DNA of 52,331 bases from IMG/VR virus record IMGVR_UViG_3300009104_002038, positions 1 to 52,331 of that record; one strand, 5' to 3'. The first letter of the stretch is position 1, and each line of letters starts with the position of its first letter. The DNA is from a virus. Lineage: Duplodnaviria; Caudoviricetes. Of the stretch, positions 1 through 52,331 are shown piece by piece. The notes beneath the pieces were generated by a model, which was given only the letters and a program-made list of their open reading frames with translations, was not told where the DNA came from and searched no databases. Made by a program: the position numbers and the translations under genes.

Positions 1-155
1 GTTTGAGTAAGCCTTCAAATTGGGTTACTCTCAAACCAAGCGCTATGACGATATGGCAGACGATGCGTTTGAGTAAGCCTTCAAATTGGGTTACTCTCAA
101 ACCGCAAAGAGTATTCATGGTTTGAGTAAGCCTTCAAATTGGGTTACTCTCAAAC
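1..155 (-). CRISPR. CRISPR array 1 (probably truncated by window edge), 3 identical 36-bp repeats
   Basis: GTTTGAGTAAGCCTTCAAATTGGGTTACTCTCAAAC at 1-36, 67-102, 120-155; spacers of 30 nt (37-66) and 17 nt (103-119). Minus orientation inferred from the promoter, the repeat decay in array 2 and G-U patterns in the scaffold. Confidence 0.93.
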
Positions 156-251
156 GGTAACCTTATTTGAAAGTTTATTATTCGTATTGACCTATGCAAG
201 CACAGGTCGCAACGCTTTTTACTTGCCCGACTCAACTTCGGGACAAGGATT
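156..251 (-). ncRNA. tracrRNA/omegaRNA-like scaffold fused to first repeat (copy A)
   Basis: 94/96 identical to 2294-2389. On minus: hairpin CUUGUCCCGA-AGUUGAG-UCGGGCAAG, hairpin GACCUGUG-CUUG-CAUAGGUC, and anti-repeat CUUUCAAAUAAGGUUAC complementary to repeat GUAACCCAAUUUGAAGG. Confidence 0.75.
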
Positions 252-268
252 AAACTGTAAAAGAACGA

Positions 269-1675
269 TTAACCAAACGCCGCTTTTTTGATATTTTGGG
301 CGGCGTTTTGGTCACGAGAATGGTGCGCTCCACATTCGGGGCAATCCCATTCGCGAATTTCTAAATTATTTGACAATTCTGTGTTCACAAAACCACAACA
401 AGAGCATTCTTGCGTGGTATAGGCAGGATCAACCGCAACGGCAACAACCCCCCTTAACTGAGATTTGTAATCTATTTGAGATTTAATCTTGTGGATTCCT
501 CCAGCTAAGGCTTTTCTGTTTATGGCTTGTTTCTGTTTATTGTAAAGTTTGGGGTCATCTTGGGTCTTTTTAACTATTTGTGAAGGTTTGTAGTCTTCAT
601 ATGCAATCCCGTCAAATTCATTCGTCACTTTGCTTGTAAAGTTATGTATTTGGTCATTATGGATACGAGTTTGGTGACGATGGAGCTTATTTAGGGCTGC
701 CTTTGTCTTTTTCCAGTTGTTGGAACCTTGGGTTTGAAGGCAAAGCTTCTGTTGGAGTTTAGTTATTTTCTTTTCTAGACGCTCATCCTTCGGAAAATTA
801 TAAGTATTATTTTGATCGTCAACAATATGGTCTTTAATGCCAAAGTCAAGCCCAGTGGTATTCTTTGGTTTTTTGGGGGCAGTAGGGATAGATTTGGAAT
901 CGAGAGTAATCGTAAGACAAAGGTAAAATTCGTCCCCATCCCTAGCAATCTTGGCGGTTTTAGGCTCACCCATCAAGGGGCGATGGATCACCACCCTTAT
1001 CTTTTCCTTGACGCCTGCAAAGTGATGGAGGGTACTGCGTTCGGGATTTGCTTCATTAATTTCTAGCTTATATTCCCCTTCATAGACTACGCCATCCTTG
1101 ACAGTATTCGAGGTCGAGATAGAGTCGCCATCGCAAATATGAGTAGGGTGAACTGGAAGACGAGCGCGCTCGGACTTTTCCCATCCAAGCCCACGCTTGG
1201 TAGTCTTGGGGGCATAGTAATTGACCTTCTTCCCCTTAGTATACCACGACGATTGAAGTTCAGGATAAATATGATTAAGTGAACGCGCAGAAATTTTATT
1301 AAGGAGGTCATACGCCCAGCATTTGCCATCTTCATTCGTGTAGCGATTATTTGGCAAAGATTTATTAATAATTCGAACGCCGCCCTCCTTAAGATTTTTT
1401 ACACGATAATATTTAAACTCTGGGAGGTTATCAAGCCCTACCCTGTGAGTTCTCCATTGTGAAATTGAGGAGTTCATCTTGGGGAAATTAGGGCCACCTT
1501 TGGCGCTTTGAAATTCTGGATAGTCTTCTATATGGGCCGCAATCCTGATCATCTCATTTTTGACCAACTGAAAAGCCTTATGCCCTTCGCACATCTGACG
1601 ATACCATTCAGTGTCCAGAATATCTTGCTTGCGACTCAATGGAAGTATCCTGAATTTCTGAGTAATAGTTTTCAT
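269..1675 (-). CDS. tnpB: TnpB/Cas12f-like RNA-guided RuvC nuclease, CRISPR-associated
   Basis: N-terminal KFRILP; RuvC-I GLDFG, RuvC-II AYED, zinc ribbon CSCCG..CPECG, RuvC-III RDQNAAQNI, all intact. ATG at 1675 preferred over TTG at 1684 because of the promoter position. Confidence 0.9.
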   Translation of the reverse strand: MKTITQKFRILPLSRKQDILDTEWYRQMCEGHKAFQLVKNEMIRIAAHIEDYPEFQSAKGGPNFPKMNSSISQWRTHRVGLDNLPEFKYYRVKNLKEGGVRIINKSLPNNRYTNEDGKCWAYDLLNKISARSLNHIYPELQSSWYTKGKKVNYYAPKTTKRGLGWEKSERARLPVHPTHICDGDSISTSNTVKDGVVYEGEYKLEINEANPERSTLHHFAGVKEKIRVVIHRPLMGEPKTAKIARDGDEFYLCLTITLDSKSIPTAPKKPKNTTGLDFGIKDHIVDDQNNTYNFPKDERLEKKITKLQQKLCLQTQGSNNWKKTKAALNKLHRHQTRIHNDQIHNFTSKVTNEFDGIAYEDYKPSQIVKKTQDDPKLYNKQKQAINRKALAGGIHKIKSQIDYKSQLRGVVAVAVDPAYTTQECSCCGFVNTELSNNLEIREWDCPECGAHHSRDQNAAQNIKKAAFG

Positions 1676-1685
1676 GATGGACAAC

Positions 1686-1714
1686 AGTATAGACTATATT
1701 TGCATATATGTAAA
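1686..1714 (-). promoter_or_regulatory. sigma70 promoter of tnpB-like gene
   Basis: TTTACA-N17-TATACT, 10 nt before ATG 1675. Confidence 0.65.
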
Positions 1715-1750
1715 GAAAAAAATAACATATTTGCGTATCTGGTACCAGGG

Positions 1751-1950
1751 GTTCCGCTGTCCTCTTAAATAAAAGGGGGGCGAAAGCTCCCGTAGTTCAA
1801 TGTTTCGCCATCCTATTAACTAAAAACTAGTCGTTTGGGGCGGGTTTCACCATCCTCTTAGTGATCCGGGGAGGGTTCCGCTGTCCTGTCCTGCAGGTAG
1901 TTCCGCAGACCTTAAAGACAAGCGCTGGATGTAATTCCGCCTCTCTTTTT
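1751..1950. repeat. six degenerate ~17-bp direct repeats (GTTYCRCYRTCCTCTTA)
   Basis: Copies start at 1751, 1802, 1844, 1875, 1900, 1934 in a non-coding gap. Confidence 0.6.
1771..1791 (-). terminator. possible intrinsic terminator
   Basis: GGGAGC-TTTC-GCCCCCC followed by TTTTATTT on minus; GAAA-loop hairpin on plus. Confidence 0.4.
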
Positions 1951-2059
1951 TAAAAGGAGTTTTTGCCTATCGATGTTATCGCAAGGCTTTTGATTCCCCC
2001 AGCGAACTTGGGAAGAATAAAAAAGTATTAATCAAAAATAATCACGGCTAGCACCTGGG

Positions 2060-2293
2060 GTTTAAGTAAACTTATAAATCGCCTGTCTCTCACCAGTTTG
2101 GATAAGCCTTCAAATTATGTTGCATCACAACCAACTGAGGTGTTTGAGTAAGCCTTCAAATTCGGTTGTTCTCATTCCCCTCACACTAACCGTTTGAGTA
2201 AGCCTTCAAATTTGGTTACTCTCAAACTTCCGGAGGCTCCCTCTCATGCTCTTCTTGGTTTGAGCAAGCCTTCAAATTGGGTTACTCTCAAAC
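2060..2293 (-). CRISPR. CRISPR array 2, same repeat, decaying leftwards
   Basis: Repeats at 2258-2293 (35/36), 2192-2227 (35/36), 2142-2177 (31/36), 2096-2131 (~26/36), 2060-2095 (~23/36); spacers of 30, 14, 10 and 0 nt. Confidence 0.88.
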
Positions 2294-2389
2294 GGCAACC
2301 TTATTTGAAAGTTTATTATTCGTATTGACCTATGCAAGCACAGATCGCAACGCTTTTTACTTGCCCGACTCAACTTCGGGACAAGGATT
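2294..2389 (-). ncRNA. tracrRNA/omegaRNA-like scaffold (copy B)
   Basis: Duplicate of 156-251; both substitutions give G-U pairs on the minus strand. Confidence 0.75.
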
Positions 2390-2417
2390 TAAAATGAGAA
2401 AGAACAAATACCACCTT

Positions 2418-2445
2418 ATTATAGCGCACCGAAGAAAAATTTCAA
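2418..2445 (-). promoter_or_regulatory. sigma70 promoter driving scaffold B and array 2
   Basis: TTGAAA-N16-TATAAT pointing into the scaffold. Confidence 0.7.
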
Positions 2446-2450
2446 CCAAA

Positions 2451-3143
2451 TCATGGGAGAAACTTTTTTTTACGGATCGCTCGCCCTGTCTTTTTTTTAC
2501 GACATTTGTCTCGCCACCTCAAGACCGCCTCGCATAACTTATAGAACTCATCTAGAGGGAGGTCGGCCTTGGCTCGATTGGCGCGAAGCGAACAAATTTC
2601 TAGATTCTCTAAGTCATTGCTGCCTCCTAGGGAGGTGGGAACTCTATGGTCTAGGCTGTAACTCGAGGCATTGTTGAGGTTTATCTTTTCGCCCGTCAAG
2701 TAGCATATGGGTTTTGGGCCTATCTTATTTACAACATCAGCCGTAGTATATGGCTCTGAGACACGAACCCTCCAATTCGTGCGTCCTGCACCTTTTTGGC
2801 GCCTCTTGAAACATTTTACTTTGCTTGAAAATTGACGCCAAGCTCCCTTGGTGCAACGCGCCTTAAAAGACCAAATCTTGCGCTCTAGAGGAGACCTCTT
2901 TTGAGTAGAGACCCTTTTCTTTTCGCTCTTTTTGTGACCGCAATGGTACGAGATCGTAGCTTTGGAGCAGCCTAGGGCAGAAGCGATTTCATTATAACTA
3001 AGCCCTTGGCGCCGAAGCTTTAGGATGTCTTCTCTGTGGCGCTTATATTTGTTTCTTTTACTTCTAATGTTTGTCATTTTTTTCCTTATGTCTAGAGTCC
3101 GGGCAAGTTGAGTCATGTATCCATTTTGACAGGGAACTTGCAA
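2451..3143 (-). CDS. HTH-HNH endonuclease
   Basis: N-terminal HTH (GLSYNEIASALGCSKATISYH); C-terminal CYLTG..SLDHRVPTSLGGSNDLENLEIC..AN HNH. True start probably downstream of 3143. Confidence 0.85.
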   Translation of the reverse strand: MQVPCQNGYMTQLARTLDIRKKMTNIRSKRNKYKRHREDILKLRRQGLSYNEIASALGCSKATISYHCGHKKSEKKRVSTQKRSPLERKIWSFKARCTKGAWRQFSSKVKCFKRRQKGAGRTNWRVRVSEPYTTADVVNKIGPKPICYLTGEKINLNNASSYSLDHRVPTSLGGSNDLENLEICSLRANRAKADLPLDEFYKLCEAVLRWRDKCRKKKTGRAIRKKKFLP

Positions 3144-3236
3144 GACGAGAAGAGAATAAGCAAATTACCCAATATGAAATCTCAGACAATGGATGCCCGA
3201 AGACATTATGGAAAAACCAATTCTTGTATATTCTAT

Positions 3237-3422
3237 TCATCGCTGTTGCTCAAGGAATTCAAGTATCATTTTAATGGTGGCTTCGTCCTTGGTATGAATA
3301 GCCTCCCCGGAAATCAGCATGATTTTCCATAAGTCATAGCTTCTGCGCTCCTTGATGTACACAATGTTGGCGGGATTAATATAGTAGTACTCGCCCACTT
3401 TATCTTTAACTGTAAAAATCAT
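3237..3422 (-). CDS. hypothetical protein
   Basis: 61-aa ORF with ATGA overlap to the upstream gene. Confidence 0.65.
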   Translation of the reverse strand: MIFTVKDKVGEYYYINPANIVYIKERRSYDLWKIMLISGEAIHTKDEATIKMILEFLEQQR

Positions 3423-4003
3423 TTTTCTTGTCTCTCTTTAATAAGCTTTTTTATTTTTTTTATTATCCTTGATTTGGCAACGGTAACATTTGTAACCTTG
3501 AATCCTGTTTTTTCTGCAATTTCATGACAATCAAAACCATCTACTAATAAATTAAAAATTATTTTCTCCTTATTTCCTAGATAATTTTCCAGTTGACGCA
3601 AGAATTCAATCCTTTCTTCTTTAATTAAGTCTGCGAACGGCGCATCGGCAAGCCAATCATAGTTAATGGGAATCGAGCCGCACCCAATAGATAATTTATA
3701 AGGATCACTGTGGTCAATAGTTTTTGAGTTATCAAGGTGCTGAGAGAGGGTATCTTTGTATTCCGGGACATAATTTATTTTATTTCTTTGGCGCCGCTTT
3801 AGGTATGCCTTTATTTGAAACCGAGCTATTCCGAAAATCCATGACACAAAACTCTTGGAGCTATCGTAGTCCCGCTCTTTATTAATGACGACAAGATTTG
3901 TTTCCTGTAGAACGTCATGAGCGTCAGAATGGTCAAATATTCTCGATGATATAAATTTCTTGAGTTTTGGTTGGGCGTCAGAAAGCTGGGATTGATAGCC
4001 CAT
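3419..4003 (-). CDS. ECF-type sigma-70 factor
   Basis: Region 2 DAHDVLQETNLV..FVSWIFGIARFQI and region 4 EIAEKTG..VTVAKSRI; resembles the Rhodopirellula/Verrucomicrobium ECF family. Confidence 0.85.
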   Translation of the reverse strand: MGYQSQLSDAQPKLKKFISSRIFDHSDAHDVLQETNLVVINKERDYDSSKSFVSWIFGIARFQIKAYLKRRQRNKINYVPEYKDTLSQHLDNSKTIDHSDPYKLSIGCGSIPINYDWLADAPFADLIKEERIEFLRQLENYLGNKEKIIFNLLVDGFDCHEIAEKTGFKVTNVTVAKSRIIKKIKKLIKERQEK

Positions 4004-4584
4004 TAAAATGGAACGTCATCAGTTGGGAGGATAGTAGGGGGTTTTGTTTTTTTGACTTTAACGGCTTTTTTCTTGAGCGCTTTCTTGGGCGCCTTCTTGG
4101 CCGTTTTCTTTTTCTTTGGGGGTTGATGTTGGCTGTATTGGAGAAGAATTAGATCATTAGTCCCGTAGGCATCATCGATTGCAAGCTGTAGCGTCTCAAG
4201 CGCATAGCGCGAATGAGTCATGCTTCCATAGAGTTGCCCATTGTCTAATTTACTAAAAATATTCATTAGGAAGTCTTTGGCGTCCACATGATTTGTGATA
4301 TTTGCGAGATCCAGAGATTCTTTCCAGAAGCGGTAACTGTCTCTTTGGCGATAACGCTTTTTTATTTCTTCCTCAAGTTTCTTGGTGGATTTCTCTTCAG
4401 GTATATGGAAGTCAAGCTCAGTCTGAATAAGCTCAATGGTCTTTGCTGGAATAAGATGGCCTTTATCTTTAACTGGCTGAGCTTGCAGATAAACTAAATT
4501 AAGCAAATTCTGATACCTGCGGAGCAACTTATCCTGTGGAATAGATCCGTTTTCTATACGCGTTCCACTCATCGTCATGCTCAT
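4003..4584 (-). CDS. hypothetical protein, Lys-rich tail ending DDVPF
   Basis: 193-aa ORF in operon. Confidence 0.75.
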   Translation of the reverse strand: MSMTMSGTRIENGSIPQDKLLRRYQNLLNLVYLQAQPVKDKGHLIPAKTIELIQTELDFHIPEEKSTKKLEEEIKKRYRQRDSYRFWKESLDLANITNHVDAKDFLMNIFSKLDNGQLYGSMTHSRYALETLQLAIDDAYGTNDLILLQYSQHQPPKKKKTAKKAPKKALKKKAVKVKKTKPPTILPTDDVPF

Positions 4585-4587
4585 GCT

Positions 4588-4731
4588 TTATAATCCTTTC
4601 AATAACTCGGGGTGAACTGAATAACCTAATTGAGTCTTTGGCTTCTCAAAGGCGCCAAAATCCCATAGATCGCATAGGAAATTTTCTTTATATAAGTCCC
4701 AGATGCTTTTATTTGAAGTATTTGTATTCAT
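4588..4731 (-). CDS. small hypothetical protein (47 aa, not in ORF track)
   Basis: ATGA overlap with upstream stop; fills the gap exactly. Confidence 0.5.
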   Translation of the reverse strand: MNTNTSNKSIWDLYKENFLCDLWDFGAFEKPKTQLGYSVHPELLKGL

Positions 4732-4991
4732 TTCTTCTGATCGATAGTTAAGGATAGATGGTAGCCGTCTTTTTCTTTGTCTATTATAATGTAGATTGAG
4801 TTGTTATTTTCAACAAACATAAGATAATCTATGATTTCTTTGATATGCCTTGAGTTTAACCCGCCGTATTGACTGTTCTCTTTGTAGTCGCTTTCGTTGA
4901 CGATTGCCGAAATGAGTTTTTTGATCTGGGCCTGAGTGAGCTTTAATTTGTCGCTAGACCAGTTGCCTTCTCCTTCGGCAAAAGAAATCAT
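4728..4991 (-). CDS. hypothetical protein
   Basis: ORF with ATGA overlaps. Confidence 0.65.
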   Translation of the reverse strand: MISFAEGEGNWSSDKLKLTQAQIKKLISAIVNESDYKENSQYGGLNSRHIKEIIDYLMFVENNNSIYIIIDKEKDGYHLSLTIDQKK

Positions 4992-5230
4992 CCCACGACA
5001 ACCCTCTCCACATCATTCTCTAGCTCATGGTTGTCCCAATATTTGTGGTCGTATTCACTATACTTAATATCATTAAAAAGAATTAACTTAGTAGAGTTTG
5101 GGCCTGTGGAATGAGAGACTTCATATCCTACCGCATTCCCGTCAGGCACTCGACCGGACCCATCTTTATATTCAAAACACTCGTCGTAGTCATGCTCCGA
5201 ATAAACTAATTGACTTGATTTAATTTCCAT
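4988..5230 (-). CDS. hypothetical protein
   Basis: ORF directly after a consensus promoter. Confidence 0.7.
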   Translation of the reverse strand: MEIKSSQLVYSEHDYDECFEYKDGSGRVPDGNAVGYEVSHSTGPNSTKLILFNDIKYSEYDHKYWDNHELENDVERVVVG

Positions 5231-5239
5231 GATGAAAGC

Positions 5240-5268
5240 AGTGTACTATATAATATGAAGATTGTCAA
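5240..5268 (-). promoter_or_regulatory. sigma70 promoter
   Basis: TTGACA-N17-TACACT. Confidence 0.75.
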
Positions 5269-5395
5269 GGTGAAACACAAAATAACCCACGACTTTTTAT
5301 TAGATTTATACGAAAAAAGCAAAAAGTTAAAAGGGGAAAAGAAGAAGAAGCTCCTAGAGCAAATAGAGTTTCTCAGCAATCACATAGGAGAATAC

Positions 5396-6031
5396 TTAGT
5401 TAAGTAGGATGGCTTTCGACCATTGTTCAGCCATCGCTCGAGCAAACCCCGGAAAAGTCTTGCTTCGGTATCGAGTCCTCTCGGCCGGTGCCATCTTCAT
5501 GCTTTCTACATGCCAAATAGGATCTTTTCTGCCATCCTTATAGGTGTACATTTCGGGTTCGACCACCTTAGTCTTATTCAGTAACGGAAGCCCTTTTAAC
5601 CACAACCCGGTCTTCTTGCTGTGAGGATCCCCAAAATAGTAAGGGTGGACGTATTGGTCTGGCTTGCGCCAGCGCGTTGACATAATTCCCACTGGATTCT
5701 CGATGGCTATGCGTGAGCAATCGGATTTAGCGATATCTAAGAAGAATTTGATAGCATCCTCCCTCTGCTTGGGACGATCAGGAAAACGATCTCTGAACTC
5801 TGGCTTAAACCACTTATTCCCAGTCACAGTTAGAAAAGTGCAGGGAGGGTGAGCAATGATTAAGTCCCATTCTTCGTCTAGATGGTCGATGCAGTCGCCC
5901 TGAATATGCCATTCGGGCCTTCCACCGCTACATGGAGCTATATCGCAGGAATAAGCCTCGGCCCCAACTTTACGAAATGCATGACATACAATCTGGCTCT
6001 CTTCGCACGCCACCATAACCTTTAGGTTCAT
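5396..6031 (-). CDS. phage DNA cytosine-5 methyltransferase-like protein
   Basis: VMVACEES, AYSCDI, DLIIAHPPC (catalytic PC) and IENPV motifs. Confidence 0.8.
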   Translation of the reverse strand: MNLKVMVACEESQIVCHAFRKVGAEAYSCDIAPCSGGRPEWHIQGDCIDHLDEEWDLIIAHPPCTFLTVTGNKWFKPEFRDRFPDRPKQREDAIKFFLDIAKSDCSRIAIENPVGIMSTRWRKPDQYVHPYYFGDPHSKKTGLWLKGLPLLNKTKVVEPEMYTYKDGRKDPIWHVESMKMAPAERTRYRSKTFPGFARAMAEQWSKAILLN

Positions 6032-6049
6032 GGGGTGATGCTTTATGAA

Positions 6050-6484
6050 TCACTGAGCCTCAAGAGTGTCCACTACCTCGGGCGTATCCGGGGTGGGCGC
6101 CTCTTCGGGGGGATCTTTTTTAATCATTTCTCTAATGTCTTCCTCAAGCTCCCTAAAGAGTTTTTCTTCCTCTGATATTAGAAAGAGGCTATTTTGCTCG
6201 ATGGCAGCATGATACCCATCCGCATAGTTGTATATAGACCCAGCCTCAGCAAGAACGCTCGCGGCTTGAGTCCTGCCGTCTTCAAATCCCCTTTGGTAGT
6301 GCGCATCCTTCGCAGCGCTCAACTGTTCTCCGAAGTCGCTTATTTGGGCGTCCTGAATGTTCGACTCAAGTTGATAGGTGGAGAGTAGAGTCTCAAGATC
6401 GCTAGATTTCTTGAGTTGCCCCTGTATAACGAATCCAGCAAGGATTACTCCAGCAATCCATAGGTATCTTTCTTGAATCTTCAT
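6050..6484 (-). CDS. hypothetical membrane-anchored protein
   Basis: N-terminal hydrophobic helix then coiled coil. Confidence 0.7.
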   Translation of the reverse strand: MKIQERYLWIAGVILAGFVIQGQLKKSSDLETLLSTYQLESNIQDAQISDFGEQLSAAKDAHYQRGFEDGRTQAASVLAEAGSIYNYADGYHAAIEQNSLFLISEEEKLFRELEEDIREMIKKDPPEEAPTPDTPEVVDTLEAQ

Positions 6485-6490
6485 GACTTA

Positions 6491-6679
6491 TTAATATTGA
6501 GGGTTCCAGTATATATTTTTAAAAAGAACAAACTTGACTTCTTTCCCGATATCAATGTCAAGTCCGACAAATTCACCCTCGGGAACTGGATCGTCGGTAT
6601 CAACGTAAAAAAACTCTTCAATTTCAGTGGCGCACACCATCTCGGCGCCAAACTCCTCGGTTTTATAGCTAGAGCTCAT
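6491..6679 (-). CDS. hypothetical protein
   Basis: 62-aa acidic ORF in operon. Confidence 0.55.
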   Translation of the reverse strand: MSSSYKTEEFGAEMVCATEIEEFFYVDTDDPVPEGEFVGLDIDIGKEVKFVLFKNIYWNPQY

Positions 6680-6695
6680 ATTTGCCTAGCCCCCT

Positions 6696-7409
6696 CTAGA
6701 TTTGTTCGTTAAGATAGAGGTTGTCCAAAATTTTAGCCTTAGTATTATCGGATAATACGGACATTACCTTAGAGGGTATATCTTTAAGAGGCCTATCACG
6801 AAGAAGATCAAGGATTGTCTTCTCATCTAAAATAACTGAGCCCGTAGAGGGATCTGGGGACTCCTCGGTCTCTTGCAACATCAAGCCTGTGCATGACCCA
6901 GAAGCCTCAAAGAGGAGTTCAGACTGAGATGGTTCGTCATCCAATATAGGGCACCTGCCGAGAATATTGGTGCGCCTATCATATTCCTCTATGCTAGATT
7001 CAATGATTTGGCTTACACTCCTAACATTGAACCCTAACTTCTCTGGAGAACGAGTGGCTGTTCCACCCATAAGAATATCTTCGTTTACTATAAGCTTAAG
7101 GCTTGCGGACTCGACTTTCTCGTATTGAACGGGTGAGCCGTCAGAATATGCACGCATCCCGCGCTTATTACGCCTAGAGTAAAGTGTGGCGTCTTCGGTA
7201 TAACCATCCAATACGTAATCGCATTGATCTTCAACGTTTTGAATTTGCTCATAAATATCAAGCCCGTGCTCCTCGCACGAACCAACTTGATGAATCATCT
7301 GATCCTTCTCTAGGCGATCCACGAGAAGCCTCTCAATTAATACTGGGTAAAACGTTTGACCGTTTTCTCGAATAGGTTTGATTTCGCAGTTTTTCATATA
7401 AGCCTCCAT
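6696..7409 (-). CDS. hypothetical protein
   Basis: 237-aa ORF; promoter TTGACA-N17-TAATAT at 7408-7436 suggests a start at 7397. Confidence 0.75.
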   Translation of the reverse strand: MEAYMKNCEIKPIRENGQTFYPVLIERLLVDRLEKDQMIHQVGSCEEHGLDIYEQIQNVEDQCDYVLDGYTEDATLYSRRNKRGMRAYSDGSPVQYEKVESASLKLIVNEDILMGGTATRSPEKLGFNVRSVSQIIESSIEEYDRRTNILGRCPILDDEPSQSELLFEASGSCTGLMLQETEESPDPSTGSVILDEKTILDLLRDRPLKDIPSKVMSVLSDNTKAKILDNLYLNEQI

Positions 7410-7424
7410 ATTACTATATTATTA

Positions 7425-7721
7425 TTAATCTGTCAAGTTTTTTTTCAACATTTTTTTTCTTTTTTCACACTTATATTGTATTTGCGTGACCCATATTAGG
7501 GATTGATTGTTTTCTTTGTGGAATTGGTTCATGTAATCCATTTCATAATCAAACATGGAGGAGGCTTGAAGAGGGGGGCTGTTGTAGTCAATTTCACCAT
7601 CGACAACGTTGAGTTGGGCAACCGCCTGTCGATGACGCCTTTTTTCCCACCGTATGCGGCGCATACTATGAAGGAGGAAGTTTTTATTCCATCTCTTTGT
7701 ATGTGCGTTTATCTTTCTCAT
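7425..7721 (-). CDS. hypothetical protein
   Basis: ORF with ATGA overlap. Confidence 0.6.
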   Translation of the reverse strand: MRKINAHTKRWNKNFLLHSMRRIRWEKRRHRQAVAQLNVVDGEIDYNSPPLQASSMFDYEMDYMNQFHKENNQSLIWVTQIQYKCEKRKKMLKKNLTD

Positions 7722-7981
7722 TTATCGTCAAACATAAACATTTGGTTCGGGTCAAATTGTTCTATATCCTCTAATTCTGGCACGGAGTCAGGAGTTTTAT
7801 CAACCTTTTTTGCACTTCTAAACCAATTTCTTTGAGCCATACGCACTACAAAGCGCATGAAAGCAAAAGCGTAGACTTTGTTTAAGGAAACTTTATTCCC
7901 GTCCTTGTCGATAAGAGTGAACGTTTTACTAGAGTCGTCCCATTCGAAGGCGGCGTGTTTTAATTCTTTAGTTATTTTCAC
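7718..7981 (-). CDS. hypothetical protein
   Basis: ORF in operon. Confidence 0.65.
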   Translation of the reverse strand: MKITKELKHAAFEWDDSSKTFTLIDKDGNKVSLNKVYAFAFMRFVVRMAQRNWFRSAKKVDKTPDSVPELEDIEQFDPNQMFMFDDK

Positions 7982-8529
7982 TACGATGACACCCTAGGGA
8001 AAACTGGTGGAGAGGTAGGAGAGTGCGGTTTTGGCCTAGGAAAAACCGGAGGAGAAGGGGTGACTTGAAAAGCCTTTGATTTAGGAAAACTAGGAGGAGA
8101 AGAGGGCTTATGCGGTTTTGGATTAGGGAAAACGGGAGGAAGGCCGGCGAATTTATTAGCTCCTTCGAACTTGTTAGTAATGAAATTAGTTCCCGCCTCC
8201 TCGTTAATTACGTCGATGGCAGTTTGTAGAGGGACATTAAAAAACTCCCTATGTGAAGAATGCCTTAAATGGGCAAGTCTTTCATGAACACGCTTTTCTA
8301 TCTCAGGCGCACCAGAAACAAGAACATCGTACTCCACAATGAATGGGTCCGGATTACTTGTCCCTCCAAGCTCCTTAGCCCTGTGGTGCTTCGGATCCCT
8401 GCGAGCAAAGCCAATCTTGCGCTGGTTCTTGCGATGGGACTCACACCTCATTATATAGAGGTAGGCGCGCTCTTTAGGGAGGCAGTGGGGCAAATTCAAG
8501 GGCAACTCCTCTTGTGTTGGATTAGACAT
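7981..8529 (-). CDS. T5orf172/GIY-YIG domain protein with Pro-rich repeat tail
   Basis: YLYIM..KIGFA..RAKEL..IEKRVH..REFF. Confidence 0.8.
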   Translation of the reverse strand: MSNPTQEELPLNLPHCLPKERAYLYIMRCESHRKNQRKIGFARRDPKHHRAKELGGTSNPDPFIVEYDVLVSGAPEIEKRVHERLAHLRHSSHREFFNVPLQTAIDVINEEAGTNFITNKFEGANKFAGLPPVFPNPKPHKPSSPPSFPKSKAFQVTPSPPVFPRPKPHSPTSPPVFPRVSS

Positions 8530-9090
8530 TTACGCTCCTTCTTTAAGTATTTCTTTTCTCTGGCGTGAGCGAGTAATAAACCTCTTAATGATCGGCGCTA
8601 ATTCGTTTTGGCAACAGACTATACATTCGTGGTCATTAATATCCCACAACTGCTTAATAAGGTCGTTTATATCGGAGCCCCCATTGGTGTCGGCATCCAA
8701 GCGCATCTCGCTTGAAGTCTCGGAAGAGCACAAAATTAACATGAAAAAATCAAAAACGCGCCCAACGGCTATCCTTCTCTTCTTGGTTTTGTGGGGGAAG
8801 GTGCCGCCGATGCTATGAAGCGGTTTCCTGAGTGTGCGCACCTGTCTCGGCGTGTAAAGCTTGTAGCCATTACCATTGTGGATTAACTCCGACTCCTCGC
8901 CGTCTGAGGCGCGTTCAAGACTGCAAGTGCTGAACTCTTTTTCAATGTCGGGGCGATATTCGACGGCGACCTGAGAATCGATCCCCATGACCTCGCTCCA
9001 AGGCAAATCATTATAGTCGGAGGTAGACATGGAGCTTAGTGCCTTGCCGGGGTTAAGTAGTTCAGTACTATTTGTCATGTTCTTTTGCAT
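8530..9090 (-). CDS. hypothetical protein
   Basis: 186-aa ORF after promoter. Confidence 0.7.
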   Translation of the reverse strand: MQKNMTNSTELLNPGKALSSMSTSDYNDLPWSEVMGIDSQVAVEYRPDIEKEFSTCSLERASDGEESELIHNGNGYKLYTPRQVRTLRKPLHSIGGTFPHKTKKRRIAVGRVFDFFMLILCSSETSSEMRLDADTNGGSDINDLIKQLWDINDHECIVCCQNELAPIIKRFITRSRQRKEILKEGA

Positions 9091-9117
9091 ATCTATTTTG
9101 GATTAGTAAAAGCGTCC

Positions 9118-9146
9118 ATTGTAGCACGCGGAGAATTGATTGTCAA
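9118..9146 (-). promoter_or_regulatory. sigma70 promoter
   Basis: TTGACA-N17-TACAAT. Confidence 0.75.
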
Positions 9147-9337
9147 GAATCTTTTGATTCTTTTTTTGAGCAGTCGAGGGATTCCTTGGCTAGCTTCAGC
9201 GCCTCTTCAAATGCCTCGGGATGATTCTCTTTGCACCATCGAAGAACCCATTCCTTGATGTATGCATTAATTAAATCTGATCGAGTAAATTCTATTTTAT
9301 AAGGGTTTAGTCCCTCATTGGGATTGTCCGAGCTCAT
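9143..9337 (-). CDS. hypothetical protein
   Basis: 64-aa ORF. Confidence 0.6.
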   Translation of the reverse strand: MSSDNPNEGLNPYKIEFTRSDLINAYIKEWVLRWCKENHPEAFEEALKLAKESLDCSKKESKDS

Positions 9338-9430
9338 AAGTTAAAAATAAAAGAAGAGATTATCATTAAAAAATAAACAACAAAATAAAAGGTCAATAGG
9401 ACTTTATGGGGCTCCGTTTCTTTAAAATAC

Positions 9431-9670
9431 TTATTTAGCATTGGATTTTTTTGCCCGTTCCTGCCTAATTCTTTCGCGCATATACTCCTGAAAAAAGAAA
9501 TGATAAGCGTCTGAGTCTTCGTTCTCTACGGCCCTCTTTATTTCGTGACGATAAACTTCAGCCCAATTCCTCTTGGATGGATCGAATTCAGTGTCTTTGG
9601 GGGTAGGGCCTGGAGGAACAATACAACTTGTGAGAAGAATGAGAGCAAGAAACCGTAATAAGCGTGACAC
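9431..9670 (-). CDS. putative lipoprotein
   Basis: Signal peptide with lipobox LTSC. Confidence 0.65.
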   Translation of the reverse strand: MSRLLRFLALILLTSCIVPPGPTPKDTEFDPSKRNWAEVYRHEIKRAVENEDSDAYHFFFQEYMRERIRQERAKKSNAK

Positions 9671-9695
9671 ATAAAGTGTTACACATTATTATTTT

Positions 9696-9899
9696 CTACA
9701 ACGTAGGCTCAAACCACGCAACGCAACGATTACGCTCGTAATCCTTTTGGATTTGAGTGCAATTAAACCCAGCGCTTTCAAGGCGCTCGACTAGGGGCTC
9801 TAGGTGCGACAAGGACAAAATGCATCGAATTTCATCGTCCTCGGAGGAAACTTCAACACAAAGCTCTTCGCAGATGGCGAGAGGGTTTATTACTTGCAT
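9696..9899 (-). CDS. hypothetical protein
   Basis: In-frame ATG at 9899 minimises overlap with the upstream gene. Confidence 0.55.
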   Translation of the reverse strand: MQVINPLAICEELCVEVSSEDDEIRCILSLSHLEPLVERLESAGFNCTQIQKDYERNRCVAWFEPTL

Positions 9900-10030
9900 T
9901 TGCAGTTTTCGCAATTCTTGTCGCAAGATTCGCACCGACAAATCTTATCTCCGTTGCATTTATGCGTTAAAGCAGTATGGGTGCAACCAAAAATCGAAAG
10001 AGTAAATAAAAGAATTATGAATTTTTGCAT
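9890..10030 (-). CDS. small Cys-rich lipoprotein (metallothionein-like tail)
   Basis: MQKFIILLFTLSIFGC lipobox, then KCNGDKICRCESCDKNCENCKCK; GTGTA motif 9 nt upstream. Confidence 0.6.
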   Translation of the reverse strand: MQKFIILLFTLSIFGCTHTALTHKCNGDKICRCESCDKNCENCKCK

Positions 10031-10044
10031 ATCTATATATACAC

Positions 10045-11214
10045 CTATTTTATAAGTCCCCAATAAAATGAAGGATCCTGAGTTCCCTCCGACTTTCCTT
10101 CTCGTTGAAGCTTTTGGTATGTAACCTTCGAGTCGCAAAGCCTTCTCGGTATTATTCTCTTGCAGGATTCCCCTTCCGAGTATTTAAGTATTACCGTAAG
10201 CATTCTGCCGTAGTGATGAGGGAAGGCGCTTCCAGCATGGGACACCCTCTCCAACATAAGATCCTTGAGATCGGCGCGAAGCTTTTTGATAGCAGAAAGC
10301 TTGACGGTTGAGAATTCGTCGTCGTAGCCCTCAGCCTTAATCTCTATGCGATTAGCCGTGCAGAGGAAAAGGATTTCTCGGGCAAGCTCTAAATCTCGAT
10401 GACACGCCAAGTCATATATGCAAGCCAAATACCCCTTGGGGAGAGGCCACTCCGAAGAATGTCGGGGATCGGCTAGTGAGCAAAACTCTCGAGCGACCGA
10501 TGCGTAGGTAAGGTCTTCGTCGCCATCCGCATAAGAAGTCTCCGGGAAGGAGCAATTAAACATTTTGCAAACGTCTTTGTAAGTAGCCTTATTTGGCTTG
10601 CATCCATTGCCATTGACTGTTTTTGTCATATGGGTCTGAAGAAGCTTGAGCGCTTGGCGCCCAATTTTATCTTTAGGCCCAATAAGTCCATTTATTTGGG
10701 CAATGTCAGTAAGTGTACGCGCCTTACCTACGTCGGTAATATCTTGGGATTCGGGAGGAAGGGAATGAACGACCAACACTTTTAACACCTGATCCTTCCA
10801 GCGACCATTGGGGTAGTTCTTCTTGGCCCAACGAAGAAATGCGGTAAGTCGATGTTGGCCGTTCTGAATAGTACCACTTCCTTTTGTGAAGGAAATAGCA
10901 TCCGGCGACAATACGTATTGATCTTTCTCGAAAACAGTCACAAGGTGGTCTACTCTCGAAGTGCGGATGTCTCGGTTCTTGGAATTGAATTCCTTTAGAA
11001 TATGCTCAATTTCAAGCCCACAGAGCTCTTCTACGCCGCTTTGCGGCTCTTTAAAGCTAGTCTTGAATCGATGAGTGGGAATTGGGTTTCCTTCTTCATC
11101 CTTTTTATTCAAGTATAATTGAAGTTTTTTACCTGTACTTTGAGGAGCCTTGGCAAACCTTTGCATGTAGGTATTTGACTTTGAACGTTTATGGGCTTTC
11201 TTTTTAGTCTTCAT
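10045..11214 (-). CDS. ParB/Srx-like (DGQHR-type) domain protein
   Basis: NRDIR...IQNGQHRL motif; start moved to 11214 because promoter TTGACT-N17-TATACT lies at 11247-11275. Confidence 0.65.
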   Translation of the reverse strand: MKTKKKAHKRSKSNTYMQRFAKAPQSTGKKLQLYLNKKDEEGNPIPTHRFKTSFKEPQSGVEELCGLEIEHILKEFNSKNRDIRTSRVDHLVTVFEKDQYVLSPDAISFTKGSGTIQNGQHRLTAFLRWAKKNYPNGRWKDQVLKVLVVHSLPPESQDITDVGKARTLTDIAQINGLIGPKDKIGRQALKLLQTHMTKTVNGNGCKPNKATYKDVCKMFNCSFPETSYADGDEDLTYASVAREFCSLADPRHSSEWPLPKGYLACIYDLACHRDLELAREILFLCTANRIEIKAEGYDDEFSTVKLSAIKKLRADLKDLMLERVSHAGSAFPHHYGRMLTVILKYSEGESCKRIIPRRLCDSKVTYQKLQREGKSEGTQDPSFYWGLIK

Positions 11215-11313
11215 AGTATTTGTTTTGTGTCTTGAATATGGAGCATAGTATACGGGAATTAAATCCATAAGTCAAGCTTTTTACTAAAAAAACTTTAAAA
11301 AAGAAAAAAAGAC

Positions 11314-12177
11314 TTAAAGAGAAGGGTATTTATACTTGGAAAGAGAGCATTTTAAAGCTGCTTTTACCGTTCTAATCTTTATATACTGTTCTATATTGGA
11401 CGTATTAAGAACACAATTAGATCGTGGGGCAATTACCCCTGAAAAAAAGGATTCAAGGGAATCAAAAAAAGAAAATTCACGATAAGTCGGACTGTACTCG
11501 TTTATTAACTCCACCACCTCCCTTGTGGTAATGCTGCCCTTATTGGTAATATTATAAATTCCTTCCGGCGCTCTTTGCTCTATTAGGTCGATTGAGTATT
11601 TGGCGAAATCACCTCGATGGCTCAAGGAGTTTTTGGCATCAAGCAATGTATCGTAGCTTAATAGCTTAGTTAAGTAATTCCGAGGAGATGTATATTCATC
11701 GAATGGGATCCGCAACCTAAAAATATAGTAGTTTTCAGTGTTTTGGGCGACAACTTTTTCGGCAAGAGCTTTTGACCCACTATAGAAGCTGCCATTTTCG
11801 AAGTCAAAATTTGGAGGATCGTATTCATGAAAATCTCTTTCATACCCATTATAGATGCAGCCTGAAGAGATATGGACATATTTCCAGTCATAATAAGCGC
11901 TGCACAGTTGCGACAACATCATGGGCAACAAAATATTCCCTTCAATGCAATCTGCTTTCGCAGACTCACAAGCATCAACGTTCGGCTTCCCGATGTAGCC
12001 CGCACAATTAATAATGTATAAGGGAGCCCTTAGATTATCGAGGCTACGCTCAAGATGCAAGCGATTAGTGTAATCTACGTCGCTTCGGCTCCAGGCAAGA
12101 TAAGGTAATGAGCGCGACTTTAATTCTCTAATCAGGGCTTCGGCAATATAGCCGCTTTTACCCAATATTACATACAT
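11314..12177 (-). CDS. NAD-dependent epimerase/reductase (RmlD/UER-like, nucleotide-rhamnose synthesis)
   Basis: ILGKSGYI, NCAGYIGKPNVDACE, SSGCIY, YSGSK (YxxxK). Confidence 0.85.
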   Translation of the reverse strand: MYVILGKSGYIAEALIRELKSRSLPYLAWSRSDVDYTNRLHLERSLDNLRAPLYIINCAGYIGKPNVDACESAKADCIEGNILLPMMLSQLCSAYYDWKYVHISSGCIYNGYERDFHEYDPPNFDFENGSFYSGSKALAEKVVAQNTENYYIFRLRIPFDEYTSPRNYLTKLLSYDTLLDAKNSLSHRGDFAKYSIDLIEQRAPEGIYNITNKGSITTREVVELINEYSPTYREFSFFDSLESFFSGVIAPRSNCVLNTSNIEQYIKIRTVKAALKCSLSKYKYPSL

Positions 12178-12186
12178 AATTTAATT

Positions 12187-12423
12187 TTAGTAAACTGGAG
12201 AATCCGGGCTGGTATTTTTATAAAAGTCGTTGATTAATTGAACCTCCAAGAGGCTTATATATCCCCGCTGGGCCGTTATCGCCTTCTGCTGAGAACGTAT
12301 AATATCGTCTTGCTTTGAGGCTAATCTATATAATTCTTCGGCGTATTGATACTGATTATAGAAACAATAAGTAACAATAACTATTAAAAAAGATAAAAAA
12401 TAAATCAAACTACGATCTGCCAC
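12187..12423 (-). CDS. hypothetical membrane protein
   Basis: N-terminal TM helix plus coiled coil. Confidence 0.6.
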   Translation of the reverse strand: MADRSLIYFLSFLIVIVTYCFYNQYQYAEELYRLASKQDDIIRSQQKAITAQRGYISLLEVQLINDFYKNTSPDSPVY

Positions 12424-12437
12424 ATAAAAGATTACAC

Positions 12438-12617
12438 TTACTCTCGATTGTAGCGAGGATCATAAGTTCCAATCCCGCAAAACATTCCAACTATTAATGA
12501 AAATAAGGAACCTGCAACAAAAAGCTGTAAAGCAAAAAATACAGAAAGGCACACATTAAAGACGCACATTGTAAGAATTAAGCGCCCCATAGCATTTAAA
12601 GATGACCACGGCCTCAC
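12438..12617 (-). CDS. small membrane protein
   Basis: In-frame GTG at 12617 lies 9 nt after GTGTA; two hydrophobic segments; the longer ORF would overlap the sigma gene. Confidence 0.5.
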   Translation of the reverse strand: MRPWSSLNAMGRLILTMCVFNVCLSVFFALQLFVAGSLFSLIVGMFCGIGTYDPRYNRE

Positions 12618-12639
12618 ACAGAAAGGTACACCTGAGAGC

Positions 12640-13296
12640 TTATTTATGTACAATATGGTCAGTGTTTCCGTCTCGCGACGAATTAAAGAAATCAGTAACC
12701 ATCTCAAGGTGTTGGGGGAGCTTAAAGGTATTCTCGTCAATAACTTCATCTGTGCTCGACTTGAAACGTTTTTTAATTTTATTCCTGATATCTTCTGCGA
12801 TTTGGCTAATCCTCTGGTGAGTGAGACCAAATATGTTGCCGATTTCCTCGATCTTTATTCCTCGCCACATAAGACTGAATACATTTTGTTCATGTGGCGT
12901 CAACACTGATCGGTACTTATAATAGAGGTGACTAACGGACTCTTTTGAAAATTCTTCGTCAAGATGTTCATCATTTTCTCCAACTTGCGCAGAAACAACC
13001 TCAAATTTTTCACTATCAAAGTCTATTTTTCTGTCTTTTCTTTGCTTTTTAGAGAGATACCAAACCACTTGGTTATGTGTGAAACTAGCAACCCACTTTT
13101 TAAAATGAGACGTCTTTACTTCTCCGTCGGAAAGGCGAAAGCGATCTCGGTGCTTCCATACATTTGTGCATACCTCTTGAAAAATTTCATCACGGTCAGC
13201 TTCGGGCGCAGAGCACTTATTGGCAATAATCACACGAATATAGCCTTCGTGTTGAGTTAGCTGGTTAAGTAATTTTTCCTCCAAGTCGGGACTCAT
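12640..13296 (-). CDS. sigma-70 family sigma factor
   Basis: DRDEIFQEV..FKKWV region 2; LTPHEQNVF..EEIGNIFGLTHQRISQI region 4. Confidence 0.8.
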   Translation of the reverse strand: MSPDLEEKLLNQLTQHEGYIRVIIANKCSAPEADRDEIFQEVCTNVWKHRDRFRLSDGEVKTSHFKKWVASFTHNQVVWYLSKKQRKDRKIDFDSEKFEVVSAQVGENDEHLDEEFSKESVSHLYYKYRSVLTPHEQNVFSLMWRGIKIEEIGNIFGLTHQRISQIAEDIRNKIKKRFKSSTDEVIDENTFKLPQHLEMVTDFFNSSRDGNTDHIVHK

Positions 13297-14378
13297 TTTT
13301 TCGTAGGCCTAAGGTGTGGGGGCGTAGGGTTTTGTGGTGGTGGGTATTCTTTAGCCCAATCGACATCCGTAATGTCACGCATCGCGCGCCAGAGGCAGTT
13401 GCGAGAGATTTTTAACTCTTTGGCTGCTCTAGATCGAATATTGTTGTTATTGGATAAGGCCTCAATGATTTTAGGCTTTAAGGATTTAAGCTTTTTGCTT
13501 CTTTGGCCGGCGCAGGTCTGAGATCTTTTTTCAATGGTTTCTTTTGAGAGTTTGGTGCCCAAATTCCAATGCACGCGATTTGCTAGAGTTTTTTTCATGG
13601 TAGCCCTTGCTTTGTCTATGGCCTCACGAGAGCGATGTTTTGGCCTGCCGCCAATGGGGTGCTCTTTATTCCAGTCAAAATCAGGATGCTTCTTCCACAT
13701 GAGTATCCATAAGTCTTTTTTATTCATGCCAAGGTAGCGAGCTGCGGCGGCTCTATTCCCTTTGGTTTTAATTAAGGCATTAGAAATTTCAATTCGCTGA
13801 GCTAGGCGCTCTTCTTCTGGAATTCTCTCCCAATCCACCCCAGGTCTACCCCCGGGCTTCACACGATAAAGGTGGCGCTCTTCTGGAGGTGGACGATCCG
13901 CATCGGTAACTGGATTTAGTCTTGACCAGTTCTCGTCTCCTTTTTTAAAGCCAGTCTTTTTGAGGCGTGCAAGTTCTGCGGCATCAATACGGCGATCAAA
14001 GTAACTGGTTTGGCCTGGCCTTCTGGGCTTTTCAATTAAATGAAGATGGTCGGCTACATTGGGAAAAGATATATTCCGAAAAGCCTCCCATGCCTCAATA
14101 CTTAAAGATTGATTCGTGTTTCCGGGGGGGATGCGGAATTTGCTATGTATTTTATAGGTCTTGAGAGATTTTACCCTATTTTTGGGATCTTCTCTTTTTA
14201 TCTTGTCGATAAGGAGTTCTTTGGCCTTGTCGCTAGAAGTGGCTCGGACGACTGTCTTAAAATCCTTTTCAGAACCATTAGCATAAATCCATGTGAAATA
14301 GGCAAACCAATAGACATCGAAGTCGTATTTCTCTTTATTGAATTTTTTTTGGGGGTGAACCCAGTCTTTATGTGGCAT
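13293..14378 (-). CDS. DNA-binding protein with two Fis-type HTH motifs
   Basis: ALIKTKGNRAAAARYLG and ALSNNNNIRSRAAKELKISR; NUMOD3-like GTKLSKETIEKRS; paralog of 15540-16238. Confidence 0.7.
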   Translation of the reverse strand: MPHKDWVHPQKKFNKEKYDFDVYWFAYFTWIYANGSEKDFKTVVRATSSDKAKELLIDKIKREDPKNRVKSLKTYKIHSKFRIPPGNTNQSLSIEAWEAFRNISFPNVADHLHLIEKPRRPGQTSYFDRRIDAAELARLKKTGFKKGDENWSRLNPVTDADRPPPEERHLYRVKPGGRPGVDWERIPEEERLAQRIEISNALIKTKGNRAAAARYLGMNKKDLWILMWKKHPDFDWNKEHPIGGRPKHRSREAIDKARATMKKTLANRVHWNLGTKLSKETIEKRSQTCAGQRSKKLKSLKPKIIEALSNNNNIRSRAAKELKISRNCLWRAMRDITDVDWAKEYPPPQNPTPPHLRPTKK

Positions 14379-15543
14379 AATTAGAAGTATTTGGTAATAA
14401 GTTGAGAGACTTAAACCACCTTAACTTCCCAGAAACAACAGATGTCGGGATGCGAAGCTCGGCAGCAGTCTCTTTGCACGAAAAGCCCTCTTTTAAAAAC
14501 TGTAGGATATTCTTATCTCGAGAGGTAAGTTTTTTTGGCTTAACCCCGGTATGGGGAATTTTATCGATCATTCCATTTGATAAGAGGAATTGGCATTTAC
14601 GCTTTACAAGGTAGGCGTGGCTTATGTCGAGTAATTTGGTTATTTGGTGGATGGTGTGGCCAGCGTTAACAAGCTCAATGAGCTTATCTATGTCTTCTCG
14701 GGGCCAACCAAAAATAATCGACCTCTTAAGGTAACTAAAAACTCCCATATTCTGAGATAATCTATTGATTTGGCCCGCAGTGTATTCCCCCTCCTTAAAA
14801 TGCTTGGAAATTTCTTCAGCAGTATACTTTCCTTTATTCCTCAAGATGTAATCGAGGAGCGCAGACCTATCGGCCTCGGTTATAGGATTATGCGGAGGGG
14901 TCTTTTCAAAAAATGAACGGGCACACGATAATCCGTTCGATGGAAGGGGGGAGTCTTTATAGTCAAATTTAATATTTGATCGAAGCTTTTTTGCTAATTT
15001 AATCAATGAGATTGAGACTCCTTGGTGGGTCACTCCCAGATAGTCGGCAATTTCGTACTGATTTTTTCCCACCTCTAAAAGAGATATTATATGCAGCTCC
15101 ATGGGAGTTAGGAGTTGCGAGTACTCTCGCACATACTTTAGGAAGTATTTGGCTTGATCGGATTTAAATATCTTCTTGAGCTCTTGGTCTTCGGCGCCCT
15201 CGAATTCAATTATGTAGTCAAAACTGCTTTTAAGCCCTTCGTCGGTGGAATATGTTTCGTTAAGCCTATATTTTTGCTCTTTTTTAATCTTGTAAGTCGC
15301 GGCAGACCATTTTGTGATATTTACTGCATAACGATAGGCAATTTTAGAAAAATCGTCGTAAGAAAGATCTCCGTCCGTATTTTGGGTAATATCGTGACGC
15401 TTTTTATAAAGAGACAAATTGACATCCGCCACAATCTCATCTAGGGTTAAAGGGTGAGAAGATTTACGGCACGCTGCCACAATAGACCTAAGATCTTGTT
15501 GGTGATCTCTGAGGTAGCCGGCAAAAAGAGCATCTACGTTCAT
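14368..15543 (-). CDS. sigma-70-like factor with extra C-terminal HTH domains
   Basis: DEIVADVNLSL region 2-like; LTPMELHII..EIADYLGVTHQGVS region 4; LuxR-like LTSRDKNILQFLKEGFSCKETA. Confidence 0.7.
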   Translation of the reverse strand: MNVDALFAGYLRDHQQDLRSIVAACRKSSHPLTLDEIVADVNLSLYKKRHDITQNTDGDLSYDDFSKIAYRYAVNITKWSAATYKIKKEQKYRLNETYSTDEGLKSSFDYIIEFEGAEDQELKKIFKSDQAKYFLKYVREYSQLLTPMELHIISLLEVGKNQYEIADYLGVTHQGVSISLIKLAKKLRSNIKFDYKDSPLPSNGLSCARSFFEKTPPHNPITEADRSALLDYILRNKGKYTAEEISKHFKEGEYTAGQINRLSQNMGVFSYLKRSIIFGWPREDIDKLIELVNAGHTIHQITKLLDISHAYLVKRKCQFLLSNGMIDKIPHTGVKPKKLTSRDKNILQFLKEGFSCKETAAELRIPTSVVSGKLRWFKSLNLLPNTSNYAT

Positions 15544-16238
15544 CTTTTATTGGACTTTCTGGGGGGGTAATCCTTTTCCCAGTTCACCTCGGCAAATTTA
15601 GAAAAAAGATGATATATTTTGTTGCGATTATAACCCAAGTAGCGAGCCGCCTCGCTCCTGCTGTTGTCGTGCTTGACTAAAGCCCTTATGAGCCTATCTT
15701 TTTCAAGAGCCCTCTCTTCTGAATCCCAGTCAACCCAAGTCCCCCTGTATATCTTATGGGCCCTTTTGTCGAGGGGGAGAGAGGTGCCTTTTCTGAATTT
15801 ATGAGACCAATTCTCTTTCCCCGGCTGAAAGCCTTTTTTCTTTAGGTCAGCCAATTGGGACGGGGAAAGACTTCTGGCCCTATAATTTACCCAAGGTACT
15901 TTAAAGAGGGTGTTGTCCGCATTCGGGAACGCAGCGCCACGAATATCATCCCAATCCTCTACAGTTAATTTCCTATTCCCGTTACGCATCATATGGTAAT
16001 TTTTATGTATCCAATAAGAATGCCCGCTAAACTTGACTTTTGAAGAGGGCATATCTTCTTTTATTTTGGAGGTAATGATCCTTTTTGCCCAATAAAGGGA
16101 CTTTGCCTTTATGATGCAGCTATAAAACGACTTGGCGCCAGTATTATCTTCTATGCCAAAATTAATACTCCAGTATTGAGCAACTGGAAATCTGTAGCGC
16201 CGAGCGTCAGCTTGAGAGAACTTCTTTTTGGGAGGCAT
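15540..16238 (-). CDS. DNA-binding protein with Fis-type HTH
   Basis: LIRALVKHDNSRSEAARYLGYNR; shares FPN.D and LKK.GF..G.ENWS with 13293-14378. Confidence 0.7.
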   Translation of the reverse strand: MPPKKKFSQADARRYRFPVAQYWSINFGIEDNTGAKSFYSCIIKAKSLYWAKRIITSKIKEDMPSSKVKFSGHSYWIHKNYHMMRNGNRKLTVEDWDDIRGAAFPNADNTLFKVPWVNYRARSLSPSQLADLKKKGFQPGKENWSHKFRKGTSLPLDKRAHKIYRGTWVDWDSEERALEKDRLIRALVKHDNSRSEAARYLGYNRNKIYHLFSKFAEVNWEKDYPPRKSNKR

Positions 16239-16260
16239 ATAGTTTTAAAATTGAGCCTCT

Positions 16261-16289
16261 ATAATACCATAGGGGAGAAGGCAAGTCAA
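16261..16289 (-). promoter_or_regulatory. sigma70 promoter of the HTH/sigma operon
   Basis: TTGACT-N17-TATTAT. Confidence 0.7.
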
Positions 16290-16447
16290 GATTTTTTTGA
16301 CCAATTTATTCTATCGTAATTCGAGCGAAAGGAGTCTGAAATATTCCTGGGGCAATCCCCTTTTCCATTTTGATGTTTTTGCTTTTTGGTGTTTTTGGGG
16401 GCGCAAGGGCACTTTTTTTTACAGGGCTTGGGCTTGGGTTCTTTCAT
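16286..16447 (-). CDS. small basic phage protein (53 aa, not in ORF track)
   Basis: MKEPKPKPC..NGKGDCPRNISDSFRSNYDRINW; ATGA overlap. Confidence 0.6.
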   Translation of the reverse strand: MKEPKPKPCKKKCPCAPKNTKKQKHQNGKGDCPRNISDSFRSNYDRINWSKKS

Positions 16448-16614
16448 TTCCATTTGCAGTAATTTGGGTTTTCGGCTCTTTTTCGACGCATATAGTCTCT
16501 TTTTTGGAGCCGACGCTTTTCTCTATTAGATTCATCATACTTTTTTTGCGCGCGCGTAAGGGCTTTTTTTCCCTTCTCGGATTTGCTGTATTTCTGCTGA
16601 GAATTTTCTTTCAT
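16444..16614 (-). CDS. small Lys/Arg-rich protein (56 aa, not in ORF track)
   Basis: MKENSQQKYSKSEKGKKA...; abuts the upstream stop. Confidence 0.6.
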   Translation of the reverse strand: MKENSQQKYSKSEKGKKALTRAQKKYDESNREKRRLQKRDYMRRKRAENPNYCKWK

Positions 16615-17190
16615 CTATAGTCCACTATAAGTTTGACTCCGTGCGGAAATTTTTTTGCAAAATGGAGAAACAAAACCATCAAGCTGAGAAAAATTTTTCT
16701 CTCCTACGGTGGGCCAAGTGATCGACTCAAAGAAATAAGACCTTAAGAGCGAAGACTGTTGCTTCTCGTCTGGATTCGCTGGGCCAATTCCCTTCCGAGC
16801 CACATTAACAATTAAACCCCCGGAATCTTGCACCCATAAGGCTTCGTTTTCAAACCTTACGTCAGTAACAAATATATAAGAGTTTTTTACATTGTCGTCT
16901 GAAATTTTATCAATTAACTTGTTTATCCAGCAGCTTGGATCTATTTTGCGCCTGATATGGGTGCCGTAAGTAACTAGAAGCGGCCTAATAAGCTCTTTTT
17001 CTCTAGGGTTGGTGGTGTGAGCCGATATACCTATGTTTTTAAGTAGAAGCTCATCGCACTCGTCCTTAAGGATGTCGGCAAAAGCGTAACGACGGCATTT
17101 GTCCTCGCCGATCTTCTCCGCGCACAACTTAAAGAAAGTATCTTTGCCTGAGGTAGCGAAGCCAGTAACCCCTATGAGAGTATTATTCAT
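16615..17190 (-). CDS. deoxynucleoside monophosphate kinase
   Basis: P-loop GFATSGKDT, AFADILK, TDVRFENE. Confidence 0.85.
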   Translation of the reverse strand: MNNTLIGVTGFATSGKDTFFKLCAEKIGEDKCRRYAFADILKDECDELLLKNIGISAHTTNPREKELIRPLLVTYGTHIRRKIDPSCWINKLIDKISDDNVKNSYIFVTDVRFENEALWVQDSGGLIVNVARKGIGPANPDEKQQSSLLRSYFFESITWPTVGEKNFSQLDGFVSPFCKKISARSQTYSGL

Positions 17191-17389
17191 TTAAATCTAT
17201 ATCCATTTCAGTATTTCCATGGTCCAATAGCTCTTGAATTTTTTCCTGTAAAGCCCCGACCATTACAAAAGTATTAATGTCAAACTCATCTATATAACGA
17301 TAGACTAAATCATCTAATTCAAATCTGAAGGCGTCCGTCTGCTCGTCATAGTCTTTCGGCCCACCGATATAAAAATCATCATCGTCCAT
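17183..17389 (-). CDS. hypothetical acidic protein
   Basis: Promoter TTGAAA-N17-TATAAT at 17396-17424. Confidence 0.7.
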   Translation of the reverse strand: MDDDDFYIGGPKDYDEQTDAFRFELDDLVYRYIDEFDINTFVMVGALQEKIQELLDHGNTEMDIDLNE

Positions 17390-17460
17390 AATATTATTAT
17401 AATATATAGTCCACTAGATTTCAAGTTGGCCTGCGGAAAATTTTTTCATTTTTAGGCGCC

Positions 17461-17497
17461 AAAAAAAAGAGTCGCCCCCCATCGAGGGAGGCGACTC
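17461..17497 (-). terminator. rho-independent terminator
   Basis: GAGTCGCC..GGCGACTC hairpin followed by T8 on minus. Confidence 0.85.
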
Positions 17498-17521
17498 AGA
17501 AGTACACCGTAAAACCAAGTT

Positions 17522-17710
17522 TTAGCTCGACTTGTTTTTCCCAAGGTCCGCGAGACCTTGACCTAGAATGTAGGCGGCAATTGGACCGATGGTTTGCAAT
17601 ACAACGTCTGGCGTTAGGCCAAGATCGAAGAAGTGATTAAGGATGGGAACTGCGGCTCCAGCTACGGAGGCCCAGAACTTTTTGCTGTGCCAGAATTTCT
17701 TTTCAGACAT
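17522..17710 (-). CDS. holin-like membrane protein
   Basis: SKKFWASV..AYILGQGLAD pattern, 2 TM segments. Confidence 0.55.
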   Translation of the reverse strand: MSEKKFWHSKKFWASVAGAAVPILNHFFDLGLTPDVVLQTIGPIAAYILGQGLADLGKNKSS

Positions 17711-17719
17711 AACTTAACC

Positions 17720-17971
17720 TTACTTCTTGCTGGTGTCGCAGCAGCCCTGCTTTTGCAAAAGACCAACTAGCAGAAGAAGAGTGATAAGCCCCGCAAGACT
17801 TGCCCCTTCCCCAACGAAGCCGTTGACAATATCCTGAAGATTGCCAATGACATTCATCCCAGCAGATTCACCGAACACTATCTGTGCAAGCACAAGAAGC
17901 CCGATGATTGACGTTAATACGGCGAAGAGTCCACCAACTGCGGACTTTACTGTCTTTACTACGTTATCCAT
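17720..17971 (-). CDS. small 2-TM membrane protein
   Basis: Two hydrophobic helices. Confidence 0.7.
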   Translation of the reverse strand: MDNVVKTVKSAVGGLFAVLTSIIGLLVLAQIVFGESAGMNVIGNLQDIVNGFVGEGASLAGLITLLLLVGLLQKQGCCDTSKK

Positions 17972-17992
17972 GATTTATGTATATTGGGGTTA

Positions 17993-18661
17993 TTAAAATT
18001 TAACACTGAGACCGAGCCCCCAAATCGTTTCATTTGAACGATCATCGGAATCGGAGACTGCCACATCTGCATAAAGATTAAGATTGTCTTTTACAGTTTT
18101 ACTAGCAGTAAGCTTGGCGCCCACATAAGTACGATCCAAAGTGGTAGTGGAATCAGTATTTCCGATAACCCCAGCCAATTCGAGATCAATCACCTCTAGG
18201 GAAATCCCATGACTGAGCTGCCCTTCAAACGTGTACAGAGAGGCGTCAGTGTCCCTAAAAACGCTTACAGTCGGAGACAGGAGGGTTTCCACCTGAATGG
18301 AGGCAAAAGCCTCGAGGGTGTCCTCTGCGGCCCCCAGATCAGTATTGTAGATACCGATGTAAGCATTGAAGTTATTGTCAAAAAGAGAAGTTCCCAATCC
18401 GAGAGTCGTCTCGTCGGTGTCTGCTCCCCCAGAATCCGTGCTCTGATTGGTAAAGAAATCACCAAAAACATCTACGGACCCCAGGCCGACATTGAAGCCC
18501 ACTTGGGCCTGCAAGGCCTCTGCTGAAAGAATTTCCCCGCGACGATTGTAATCAGAGGAGTATTTTGCTCCAACATTACCTTTTACAGGGGGGGCTTCAG
18601 CAGAAGCGGCGTTAATAAAGAACCCTAAAAGGGCACTGAGTATTACTGTTGTAGTTTTCAT
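17993..18661 (-). CDS. outer-membrane beta-barrel protein
   Basis: Signal peptide, alternating amphipathic strands, C-terminal WGLGLSVKF BAM signal. Confidence 0.75.
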   Translation of the reverse strand: MKTTTVILSALLGFFINAASAEAPPVKGNVGAKYSSDYNRRGEILSAEALQAQVGFNVGLGSVDVFGDFFTNQSTDSGGADTDETTLGLGTSLFDNNFNAYIGIYNTDLGAAEDTLEAFASIQVETLLSPTVSVFRDTDASLYTFEGQLSHGISLEVIDLELAGVIGNTDSTTTLDRTYVGAKLTASKTVKDNLNLYADVAVSDSDDRSNETIWGLGLSVKF

Positions 18662-18681
18662 ATGTATTATTGTTTATGAAA

Positions 18682-19317
18682 TTATTTAATTCTTATTTCT
18701 TTCCAAGCTACCTGTTTGGCTTTAACTAAGTCCCTGATGTGTCGTTGTTTTGCGTTCAGTTGGCTTTTGCCGGTTTTTACTTCGATAACCGTAATGATTT
18801 CATCGTCAAAGGAAATATAGTCAATGGGCTGCCCCAAGAAAATACAGTTTTCTGGATCAAAATCAAATTCATCTAAAAATGGTGCTAATTTTTCGGCAAT
18901 ATTACCTAGGCGTACTTCGCTGCTTTTCTTTTGGGATAAAACTTTTTTCCGGTTTTCTGTTTCTTCTTCTAAGTTTTTTTGAACTTGATCTAAGGCTTTG
19001 GTCAGTTCTTCCTCTTTATTCTTGAGTTCAGCTTCTCGTTTTTTTACAGATTCTTGCTCAGAACTTAAAACTTCGCGCAGTCCAGTAAGATTTTTATGTA
19101 ATTGGGATTCTTTTAAGGAGTAGTCCTGAGTCTGCTTCTCGAAATTTGATTTTAACTCACTGTATTCAGATTCGCGCTCGCTTAACCTAGCGCGATGAAA
19201 TTCCGATTCATCCTTGAGCTTTTTAATCCGTTCATTTGAGAGAGCATTTAATCTTACAATAAGAACTATTAAACATATAATAGCGCAACACAGCAATATT
19301 TCAACAAAAAAATCCAT
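18682..19317 (-). CDS. membrane-anchored Holliday-junction-resolvase-like endonuclease
   Basis: TM helix, coiled coil, then FLGQPIDY..IEVKTG..QL..Q (Endonuc_Holl-type PD-(D/E)XK). Confidence 0.8.
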   Translation of the reverse strand: MDFFVEILLCCAIICLIVLIVRLNALSNERIKKLKDESEFHRARLSERESEYSELKSNFEKQTQDYSLKESQLHKNLTGLREVLSSEQESVKKREAELKNKEEELTKALDQVQKNLEEETENRKKVLSQKKSSEVRLGNIAEKLAPFLDEFDFDPENCIFLGQPIDYISFDDEIITVIEVKTGKSQLNAKQRHIRDLVKAKQVAWKEIRIK

Positions 19318-19332
19318 AAAAAGGCAAACAAA

Positions 19333-19602
19333 TCATTTCTTAGTGATCGAAACGATTCTGTCGTGCCGAAAGGATCTAACCTCATCACGGGCAAAGCAAT
19401 AAGCTTTGAAACCGGCGTTATCTCGGTTCTCGTCTTTGTTTCTGAATGAATTATACAAATCTATTTCTCCTATTAAATAAGTCTTAGTTTTGCCTTCTTC
19501 ATTTTTATATACAACAAAATATTGTTTTTTATTAACTTTATTATAGAGCTTGTTTATAAATTTTTTAAGAGATCCGATCTCTTTAAGAAGTTTTGTCATC
19601 AT
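19333..19602 (-). CDS. small WYL-like domain protein
   Basis: AYCFARDEVRSFRHDRI matches the WYL R.FR.DRI signature. Confidence 0.6.
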   Translation of the reverse strand: MMTKLLKEIGSLKKFINKLYNKVNKKQYFVVYKNEEGKTKTYLIGEIDLYNSFRNKDENRDNAGFKAYCFARDEVRSFRHDRIVSITKK

Positions 19603-19885
19603 TTGGGTCTATTCCTCGGCTTTCGCAATATGCAACGCTATATCCTACTTTAAAAGAAAATCTATCTATAAACACAATCATTCCTATAATAACATAAGGT
19701 TCCCAATTTGTCAAACTAAATTTAGTGAAAATTAACCAAATTATAACTGCAAAAGGGCAAAATTTATGTAGAGTATAATTCACTATCGCTTCAAACGTAT
19801 TGATTTTGATATTTAAGTTTTTATTTTCCACTGCTACCGAATCCTTTCTCCTGTCGAGTTGATGTATTAAGTTCTTCCACTTCAA
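19583..19885 (-). CDS. hypothetical membrane protein
   Basis: 2 TM segments; true start probably near 19830. Confidence 0.55.
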   Translation of the reverse strand: MKWKNLIHQLDRRKDSVAVENKNLNIKINTFEAIVNYTLHKFCPFAVIIWLIFTKFSLTNWEPYVIIGMIVFIDRFSFKVGYSVAYCESRGIDPNDDKTS

Positions 19886-20249
19886 TAATATCCACCGACG
19901 GCAATTTAATAAATAAAATTTGCCCTACCCTATCCCCAATTTGATAAGCTGTCTGACTATCGTCAGTAGAAAACCTTAACTTAATTTCTCCACGATAGCC
20001 ACTATCGATAACCCCTACGGAATTACGCAAAAAATGCTTTGTATTACTTATACTTGAGCGCGGAAAAACTAAACCCACATAACCTACTGGAATCTCCGCC
20101 GCAAGAGCGGTGCCCACTTCTACATAAGTGCTTAGAGAGCCAAAAGGGTGTGTTATGGATGTGGCAACCAAATCAAATCCAGCATCCCCGGGGTTGGACT
20201 GCTCTGGAATCTTGGCGATTTCGTGAAGCTTTTTAAATTTTACCTTCAT
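19821..20249 (-). CDS. dut: dUTPase (trimeric)
   Basis: AGFDL, PRSS, GVIDSGYRGE, R..GFGSSG. Confidence 0.95.
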   Translation of the reverse strand: MKVKFKKLHEIAKIPEQSNPGDAGFDLVATSITHPFGSLSTYVEVGTALAAEIPVGYVGLVFPRSSISNTKHFLRNSVGVIDSGYRGEIKLRFSTDDSQTAYQIGDRVGQILFIKLPSVDIIEVEELNTSTRQEKGFGSSGK

Positions 20250-20255
20250 TTAAAA

Positions 20256-20468
20256 TCAAAAAATTTTACGAGGCTCGGAAGTGCATACGATCCCGATGGA
20301 GCTTGCCTGGAGTGGGTCATATTCCTTTAGCATTTTGCGCAAGCGTTCAGCTCGCTCTTGGGCGCCGTACTCGGTCCTGTAGTTGCGATCTTCTATTCGG
20401 CGCCCTTGGCGCGTCACTACATAGCAGATATCTTTGTTCTTGTCAATGTTTCGGCGAGTAATTTTCAT
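20256..20468 (-). CDS. hypothetical protein
   Basis: Promoter TTGACA-N17-TAATAT at 20478-20506. Confidence 0.65.
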   Translation of the reverse strand: MKITRRNIDKNKDICYVVTRQGRRIEDRNYRTEYGAQERAERLRKMLKEYDPLQASSIGIVCTSEPRKIF

Positions 20469-20520
20469 TGTGCATACATATTAGCATAATAATTAAGATT
20501 TGTCAAGAGGAAATTATAAT

Positions 20521-20918
20521 TGGTGGAGGTGGCGGGAGTTGAACCCGCGTCCTGAGACCTTCAAGCATGTACGTCTACAAGTTTAGTTAATTTTTTTTAT
20601 AGTTATGATATTAACATCCAACTACTTGTTTCAATTATTTGCAGTTTGTGACACAAGTAAACTTTTGTCTGTTTTTGCAGATAGATGACCCCTTATCCTT
20701 TTTATCTGCGTCAAAAGGTAAGAGGTTAGCAGGTTAAGCTGCTAAGGCGAGCTTGCGGCCCTTGAAGCCGAAACGCTTCGCAGCGAGACGGTTCTTGAAA
20801 CCTAAAGCTCTAACACGGTTTTTGTTGCCATGTACAACTTTGCGCCTTTTTCCGAAGCCGGGCGCCTCTTCGACTTGCAGTGCAAGAATCCAACCTCAGT
20901 CGAATCCAGTACACCCCC
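20521..20918 (-). ncRNA. ssrA: tmRNA
   Basis: 5' GGGGGUGUACUGGAUUCGAC; 3' T-arm GCGGGUUCAACUCCCGC and CACCUCCACCA; G3-U alanine pair; tag ORF 20829-20734 ending LALAA*. Confidence 0.93.
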
Positions 20919-20953
20919 ATAAATTTTTCAAAGAACAGTTAATTATCTTACGC

Positions 20954-21256
20954 TTAAGTAACGTTTTTAAGTACAACCGCAACGCCCTCTAGGGAAATTT
21001 CCGGGGAAGAAGCATGCTCGTAGGCTTTGGCCGTTCTGTCTTCCCAGATATCTTGAAAGGGCTGATGCTCCTCAATGGCAAGTATGCGCAAGGCTCCCCC
21101 GTGAATGTGGCCGCGACGATAGGTATGCGCCAAAAAGTCTAGTGCTTCACTGGAGTGAAATACATTGTAGTATTGGATGCTCTCATTTAGGGAGCCATTG
21201 ATGCAATACCGAATGCGGTACTGCATGGGGCGTGGATGTAGTTTTTTCTTTTTCAT
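20954..21256 (-). CDS. hypothetical protein
   Basis: 100-aa ORF; YRIRY..QYYN resembles 21453-21638. Confidence 0.65.
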   Translation of the reverse strand: MKKKKLHPRPMQYRIRYCINGSLNESIQYYNVFHSSEALDFLAHTYRRGHIHGGALRILAIEEHQPFQDIWEDRTAKAYEHASSPEISLEGVAVVLKNVT

Positions 21257-21420
21257 TGCCCCATTAGATTCCAGTATCCCTTTTTGAGAATCTTAAATTG
21301 CTTCACTTTATACCACCAATAAAAGGGCATTGCAAGAGCCCAACCTGTAGAAAGTATCAGGATATTAAACCCAAACCATACCCAAAAACTGGAGAAAATA
21401 AACTCTAATGCATTAATCAT
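21253..21420 (-). CDS. small Trp/Phe-rich membrane protein (55 aa, not in ORF track)
   Basis: MINALEFIFSSFWVWFGF..; promoter TTGACA-N17-TATATT at 21428-21456; ATGA overlap downstream. Confidence 0.65.
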   Translation of the reverse strand: MINALEFIFSSFWVWFGFNILILSTGWALAMPFYWWYKVKQFKILKKGYWNLMGQ

Positions 21421-21452
21421 GCACTATAATATACCTGTAAAAGGCTAAAATG

Positions 21453-21638
21453 TCAAGTGTTTTTAGTCTTTACCACAAATACCTCTTCAATGTCTATGCT
21501 CTGAGGGCTTTCTCCGGCAAGAGATTCTTCGCATGTCGCTTTAAACATTTCGAGCGCAGTGGACTTATTAAGAGCAGTATAATACCTGACGTGCCTCTGG
21601 GGGTCTCCCCCGATCCGATAAGATACTTTGTACTTCAT
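21453..21638 (-). CDS. hypothetical protein
   Basis: 61-aa ORF abutting the upstream stop. Confidence 0.6.
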   Translation of the reverse strand: MKYKVSYRIGGDPQRHVRYYTALNKSTALEMFKATCEESLAGESPQSIDIEEVFVVKTKNT

Positions 21639-22754
21639 TTATTCTTTAATAAATTTTGTGTCGCCCTCCTGTGATGCTAGATTGGTACGCCTTGCAGCTT
21701 CGTAGAGGGCATTATAATTGTTAGTTACGTGCGTATAACGCTGACGGGTGATCTTCTTTAGGGCTTCTTCTGAAATACGAGAAGGACCGTCATCGGTAAA
21801 TAGTTTGAGGATAGCTATATCCTTGTTGGTCACATCAACTTCCCATTTGATCTGATACCCAAAGTCTGGAATGGGGCCGGAAAGATCTGCCGCATGAGCG
21901 CGAGATCCGGGACTTTTGGATTCACTCCAAGTAAAAACTGGGACGACGCCTCCCCATGTTTCATGAAAAGCTCCAACATTAATTTGTTGCTCAACAACGG
22001 CCCCGTCAATATCAGAGGGGTTTAAGGCGTCAAATAAATTGTTATAAGACAAAGGGAAACCAAAATCATGCTCCTCAAAGCAATATACATGAAGGTATTT
22101 AAATAAACGAAACGCATTCCATGAGCCATGGTCGGCATTTTTTAATACGAGGCGCTTTTGAGTGTTCTTTCCAAGCTTTTTGAAGTTTTCAAAAAATCTA
22201 TCCGCAAAATCACAATAAGCTTCATGATCTTCGGTACTAGGTTGGGAATTTAGATGTAAGGTGATCGGTGAGGAAATGTTCGGTTGCCCTCCAAGCGTAT
22301 CAAGAAACCAAGAATAAAAATCTAGTTCCTTTATAGACTTCTCAACTACGGACTCATCGTCATCTATCAGCTTACAAAACTTGTCTGGCTGAATGGACAG
22401 GGAAACGCCTTTGGTAATTGAGGTGCGACCAATTTCCTGAATGGACTCTATGAGTTCATCTTTTTTAGGTAAATCATTAATTCCAATATCAAAACTCGGA
22501 TCAGCTAAAATGCCAAAAATAGAGGTGTTGAGTCGGTAATGATCTATATTGCTGTCTCGGCAGAAATCAATAATCTTTACGGTAAGATCGAGATTGTGAA
22601 GAATATCTTTTTGCAGCCTGTTGAGCGCCGCCTTATCCCCTTCCTCAGAGGAAAGTTTTCCGTAGTCTTTGCGAGTTAGGCCAACGAAAGAATTAGAGGG
22701 GTCTTCTTCCTTTAAGACTTTTGAGACACAAATTAATCCATATTTGGTATTCAT
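21639..22754 (-). CDS. uvsE: UV-damage endonuclease (UvsE) homolog with degenerate active site
   Basis: YGLIC, HYRL, SIQPDKF, KRLVLKN, RAH and NKDIAI follow the UvsE order, but several metal ligands are substituted. Confidence 0.75.
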   Translation of the reverse strand: MNTKYGLICVSKVLKEEDPSNSFVGLTRKDYGKLSSEEGDKAALNRLQKDILHNLDLTVKIIDFCRDSNIDHYRLNTSIFGILADPSFDIGINDLPKKDELIESIQEIGRTSITKGVSLSIQPDKFCKLIDDDESVVEKSIKELDFYSWFLDTLGGQPNISSPITLHLNSQPSTEDHEAYCDFADRFFENFKKLGKNTQKRLVLKNADHGSWNAFRLFKYLHVYCFEEHDFGFPLSYNNLFDALNPSDIDGAVVEQQINVGAFHETWGGVVPVFTWSESKSPGSRAHAADLSGPIPDFGYQIKWEVDVTNKDIAILKLFTDDGPSRISEEALKKITRQRYTHVTNNYNALYEAARRTNLASQEGDTKFIKE

Positions 22755-22775
22755 TAAAGATGAGTACACATAAAA

Positions 22776-23048
22776 TCATATAAGATCTACTTCATCATCC
22801 GGCGGAAGAGATGAATCGGAATCGGCCTCTCCTGTATCGGCGGGAGCTTGGCCGAGTTCCTTTTGGCGATAAACTCGAAAGTCAGGGGCCTTGGCATTCT
22901 CTTCCTTGAATTTGTTCTTGAATACAATAACTTTCTCGCCATTGATGTGGCCAGTAAGATATTTTTCTCCACCGCCTTGCTTTGAATTGACCCAAAGGGC
23001 TCCAAGTTCACGGTCATTCCATTGATTTTCTTCTTTGTTTTCACTCAT
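22776..23048 (-). CDS. DUF736-like / putative ssDNA-binding protein
   Basis: LGALW..YLTG..VFKN..PDFRVY plus acidic tail. Confidence 0.6.
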   Translation of the reverse strand: MSENKEENQWNDRELGALWVNSKQGGGEKYLTGHINGEKVIVFKNKFKEENAKAPDFRVYRQKELGQAPADTGEADSDSSLPPDDEVDLI

Positions 23049-23067
23049 AGTATTTATGTATGTTATA

Positions 23068-23304
23068 TTACTTTAAAACTGATCCTTCTACTACTTCTAG
23101 TTCATCTAGTAATTCAAAAAGTTCTTTTAATAGTTTGGAGGATTTCTGTTGCGCTTCTATAAACTGTGGATTCTTGGATATCTCGGTAATTTTTTTCATA
23201 TCCGGAGAATGTGGGTTTATTCCCTTAAGTAAAGGGCCACTGGAGCGGCTAATAACCTTGTACTCTTGAGCCTTATCTATGATTTTAACCCTAAGATCTT
23301 CCAT
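23068..23304 (-). CDS. hypothetical protein
   Basis: 78-aa ORF. Confidence 0.6.
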   Translation of the reverse strand: MEDLRVKIIDKAQEYKVISRSSGPLLKGINPHSPDMKKITEISKNPQFIEAQQKSSKLLKELFELLDELEVVEGSVLK

Positions 23305-23423
23305 GTCTAATTAAAATTTACGGATTTCTCCACCTTTACTCACTAAAAGCAACCCCAAAAATATCATGGCGCCAAGCGCAAAAATGGGATCCTGAACCAA
23401 TGAAGCTGTAATAATTGTACTCA

Positions 23424-23963
23424 TTATCTGTATTCCTTTCTTAGTAATCTCCATCTGTCGGAGTCGATTTCTTTATTGCCATTATCTATAGCATACAACA
23501 TTTCTACGACTTCGTCAAGTGAATTATAAATATATTTGTGAGGAAACATTCCTAGCATCCAAAGCGGAGCCTTAGCTTTACCGCCCTCCATACTGACGAA
23601 AATGGGCTTTTTCATGCGCACGGCAGTCACAATTTCCTCGGCTGAACCCCAACTGGCAACGTCGGGTACAAGATGAGCTATAATAAAGTCACTGCGATCC
23701 ACTAAATTTAAATCATAAGACCTTACGGTTTTCATTCTATCGGTAACGCGGTCATACTGCTTGGTTTTCATCCAAGCTTCCATTTCTTGGCGCGAAGCCT
23801 CATCTTCTTCTACGTCTTTTATAAATGGCTTTCTGTAGGGGTCAAAGCAAGTAATGTTTAGCTTCCATAGTTTCTCGGTAATCTCTTGGCGCCAGTCTCT
23901 GCCGCTGAGATACTGCATATGACCAACTAAGTAAGTCTTTGTTTTCTTTAACAAATTCAACAT
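23424..23963 (-). CDS. nucleoside 2-deoxyribosyltransferase-like protein
   Basis: YLVGHM, FDP, DL..VDRSDFIIA, SWGSAEE, KPIF; promoter TTGACA-N17-TAGAGT at 23970-23998. Confidence 0.75.
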   Translation of the reverse strand: MLNLLKKTKTYLVGHMQYLSGRDWRQEITEKLWKLNITCFDPYRKPFIKDVEEDEASRQEMEAWMKTKQYDRVTDRMKTVRSYDLNLVDRSDFIIAHLVPDVASWGSAEEIVTAVRMKKPIFVSMEGGKAKAPLWMLGMFPHKYIYNSLDEVVEMLYAIDNGNKEIDSDRWRLLRKEYR

Positions 23964-24075
23964 GCCTATACTCTATCAAAAAAGAAAGAATATGTCAAGG
24001 AAAATTTATGGTGCGTCGGCGACAAAGGCCGCGCCGACCTTCAAGGTTCCATCATTCGTTCCAGGGTTGGCCTTA

Positions 24076-24336
24076 TCAGCTTACTTTATTGGTAAGGTCA
24101 GCGACATGGTATATGTGGGACTTGCTCCCCGCAACATCCGTGCCCACGGTAGCTGTAGCGCAATAAAGTTTTCCGGTAACCTGGGTTTCTCCCCCATTGA
24201 GCCCGGTTACCAAAAAGAGTTCGCCCAGAACGCTATCCCCCGTGGCATTATTAATATCGCTACCCGTACGTATTTTAATCCGGAATCCGTGATCGTCTAA
24301 GTATTGGCCGCTGTAGCCTATATCTGGGTTTTGCAT
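24076..24336 (-). CDS. small virion-associated/hypothetical protein
   Basis: Follows the fibre genes in the same operon. Confidence 0.6.
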   Translation of the reverse strand: MQNPDIGYSGQYLDDHGFRIKIRTGSDINNATGDSVLGELFLVTGLNGGETQVTGKLYCATATVGTDVAGSKSHIYHVADLTNKVS

Positions 24337-24339
24337 GTT

Positions 24340-27300
24340 TTATATTCCTTTTCCAATAAGATGGGAGTCAGGCTTAAGCCGCATTTCTCCTTGATTGGGA
24401 TTTATTAGGGCAGGATCATCGTAAAAAAGCTGAGCGGCAAGTGAATCCGAGATACCTAAGTCAGATTTGACTGGACCCCAATAATTATTGGTAACGCCGT
24501 TGTATTCCGGCCACTTTCCATTATCAGCATTTAAAATTCCATAAAGCGCAGTATTGTAAACAATGAAATTGGCGGTGTAGGTAGTAGCTCCACAATTACT
24601 TAAAAAACCGAGCGCAGAACCACCGCCGTCGCTCGGCGCATAACTGGCACCCCCATACCTCATTCTATTGTTGCCGTAGACTATACAGTTCTTGACAATC
24701 TGTCGTCCGGAAGGAGGGGTATGAGACCACCCGCCGCAGCCGCCAACGCCCCCTATGTATATATGAGTGCTTAAAGCATTACTATTGGGGGCAACAACCA
24801 GGGTACATCCCGACATTTCGCAGTTAGTAAGAGAATGGAATCCTTGAGAGTTGGACCCGGCGTCGGAAAGATGAAGAAATGTGCAGAATATCGCCGTATC
24901 TTTAATGCATGTCCCAATTGCTCCATCAGCATAACCTATTGCTGTACCTCTGGCCGTCAATGTCCCCCTAATTTCGCAGGATTTAATTTGTGTAATTGTG
25001 GAACTATCGGAGCCTATTATTTGAACTAAATAATTCGCATGATTTAAGTTTAAGAATTTAAATTTTATAAGCTCGGTTTTAACGCCAGCTGTATTGTTCA
25101 TCTCTACATGATAGGAGTTTCCGCCGTCAAAGCTGCAATGAGTAAGGCTTCTATATATTCTCCCCCCCTCAAAAGTCAGGTCTGCAGACAGCGTTACCTG
25201 TTCGTCCACTATATATATAGTGTCATCATTTGCTGATGCCGTATGAGCTGCCGATAAAGTGGCCTTCGCTGTGATGGGAGATTTCCCGTCATTAGAGTCA
25301 TTGCCTGAAGCCAAATTCACATACCAGATGTTGGTTCCAGAGGGATATTGAGGAACCCCCCCAACCAAAGAAGAGTTCGGTCGAAGCCTCGGATCTGTAT
25401 CGGTGGACGTCACCTTAACGAATTCAGGATCAGTTACGGCGCAATTAATTGTGGTTGACATAAGCGAGGCAACCGCAGAGGTCCAGTCGGCATTAGTATA
25501 AAAAATGCAACAATTTTTGAGGGTTAGATTACTGGAATCTAATCCTGGACCATTTGAGTAAACAGCCGCAGAAGGGGTAGTAGGATTAAGAGCAGTAGAT
25601 CCATAAAAAATGCAGTTTTCGATAACTGAGCCGGGTAGTGGATTGGTCTCTTGAAACACTGTGGACAGGTTCAGGCCCTGTGCGCCAGCCGCATTTGCCT
25701 TAAATTGATAAGGGTCAATGAATGAGCAATCTTTTATATCAAGCACCCCTAACCCGCTAAAGAAAATCGACACCTTAGGCACTACTCCAGATGTCAATGG
25801 TGTTAATATGACAGTGCAAGACCTCATTTTCGTAGACCCGACGCCACTAGCTGTATGTTGGCTGTTAGGGCCAGGAAATGGCGCAGAATATACCGCTCCG
25901 CATGCATCTGTTACAGCTATAGTTATATTTTCCAAGTCAAGACGAGGTGGACCAAAGCATCCTCGATTATAGCCAGAAGGATTATTTAGGGCAATGTGAA
26001 GATCCTTAAAATAAAATGGTGTAGCGGCAAGATTGGGGAAAACTGGGCTCCAACCCGAATACCATGCGGGCCAATTAGCATAATTTTGAGTATCCAAGAT
26101 GGTTTTAGGCCCCATTCCAATAAGCTTTATTCCTAGAGACCAGACCTTGATAAGGTCATTGTCCTTTGACTGTGGGGAGGTAGCACCCGAATTATAAGAG
26201 CCGACTGGAATTGCATGAGTCCCTTCTTTTATTAAAATGACCGCCTCGTCCCCTGCAAAAGACTCAATTGCGGGCCCTACATCGTTGAAGGGGGCCGCCC
26301 AAGTTCCGGTTCCTCCGGCTGCTGCGCCAGAATCATACCATACGCCGGTCGGGTACTTGGCTTCCATCTCTGCTTGTTTCGTGGATATACCAGAGCCGCC
26401 AATACAAGGAGAAGCCGGGCGAAGGCGAACGTCGCCCTTGACTGCATTAACCAAAAGGGGGTCCGCAACCGTAAGCCCGGAAGCAGCGCTAAAACCGGAG
26501 CTGGCGCCGCCCGTAAAGTTTTTGACAAAAGCGAAATTCGATTCACTACTGGCAGCAGTCCCCGTCAACCATGGGATAGCCCCAGTCTGAGCCGTATTTT
26601 CTATATACATAATACACTTCTTTACCAGACCATACTTCATGTTGTAGAATATGGTTGAGAGAGATTTGAAGTATTGGTCGCTGGCGGAAACAAAGTTAAA
26701 GGTGCAATTCTCCAAAGACGAACTAAGGGCTGTCGTGCTCCCGGATGCATGTGCCGGGTAATGGTGGCCAGAGTTAGTGTAATATACATTATGCGAAAGA
26801 TACATGTACCCAAAATCAAATACAGTATCTTTGGCAGACAGGTAGATATTGTAGTTTATACCATAGGTGAAACTGGTGATGGGGGGATTTGATAAGCCCA
26901 CCTCAGAGCCCTTGTCGCTGAACTTACAATTCTCTAGGTAAAACGCAGCGCCATTAGCAGCGCTTTGGTCTCCCCTCGGAAAAAGGTATGAGCTTCGAGT
27001 ACCAAGAAAATAGAGATTGATGTTTTTAAACTCAGAACGACACCGAACGACGCCTCCCGATGTGTCCCGGCCTATACCTGGAAGACTAGACACAAAAGCA
27101 ATTGAAGCTTTTCCCTTTTGGGCTGGATCAGGCTCTATTATTAGCCTGTTGAAGGCCAGCTGAGTTATTGAGCTATCGTGGCCAAATACATCACCCATTA
27201 AAACTATTTTACCGGCTTCATTATCGGCAAGGCCCTCGCGAGTATGATACCAAAGCATACCTTCGTAGCCAGTTGTTGCGTAGGCGTAGTCTCCCGACGC

Positions 27301-27633
27301 ATCCGTGGAGCTAAGCCATACCTCACCCTGAGCGCCCGAACCCCCGGACGTCAAGTCGCCATCTAGGCAAAAATATGGATATTCTCTGCTATTGCCAGCC
27401 TCGATCCAATTGGTCGCATCGTTTTCGGGAGTGGTGGCGGTAGAGGTATGACCCACCAGGCAAACATAAGTCTTCCACTGGTTGAAGGTCGTGGGGCTTG
27501 CTACATAACTCGGGGTTGTTACCTGAACGGAGGTTTGAAACCTGACCCTTTGTCCCACAACGTATGAAACGCTTGCGTTAGACCATTCAGAGCTGGACCA
27601 GCCACTTACTTTTTTTAAGTATACGGTAGCCAT
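24340..27633 (-). CDS. tail spike/adhesin with tandem beta-helix modules
   Basis: CBM5/12-like N-terminus (W..SVSYVVGQRV), YVNLASGNDSNDG motif, three DP..RL[RK]P.S..[IV]G module ends. Confidence 0.7.
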   Translation of the reverse strand: MATVYLKKVSGWSSSEWSNASVSYVVGQRVRFQTSVQVTTPSYVASPTTFNQWKTYVCLVGHTSTATTPENDATNWIEAGNSREYPYFCLDGDLTSGGSGAQGEVWLSSTDASGDYAYATTGYEGMLWYHTREGLADNEAGKIVLMGDVFGHDSSITQLAFNRLIIEPDPAQKGKASIAFVSSLPGIGRDTSGGVVRCRSEFKNINLYFLGTRSSYLFPRGDQSAANGAAFYLENCKFSDKGSEVGLSNPPITSFTYGINYNIYLSAKDTVFDFGYMYLSHNVYYTNSGHHYPAHASGSTTALSSSLENCTFNFVSASDQYFKSLSTIFYNMKYGLVKKCIMYIENTAQTGAIPWLTGTAASSESNFAFVKNFTGGASSGFSAASGLTVADPLLVNAVKGDVRLRPASPCIGGSGISTKQAEMEAKYPTGVWYDSGAAAGGTGTWAAPFNDVGPAIESFAGDEAVILIKEGTHAIPVGSYNSGATSPQSKDNDLIKVWSLGIKLIGMGPKTILDTQNYANWPAWYSGWSPVFPNLAATPFYFKDLHIALNNPSGYNRGCFGPPRLDLENITIAVTDACGAVYSAPFPGPNSQHTASGVGSTKMRSCTVILTPLTSGVVPKVSIFFSGLGVLDIKDCSFIDPYQFKANAAGAQGLNLSTVFQETNPLPGSVIENCIFYGSTALNPTTPSAAVYSNGPGLDSSNLTLKNCCIFYTNADWTSAVASLMSTTINCAVTDPEFVKVTSTDTDPRLRPNSSLVGGVPQYPSGTNIWYVNLASGNDSNDGKSPITAKATLSAAHTASANDDTIYIVDEQVTLSADLTFEGGRIYRSLTHCSFDGGNSYHVEMNNTAGVKTELIKFKFLNLNHANYLVQIIGSDSSTITQIKSCEIRGTLTARGTAIGYADGAIGTCIKDTAIFCTFLHLSDAGSNSQGFHSLTNCEMSGCTLVVAPNSNALSTHIYIGGVGGCGGWSHTPPSGRQIVKNCIVYGNNRMRYGGASYAPSDGGGSALGFLSNCGATTYTANFIVYNTALYGILNADNGKWPEYNGVTNNYWGPVKSDLGISDSLAAQLFYDDPALINPNQGEMRLKPDSHLIGKGI

Positions 27634-28622
27634 TAGAAATAGCCCCCGTCAATTAGGAGTGGAACTGCGCAACCCCCTATTGAGGACGGTTGAAATCCCT
27701 GACGGATAGGAAGACCGTTGACCCCCTTCGAGTCGCTGTCGCCATTGATCAACGAATAGGACTCCCCATCCGCATGAACGAACTCAATGTCTTCGGGCGA
27801 ATCAGTCCCGTCAAATTTTACCGCTATACCAAGCGCCATCGCGTTATTGGCGTTAACCGACTCGTCACCGCCAACTAAGTGAGCCACCCTGTTTCCGTAG
27901 TCATCCTTAGTAAATAAAATAAAGGAAGTATCATCGGAGTAAATTCGGGTATCAATTGGGTTAAGTATATGCGCGCCTACGTCAGTCGCACCCTTAACTT
28001 TAAAGTCATTGAACCGATACCAGCCCGACTCTAACCCATTGGGATCCCCGGTGCTACCAACCACAAATCGGTCTTGGTCGGTTAAGAGCTTGAATTTTAT
28101 ATCGCCGGGATCAGTCTCCATTATGGCCGCCGTACCAAGCCCAAGTTTATCGGCGGTTAAGATAGTGGTAGGATTGCCTTCGGCATCCATGACTTGGGGG
28201 GTCTTCTCGAAATAAAGGGTCTCCGGGTTCCCTGGATCAGGCATTACGGAAGCATTCCCCACCTTAAGTCCCGAAGCACTGAAGCGCATGACACCGGAGG
28301 AGTCTACGCTTATTCCTGTGGTTCCGGAAAGCATGATCCCGGTGGAGCTGGAAAAGCTGAGCTTATTGTCCGCGCTCTTGATGGATTGATTGCCAATATA
28401 TAGGGTGCCGGGAGTAAAGTAGGCCGAGCCGGAAACGTGTAGGTCACCAGTCACATGAGAATTCCCGGAAACTGTAGAATTGCCGCCAATTGTTGAATTG
28501 CCGGAAACAATACTGTCTTTTGCAATCCAGATATCGTCTACATTTCCGGTTCCCCAGGGTAAGCCGGCTGTACCTATGCCACCCTCTCCGCTTGCCCTTG
28601 GAACTAAACTTCTCGTACTCAT
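27633..28622 (-). CDS. virion structural / tail-fibre-associated protein
   Basis: SG/TG-rich beta repeats; IDGGYF C-terminus. Confidence 0.65.
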   Translation of the reverse strand: MSTRSLVPRASGEGGIGTAGLPWGTGNVDDIWIAKDSIVSGNSTIGGNSTVSGNSHVTGDLHVSGSAYFTPGTLYIGNQSIKSADNKLSFSSSTGIMLSGTTGISVDSSGVMRFSASGLKVGNASVMPDPGNPETLYFEKTPQVMDAEGNPTTILTADKLGLGTAAIMETDPGDIKFKLLTDQDRFVVGSTGDPNGLESGWYRFNDFKVKGATDVGAHILNPIDTRIYSDDTSFILFTKDDYGNRVAHLVGGDESVNANNAMALGIAVKFDGTDSPEDIEFVHADGESYSLINGDSDSKGVNGLPIRQGFQPSSIGGCAVPLLIDGGYF

Positions 28623-28683
28623 AGCCTAACTTATATTAATTTATTAACCCAAATATTCTATTATATATAATATACACTTTAAT

Positions 28684-31600
28684 TTATGGATTGAGTGTAG
28701 GTTGTACATCCCCTTGTGAATTTAATTCGAAATAGGCAACGGCGGAAGAGGTGGTTTGACCGGGGGCAGCGGGGCGATAGGCTCCGTTGCCATCTGCCTC
28801 CCAGAACTCAATCGCAGGATTGGAGCTATCGTAAGCAGTATCACGCAACTTAAGGGAATCGCCAACTAATTCAAACCATTGGGTTGAGGTAACCCCGCCA
28901 GCACCCACAGCCACCTTGAGGACATTGTCATTGGCTGAATCAATCCATATGCGACCCTTTTCATTCGGCTCGCTCTTTGGCAATTGATCATAATCCAAAT
29001 AAAACAAGGCAGATCCACTGATAATCGCAGAACCAGAAACTGTGAGCTGAGCACTAGGATCATCCACTCCCACCCCAACATTTCCACCATTAAACAGGGC
29101 GGCGGGACAATCATCAAAAAAAGCGTTTCCATGCACGTCAAGCTTTGCTCGCACCACGTCTTCGCTCGACGCGTTTTCTTTTATTCCTAGCCTGAAGCCA
29201 GTGGTGCTACTCCAAAATGGAGACTGTTGGCCATAATTGCTGTAATGAGCATAGCCGTCCCCTAAATGATTCATCGCATAGGTGAGGTTGCCAGTAGCCT
29301 TGAGGGAACAAAACGGGGAGGAACTTTCCTGGCTGGGCGCTGCATCATAAAATGGGAAAGTTTTGTCGGAATAGGTGCTATCGCTAAGGGACGTTTTAAA
29401 CGAGACTGCGCTACTCCAGTAGTCAGTTCCGTTAACCGTTATTACTGCGCGGGCATAGTAAGTGTCATTTCTACTTAAGCCCGCAGCGGTACGAATAAAA
29501 CATTGAGACCCGCCCTGTGAGGTCGGATTGCTAACAGTTGAATTAGGCTCCCATAATAGGTATCCAAAATCATCCCAATCCTCCTTGTCAGACGTACCCT
29601 CATCGGTCTCTCCCCAGCAGACGTATGCTTCGGAGAGGTCATCCAGGCGCACGGTTTGAGTCTCGTTGAAAGACGCTAAAAGGGTGGCTGCTTTTGAGTG
29701 AATTGCCTTTATGGCAATCTGTGCCCCGGTGACCGCTTGAATGTTTATGTCGCCAGGAACAGTAGTAAGGTCGCTATTATTTTTAAAGGTTAGCGATCCA
29801 TCGTCAAAAGTAGCGCTAAAATCGTCGAATCTTCCGCTGTCCGCTTGCGCTACCCCACCAATTAAATCACTAAAAGAGCCAAGCGATGCGCCGCCGCTGA
29901 CAATGCCTAGACATGTTGGTTGGTCAGGGATCGATTTAAAGCTAGTGCCGCTTACCAATTTGAAATCAAACCAATATGGAAGCGTGCTGCTCGAAACCGT
30001 CATTACCCTGCTGGCGTAACGAGCGTTAGAGGGGCCTGTATTGCCGCCGTAACCTCGCATAGAGAGCACGTTGGTAGCTGCGTTTGACTCCGACTCCCAA
30101 AAATCAAAAGCTGTCCTACCGTTCCATGTGCCCCACATAAATTTAGGGGTCCACCCGCTATAGGCTAGAGCGGTAGCGGGAGAAATATAAGCCACAACGT
30201 TATAGCTGTTAGCACCAATTCCGCGACGAACGCAAATACCTCCCGAAGGACCTTGGGACGTCAATGCAGATTGTCTCTGGTAGGATACGTCTCCCAAGTC
30301 AGAATTTGCATTAAAATAAGATGAGGTTTGATAAGTGTGCTTATAACCCGTAACAACACTTATTCCGCTTATAGTTAAGGAAGTGTCAAATATACCACTC
30401 TCGACCCCCGAAAGATTTCCTCCACGCACAGATTCAAAGCTAAGAATATTAGGGCCAACCCCAGACATCTCTTGGGCAAGAGTCGGAGAGGAGTCAAATA
30501 CCCACTTACTGTGAGTAGGTGCAGCATAGCTGTTCCCGCTAATAAAGCGAGCATTAAAATAATAATTATCTGATCCTGCCAGGGACGTGGGAACACCATA
30601 AAATACGCTAGAACCCCCATCGCTAGAGTACTCTTCGAGCTGTAGATGGTTGTCCCAAATATCCGTATAGCTACAAGAAGATACCGTGAGGGGACTTGAA
30701 GCTCCAGCCCCATTAAACCATTGAGAAGTCCAGGGTTCGGCGCCAAGTGTATAAAAAGCAGTAGGGTCTCCTAGGGCGGCAGTCATAACCCATCTTGACT
30801 CATTCAAATTCCACCAAAGGTTTCTATCGTCCGAAGAATATTGCTTGTAATGAGCACGGCCGTTATAGGAGGCGGGCTGTAGGTCCCATCTTCCGTTCCA
30901 GGGAGTCATACCCCCTGGCCCAACAGTAAGACTACATATTGATCCGTCTCCAGTTCCCCAATAAAGGTAGCCAGTCCACCCAGCCGAGGTTAAGGCGTTC
31001 AACTGATTGTTTTTTTCCGCCAAATGAATAGAGGCAGAAGAGTCGCTTATTTTATTGATGGACAATTGGCCCGAAGTATTAGGGGCCTGGGGTACGAAGT
31101 AATCTCCGAGCACTACATCAGCAGGTCTGATATAGGATGTCTTGTATTTGGGTTGTAAGTTGTGGGTAAGCCATTCGGCTGATAGGCCGGTAGACACGGG
31201 ATTCCCGCTTATAGTTAGGGATTTGCTAAAGTGTCCCGTTTGAGGAGAAAGGCCGGTGGTTTGTATGCCGACAACGTTACCGCTGACTATATCTATATGT
31301 TCATGTAGATGAGAGCCAGTCTGTATTAGGTCTCCGCTTAAGGTATTAATGTAACCAATGACCTGGCCACTTAGGGTATCTATATGGTCGTGAAGATGAG
31401 CCCCCGTCTGTATGAGATTGCCGCTGACGCCATCAATATAAGAATCAAGCGACGCACCCGTAGAAATAAGGCGCGTAGACAGGTCGGATATATCCGAAGA
31501 GGATACTCCTGTAGAAACGGTCTCTCCACTAATAGTGAGAGAGTCGGTAAAGGTTCCGGTACGCGCATGCAGCTCTCCTTCCGCTATATGGAGGGCATAA

Positions 31601-33726
31601 GACGGGGTGGTGGTACCTATACCTAAGTGTCTACCACCGGTGACGACAAGATTATGGCTAGCACTAAAGCCATCGTATGTTTCGTTAAAAAGAAAGAGTC
31701 CAGATGGGAGGGTTCCCCGATCTATCGCTATACCGGCGATAGTTTTAGTTACCCCAGCCCCTACTTCCCCACTATTAATGGTTATGATATTCCCTTCTAC
31801 CGTTAACTGCTCCGCAGTAACATCAACTAATTTCCCTCCGGTATATAAATTGCCGGAAATATAAGCATTACCGTTAACGTGAAGAGTATAGCCTGGGGCG
31901 AAGGATGGCTCGGTCCCGCTCTTGATCCCTAGGCCATTCTCTGAGAATATTAAATTCTCTGATGTATTAAGCTTGCCTCCGCTATAATAGACGAGCTCTG
32001 GTACCGGATTAGAGCTAAGGTTGGTGCTATTGAGAACCGAGGAGACCGTATCAAGGTCTCCGCTTACCAAATCTAAACTTCCGCTGACCGAATCTATATG
32101 TTCGTGTAAATGGGAGCCAGTCTGAATTACATTACCACTTAATGTATCGAGCCCCCCGCTTACCACGCTTAAGCTTCCGCTAACCGCATCCAGGTGCTCG
32201 TGTAAATGAGAGCCAGTCTGGATTAAATTGCCGCTTAAGGTATTTATGTCGCCAACCGCCGTGTCTATATGCTCATGCAAGTGAGCCCCGGTTTGGTTGA
32301 GATTGCCGCTAAGAGTATAGAAGTTCGCCACAACTACCCCGCTTAGGGTATTGATTCTGCCGGACAGATTTGCGCCTGTAGTAATTAAATCTGCCGCTAC
32401 CGCACCTATATCCCCCAACAATGCCTGGCCAGTGGATATTAGATGCCCACTAAGAACATCTACTCGGGGATCGGTACCCGGAGATCCCGTGGCAACGGAT
32501 ACCCCGCTAATAGTGAGGGATTTGCTAAAATGTCCGGTTTCGGGAGTAAGGCCGGTAGTTTGGATGCCGACGACACTACCGCTTACAGTATCTACATTGC
32601 CGCTTACTTCAATGATATGGTCATGAAGATGACTTCCGGTCGCAATTAGATTTCCTACAATTGAGCCGATTCCATTTGCATTAACACTGATTTGGCTTTG
32701 GAGGAATTGGCCGGTGGTAATGAGATCGCCGCTTACCTCGATGATATGGTCATGCAAATGCGTACCGGTAGCAATAAGATCGCCGCTTAATGATTTGATA
32801 TTGCCAGACAGATTGGCGCCTGTAGTAATGAGATGGCCGCTAAGAACGTCAAGCCTTTCGTCAATTCCCTTCCCCGTGGAAACGGCGACTCCGCTAATGG
32901 TAAGCTCCTTACTGAAGTGGCCTGTTTCTGGCGCAAGACCAGTAGTCTGAATCCCGACAACATGACCACTTACTGTATCAACCTTACCGCTTACCAAATC
33001 TAAGCTTTCGCTGACGGAATCAATATAAGCATCAAGATTAGAACCTGTAGAAATAAGTCGAGAAGATAGATCGGAGATGTCCGTGGGAGATACTCCCGTT
33101 GAAACATTTTCTCCGCTTATGGTTAGCTGATCGGAAAATGCACCCGTAAGGCCAACAAGCTGCCCACTGGTCATGTGCAGGGCATGCGAGGGAGTGGTGA
33201 TGCCTATGCCTAAATGCCTGCCCCCGGTAACAATAAGATTATGGCTGGCACTAAAACCATCATATCCTTCATTGAAGAGGAAGGAACCGGAAGGGTAGGT
33301 GCCCCTGTCGATGAGAAGGCCGGCAATGGTACGCGAAACTCCTTGTCCCTGCTCTCCGCTATTGATGGTTATTAGGTTGCCCTTGATGGCTAGAGCTTCA
33401 GCCTCAACGTCAAATAATTTTCCACCCGTGTAAATGTTGCCCCAAACATTTAGATCTCCCCCTACCTCCAGGGTATAGGTTGGAACTGTTTTGTTTACGC
33501 CTACTCCAGCGCTATTATAACTTAACCAGTGGCTCCCGGTGGATACTGGCTTACCGCTAATAGTAAGGTCCTTGGTGAAAATCCCGCTTTTAGTGCCTAT
33601 TGAACTATGCTCTGCAACTGAGGTATAGTTTACCTTGTAGTTGTCATCGCCGGAAGCAATGATAAAATCAAAGATACCCTCCGGGGTGGCCCGTTGAAGT
33701 TCAGAGATTTTCTTGTTGTCGGCCAT
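28684..33726 (-). CDS. long tail fibre protein with internal duplication and His repeats
   Basis: 1680 aa; repeated LTISG..VSTG, SG.L..TG.HLH[DE]H and VGIG.TTP motifs. Confidence 0.75.
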   Translation of the reverse strand: MADNKKISELQRATPEGIFDFIIASGDDNYKVNYTSVAEHSSIGTKSGIFTKDLTISGKPVSTGSHWLSYNSAGVGVNKTVPTYTLEVGGDLNVWGNIYTGGKLFDVEAEALAIKGNLITINSGEQGQGVSRTIAGLLIDRGTYPSGSFLFNEGYDGFSASHNLIVTGGRHLGIGITTPSHALHMTSGQLVGLTGAFSDQLTISGENVSTGVSPTDISDLSSRLISTGSNLDAYIDSVSESLDLVSGKVDTVSGHVVGIQTTGLAPETGHFSKELTISGVAVSTGKGIDERLDVLSGHLITTGANLSGNIKSLSGDLIATGTHLHDHIIEVSGDLITTGQFLQSQISVNANGIGSIVGNLIATGSHLHDHIIEVSGNVDTVSGSVVGIQTTGLTPETGHFSKSLTISGVSVATGSPGTDPRVDVLSGHLISTGQALLGDIGAVAADLITTGANLSGRINTLSGVVVANFYTLSGNLNQTGAHLHEHIDTAVGDINTLSGNLIQTGSHLHEHLDAVSGSLSVVSGGLDTLSGNVIQTGSHLHEHIDSVSGSLDLVSGDLDTVSSVLNSTNLSSNPVPELVYYSGGKLNTSENLIFSENGLGIKSGTEPSFAPGYTLHVNGNAYISGNLYTGGKLVDVTAEQLTVEGNIITINSGEVGAGVTKTIAGIAIDRGTLPSGLFLFNETYDGFSASHNLVVTGGRHLGIGTTTPSYALHIAEGELHARTGTFTDSLTISGETVSTGVSSSDISDLSTRLISTGASLDSYIDGVSGNLIQTGAHLHDHIDTLSGQVIGYINTLSGDLIQTGSHLHEHIDIVSGNVVGIQTTGLSPQTGHFSKSLTISGNPVSTGLSAEWLTHNLQPKYKTSYIRPADVVLGDYFVPQAPNTSGQLSINKISDSSASIHLAEKNNQLNALTSAGWTGYLYWGTGDGSICSLTVGPGGMTPWNGRWDLQPASYNGRAHYKQYSSDDRNLWWNLNESRWVMTAALGDPTAFYTLGAEPWTSQWFNGAGASSPLTVSSCSYTDIWDNHLQLEEYSSDGGSSVFYGVPTSLAGSDNYYFNARFISGNSYAAPTHSKWVFDSSPTLAQEMSGVGPNILSFESVRGGNLSGVESGIFDTSLTISGISVVTGYKHTYQTSSYFNANSDLGDVSYQRQSALTSQGPSGGICVRRGIGANSYNVVAYISPATALAYSGWTPKFMWGTWNGRTAFDFWESESNAATNVLSMRGYGGNTGPSNARYASRVMTVSSSTLPYWFDFKLVSGTSFKSIPDQPTCLGIVSGGASLGSFSDLIGGVAQADSGRFDDFSATFDDGSLTFKNNSDLTTVPGDINIQAVTGAQIAIKAIHSKAATLLASFNETQTVRLDDLSEAYVCWGETDEGTSDKEDWDDFGYLLWEPNSTVSNPTSQGGSQCFIRTAAGLSRNDTYYARAVITVNGTDYWSSAVSFKTSLSDSTYSDKTFPFYDAAPSQESSSPFCSLKATGNLTYAMNHLGDGYAHYSNYGQQSPFWSSTTGFRLGIKENASSEDVVRAKLDVHGNAFFDDCPAALFNGGNVGVGVDDPSAQLTVSGSAIISGSALFYLDYDQLPKSEPNEKGRIWIDSANDNVLKVAVGAGGVTSTQWFELVGDSLKLRDTAYDSSNPAIEFWEADGNGAYRPAAPGQTTSSAVAYFELNSQGDVQPTLNP

Positions 33727-33746
33727 TGGCTCAGCGCCCCGTTAGA

Positions 33747-35678
33747 TTATAACCCGGCGGCATCTAGGCGAGATTTTAAGTCGTCGTTTTCCTGCTTTAG
33801 CTCTTTTACGGAATTGACTAAGGCGCCGATAAGCGCACGGTCATAGAGGCCCCATGAATAATCTTCTTCACCGTTCTCCCCCGTGACGGGAATGCGCGGG
33901 GCTGCCTCGGGAATGACTTCGTGAACCTCTTGAGAGTAGAATCCTAACTGAACATCTCCCTCTGGGTCCGACTTCCACCTGAATTTACGAGGCTCAAGTT
34001 GCAGGACATCACTAAGCCCATACTCAACGGCGCCGGCATCATTTTTAAGGCGAACATCGGAAGAGCTTTGAAGTACGCCATCGGCGTTGAAAGTAACATC
34101 ACCGGCAACATATGCGGGGAACATGGCCTCTCCATTTGACTGTATGGAGAAAATACACTCGGCGGCGGCTGGAGTAGTTGCTCCCTTCACCACGGCAAGG
34201 CGAGAAGTCGACAGAACAGTGGCGCCGTCGGTGCCGCCGATGGCGACGGGCGTATCCCAACCAATAATCAGAGAAGCTTGACCAGCCGATGTATTGCCCC
34301 CGGCATGTGCGATGGCGTCGTTGATGTGGACGTAGCTCGACATGTCATTCGCGCTCCCGGCAGCACTATCGGGATGCGGGCTGAATTTTAGCACATTATC
34401 ATTTGCGAAAGTTGCCCAAGTCCTTGGAGTGGGATTCGAAGTATCAAAGTATGAGATCCCGGCATTACCGCCTTTAAGGTTGAGCGTCAGGTGGTTGGTA
34501 TCGGTCCCGATGCCGACTTTGCCATTTATGTCAATGGTCAGTCCTTTGAGTGGGTCATTATTCGTGTACAGCTTTAGTTTTCCCTGCCTGTAGTTCCATA
34601 ACCGAGCATCCGTATCTACGCCGTTATCAAAACATATACCCGCGCCATTAGTAGCCCCACCTACCTCAAGTTTGTCTCGCGGAGGATGGGTTTCAGCAGC
34701 TGAAAACCCCTTAAAAGTACCAATGCCAACATCTCCCTGATCTCCCGTAATTATAATACGAGGCCAATGATGGTCAGGAGTACCAGCGGTATCTTTTCCC
34801 ACAGTGCACAAAGCCAGGGCTCCTTCGGGCGCCCCAGCGGCGCGGTCCACCGTAACGCCTATAACGCTAGCATTATTCCGGCTACCGCCATGCAAATGGA
34901 GGGCGGAAAAAGTACCAGGATTGTTCGATGTATTCTTAACGCGAATGGATCCATCGGTATCAAAATTGGCCCAATCGGTTTCTGTATCATTGGCAGACAC
35001 TTCAAGTGAGCTGTGAGGGTCGTTCGTCCCAACCCCAACCTTTCCGGCGTCATAATAAATCTCTCCAACAGTCGCGCCATCTTCCCATTTCCCGGCACCG
35101 CCCCCATCCCCAGTAGAAACCGGAACGCCGCTAATAGTCAAGACCTCAGCGAAAGCACCGCTCCCCATATGGACTACGCCATTGGAACCGGAAATACCCG
35201 CGTCACCCAAATAAATGGTATTGGGATTAACGTGCAAGTCCCCAGTAATATACATATCGCCAGATACATAGACGTTGTCATGGAACTTGGCGTAGCCTCC
35301 GGATACTTCCACGGTATGCCCACTGAAATGAGGGAAATGCCCGGTAGTTCCGGTTATCACCCCATATTCTCCGCTAACCCCACTGATAAGGCCACTAGCA
35401 ATCAAGTCATGTGAGAAAAGGCCGGTGCCCGATGCATGTAATTGGTAGGCCGGATTATTCGCTCCAAGGCCAACTTTACCGGTAAGGGTATAAATATAAT
35501 CGGAACCGGACTTCCAGAAGGAACCAGCCTTAAGGATATCCGAGGTAAGGCTCGTAAAGGGGACTTTGTAGTTTTTAGCTAGAGGATCGGAAGAATCCCC
35601 GCTAGCTATAACAAAATAAACCGTGGGCCCCTGTGCGCCGTCAAAAGTATCAAATTGGGAAATCTTTTTGTCTGCCAT
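33747..35678 (-). CDS. tail fibre with C-terminal intramolecular chaperone (peptidase S74)
   Basis: G.VGIGT repeats; SSDVRLKND..GFYSQEV..PEA..coiled coil. Confidence 0.85.
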   Translation of the reverse strand: MADKKISQFDTFDGAQGPTVYFVIASGDSSDPLAKNYKVPFTSLTSDILKAGSFWKSGSDYIYTLTGKVGLGANNPAYQLHASGTGLFSHDLIASGLISGVSGEYGVITGTTGHFPHFSGHTVEVSGGYAKFHDNVYVSGDMYITGDLHVNPNTIYLGDAGISGSNGVVHMGSGAFAEVLTISGVPVSTGDGGGAGKWEDGATVGEIYYDAGKVGVGTNDPHSSLEVSANDTETDWANFDTDGSIRVKNTSNNPGTFSALHLHGGSRNNASVIGVTVDRAAGAPEGALALCTVGKDTAGTPDHHWPRIIITGDQGDVGIGTFKGFSAAETHPPRDKLEVGGATNGAGICFDNGVDTDARLWNYRQGKLKLYTNNDPLKGLTIDINGKVGIGTDTNHLTLNLKGGNAGISYFDTSNPTPRTWATFANDNVLKFSPHPDSAAGSANDMSSYVHINDAIAHAGGNTSAGQASLIIGWDTPVAIGGTDGATVLSTSRLAVVKGATTPAAAECIFSIQSNGEAMFPAYVAGDVTFNADGVLQSSSDVRLKNDAGAVEYGLSDVLQLEPRKFRWKSDPEGDVQLGFYSQEVHEVIPEAAPRIPVTGENGEEDYSWGLYDRALIGALVNSVKELKQENDDLKSRLDAAGL

Positions 35679-35724
35679 CTTATATTAGAATACACTTGTT
35701 TCGGTGTATGGCAGACTTTAAATT

Positions 35725-38139
35725 TTAATTTACTTTAAAGGAAATATCTCGATCTTTTACAAAAAATTGAAAATTGGACTGTCCTTTTTGATCTTTTTTA
35801 AAATAATAATTTACTATTTGATCCTCTATCTTGGCTTGAATGAGTCGCCTTAGGGGTCGGGCACCCATCTTTTCGTCGGCTGCTTCCGAACAAATAAATT
35901 CTCGGGCATCTTCGGAAACTTTTATGTAAATCTTTTTTTTGCGCAATTTTTTTGATAATTCTTTTATATTATAATTAAATATTGAAACAAGGTCTTTTTT
36001 TTCTAAATGATTGAATACTATTATATCGTCTAGTCGATTAACTAGTTCGGGGCTAAGGGTCTTTTTGGCCAAGTCTTTTATCTTGGATGAATTCAAATCG
36101 GAAGATTGAGAAAAACCAAGGGATCCTTTAGTGGAGATATCTGACCCAATATTACTAGTTAATATAATAATGCAGTCCTTAAAGTATGCCTTTTGCCCGC
36201 TTTTATCTTCAAGTTCGCCCTCTTCTAGAATTTGAAGCAATAATTGCTGTACCTCAGGGTGGGATTTCTCGATCTCATCAAAAAGCAAAACGCTGTGAGG
36301 CTTTTTCTTTAGGCTCTCGATAAGAATGCCGCCCTCTTCGTACCCCACGTAGCCTGGGGCGGCCCCAACGAGCTTTGATGACGAAATCTTTTCGGAATAC
36401 TCCGACATATCTAGGCGTAATAGATTTTTTTCACTACCAAAATAATGTAGCGCCAATTGTTTTGCCGTCCATGTCTTTCCCACTCCGGTGGATCCTAAAA
36501 GTAGAAATGACCCAATTGGTTTTTCGGGAGACTTTAACCCTATTTTTGCACGAAGAATACACTTATGTATTGAAGCAACTGCATCTTCCTGGTTTATTAT
36601 AAAGCGCCGAAGTCGTCGTAGTAATAAAAGGGATTTTTTATCTTTTTCGTGAATTAGATTTTCTCTTGGAATCTTTGATTTAGACGAGATGATATCGACA
36701 ATATCATCCTCGGTCACTTTTACTATGTTCTGGGAAGACCACTCATGCATTAAGCGGTCATACTCAGACATAAGGGAAATCTCCTGCTCGGGAGAAGGGT
36801 TGTCGGAGTCCATAAGCTTGTAAAGCTTAGTCTCTATCTCTACCACTGCGGGAGGGGGAGTAAGGTTTTTTATTTTTACCTTCGCACCAGCTTCATCTAA
36901 AATATCAATCGCTTTGTCTGGGAAATTTTTGCTAGGCAAGTATATATCCGCAAAAGAGATTATTTTCCGCAATAAAGGGAGTGAATATTTTACGCCGTGG
37001 AAAGACTCGTAAGATTTTTTTAGCCCCTTTAGGATTTGTAAAGTTTCCTCCGCTGAAGGCTCTTCCAGAGTTAAGACCTCAAAGCGGCGCGCTAAAGCAA
37101 TATCTTTTTCGATGCTTTTTTTGTATTCGGAAAAGGTGGTTGCTCCAATTAGTTTTAATTCACCGCGAGCCAGCGCTGGCTTTAGGATATTCGCCGCATC
37201 CATAGTTCCCTCGGCGCTCCCGGCCCCGACGAGAGTGTGTATTTCATCTATAAATAAAATTATCCGCTTGTTATCGGAGCATTCTTTCACGAGAGACTTG
37301 AGTCGAGCCTCAAACTGACCTCTATATTTAGTGCCGGCAATCATGGACGCAAGATCTACGGCATAAATATCCATTCCATTGAGAAAGGCGGGGGCGCTCC
37401 CGTTGACAATCCTTTGCGCAATACCTTCTACGACCGCAGTTTTACCAATCCCCGGATCCCCAAGTATTAAGGGGTTGTTCTTGGTCTTTCTACCTAAAAT
37501 CTCCCAAATACGAGAGCTTTCAGAATCCTTCCCTATAACGTTTGGAAGGGACCCTGAACGAGCCAAGGAGCTTAGATTTACAGCAAAAGAAGACAAGGCC
37601 TTTGGAGGGGGAGATGCAGATGAAGGCTTCTCGTAAACCATAGCGTCATCAGCAACCGTTCGACGAGAGCGAAAAAGGGAATCTTGATTTCTCAACAAAA
37701 TAATGAAAGCCTCCAGAACGCCAGAAGGACTAAGTCGATGCGAGTATAAAAATTGTGCCGCAGTCCCGTCTGGGACATTTAGTAATGCAAAAAAAATATG
37801 CTCTACTCCTATGTGAGCATGACCTAAGGTATTGGCAAACTCACAAGCTTTGCTTAGGGTGGATTTAAATGAGGAATTATACCGGCTCCCTCCGGATGGA
37901 TTATCGCCTGGCGTCTCATCAAGGGAATCCGCAATGATTACGAAATCAATAAAATCCTCTATTTGAAGCCCAAACCTATCCAAAAACTCATGAACAAAAG
38001 ACCCCCCGTGGCGCAATAACACCACCAATAAATGAGATGAAGTTACCGTAGGATGATTAAGTTCTCTGGCCCACAACTTAGATTCTAAGATAAGTTGCTG
38101 AGATTTAGGCGTAAAGTTAGGAGTAATGGACATACCCAT
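35725..38139 (-). CDS. clpC: ClpC/ClpA-family AAA+ chaperone
   Basis: Clp_N repeats, GDPGIGKT, GTKYRGQFE, GSTGVGKT, DMSEY, GYVGYEEGG, SLGF ClpP loop, MGARPLRR. Confidence 0.9.
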   Translation of the reverse strand: MGMSITPNFTPKSQQLILESKLWARELNHPTVTSSHLLVVLLRHGGSFVHEFLDRFGLQIEDFIDFVIIADSLDETPGDNPSGGSRYNSSFKSTLSKACEFANTLGHAHIGVEHIFFALLNVPDGTAAQFLYSHRLSPSGVLEAFIILLRNQDSLFRSRRTVADDAMVYEKPSSASPPPKALSSFAVNLSSLARSGSLPNVIGKDSESSRIWEILGRKTKNNPLILGDPGIGKTAVVEGIAQRIVNGSAPAFLNGMDIYAVDLASMIAGTKYRGQFEARLKSLVKECSDNKRIILFIDEIHTLVGAGSAEGTMDAANILKPALARGELKLIGATTFSEYKKSIEKDIALARRFEVLTLEEPSAEETLQILKGLKKSYESFHGVKYSLPLLRKIISFADIYLPSKNFPDKAIDILDEAGAKVKIKNLTPPPAVVEIETKLYKLMDSDNPSPEQEISLMSEYDRLMHEWSSQNIVKVTEDDIVDIISSKSKIPRENLIHEKDKKSLLLLRRLRRFIINQEDAVASIHKCILRAKIGLKSPEKPIGSFLLLGSTGVGKTWTAKQLALHYFGSEKNLLRLDMSEYSEKISSSKLVGAAPGYVGYEEGGILIESLKKKPHSVLLFDEIEKSHPEVQQLLLQILEEGELEDKSGQKAYFKDCIIILTSNIGSDISTKGSLGFSQSSDLNSSKIKDLAKKTLSPELVNRLDDIIVFNHLEKKDLVSIFNYNIKELSKKLRKKKIYIKVSEDAREFICSEAADEKMGARPLRRLIQAKIEDQIVNYYFKKDQKGQSNFQFFVKDRDISFKVN

Positions 38140-38149
38140 AATATTACAC

Positions 38150-40732
38150 TCAAGAGCTTACGTCGCGAAGCTTCATGAAAATCCTATCATCAACTACATT
38201 AAGGTTGTCCACAAAGATAGAATCTCCATCACCGCTTTTTGTTCCTGTGATCGTAACTATATTGCCCTCCTTGGGAGCTTTGTGAATATCTAGGTAGTTG
38301 GTACATTTTTTATCGTTAGCCCTGTCGCATAAAATAGCAGACACTGTCCCGAACTCATCCTCAAGGGAAAGCCTCATATAAGAATTTCCATTACGAGAAA
38401 CTTCCTTAGAATATTCAGAGACTGAGAAAATATATTTAGCTGACTGACGCGGATCCAAGGACTTGAAGTGAAGAGAGTTATGGGGAGGATGCGTTGGATG
38501 GTGGAAAATTTTAGATAGTTCTTGGGAATAGCTAAAGCCGAGCAACTGTTTTTCAAAATACCAATTCGCGAAAGACGGCCACTGTGCATTTTTAAGGTAA
38601 ATTTGCTTGTAGCCTTCGTATTTCTTTTTAAAAGTATTATACCTAGACTCTTTCATTAATGGCTTTCCATCGTCCCCAATAAGAGAAAAGTCAGAACCCT
38701 TAATTAGTTTGATGGCCTGAAATAATGAGCAATCCTCTTGCGAGGTAAAGGCTATAAAGTTTCGTTTTTCACGCTCAGTAAGAATGTTGAATGATTGAGC
38801 CTCAAGAACTAGCTTGCATCTATTTTCAGACGAAGCATCACTAAGGGCCCCGGCCTGAATAAGGGCAGAAAGAACCCCAATATTTAGACCGGCATCTTTC
38901 GCAGCTAAAAACAAGTCAAATTTATTGGAGTTGTCTTCATTGCGAAAACGACGTAGGGCAGACAAGGATTTTTGACTAATGCCTTTGATACTGCTCAAGC
39001 CATATCGTATATTGGGGCCCTCTAAAGAGAAATCCATTTTAGATTTAATTAAATTAGGCGGCAAGAGCCTTATGTCGAAATGTGGAAGTTCTTGGCTAAT
39101 TTTAGAGACTTCGGTTTGAGGGCTGGGCTCAAACTGCGTCATGCGGAGCAACGACAAAAAGAAATCTTGAGGAAAGGAGAACTTGAGATAAGTAGTCCAG
39201 GCAGCTAAGGTCGCATAAGAAATAGAGTGAGATTTATTAAACGAATAGTTCGCGCTATCCTCGGCAACGCTCCAAAGAACCTCCCCAATTTCAGGATCAA
39301 GCCCCTGCTCTTCAATTTTTTCCTCGATCTTTTCTTTCCATATTGGAATGTCGTCCACCTTCTTCTTCCCTACGATGCGGCGCAATTGTTCAGCTTCATC
39401 AAGGGTGAACCCAATGGCAACAGCCATTTTCATTAACTGTTCTTGATATAAAGGTATCCCTCCCGTATACCCCAGAACTTCATCAAAAAAAGTATGAACG
39501 CTCTGAGATGTATTGGTCGCACAATATGTGGAATAAGCCTCCATGAAATCGAGCGCCCCAGGACGTGCAATAGCCATTACGGCGCTAAGCTCCTCAAGAT
39601 CCTTAGGCTTTACACTTCGACACACCTTTAGGTCGGTATGGGCCTCTATTTGGAAAAGGCCGTGGGCGCACTCAAGATTGGAGAGCGGAGCATAAAGATC
39701 AGAAGACGATAAATCTATATCTATAGGATCTATTTTGAGGCGACGGCAAGTATCGTAAATGACAGTCAAGGTTCTGAGCCCAAGAATATCAAACTTAACC
39801 ATGAGTTCTGAAACCCAATTCATATCGTAAGCCGTAACTAGTGCCCCATCATTAGTTAACTGTAGGGGGCACAACGAAGAAATGGAGGCATAAGAAATAG
39901 CAATTCCCGAAGGATGCACTCCAGAGTTTTTGTTAAGCCCCTCTATTTTCTTTGAAATCTCTATTACCCGAGAATTATCAGTCGCCCATTCTTTGAACTT
40001 TTCGCTTTGGTCTATGGACTTGGATATAGAAGCCACCTTGCCGAAAGTCTTAGGAATTAACGCAGTAACAACATTAACCGCAGCCTCGGAAAGGCTGCCG
40101 ACGATTTTCCCGCATTCTCTAATGCAAAGCTTGCTGCTTAATGTGTTTAGGGTAAGAATTTTAGCTGTACGACCTGGATATTTTTTGTCAATATATTCAG
40201 TAACCTTATGTCGATGCGCATAGCAGATGTCATTGTCCACATCAGCCAATAAACTTCCATCCAAATATGTTACACCGGCATCCTCGATTTTTCGAGCACG
40301 ACTTTGACTTACAAATCTCTCAAAAAACAGATCGTGCTTAATAGGGTCTATCTGCGTAACCCCGATAAGGTAAAGAACCAAAGAGCCAGCAGCCGAACCG
40401 CGCCCAGGACCAGTAGGAATACCGTTAGAGTGACAAAAATCAAGAACATCCCAATTGAGTAAAATATAATCCACAAACCCCAAGTCCCGAAGAGTGTCGA
40501 GCTCGCTCTTGACTCTTTCATAGTATTTAGTCTTCTGATCATCTTTGTCAATTCCCTTGTCTTTAACCCCTTTTAGGCACAAATGCCTTAAGAAATCATA
40601 GTTGGAGCTAGTGTTGGGGATGCCTAGAGCTTTATATTGCGATGGATCAATCGTTATGCGGGGCAGTCGAACTCCCGGGGGAATACAGTCGGTGTATTCC
40701 TTGAAATCCTCTATAAAATCAATCGATTGCAC
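38150..40732 (-). CDS. dnaE: DNA polymerase III alpha subunit core (no PHP domain)
   Basis: GPGRGSAAGS, FERF, DVDND, HPSG, KFDILGL, YQEQ, YSFNKSH, C-terminal OB fold. Confidence 0.93.
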   Translation of the reverse strand: MQSIDFIEDFKEYTDCIPPGVRLPRITIDPSQYKALGIPNTSSNYDFLRHLCLKGVKDKGIDKDDQKTKYYERVKSELDTLRDLGFVDYILLNWDVLDFCHSNGIPTGPGRGSAAGSLVLYLIGVTQIDPIKHDLFFERFVSQSRARKIEDAGVTYLDGSLLADVDNDICYAHRHKVTEYIDKKYPGRTAKILTLNTLSSKLCIRECGKIVGSLSEAAVNVVTALIPKTFGKVASISKSIDQSEKFKEWATDNSRVIEISKKIEGLNKNSGVHPSGIAISYASISSLCPLQLTNDGALVTAYDMNWVSELMVKFDILGLRTLTVIYDTCRRLKIDPIDIDLSSSDLYAPLSNLECAHGLFQIEAHTDLKVCRSVKPKDLEELSAVMAIARPGALDFMEAYSTYCATNTSQSVHTFFDEVLGYTGGIPLYQEQLMKMAVAIGFTLDEAEQLRRIVGKKKVDDIPIWKEKIEEKIEEQGLDPEIGEVLWSVAEDSANYSFNKSHSISYATLAAWTTYLKFSFPQDFFLSLLRMTQFEPSPQTEVSKISQELPHFDIRLLPPNLIKSKMDFSLEGPNIRYGLSSIKGISQKSLSALRRFRNEDNSNKFDLFLAAKDAGLNIGVLSALIQAGALSDASSENRCKLVLEAQSFNILTEREKRNFIAFTSQEDCSLFQAIKLIKGSDFSLIGDDGKPLMKESRYNTFKKKYEGYKQIYLKNAQWPSFANWYFEKQLLGFSYSQELSKIFHHPTHPPHNSLHFKSLDPRQSAKYIFSVSEYSKEVSRNGNSYMRLSLEDEFGTVSAILCDRANDKKCTNYLDIHKAPKEGNIVTITGTKSGDGDSIFVDNLNVVDDRIFMKLRDVSS

Positions 40733-40970
40733 TGCAATGAATGTCCTTGTATGTATCTAGGGCAATTTCGTTCAGCTTAATTTTGTCAAGCTTACGTAGT
40801 AGGCCCGAAGTCATCTCAGGATTGGAGTTCCAATAAGACGGGGGCTGAGATAAAACACTAGAGGCAATATCTAATGTCTCTGACCGCAAATCGGAGATTC
40901 CGGCCTGATAGATATCAAGCGCATCCGAAGAGGTTTTTCCGCCCTTTAATTTTATAGTTCTATCTTCCAT
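40719..40970 (-). CDS. hypothetical protein
   Basis: ORF overlapping both neighbours. Confidence 0.55.
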   Translation of the reverse strand: MEDRTIKLKGGKTSSDALDIYQAGISDLRSETLDIASSVLSQPPSYWNSNPEMTSGLLRKLDKIKLNEIALDTYKDIHCSAID

Positions 40971-41593
40971 AGCATTTTTTCGAAAATTTCATAATTTTTC
41001 TGGATATCATATAGTGCGTCATGTAGTTTGGAGGAATCAAGGTCAACCTCGTATTTCTTGCAGCAAGCCCCAAGACTTAAGCGCATCCCTCTTTCCCTGA
41101 AGGAATTTAATTTGAATTGCCATGGGAGTAAGTCGTCGCCATCATTTATTTTTATATCTTTTTCTATTGCCTTGGCCAAACATAGAGTGTCGAGGCATTC
41201 ACTTAAGTAAGAGTAGTCGGTAGAGCGCCCCAAAAGCCTCCTGAAAATATTATGTATATAAATATCAAACCCTAAAATATTATGCCCTAGTTTAATATAC
41301 TTTTTATTATATAAATATTTTTCAAAATGGTCAAGAACTTTTTTTGCGGGAAGCGCTCTTTTTTTATACTTAGAGTCCGAAAATCCGGTAACTCTGCGGG
41401 CGCCGTCAGAGAGATTTAGGTCTTCCCAGAAAATATAGTAGTCTTGGGATTCCAGTAACTTACCGCCTTGGTAGATTGAGAAAGCTAACTGCCATGGTTT
41501 GTTATCTTTGGACGCTAAATTTAAATTGCACGTCTCGAAATCAAATACCATGTATTTTTGTTTCTTATTAAATCTAAGCAATTCTTCGTTCAT
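40952..41593 (-). CDS. DEDDh 3'-5' exonuclease (DnaQ/epsilon-like)
   Basis: FDFET, GHNILGFD, LDT, HDALYD. Confidence 0.88.
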   Translation of the reverse strand: MNEELLRFNKKQKYMVFDFETCNLNLASKDNKPWQLAFSIYQGGKLLESQDYYIFWEDLNLSDGARRVTGFSDSKYKKRALPAKKVLDHFEKYLYNKKYIKLGHNILGFDIYIHNIFRRLLGRSTDYSYLSECLDTLCLAKAIEKDIKINDGDDLLPWQFKLNSFRERGMRLSLGACCKKYEVDLDSSKLHDALYDIQKNYEIFEKMLWKIEL

Positions 41594-41757
41594 TCTATTC
41601 CAAATGTTTTTTTTAGGTCTTCAATTAGATTAACTTTTTTTCCTGATGGGAGAGCTAAGTATTCTTTTTTTAGTCTACGCAGAAGCCTTTTATGTTCCGG
41701 ATTGGAAGCATCATAATTTATTATCTTCTTAATTTTTTGTAATTGTTTTTTGTTCAC
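41590..41757 (-). CDS. small basic hypothetical protein (not in ORF track)
   Basis: GTGA and ATGA overlaps with both neighbours. Confidence 0.5.
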   Translation of the reverse strand: MNKKQLQKIKKIINYDASNPEHKRLLRRLKKEYLALPSGKKVNLIEDLKKTFGIE

Positions 41758-42761
41758 ACCTTGATATGATGGACGTGACGAAAGGCAGAAAGATCTGACC
41801 CTCCCGCATAGCTAATGGCACTCTTAAGGTCTTCCTCTATCTCTAACAACTTCATTTCAAGGGTGAGGCCGCAAGAAGGAACGTTCTTGAGGGTGCCCTC
41901 TATATGGGTTCGCGTTTTTTTATTTTCAAAACTGGCTGATCCGTAGTATGCTTTATGCATGACTCCATCGATTTCTATAGAGGCCGAAGGACTATCGGAG
42001 CAGCAAGCGAAAAGGCCCCCCGCCATTACGAGATCAGCACCCGCAACCAAGGCCTTCGCAATGTCTCCGTTGCACCTGATTCCCCCATCTGCGATAATTG
42101 GAATTCTACTTCCCGAGTTAAACTCTTCTAGGGCTTCATAACATTTGGAGCATTCTTGAACGCAACTGAACATAGGGTAGGTGAAACCCGTCTTGTCTTT
42201 AGTGGTGCAAGGACTCCCTTGGCCTATGCCCACTTTGACATAATCAGCCCCCCAGCTTCTAAGGGAGACAACCGCTGGGGGAGTGGCAACATTGCCGGCA
42301 ATAATACAAACCTCGTCCCCCAAATTTTTACGCACGAAAGCAAGCATGTCGCGCATTAAACTGCAATGTCCATGTGCAATGTCAATTGTAATGATATCCA
42401 CGCGAGCGCCAGACGCCCTAATATTTTCTACAACTTCTCGGTCTTGAGGTTTTACGCCTAGACTGACGGAAACAACGCGCCAACTTTCGCGATTGGCATT
42501 TTCAATAAAATTCTGGATATCAATGTCAAATCGATGCATGGAGTATAGATACCCGTTCTCACTTAGCCATTTGCACTGACGTTCGTCGACCACCGCCTTC
42601 ATATTAGAAGGCATGACTGGAAGCTTAAATGTCATGGCGTTGCTAGACTCAATGGCCTCCTTGTTGTCTGGAAGAATGGTTTCAGTAGAGCACATGGAGC
42701 GACTTGTACATTCGCTATAACTGGGTAGCAAGCTAACGTCGGAATATTTAAGCGCTCTCAT
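41754..42761 (-). CDS. guaC: GMP reductase
   Basis: SNM, MHRF, IDIAHGH, AGNV, KVGIGQGSPCTTK, IIADGGI, YYGSAS. Confidence 0.9.
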   Translation of the reverse strand: MRALKYSDVSLLPSYSECTSRSMCSTETILPDNKEAIESSNAMTFKLPVMPSNMKAVVDERQCKWLSENGYLYSMHRFDIDIQNFIENANRESWRVVSVSLGVKPQDREVVENIRASGARVDIITIDIAHGHCSLMRDMLAFVRKNLGDEVCIIAGNVATPPAVVSLRSWGADYVKVGIGQGSPCTTKDKTGFTYPMFSCVQECSKCYEALEEFNSGSRIPIIADGGIRCNGDIAKALVAGADLVMAGGLFACCSDSPSASIEIDGVMHKAYYGSASFENKKTRTHIEGTLKNVPSCGLTLEMKLLEIEEDLKSAISYAGGSDLSAFRHVHHIKV

Positions 42762-43527
42762 ATTTATCTAAATAACTTTCCCAGCAAAACTGGTTGCTCC
42801 CCATATGGTCAAGGTTTGGCTTCTCTAGAGATGAGGAACGATTAGAAAAGGTGTTGCGCCCACATATGAGTTTGTAGGCTAAATATGCATCAAAGTCAGC
42901 TTTATTCTTGTAATAAATTGATTGAGTTTGTTCTAATTTGAAATCGTTTGACGAACAATATAACTCAACGGCGCCCCTAACCATCCCGTCTACTGGTAAG
43001 CCGTTATCCTCGATAAAAAAGGTTGGATTAGTAAAAGAAAAGTTTGGAACGCAAGCATTAAAGCTAGTAAGATTTTTAAAAATAAAAGAGTCATAAAAAG
43101 GTATGGCGAGGCGAAGATTGTCTTCGTTCCATAACTCGGAGAGTAGGCGCAAATCTAAGCGTCCCGAATGCTTTGTATGAGCAGCGGTATAAATTGCATT
43201 CAAGTCTATGCATCCGTTAGAATTTTTGGGAAAAACTATAATTTTATGACTACATTCATTGATGGAGTCAGGCCCCGCATCAACATTTTGACAAACATCA
43301 AAACGGAGACCAAAAATAAAATGAATACCTGCTTCTGAGGCATTTTTTCGACCCTCGAGAAAACCCATAAAGCTATCTTCGACTACCACCACCTTGGATA
43401 ACCCATGATCCTCCGCAATATCGAAAATAGAAACTGGGCCTTCTGGGGAACTATTCGAAGATGGAGGGTTGAGGGTAAGGATAGATCTTCCTATGGAGTA
43501 ATGGCTCTTGAATAAAGGAATCGTCAC
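42748..43527 (-). CDS. stand-alone PHP domain of DNA polymerase III alpha
   Basis: PLFKSHYSIGRSIL resembles the DnaE N-terminus HxHS.YS; VVED..G; KN..G..DL. Confidence 0.7.
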   Translation of the reverse strand: MTIPLFKSHYSIGRSILTLNPPSSNSSPEGPVSIFDIAEDHGLSKVVVVEDSFMGFLEGRKNASEAGIHFIFGLRFDVCQNVDAGPDSINECSHKIIVFPKNSNGCIDLNAIYTAAHTKHSGRLDLRLLSELWNEDNLRLAIPFYDSFIFKNLTSFNACVPNFSFTNPTFFIEDNGLPVDGMVRGAVELYCSSNDFKLEQTQSIYYKNKADFDAYLAYKLICGRNTFSNRSSSLEKPNLDHMGSNQFCWESYLDKYESA

Positions 43528-43563
43528 TCCATCACCTTATCAGAAAAAAGGCTTTTCGTCAAG

Positions 43564-44727
43564 TCATTTTTTGCATCTTTCTATAAAATGCTCTGCAATT
43601 CCGCCCTCTTCAAGGTATTCTTCCATTTCTTCAAGTAATTTATTTCGGATATCCCGTATTTCGGGAGGCAAATCTTCCTCTTTGATTTGGGAGTAGCTCA
43701 TTGTAGCGGCTATCAATAGAAGAATCGCCAGTGGATCAAAAACAAAGATTAAAGTAATGATGACTATTCGGATGGCCTCCGCGACCTGCACATCAAATCC
43801 ACCCCAATCCCGAATGGCGTTCGCCACATACATAATAGGCCCAATTTCCACCTCTAACAGCCTCAGTGCCTCCCCATACTTAAATTTTTCCTCCTCAAGG
43901 AGGGAGATTTTATCGTGGGTAGACTCGATTTCAAGGCGGTAAGAATTTATTTTGTCGTCAAAAACTCCAACCTCCTCTTTGCCTGCACTTGCAGCATCAA
44001 TTTGGGAGCGAGTTTCATTGATCTGTGCAGCAGCAGTATCCCGAAGGGATTGAATTTTTTCCTCTGAGGATAGCTTTCGAGACAATAAGCTATCGCGCTC
44101 TTTTTTCTGACCCTTGATTAAGTCGTTGTGCTTTTTTGAACTAGCAAAAATACCCGTAGGTTTTGAAGAGGCGAGCTCGTCGTCAAGCTCCTTTTTGCGA
44201 GCTTCATATTTTGTTAGTAAATTTTCTTCTATTTGTATATTGGATTCTAGCTCTTCTTTTATTTTGGTTATTCTATCTTCGAGGCGCTCTATTGTTTCGT
44301 CTTTATTGTCTGTAGAGTTATTTTGTTGGCCATCCAGGTTTTGTATGGCTTCGGTTTTGCGAGATATAAAGTCCTTGTGGCGCGATATTTGACCATCCAA
44401 TTGAGCTATCATGGCCTGCTCCTTTTCTATTGAAGCTCCATGCTCAACGTGAGAACGCGAAAGAAACCCAAAGATGCCCATACTAGTGATGCCGCACAAT
44501 ATTAACACCGCCACCAAAAGATAGGCCCTAATAAACTTAAATGCAGTATCCCAATTCTTATGAAGCCAGACAGCTGCAACTAATTTCCCCACTTCCAACA
44601 CACTGCCCATTACGACAATGGCTTCGGTAGAACCAGGAAACATAGTGGCGAGACCTATTATGCTGAAATAGGCAGCAGTCAAGGAGATAGCAATGGCCGA
44701 AATAAAGATGATGATTACTGCAAACAT
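43564..44727 (-). CDS. membrane coiled-coil phage protein
   Basis: 3 N-terminal TM segments, long coiled coil, IFVFDPLA C-terminal TM. Confidence 0.75.
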   Translation of the reverse strand: MFAVIIIFISAIAISLTAAYFSIIGLATMFPGSTEAIVVMGSVLEVGKLVAAVWLHKNWDTAFKFIRAYLLVAVLILCGITSMGIFGFLSRSHVEHGASIEKEQAMIAQLDGQISRHKDFISRKTEAIQNLDGQQNNSTDNKDETIERLEDRITKIKEELESNIQIEENLLTKYEARKKELDDELASSKPTGIFASSKKHNDLIKGQKKERDSLLSRKLSSEEKIQSLRDTAAAQINETRSQIDAASAGKEEVGVFDDKINSYRLEIESTHDKISLLEEEKFKYGEALRLLEVEIGPIMYVANAIRDWGGFDVQVAEAIRIVIITLIFVFDPLAILLLIAATMSYSQIKEEDLPPEIRDIRNKLLEEMEEYLEEGGIAEHFIERCKK

Positions 44728-44778
44728 ACCGGCGACTTAAATATGATTAGTGACATTCAAAGGAATGTACACTTCAAT

Positions 44779-45864
44779 TTAAAAAATGTCGGGAGTCTTT
44801 TCCTTTTCGGAATACCAATAAGGGCAACCGTCGTAATGAGAAAGTTCCAATGTTTCCCCAGCCTCTTCATTAACGGACAAAAGGCCGGACGCTTCGTCAA
44901 GAAATGACCCCAGTACCTTTCCGTCTTTATCTTTTCTTACATAATAATCCATGGGCTTTCTGTAAGGGCATATATATGCAACAACTTTATTGCCATCCTT
45001 GTCAAGCAAAGGTTTTCCTCGGTAGATCTTGTAGCCATCCTTCCCGCATTTAAGGATGCCTCCAAAAGATCCGTCCGGAGGATACCCTCTATTGCTCTGG
45101 TACTGAGTTGATGCAAAATTACTAACAGCATCATATTCATCAAAATTAGTTAAAAATTCGCTAATTTGAGTGAGATGCAACTCAAGCCCTTCAAGCTCCT
45201 CAGTAGAGATGTCCTCCATCCTTATGTTTCCAGTGGAATTAAGATCAAATTTTAAAAATAAAAATTCAACCTGGCGCTTCTTGAAGTGAGGAAAGAGCTT
45301 TTTTACCGCTAGAGTATATATCAAATCCTGAAGGTTATCAGTAACATCTTTTCCTTTGAATACTGATTTACTACTCTTGAAATCGCGAATTACTGCCAGG
45401 CTTTTGTCTTTATATAAGAAAAGCTTGTCGATAAAACCCCGAAGGCGATATAATTTTTCTCCCTCTTCAACGGTAATATCAAAATCTTGCTCTGATATAG
45501 ACTCATCTGGCTTCCCCCGGGCGTCACCAAAGAAATCAAAATGAAGCCCCGCCAAAGTCATATTGTTTATTAACTCTAGGTTGTCCGCATCATTGACCCC
45601 AAGACGTCTAGCGTGATATCCTACTAAGCGCCGCAAGGGCTCGCATAAAAAAAGAGAGTCTTTTAAGATGGCTTCATCGTAAAGGGGTTTGTGGCGAGGA
45701 TTCCCTAGGAGTTCAAATATCAAATGACAGATCCAGCCACGCTTAGAACCATCGTTTCCTGCGTCTGGAATTTTTAAGTGATAGCGCGACCAATAGCTCC
45801 AAGAGCATTCTTGCGCCGTTTTTATCCGGCTGGCGGATAGGGGTGTTGGCGTCTTTGAGTTCAT
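44779..45864 (-). CDS. PD-(D/E)XK exonuclease (Cas4/RecB-like)
   Basis: LSASRI..C, G..CH..E, GFIDKL, DFKS, Q..Y, C-terminal Cys residues. Confidence 0.8.
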   Translation of the reverse strand: MNSKTPTPLSASRIKTAQECSWSYWSRYHLKIPDAGNDGSKRGWICHLIFELLGNPRHKPLYDEAILKDSLFLCEPLRRLVGYHARRLGVNDADNLELINNMTLAGLHFDFFGDARGKPDESISEQDFDITVEEGEKLYRLRGFIDKLFLYKDKSLAVIRDFKSSKSVFKGKDVTDNLQDLIYTLAVKKLFPHFKKRQVEFLFLKFDLNSTGNIRMEDISTEELEGLELHLTQISEFLTNFDEYDAVSNFASTQYQSNRGYPPDGSFGGILKCGKDGYKIYRGKPLLDKDGNKVVAYICPYRKPMDYYVRKDKDGKVLGSFLDEASGLLSVNEEAGETLELSHYDGCPYWYSEKEKTPDIF

Positions 45865-45918
45865 ATATAGTCCACTGTAGGCTGGTTTGCGTCGAAATTT
45901 TTTTTATAGAATAAAATG

Positions 45919-46971
45919 TTAAAAATATTTTTTCTTGTACAAGGAGCGAGATATGTGGCCGCTCTTTATTAAATCTTTAATCCGAGAATGCAACTTTTCG
46001 TCGTCAGGAGAATCTGCTCTGGCGTCCATTTCACTCTTCCATAAGGAAAAATCTTCCGCATTCATATCCCCGAAGTCGTTCTTTGGGGGCAAGTGAACCA
46101 GTAGGGATCCTTTGTCAAAGAAACCAAGTAACTTTAAGTAAATCTTAAGCGCCCCAACCTCTCCCCTGTTAATGGAGGAGTCCTTGTCGTTATTGAGAGA
46201 AATAATAATCTTCTTTAACCCCAATGATACTAAGAAGCATATTAAGGCAGAGGAGAGGGACGTTCCGAATATAGGTAGTACATTTTTATATCCATGTTCG
46301 TGGCAATTAAGTAAATCTCCAATGCTTTCAACTAAGATAATCTCTCCCTTGGAAAGAATCGCGTCTTGAATGGGATGAATTTTCCCCCCAAAAGGAACAT
46401 AAAAAGGATAAATCCACTTTGATTTTTTTCCTACATGCTTCCATTTGGGGCGTTTAGAGTTTGAGCGCCCAGACATATCTCTGCCGCTAAACCCATGAAT
46501 CTTAAGGTCTTGATTATAAATGGGAAACACAAAGCGCTGGTACAATGACCCTTCTGTAGCCAAGCCCCCCTTAAAAAACTTTAGCGTTGAACTTGAAATT
46601 CCTTTGTCATTATAAAATTTGTAATGAGGTAATAATTTATCCAAAATAGAATCAGGGTATGTTTTTTCGATATCCAAACGAGGAGAAGGAGGGGGAGATT
46701 GAGGAAGGGCTTGAATGTCTGAATTAGCTCCCAAAACCCTTTTTATAACTTCTGAATCGTTTGTTTGCAGGGTAGCCGACACAAGCGACTTAAGGGGTAG
46801 GAACTTACTTTCTTCAACATAATCTACCCATACCCCCGAATCCTTGTATATTTTAAGGGCAGTTGGATTACTTCCGCCCCTATAAAGGGCGCTTGTTCTC
46901 CAATGACTGCCGGAGTCGCTAAGCTTGTATCCAAGCTCCTCTAGTACTGATTTGATTTTTTGAACCGTCAT
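45919..46971 (-). CDS. dnaG: DNA primase (Toprim)
   Basis: RFVFPI, GFSGR, PKWK, LVESIGD, NND, NDFG. Confidence 0.8.
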   Translation of the reverse strand: MTVQKIKSVLEELGYKLSDSGSHWRTSALYRGGSNPTALKIYKDSGVWVDYVEESKFLPLKSLVSATLQTNDSEVIKRVLGANSDIQALPQSPPPSPRLDIEKTYPDSILDKLLPHYKFYNDKGISSSTLKFFKGGLATEGSLYQRFVFPIYNQDLKIHGFSGRDMSGRSNSKRPKWKHVGKKSKWIYPFYVPFGGKIHPIQDAILSKGEIILVESIGDLLNCHEHGYKNVLPIFGTSLSSALICFLVSLGLKKIIISLNNDKDSSINRGEVGALKIYLKLLGFFDKGSLLVHLPPKNDFGDMNAEDFSLWKSEMDARADSPDDEKLHSRIKDLIKSGHISRSLYKKKYF

Positions 46972-48464
46972 ATATCTATAGAGGAATCAATTATTGAATT
47001 AGCGGCAACCTCAACATCGACTTGAGCATTAACCATATCCTGTAGGTCTCCCACCTCATTGATATTAAAATTATTAAAATCAAAATTTAAATAGTTGCGC
47101 TTAAGGTCGCCGTTTGGCATACGGACAGGCTGGATGGCTCTATGTACATTGTGTCCAAGGTGTCGGTACTTAAAGCAAGTAAGCCTATGGGTTCCGAACT
47201 GATCGCACTCTGCTAGTTCATCTAGGGTTTTTTGTCGGAGCGCAAAAAGATGTGAGCTGAACTGAGTGATACGATCTGAAAGAGAAACAATGCTCTCGTC
47301 CTCTACGATATTGTCGGCATTTCGATTTGTAGTAATACCCTGCCTATTGCTTTGAACGCTAGTCATCATAGCAATGGAAGGTTTTCCGTCTAAGGTGATA
47401 TCTCTCTGTATAAGGCGCTTGAATTTGTCCACCATCTCCCCCACTACTTGCCATTCTGATTTGTTCTTGGAAGATTCTGACGTAGTTTTTATATAATCAA
47501 AGCTTAGGATCATTGGGTTACCTCGCTTGATCCTGGAAAAATAAAAATGTTTAACTAATTGAATCATTGAATCCACTGTCATCCCACCCACATTTTCATA
47601 GAAAAATTGATAAGATTTAATTTTTTTCCATACTTGACGCACCTTATTTTCAATTTCGGGGCCAGCGCAACGCCAAGTCCCATGTTCTAGGTGGGAGAGG
47701 GGCACTCCGGAGAGCGAGGCACACATGCGCCGCTGAATTTCCCCCTTACTCATTTCGCCATTGTCTAAATGCAGCACCGGCATTCCTTCCATCATGGAAA
47801 CTTTCATACAATAATCCACAACAAACTGCGTCTTGCCAGCCCCCGTACGAGCCACAAAAGTGGTTATGTTTCCGGGCCTCAAGAGAGAGCCGTAAAGCTC
47901 ATGGAGTCGTGCATGGGGGCCTGGGGGGCCAAAACTTTTCAAGGGATTGTTCCCGCGCTCCTCTATGTTTTCCTCCATGTCATCGAAGATATTTAAAGGG
48001 CCATGCTGTCCAGTGTCATAAAGATCTACATGAGAATTGTAAATCTCGTCAGCGGCCTCTATAATCTCGGGCAAATTCTTGGACACATCGAAGTTTTTCA
48101 TGGCCTTTGAGAGTTTTAGGCCAGTTTCCGAGATGGCATTGCGTACCGAAAGCTTTTTTAACTCACGGGCCGCCTCAATCATTCTGTTGGCGGAACTCTT
48201 CCTGAGCTTTAGGGAGGAAGTGTAATCGCTAATATTTAAGTTGTCTTCGAAAGATATTCCCGAAAGTTTTATGCGCTCCGCAAGAATGATGTCATCAATA
48301 AAGTTTCCTTGCTCATATTCAGCCTGAAGAAACGTAAAGATCACGGAATTGACATGAGAGGAGAAGTCTCCTGGCTCGATAAAGGTGGCAACTTCAACGT
48401 ATTTCTCTGGATAATTTAAGAGCCCAGCGAGAAACTGCTGCTCGACTTCATGGGAAAAAACCAT
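46968..48464 (-). CDS. dnaB: replicative DNA helicase
   Basis: DnaB N-domain, ARTGAGKT, GEM, DYIK, QSNR; promoter TTGACT-N17-TACTAT at 48470-48498. Confidence 0.88.
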   Translation of the reverse strand: MVFSHEVEQQFLAGLLNYPEKYVEVATFIEPGDFSSHVNSVIFTFLQAEYEQGNFIDDIILAERIKLSGISFEDNLNISDYTSSLKLRKSSANRMIEAARELKKLSVRNAISETGLKLSKAMKNFDVSKNLPEIIEAADEIYNSHVDLYDTGQHGPLNIFDDMEENIEERGNNPLKSFGPPGPHARLHELYGSLLRPGNITTFVARTGAGKTQFVVDYCMKVSMMEGMPVLHLDNGEMSKGEIQRRMCASLSGVPLSHLEHGTWRCAGPEIENKVRQVWKKIKSYQFFYENVGGMTVDSMIQLVKHFYFSRIKRGNPMILSFDYIKTTSESSKNKSEWQVVGEMVDKFKRLIQRDITLDGKPSIAMMTSVQSNRQGITTNRNADNIVEDESIVSLSDRITQFSSHLFALRQKTLDELAECDQFGTHRLTCFKYRHLGHNVHRAIQPVRMPNGDLKRNYLNFDFNNFNINEVGDLQDMVNAQVDVEVAANSIIDSSIDI

Positions 48465-48490
48465 GCTCTATAGTACTATAACTGGAGGGA

Positions 48491-48769
48491 TTAGTCAAGA
48501 CCTATTTCAGGGTCTTCGTTATCCATGTTAAGCATGCCTTCGGATTCTTCTACTCCAATTAGGTATTTTTCTAATGCTTTCCGCAACCCCATTTCAACTA
48601 TTTGATTTTGAGTTTTAGTGTAGACGAGGGCTTTCCCCTCTTGGGTTACAAATGCTAAGATAAATCCTTTTGTATGGTCGGCCTCACCGCTAAACTCAAA
48701 GAGTTGGTCGAGCAAGGGATCGGGAACCATGAAGGGAGAAAGGTTTTCGGGATCAATATCGTCACTCAC
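48491..48769 (-). CDS. hypothetical protein
   Basis: 92-aa ORF with GTGTA upstream. Confidence 0.7.
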   Translation of the reverse strand: MSDDIDPENLSPFMVPDPLLDQLFEFSGEADHTKGFILAFVTQEGKALVYTKTQNQIVEMGLRKALEKYLIGVEESEGMLNMDNEDPEIGLD

Positions 48770-48787
48770 AGTAATATGTACACTTGA

Positions 48788-49198
48788 TTATAGGATAACC
48801 CCAAAACTTTTGAAGAGCTCCTGGGATAATTTGTCGTCAGGATAAACCTCCACCAATGTAATGGAATTTAATTTACAAAATTTTGACTTATCATTATCTC
48901 TACGCATTTGGCTCAGAAAAGTAGACTTTGAGGATCCATGAAAATGTGGGGTGTATTTTAGGTGTTGCGCCCCCTGTACTTCTACGGCCACTTTTTTTGA
49001 GGCATTATAGAAATCGAGGGTCATTTTTGTTCCAGCCACAGGAAACTCTTCAAACACTATATCTTGAGACCAAAATGGCTTTAGGTATTCTTTTGCGCGA
49101 AACTGGAGCTTGCTGCGGCTTTCAGCATTCCAATCAATAAGGTATCGACGCGCCTTTGAAACTCTTTTGCGGGACCCAATTAAAGTTGTAAAGACCAT
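48788..49198 (-). CDS. DUF559/Vsr-like endonuclease
   Basis: EEFP..LDFY..VEVQGAQH..RD..K; start taken at MVFTT. Confidence 0.75.
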   Translation of the reverse strand: MVFTTLIGSRKRVSKARRYLIDWNAESRSKLQFRAKEYLKPFWSQDIVFEEFPVAGTKMTLDFYNASKKVAVEVQGAQHLKYTPHFHGSSKSTFLSQMRRDNDKSKFCKLNSITLVEVYPDDKLSQELFKSFGVIL

Positions 49199-49199
49199 T

Positions 49200-50321
49200 C
49201 TAAATAGACTGTTCGCAAATAATAGCCTTAAAATGATCAATAAGAAATTCAGTTAATGCAGAATTTCCTTCGAGTAACTCGTTGAATTTAGAGTCTCCAT
49301 GAATTTTTTCTGGAACTTCATGCCCGGCGCCCTTGAGGATATCTAGGAAATCCTTTTCGCAAGTTATCCATGCTCCTTTTTTATTTATATAACCCCATAA
49401 GAAAAGCATGTCGATAAGCTCTTTCTCTATCCAGATAGAGGTTCCGTTCTTGCGGCCATACTTTATCGGGTACTCCAGTGTGTAATTAGTTTTTTCATTT
49501 GGAGATTTTTTTACAGTAGCTTTTACTATATGACCTAGAATCTTATTCTTTTGTTGGTCGATTGGCTGAGTAGGATTTTCTAAAATTAAATCTCTTTTGA
49601 AGCGAGGCTCAAATTCCAGAATATAATTAGCAAAATGAAGTAGGGCATTGCCGCCCGTCGCTGTTGTTTGCCTGATGGGAGCCTTACTGTAAGGGTCTAG
49701 CTTAATGTCAGCCCTTACCTGAGAAATAAAGATTGCCATATGGCCACGCTTTGCTAGGGCTATGCTCATTTTTTGCATAAACTTTGCCCCAAGAAGAGCA
49801 CCTCCCGCTACTTTGTGCGCATCCTCAAATCCCTTTTTTAAGTCATCTTTCATGATGAGTCCATCGAGGGAATCTAGTAAAAAGCAATACTTTGTGGCGC
49901 CTGGATTACGCACCACGAGAACTCTCATTAAGTCAAGTACTGTCTCGTAAATGTTACAATCAAAAACAAAGCAAGTACCCTCGTTCCATTCGTCCTCCGA
50001 TGATACAAAAGACACACCTGATCGCTCCCTCATTTCCGGAGATAGGCGACCTTCTGCTTTTATGTACACCCCTTTTGAGTTCGGCATTTTGAGGAAATTC
50101 TTCATAACTTCGAGGCCCTCCGATGTTTTTCCGCCCTCATTCATCCCGATAAAGCGATGGAGCCCAGGGCAAAATCCTCCATTAAGCTCGAAGTCCACCT
50201 TTAAACTGCCACTGGATACCCTATAATCAATTTCTTCTTCAAAGTTATAGTGATGCTCCTTATTTTGTAGCAAGAAGGCTTTTAGGGCCTCCTGGGCTCC
50301 CGTTTCTGAAGTAGTAGTCAT
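49200..50321 (-). CDS. recA: RecA/UvsX recombinase
   Basis: SSGS..D..L.GG, GMNEGGKT, LDSL, SQVR, GGNAL, KGAW. Confidence 0.88.
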   Translation of the reverse strand: MTTTSETGAQEALKAFLLQNKEHHYNFEEEIDYRVSSGSLKVDFELNGGFCPGLHRFIGMNEGGKTSEGLEVMKNFLKMPNSKGVYIKAEGRLSPEMRERSGVSFVSSEDEWNEGTCFVFDCNIYETVLDLMRVLVVRNPGATKYCFLLDSLDGLIMKDDLKKGFEDAHKVAGGALLGAKFMQKMSIALAKRGHMAIFISQVRADIKLDPYSKAPIRQTTATGGNALLHFANYILEFEPRFKRDLILENPTQPIDQQKNKILGHIVKATVKKSPNEKTNYTLEYPIKYGRKNGTSIWIEKELIDMLFLWGYINKKGAWITCEKDFLDILKGAGHEVPEKIHGDSKFNELLEGNSALTEFLIDHFKAIICEQSI

Positions 50322-50650
50322 GATAAAAAGTCTCGCAAGGTTTTGTTTTTGTTGGGGGGGTTGTAGTCGTTATCGCTTTTGGGTTTCAGTTTCAGCTTCG
50401 TTGGCAACGGTATCTCATATTTAAATCTATTATACTTTTTTTGGAGCTCCGAATGGTAGTATCCAGAGCGTAGTACAACTAAGGAATTTAGTTTCTGAGG
50501 GAAATCTACTCCAAGCCAAAAGTCTTTTTCGGGATATTCGCAAAGCAGAGCCTTTAGAGACGCCATCTCGCGCCCCCAGAAGTTACGCTTTTGAGTTTTG
50601 GGGACAATCGTCAACCGCTCGATAACTTTTTTCTTTTCGGTATAAGTCAA
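50318..50650 (-). CDS. hypothetical protein
   Basis: Promoter TTGACT-N17-TACTAT at 50657-50685. Confidence 0.65.
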   Translation of the reverse strand: MTYTEKKKVIERLTIVPKTQKRNFWGREMASLKALLCEYPEKDFWLGVDFPQKLNSLVVLRSGYYHSELQKKYNRFKYEIPLPTKLKLKPKSDNDYNPPNKNKTLRDFLS

Positions 50651-50690
50651 TGCTACATAGTAACATGCACAGGACTAAAAGTCAAGAGCA

Positions 50691-51125
50691 TTAACGTCTT
50701 TTGCTTGGAATGGCGTAAAATCCTACCACCATAAAGCATAAATCCATGAAGGAGGCCAGTAACAAACCCCCGGTTAACCTTACAACCTTCCAGTCCTCTC
50801 CCCCAAACACCCAACTAAAGAAGCCCCATTTGGCCCCCTCTCCCTTAGGAACGATGATATCGTAGGTGATTTCGGGGTTGTGCGCATAATAGATCATCAT
50901 GTAACACATAGTAAATGTAATGGTCATGAATAAGATGCGCCGTGTTACCTTGACGAAGGGATCTTTGGCCTGTTCGGATTGGTTTTTAATGAGGGCATCC
51001 AGCATATCCTTGTCTCGAGCAGCTAGCATTAGTTGGTCTTGGCGCTTTTGCTCCAACCAAGAGTTAATTAAGTTGCAGCCGAGTTTAATGCCGGCGCCAA
51101 TTACGGTATTTAGTATAGGCCCCAT
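50691..51125 (-). CDS. membrane protein (holin-like?)
   Basis: 2-3 TM segments; ATG at 51125 follows the GTGTA motif. Confidence 0.6.
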   Translation of the reverse strand: MGPILNTVIGAGIKLGCNLINSWLEQKRQDQLMLAARDKDMLDALIKNQSEQAKDPFVKVTRRILFMTITFTMCYMMIYYAHNPEITYDIIVPKGEGAKWGFFSWVFGGEDWKVVRLTGGLLLASFMDLCFMVVGFYAIPSKRR

Positions 51126-51140
51126 TACTAATAAGTACAC

Positions 51141-51824
51141 TCATTCTTCCCGGGGAGGACAGTTTTTAGTAAGCTGAGAAAAGATCGATTCCTGGTTTTC
51201 GGGAGTGGAAAAGTACCATTTCCACATTATATCACCCCTTATCTTCTGAATTTTTTTCTCTAGTGAAAGTACTGCGGTTTCCATATCGTCCAAATACCCT
51301 GGGCTTAAATTTTTAATATCTATATCCAACTGAAGAGCCACATTTAGAACCTTAGAGAGGTCTCCTGAGGACTTGCCCGCTGACGCCTCCTGATAAAGAG
51401 ATACCCTTTCTTCAATTTCAGACTCACTCAAACCCTGTAACCGATCTGGATGAGTACATAGCACTATTTCGCGATACAACTCTTTTGTTTCTGGGGTAGC
51501 TTCACAACTAGGTTGAGCGCCAGGAGGAGCGCTTACGGATTCAAATGGCGCCCGCACCCCACGAGAATGACAAAAACTAAACATTTGAGAGATAAAATTA
51601 GACTTCGCCACCTTGAAGGTCGAGGAAATTTCATCGCACTCCATGTTTAAATAGATTGCTTTATGCTTTAATTTGGTAAAACGACGCTCAAGGAGGCGTG
51701 CATATTCCTCTTCCGAATAAGAAGTATCAAGAGAAGATTCGGAAGGAGGGGGAGATTGACCTGAAATGACGTGCCCCAAAGGATGAGATTCTCTTTCATT
51801 AAAAAGATGAAATAAATCTTCCAT
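51141..51824 (-). CDS. J-domain-like (HPD) protein
   Basis: KELYREIVLCTHPDRL. Confidence 0.6.
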   Translation of the reverse strand: MEDLFHLFNERESHPLGHVISGQSPPPSESSLDTSYSEEEYARLLERRFTKLKHKAIYLNMECDEISSTFKVAKSNFISQMFSFCHSRGVRAPFESVSAPPGAQPSCEATPETKELYREIVLCTHPDRLQGLSESEIEERVSLYQEASAGKSSGDLSKVLNVALQLDIDIKNLSPGYLDDMETAVLSLEKKIQKIRGDIMWKWYFSTPENQESIFSQLTKNCPPREE

Positions 51825-51838
51825 AAATCTATATACAC

Positions 51839-51864
51839 AAAAGGCGGCCCCAGTAAGGGCCGCC
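51839..51864 (-). terminator. rho-independent terminator
   Basis: GGCGGCCC-N6-GGGCCGCC followed by TTTT on minus. Confidence 0.8.
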
Positions 51865-51889
51865 CAGTGTGATAGTTAAGGATTAAAAA

Positions 51890-52330
51890 TTAAACCGAGG
51901 CCAATATTTCCAGCGAGTAGTCTTCGCTCGGAATCTCGTCGGAGAATTGGAACGTAACTGCAGTGGTGGAGATAGCCGACATTTGGAGCCCGATAATGGG
52001 GTCAGCGGCGGAGGTCGAGATAAGAGTACCGACAACCGAGGGAGTAGATGGAAACTCAGAAGTGAAGGTAACGGTCTTGCTCGTGTCGCCACTGGCTAGC
52101 TCCGTGCTTTTCACCTGAACGTCGTTCGTGGTGATATCGGCCGCAAGACTGGAGATGTCGCTGTCCTGCGTAACATCAATGGCCTTGAGGCTGGAGATGT
52201 CGCTGTCCTGCGTAACGTCAATGGCCTTGAGGCTGGAGATGTCGCTGTCGTGAGTAACGTCAACTGCCTGAAGGCTGGAAACGTCGCTACCAAGAGTAAC
52301 GTCAACGGCCTGGAGGCTGGAGATGTCGCT
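51890..52330 (-). CDS. C-terminal part of a fibre protein (runs off the window)
   Basis: Open frame to the window edge; 14-aa repeats SDISSL[KQ]A[IV]DVT; C-terminal VTF..F.STPSV domain typical of fibre tips. Confidence 0.75.
   Translation of the reverse strand, partial: SDISSLQAVDVTLGSDVSSLQAVDVTHDSDISSLKAIDVTQDSDISSLKAIDVTQDSDISSLAADITTNDVQVKSTELASGDTSKTVTFTSEFPSTPSVVGTLISTSAADPIIGLQMSAISTTAVTFQFSDEIPSEDYSLEILASV
52145..52330 (-). repeat. 42-bp tandem repeat (14-aa double heptad)
   Basis: About 4.5 copies of AGCGACATCTCCAGCCTCAAGGCCATTGACGTTACGCAGGAC. Confidence 0.85.
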
Positions 52331-52331
52331 A

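What the first reader, a model, noticed from the sequence alone, without database searches (positions are those of the whole stretch)
120..251. Scaffold pairs with the repeat twice: anti-repeat duplex plus an omegaRNA-like pseudoknot next to the spacer
Seen on minus: anti-repeat CUUUCAAAU-AA-GGUUAC pairs with repeat GUAACC-CA-AUUUGAAGG. The 5' hairpin loop region UUGAGU (235-230) is complementary to ACUCAA (127-122), 2 nt before the spacer. A second hairpin is closed by a G(CUUG)C tetraloop. Both differences between copies A and B, and the T>C in repeat 2258-2293, become G-U pairs only on the minus strand. Known: TnpB omegaRNAs and Cas12f guides form a pseudoknot just 5' of the guide. Inference: an omegaRNA split into a tracr part and a repeat part, so one scaffold could also serve distal crRNAs in trans.
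Basis: partly seen in the sequence, partly recalled or inferred. Interest (0 to 1): 0.85.

Follow-up and report, generated by a model that had tools for sequence, protein, structure and literature searches.

The report
Guide-RNA scaffold of phage TnpB-like nuclease
This stretch encodes the structured RNA scaffold that a small phage-borne TnpB-like nuclease most likely uses to hold its CRISPR-style guides, and related loci confirm both proposed pairings, but the design principle is already published.

Summary
On the minus strand, directly after a 468-aa TnpB-like gene (269-1675), lie a conserved 5' motif, hairpin 1 (222-247, loop AGUUGAG), hairpin 2 with a G(CUUG)C loop (189-208), an anti-repeat (157-173) and a 36-nt repeat/spacer array (155-1).

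In 28 homologous modules from marine metagenome and viral contigs, the loop-to-repeat-3'-end pseudoknot is kept through four sequence variants. 96.8% of cells are paired, 3 of 5 pairs show compensatory changes, and slid controls reach at most 62%.

The window holds three such modules. Two flank the gene. A third, with a different pseudoknot sequence, lies between module B and the gene.

The repeat's own 5' end also covaries with its 3' end, so each repeat carries a rival partner for the pseudoknot strand. Trans service of distal repeats is inferred, not shown: anti-repeat complementarity to distal repeats exceeds shuffles in only 5 of 14 modules.

The concept is already in print: a pseudoknot next to the guide, and an omegaRNA split into tracrRNA and crRNA, as in TnpB, Cas12f, Cas12p and TranC. 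I read this as a new lineage and architectural variant of a known kind.

The parts
1..155 (-). Array A. It has 36-nt repeats at 120-155, 67-102 and 1-36, and spacers at 103-119 (17 nt) and 37-66 (30 nt). It runs off the contig end.
   Evidence: 5 repeat matches in the window; 0.00 expected
122..127 (-). 3' strand of the pseudoknot, (A)CUCAA. It is followed by AC and then the guide.
157..173 (-). Anti-repeat. It pairs with repeat positions 147-131 in cis, closing the 9-nt loop 148-156. It matches the distal repeats equally well.
   Evidence: duplex with the distal repeat -17.0 kcal/mol, z -4.6
183..214 (-). Hairpin 2. The inner stem is 189-208 with the G(CUUG)C loop, and a 3-bp outer stem joins 212-214 to 183-185.
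   Evidence: Homologues keep the inner stem with CUUG, UUCG or UUUA loops (my reading).
222..247 (-). Hairpin 1. Its loop AGUUGAG (231-237) carries the 5' strand of the pseudoknot.
250..266 (-). Conserved 5' motif GUUCUUUUACAGUUUAA, probably the 5' end of the scaffold RNA. It starts 2 nt after the stop codon.
269..1675 (-). Gene for a 468-aa TnpB-like RuvC/zinc-ribbon nuclease (P0002; P0001 is the same ORF read from the upstream TTG).
1686..1714 (-). Promoter-like site TTTACA-17-TATACT in front of the gene.
   Evidence: consensus match only
1751..1933 (-). Mini-array of module C. Five units of 25-51 nt each end in GCGGAAC, GUGAAAC or GCGAAAC. Only about 13 nt of repeat is conserved.
   Evidence: family D4; one 42-nt unit is missing in run X10
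1934..2036 (-). Module C scaffold. Hairpin 1 lies at 1994-2017 with loop AGUUCGC. Hairpin 2 and a short terminal hairpin follow, then GCGGAAU and a guide. The 5' motif is degenerate.
2060..2293 (-). Array B. The repeats at 2258-2293 and 2192-2227 are intact. Three more (2142-2178, 2096-2132, 2060-2096) decay towards the gene.
2294..2405 (-). Module B scaffold, a copy of module A. It differs at three G-U-compatible places in the scaffold plus repeat, and at four more in the 5' motif.
2418..2445 (-). Promoter-like site TTGAAA-16-TATAAT (11 of 12), ending 13 nt upstream of GUUCUUU of module B.
   Evidence: consensus match only

Best explanation
Window 120-266 (minus strand) is the scaffold of the guide RNA of the adjacent 468-aa TnpB-like nuclease. 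It is an omegaRNA-like or tracrRNA-like RNA of about 110 nt, joined directly to a CRISPR-style array.

The RNA is transcribed on the gene strand. Module B probably has its own promoter. Module A is probably made by read-through of the gene.

It folds into hairpin 1, hairpin 2 and a long anti-repeat:repeat stem. The five bases upstream of the last two repeat bases then pair with the loop of hairpin 1. This forms the pseudoknot beside the guide that TnpB and Cas12 proteins grip.

Scaffold plus first repeat plus first spacer is thus a natural single guide.

Shown here: the sequence anatomy, conservation, covariation of hairpin 1 and the pseudoknot, a nuclease fold with an intact catalytic triad, and spacer turnover between samples.

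Inferred: expression, processing, DNA cleavage, and the use of freed scaffold copies in trans by the distal repeats.
For: **Protein**
- Family hits are NF040570 guided_TnpB at 157 bits (cut-off 100), plus PF07282 and PF01385.
- The best solved relative by sequence is ISDra2 TnpB, E 1.7e-23.
- The AlphaFold model has pLDDT 84.8. Its best Foldseek match is ISDra2 TnpB 8h1j, E 2.2e-16, TM 0.72 on the target.
- D277, E360 and D455 are invariant in 20 family members. They align with the GxDxGIKD, E and RD motifs of ISDra2 TnpB.

**RNA**
- Every family locus that holds DNA beyond the gene has the same order: stop codon, GTTCTTT motif, hairpin 1, UAAAA, hairpin 2, anti-repeat, array.
- On 28 modules (alignment A3), hairpin 1 is 98.2% paired with 3 of 8 pairs changed on both sides. 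The pseudoknot is 96.8% paired with 3 of 5 pairs changed on both sides.
- For the two helices scored together, 0 of 500 shuffles reach the observed pairing or covariation score. Sliding the partner drops pairing to 34-62%.
- Four pseudoknot variants occur: UUGAG/CUCAA, UUUAG/CUAAA, UUUGC/GCAAA and UUCGC/GCGAA.
- Of 34 distinct full-length repeats, 33 pair 5 of 5 with their own module's loop. Only 17 of 102 comparisons with other variants do so.
- In locus L099 and in the window, modules with different loops sit side by side, each matching its own repeats.
- In 12 of the 28 modules the first repeat is truncated and has no 5' end. These still complement the loop, in six of them through the wobble variants GCGGA or GUGAA.
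- RNAalifold independently predicts hairpin 1, with 5 of 9 pairs compensatory.

**Strand**
- All three hairpin-1 motifs of the window are on the minus strand, against 0.02 expected.
- A U-G pair in hairpin 1 occurs in 21 of 28 modules.
- The three A/B differences are G-U only on the minus strand.
- Promoter-like sites are on the minus strand.

**Array dynamics**
- Contigs of another marine run carry a different 30-nt spacer after repeat 2258-2293 and lack one 42-nt unit of array C.

**Published parallels**
- ISDra2 omegaRNA: the pseudoknot joins -5 to -3 with -103 to -105, in a guide-pseudoknot-stem layout (passages of PMC10097598).
- Cas12p: tracrRNAs of Cas12 enzymes form the pseudoknot with the repeat's 3' end (passages of bioRxiv 10.1101/2025.01.20.633832).
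Against: - No transcript evidence exists.
- Single-sequence folding does not favour the minus strand: z is -2.99 on minus and -3.46 on plus.
- The repeat 3' end has a second covarying partner, the repeat's own 5' end. It is 91.6% paired, with 3 of 7 pairs changed on both sides. Covariation alone therefore cannot say which helix forms in the loaded complex for full-length repeats.
- Anti-repeat complementarity to distal repeats exceeds shuffles (p <= 0.004) in only 5 of 14 modules: winA, winB, L100up, L102up and L113. In the other 9, p is 0.068-0.948.
- A cruder own-versus-other energy matrix put the module's own repeat first in only 3 of 10 rows. One distal-repeat coordinate was wrong in that run, and hairpin 2 was included.
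- The repeats were pre-selected by a regular expression that required one of four 7-nt endings, so decayed repeats were dropped.
- Many of the 28 modules are close relatives. There are about 10-12 distinct lineages, so cell counts overstate the number of independent events. I count a minimum of 4 compensatory double changes.
- Rfam has no match.
Confidence: 0.8

Rival explanations
1. Self-contained repeats. For distal units, the repeat's own 5' end (GUUUGAG) pairs with its 3' end (CUCAAAC) and supplies the guide-adjacent helix, as in tracrRNA-free palindromic-repeat Cas12 guides. The scaffold would then serve only the first, fused guide. This is compatible with the best explanation for the first unit.
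For: The terminal helix of 34 distinct repeats is 91.6% paired, with 3 of 7 pairs changed on both sides and 0 of 500 shuffles as high. Anti-repeat complementarity to distal repeats is not above shuffles in 9 of 14 modules. Several repeats also carry an internal palindrome (my reading).
Against: In the window the anti-repeat matches the distal repeats over 15 bp (z -4.6 and -4.3), which self-contained crRNAs would not need. The terminal helix has more mismatches than the pseudoknot: in four rows each, columns 5-32 and 7-30 are unpaired, and in 11 rows columns 1-36 are unpaired. By my geometric reasoning, the terminal helix and the 15-bp anti-repeat stem cannot form together in cis, because only 3-4 nt link them.
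Confidence: 0.25
2. The complementarity of the repeat ends is a DNA-level feature, such as inverted repeat ends used for spacer integration or unit recombination. The loop resembles the repeat 5' end only because both must complement the same 3' end. The RNA pseudoknot with the loop remains the functional helix.
For: Arrays gain and lose units and spacers between samples. Units are shared or deleted between the window and L098. That GTTT...AAAC-type inverted ends are common in CRISPR repeats is my recollection, not a result of any call.
Against: No Cas1 was found in the one related viral record that could be searched (0 of 1, 96.7 kb, 69% complete). No Cas-like hit appeared among the 29 other window ORFs scanned against Pfam or PHROGs. 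That is not the whole window, and Cas2-sized ORFs were not scanned.
Confidence: 0.3
3. The element is not a guide scaffold. It would be a CRISPR leader, terminator or attenuator, or the decayed end of an IS200/IS605 element, and the pairings would be coincidental.
For: No RNA data exist. No Rfam family matches.
Against: The loop covaries with the repeats of its own module across four variants. The element recurs both upstream and downstream of the gene in loci with 35-94% protein identity. No intrinsic-terminator-like site was found in 1-2600. The spacers differ between units and between samples.
Confidence: 0.03
4. The functional transcript is the plus strand.
For: The plus strand folds as well as the minus strand in isolation (z -3.46). 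The repeat ends read alike on both strands.
Against: On the plus strand the spacer would precede the repeat, which is the wrong order for TnpB/Cas12 guides. The U-G pair in hairpin 1 (21 of 28 modules) and the three A/B differences would become A-C mismatches. The promoter-like sites and the gene are on the minus strand.
Confidence: 0.02

Closest known systems
ISDra2 TnpB with its omegaRNA (IS200/IS605 OMEGA system; PDB 8h1j, 8exa, 8bf8)
   Same: It is the closest protein by sequence (E 1.7e-23) and by fold. The RNA layout is guide, pseudoknot, stem: the pseudoknot strand lies a few nt upstream of the guide and pairs with the far 5' part of the scaffold. The terminal stem acts as a built-in repeat:anti-repeat (PMC10097598 passages).
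   Different: The protein is 468 aa against 408 aa, and identity is confined to the C-terminal half. The scaffold starts after the stop codon and does not overlap the gene. It is followed by an array of repeats and variable spacers, not one guide at a transposon end. There are two or three scaffolds per gene. No transposase or transposon ends were seen nearby.
TranC, transposon-CRISPR intermediates (Jin et al., Cell 2025; LaTranC, PDB 9jfo/9jfq)
   Same: A TnpB-lineage nuclease stands next to a CRISPR array. The guide RNA is understood as an omegaRNA divided into a tracr-like and a crRNA-like part. There is no adaptation module nearby. Some members are phage-borne. My sources are one passage of the review PMC13565253 and passages of bioRxiv 10.64898/2026.03.27.714800. 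The Cell paper itself is not held.
   Different: Sequence similarity to LaTranC is limited to the zinc-ribbon (TNB) domain (E 1.7e-10, residues 394-466). LaTranC ranks 11th by fold. I could not check whether this family is one of the published TranC clades. I found no description of the fused scaffold-array cassettes on both sides of the gene in the passages I read.
Cas12f (type V-F) and Cas12p ('Cas12 hacker') sgRNAs
   Same: These are miniature TnpB-derived nucleases. Their tracrRNA pairs with the repeat twice: a long repeat:anti-repeat stem, and a short pseudoknot with the repeat's 3' end.
   Different: There is no family-level sequence match. NCBIfam Cas12f2 scores 51.5 bits against a cut-off of 450, and Cas12p is not found by phmmer at E <= 1. 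The Cas12p pseudoknot is AAAC:GUUU at -1 to -4 with the tracrRNA 5' end. Here it lies at -3 to -7 with a hairpin loop, and its sequence varies between modules.

Membership tests
TnpB superfamily (RNA-guided RuvC nuclease) | RuvC fold with zinc-ribbon (TNB) insertion, detectable by family models | tested here: met
   NF040570 scores 157 bits against a cut-off of 100. PF07282 scores 75 bits and PF01385 43.5 bits. The top Foldseek match is 8h1j.
TnpB superfamily (RNA-guided RuvC nuclease) | Catalytic D-E-D triad | tested here: met
   D277, E360 and D455 are invariant in 20 sequences. They align with the ISDra2 motifs. That these are the catalytic residues of ISDra2 is recalled, not tested.
IS200/IS605 TnpB-omegaRNA element | A single omegaRNA that overlaps the gene's 3' end, with one guide set by the transposon's right end | tested here: not met
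   The scaffold begins 2 nt after the stop codon and is followed by three or more repeats with different spacers. Further modules lie upstream of the gene.
IS200/IS605 TnpB-omegaRNA element | Association with TnpA and transposon ends | tested here: inconclusive
   No transposase hit appeared among the 29 other window ORFs scanned. The neighbouring ORF is an HNH endonuclease. Small ORFs and transposon-end hairpins were not examined.
IS200/IS605 TnpB-omegaRNA element | Pseudoknot between the bases just upstream of the guide and the 5' part of the scaffold | tested here: met
   Covariation.
TranC (transposon-CRISPR intermediate) | TnpB-lineage protein encoded next to a CRISPR array | tested here: met
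TranC (transposon-CRISPR intermediate) | Guide made of a tracr-like RNA that pairs with the crRNA repeat | tested here: inconclusive
   Complementarity and the pseudoknot are present, but the scaffold is fused to repeat 1. Trans pairing is supported by energy in only 5 of 14 modules. No RNA data exist.
TranC (transposon-CRISPR intermediate) | Membership of a published TranC clade | not tested
   The Cell 2025 paper is not held and supplements are closed. The only TranC sequence at hand, LaTranC, matches the zinc ribbon only.
TranC (transposon-CRISPR intermediate) | DNA cleavage directed by both CRISPR RNA and a single-molecule reRNA | not testable with these tools
   This needs a biochemical or interference assay.
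Cas12f (type V-F) | Family-level sequence match | tested here: not met
   NF049972 Cas12f2 scores 51.5 bits against a cut-off of 450. PDB Cas12f chains match only the zinc ribbon, at E 1e-6 or weaker.
Cas12p (type V-P) | Sequence relation, and an AAAC:GUUU pseudoknot at -1 to -4 | tested here: not met
   No phmmer hit at E <= 1. The pseudoknot here is in a different register and its sequence varies.
CRISPR array | Three or more near-identical repeats separated by unrelated spacers that vary between populations | tested here: met
CRISPR array | Adaptation genes (cas1, cas2) in the locus | tested here: inconclusive
   No Cas1 was found in the L158 record (0 of 1 searched; 4 other loci were not held). 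The window ORFs were only partly scanned.

The most novel reading that the evidence does not exclude
One nuclease may be served by several self-addressed guide cassettes. Each scaffold-array module would carry a private pseudoknot 'address', for example UUGAG/CUCAA beside UUCGC/GCGRA in this window and UUCGC beside UUUAG in L099. With its own anti-repeat, this would keep crRNAs paired to their own scaffold.

Each repeat also keeps a second copy of the pseudoknot strand at its 5' end. The family would then show both proposed routes from omegaRNA to CRISPR guides in one locus: splitting into tracrRNA plus crRNA, and condensation into palindromic, self-sufficient repeats. The repeat 5' end could act either as a lock on the guide-adjacent strand or as a tracrRNA-free alternative.

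The mini-arrays, whose repeats are reduced to about 13 nt (window 1751-1933, L105, L158), would be crRNAs held to the scaffold almost only by the pseudoknot.
Probability: 0.2. Interest if true: 0.75.

Novelty: new variant of a known kind. Interest (0 to 1): 0.55.

Why it matters
The locus gives natural, phylogenetically replicated evidence for the pseudoknot-plus-anti-repeat design of TnpB-derived guide RNAs. The evidence comes from a lineage that sits close to TnpB itself and is carried by marine phage-like contigs.

Nature has already made four compensatory versions of the pseudoknot, and has placed different versions side by side for one protein. This predicts that the protein reads the helix by shape, not by sequence. 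It also predicts that orthogonal scaffold/crRNA pairs could be built for one compact (468-aa) nuclease.

The repeat's second, competing partner for the pseudoknot strand bears on a question discussed in the TnpB structure paper (PMC10097598): whether tracrRNA-dependent and tracrRNA-free Cas12 guides arose by separate routes. This locus makes that question testable.

The underlying principle is published, so the value is a new lineage and architecture, not a new mechanism.

Tried and rejected
- **RNA evidence.** No RNA holder was listed among 23 runs (two earlier tries were unanswered). Only DNA contigs could be laid.
- **Rfam.** There was no match in 1-3000 at E <= 1. Only a tmRNA matched in the whole window.
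- **Spacer targets.** The two 30-nt spacers gave only chance-level hits in 50,697 phage records (best E 0.6 and 8), and none in the 217 loci then held.
- **Shared guide.** The guide TACATCCAGCGCTTGTC occurs in the window at 1917-1933, in L098 and in L099. It had 21 exact hits in viral contigs. That number could be chance for 16 specified bases, and I could not compute the expectation. The flanks are inconsistent, and some hits fall in what reads as a coding motif. No target or TAM is claimed.
- **Cross-lineage duplex energies.** The module's own repeat was best in only 3 of 10 rows. The test was flawed: one repeat coordinate was wrong, hairpin 2 was included, and the short anti-repeats were cut. 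I set it aside.
- **Degenerate hairpin-1 pattern in viral contigs.** It gave 8 stretches. Only 1 is a family member, and that one lies on the L158 contig already held. The other 7 look like chance.
- **A helix between the 5' motif and the UAAAA tract.** I considered this by eye. It is all A-U with no covariation, so I dropped it.
- **Tools and papers not available.**
  - No whole genome is held for the window.
  - The TranC paper is not held, and supplements are closed. Clade membership of this family, and any prior listing of it, remain unchecked.
- **Paper searches for prior description**. They found no account of this family or of flanking scaffold-array cassettes. The searches cover only the held library.

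Full report
**What is at the site**

Read on the minus strand, the left end of the window is a compact locus.

| Element | Coordinates | Notes |
|---|---|---|
| Promoter-like site | 2445-2418 | TTGAAA-16-TATAAT |
| Scaffold B | 2405-2294 | copy of scaffold A |
| Array B | 2293-2060 | two intact repeats, three decaying |
| Scaffold C | about 2036-1934 | different pseudoknot sequence |
| Mini-array C | 1933-1751 | very short repeats |
| Promoter-like site | 1714-1686 | in front of the gene |
| Gene | 1675-269 | 468 aa |
| Scaffold A | 266-156 | starts 2 nt after the stop codon |
| Array A | 155-1 | three identical 36-nt repeats; spacers of 17 and 30 nt; cut by the contig end |

The finding (120-251) is scaffold A plus its first repeat.

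**Check of the observation**

- The anti-repeat C173-C157 pairs with G147-G131 of the repeat as 6 + 9 bp. The minimum-free-energy fold finds this stem.
- Hairpin 1 is 247-222, with the loop AGUUGAG at 237-231.
- UUGAG (235-231, plus U230) is complementary to (A127) CUCAA (126-122). This site lies 2 nt before the spacer.
- Hairpin 2 (208-189) is closed by G(CUUG)C.
- Copies A and B differ at three places within the scaffold plus repeat. All three are transitions that keep G-U on the minus strand.

On the single sequence this is not compelling. The plus strand folds as well (z -3.46) as the minus strand (z -2.99), and a 5-nt complement is weak by itself.

**The neighbouring gene**

- The 468-aa product matches NCBIfam guided_TnpB at 157 bits (cut-off 100), and Pfam PF07282 and PF01385.
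- Its best solved relative by sequence is ISDra2 TnpB (E 1.7e-23 over residues 263-469). LaTranC and the Cas12f chains match only the zinc ribbon.
- An AlphaFold model built on 20 relatives (pLDDT 84.8) is closest to ISDra2 TnpB (8h1j, E 2.2e-16). Next come ISFba1 TnpB, Cas12f, Cas12p and LaTranC.
- D277, E360 and D455 are invariant in the family.

**Relatives**

- Among 5.8 billion proteins, there are 20 clusters besides the window's own at 33-69% identity. All come from metagenomes and none carries an informative name. The other 67 hits are ordinary TnpBs that match the C-terminal half at 27-33% identity.
- One scan of species genomes gave only such distant TnpBs.
- Metagenome and viral-contig scans gave 22 and 2 family loci.

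**The scaffold is conserved and it covaries**

Every family locus that holds DNA beyond the gene shows the same order. After the stop codon come the GTTCTTT motif, hairpin 1 with a 7-nt loop, UAAAA, hairpin 2, the anti-repeat and an array.

I aligned 28 modules. I scored hairpin 1 and the pseudoknot together.

| Measure | Hairpin 1 | Pseudoknot |
|---|---|---|
| Cells paired | 98.2% | 96.8% |
| Pairs changed on both sides | 3 of 8 | 3 of 5 |

- For the two helices scored together, 0 of 500 shuffles reach the observed pairing or covariation score.
- Sliding the partner by 1-3 columns gives 34-62% pairing for the whole structure.
- Four versions of the pseudoknot occur: UUGAG/CUCAA (the window lineage), UUUAG/CUAAA, UUUGC/GCAAA and UUCGC/GCGAA.
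- Of 34 distinct full-length repeats, 33 pair 5 of 5 with the loop of their own module. Only 17 of 102 pairings with foreign loop versions do so. Those repeats were pre-selected by their endings.
- RNAalifold on 12 scaffolds predicts hairpin 1 on its own, with 5 of 9 pairs compensatory.
- The 28 modules represent about a dozen lineages. I count at least four independent double changes.

*First, the modules come in several copies.*

- The window has three hairpin-1 motifs, all on the minus strand, against 0.02 expected.
- Seven loci hold two or three modules: the window, L097, L099, L100, L102, L104 and L158. In 13 loci a module lies upstream of the gene.
- In the window (A and B against C) and in L099 (upstream against downstream), the modules carry different pseudoknot versions. 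Each version matches its own repeats.

*Second, the repeat's own 5' end (GUUUGAG) is also complementary to the pseudoknot strand, and it covaries with it.*

- This terminal helix is 91.6% paired, with 3 of 7 pairs changed on both sides.
- The loop and the repeat 5' end are therefore near-copies of each other and compete for the same partner.
- One observation argues that the loop pairing is selected for its own sake. In 12 of 28 modules the first repeat is truncated and lacks the 5' end. These still complement the loop, in six of them through the wobble-compatible variants GCGGA and GUGAA.

**Strand and expression**

No RNA run holds the sequence, so expression is inferred. The evidence for the strand is:

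- the gene's orientation;
- the repeat-then-spacer order required by TnpB/Cas12 guides;
- the U-G pair in hairpin 1, present in 21 of 28 modules;
- the G-U-only differences between copies A and B;
- the promoter-like sites. A TTGCAT-17-TATAAT site also lies just upstream of GTTCTTT in the L104 group (my reading).

**Is it used in trans?**

- In the window the anti-repeat matches the distal repeats as well as the fused one (-17.0 kcal/mol, z -4.6; module B z -4.3).
- Across the family only 5 of 14 modules beat shuffles.
- Trans service is plausible for this window. It is not a demonstrated family trait.

**Array behaviour**

Contigs of four marine runs were laid on 1-2500. One of them carries a different 30-nt spacer after repeat 2258-2293, a different spacer in place of 37-66, and lacks one 42-nt unit of array C. 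The arrays therefore turn over between populations.

No protospacer was found.

**Context**

- All 41 ORFs of 130 aa or more but one lie on the minus strand.
- Hits include DNA polymerase, a DnaB-like helicase, a primase, a RecA-like protein, a sigma factor, an HNH endonuclease, a methyltransferase and a tail-fibre chaperone domain.
- Two relatives sit in IMG/VR viral contigs.
- I read the contig as a fragment of a phage genome.
- No Cas1 was found in the one related record that could be searched.

**Comparison with what is known**

- The ISDra2 omegaRNA has the same guide-pseudoknot-stem layout. Its authors proposed that tracrRNA/crRNA pairs arose by splitting such an RNA, and that tracrRNA-free guides arose by condensing it into palindromic repeats (passages read).
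- The Cas12p preprint states that Cas12 tracrRNAs characteristically form the pseudoknot with the repeat's 3' end.
- TranC systems are TnpB lineages with arrays and a split guide. I know them only through citing texts, because the paper itself is not held.

The following I did not find in the texts I could read:

- this protein lineage;
- the fusion of the scaffold to the array;
- cassettes on both sides of the gene, with private pseudoknot sequences;
- the three-way covariation.

The TranC supplement may already list the family.

**Verdict**

I class it as a new variant of a known kind, of moderate interest.

Noticed in passing
window 20521-20918 (-): A full-length tmRNA gene lies inside the phage-like contig. 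ARAGORN gives a tag peptide ending in ALAA, and Rfam RF00023 scores 153 bits.
   Followed up: partly
window 1751-2036 (-); also L098:2501-2900, L105:992-1300, L158:2685-2990: A third type of module occurs upstream of the gene. Its array has repeats reduced to about 13 nt (AGGAYRGYGRAAC) and units of 25-51 nt. Some spacers are too short to guide. It may be decaying, or it may be a minimal crRNA form.
   Followed up: partly
window 1917-1933 (-), L098:2605-2621, L099:2563-2579: The same 17-nt guide (16 of 17 identical in L099) is kept in loci whose nucleases are only 51% identical. No target was identified.
   Followed up: partly
window 276-309 (-): A 9-bp inverted repeat (AAACGCCGC ... GCGGCGTTT) lies inside the last 12 codons of the nuclease gene, just upstream of scaffold A. 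It could be a processing or pausing hairpin, or merely a consequence of the coding sequence.
   Followed up: no
window 2451-3143 (-): An HNH endonuclease gene (phrog_6050, E 1.2e-23) ends 6 nt before the promoter-like site of module B.
   Followed up: no
window 35725-38139 (-) and 41754-42761 (-): The phage-like contig also carries an 804-aa ATP-dependent protease homologue (phrog_4871, E 1e-214) and a GMP reductase/IMPDH-family gene (PF00478, E 1.6e-54).
   Followed up: no
L099:4350-4478, L101:1620-1748, L097:1992-2088, L158:4379-4475: In these relatives the first unit after the scaffold is a compact hairpin with a truncated repeat. It looks like a true single-molecule omegaRNA, and it is followed by full-length repeats.
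   Followed up: partly
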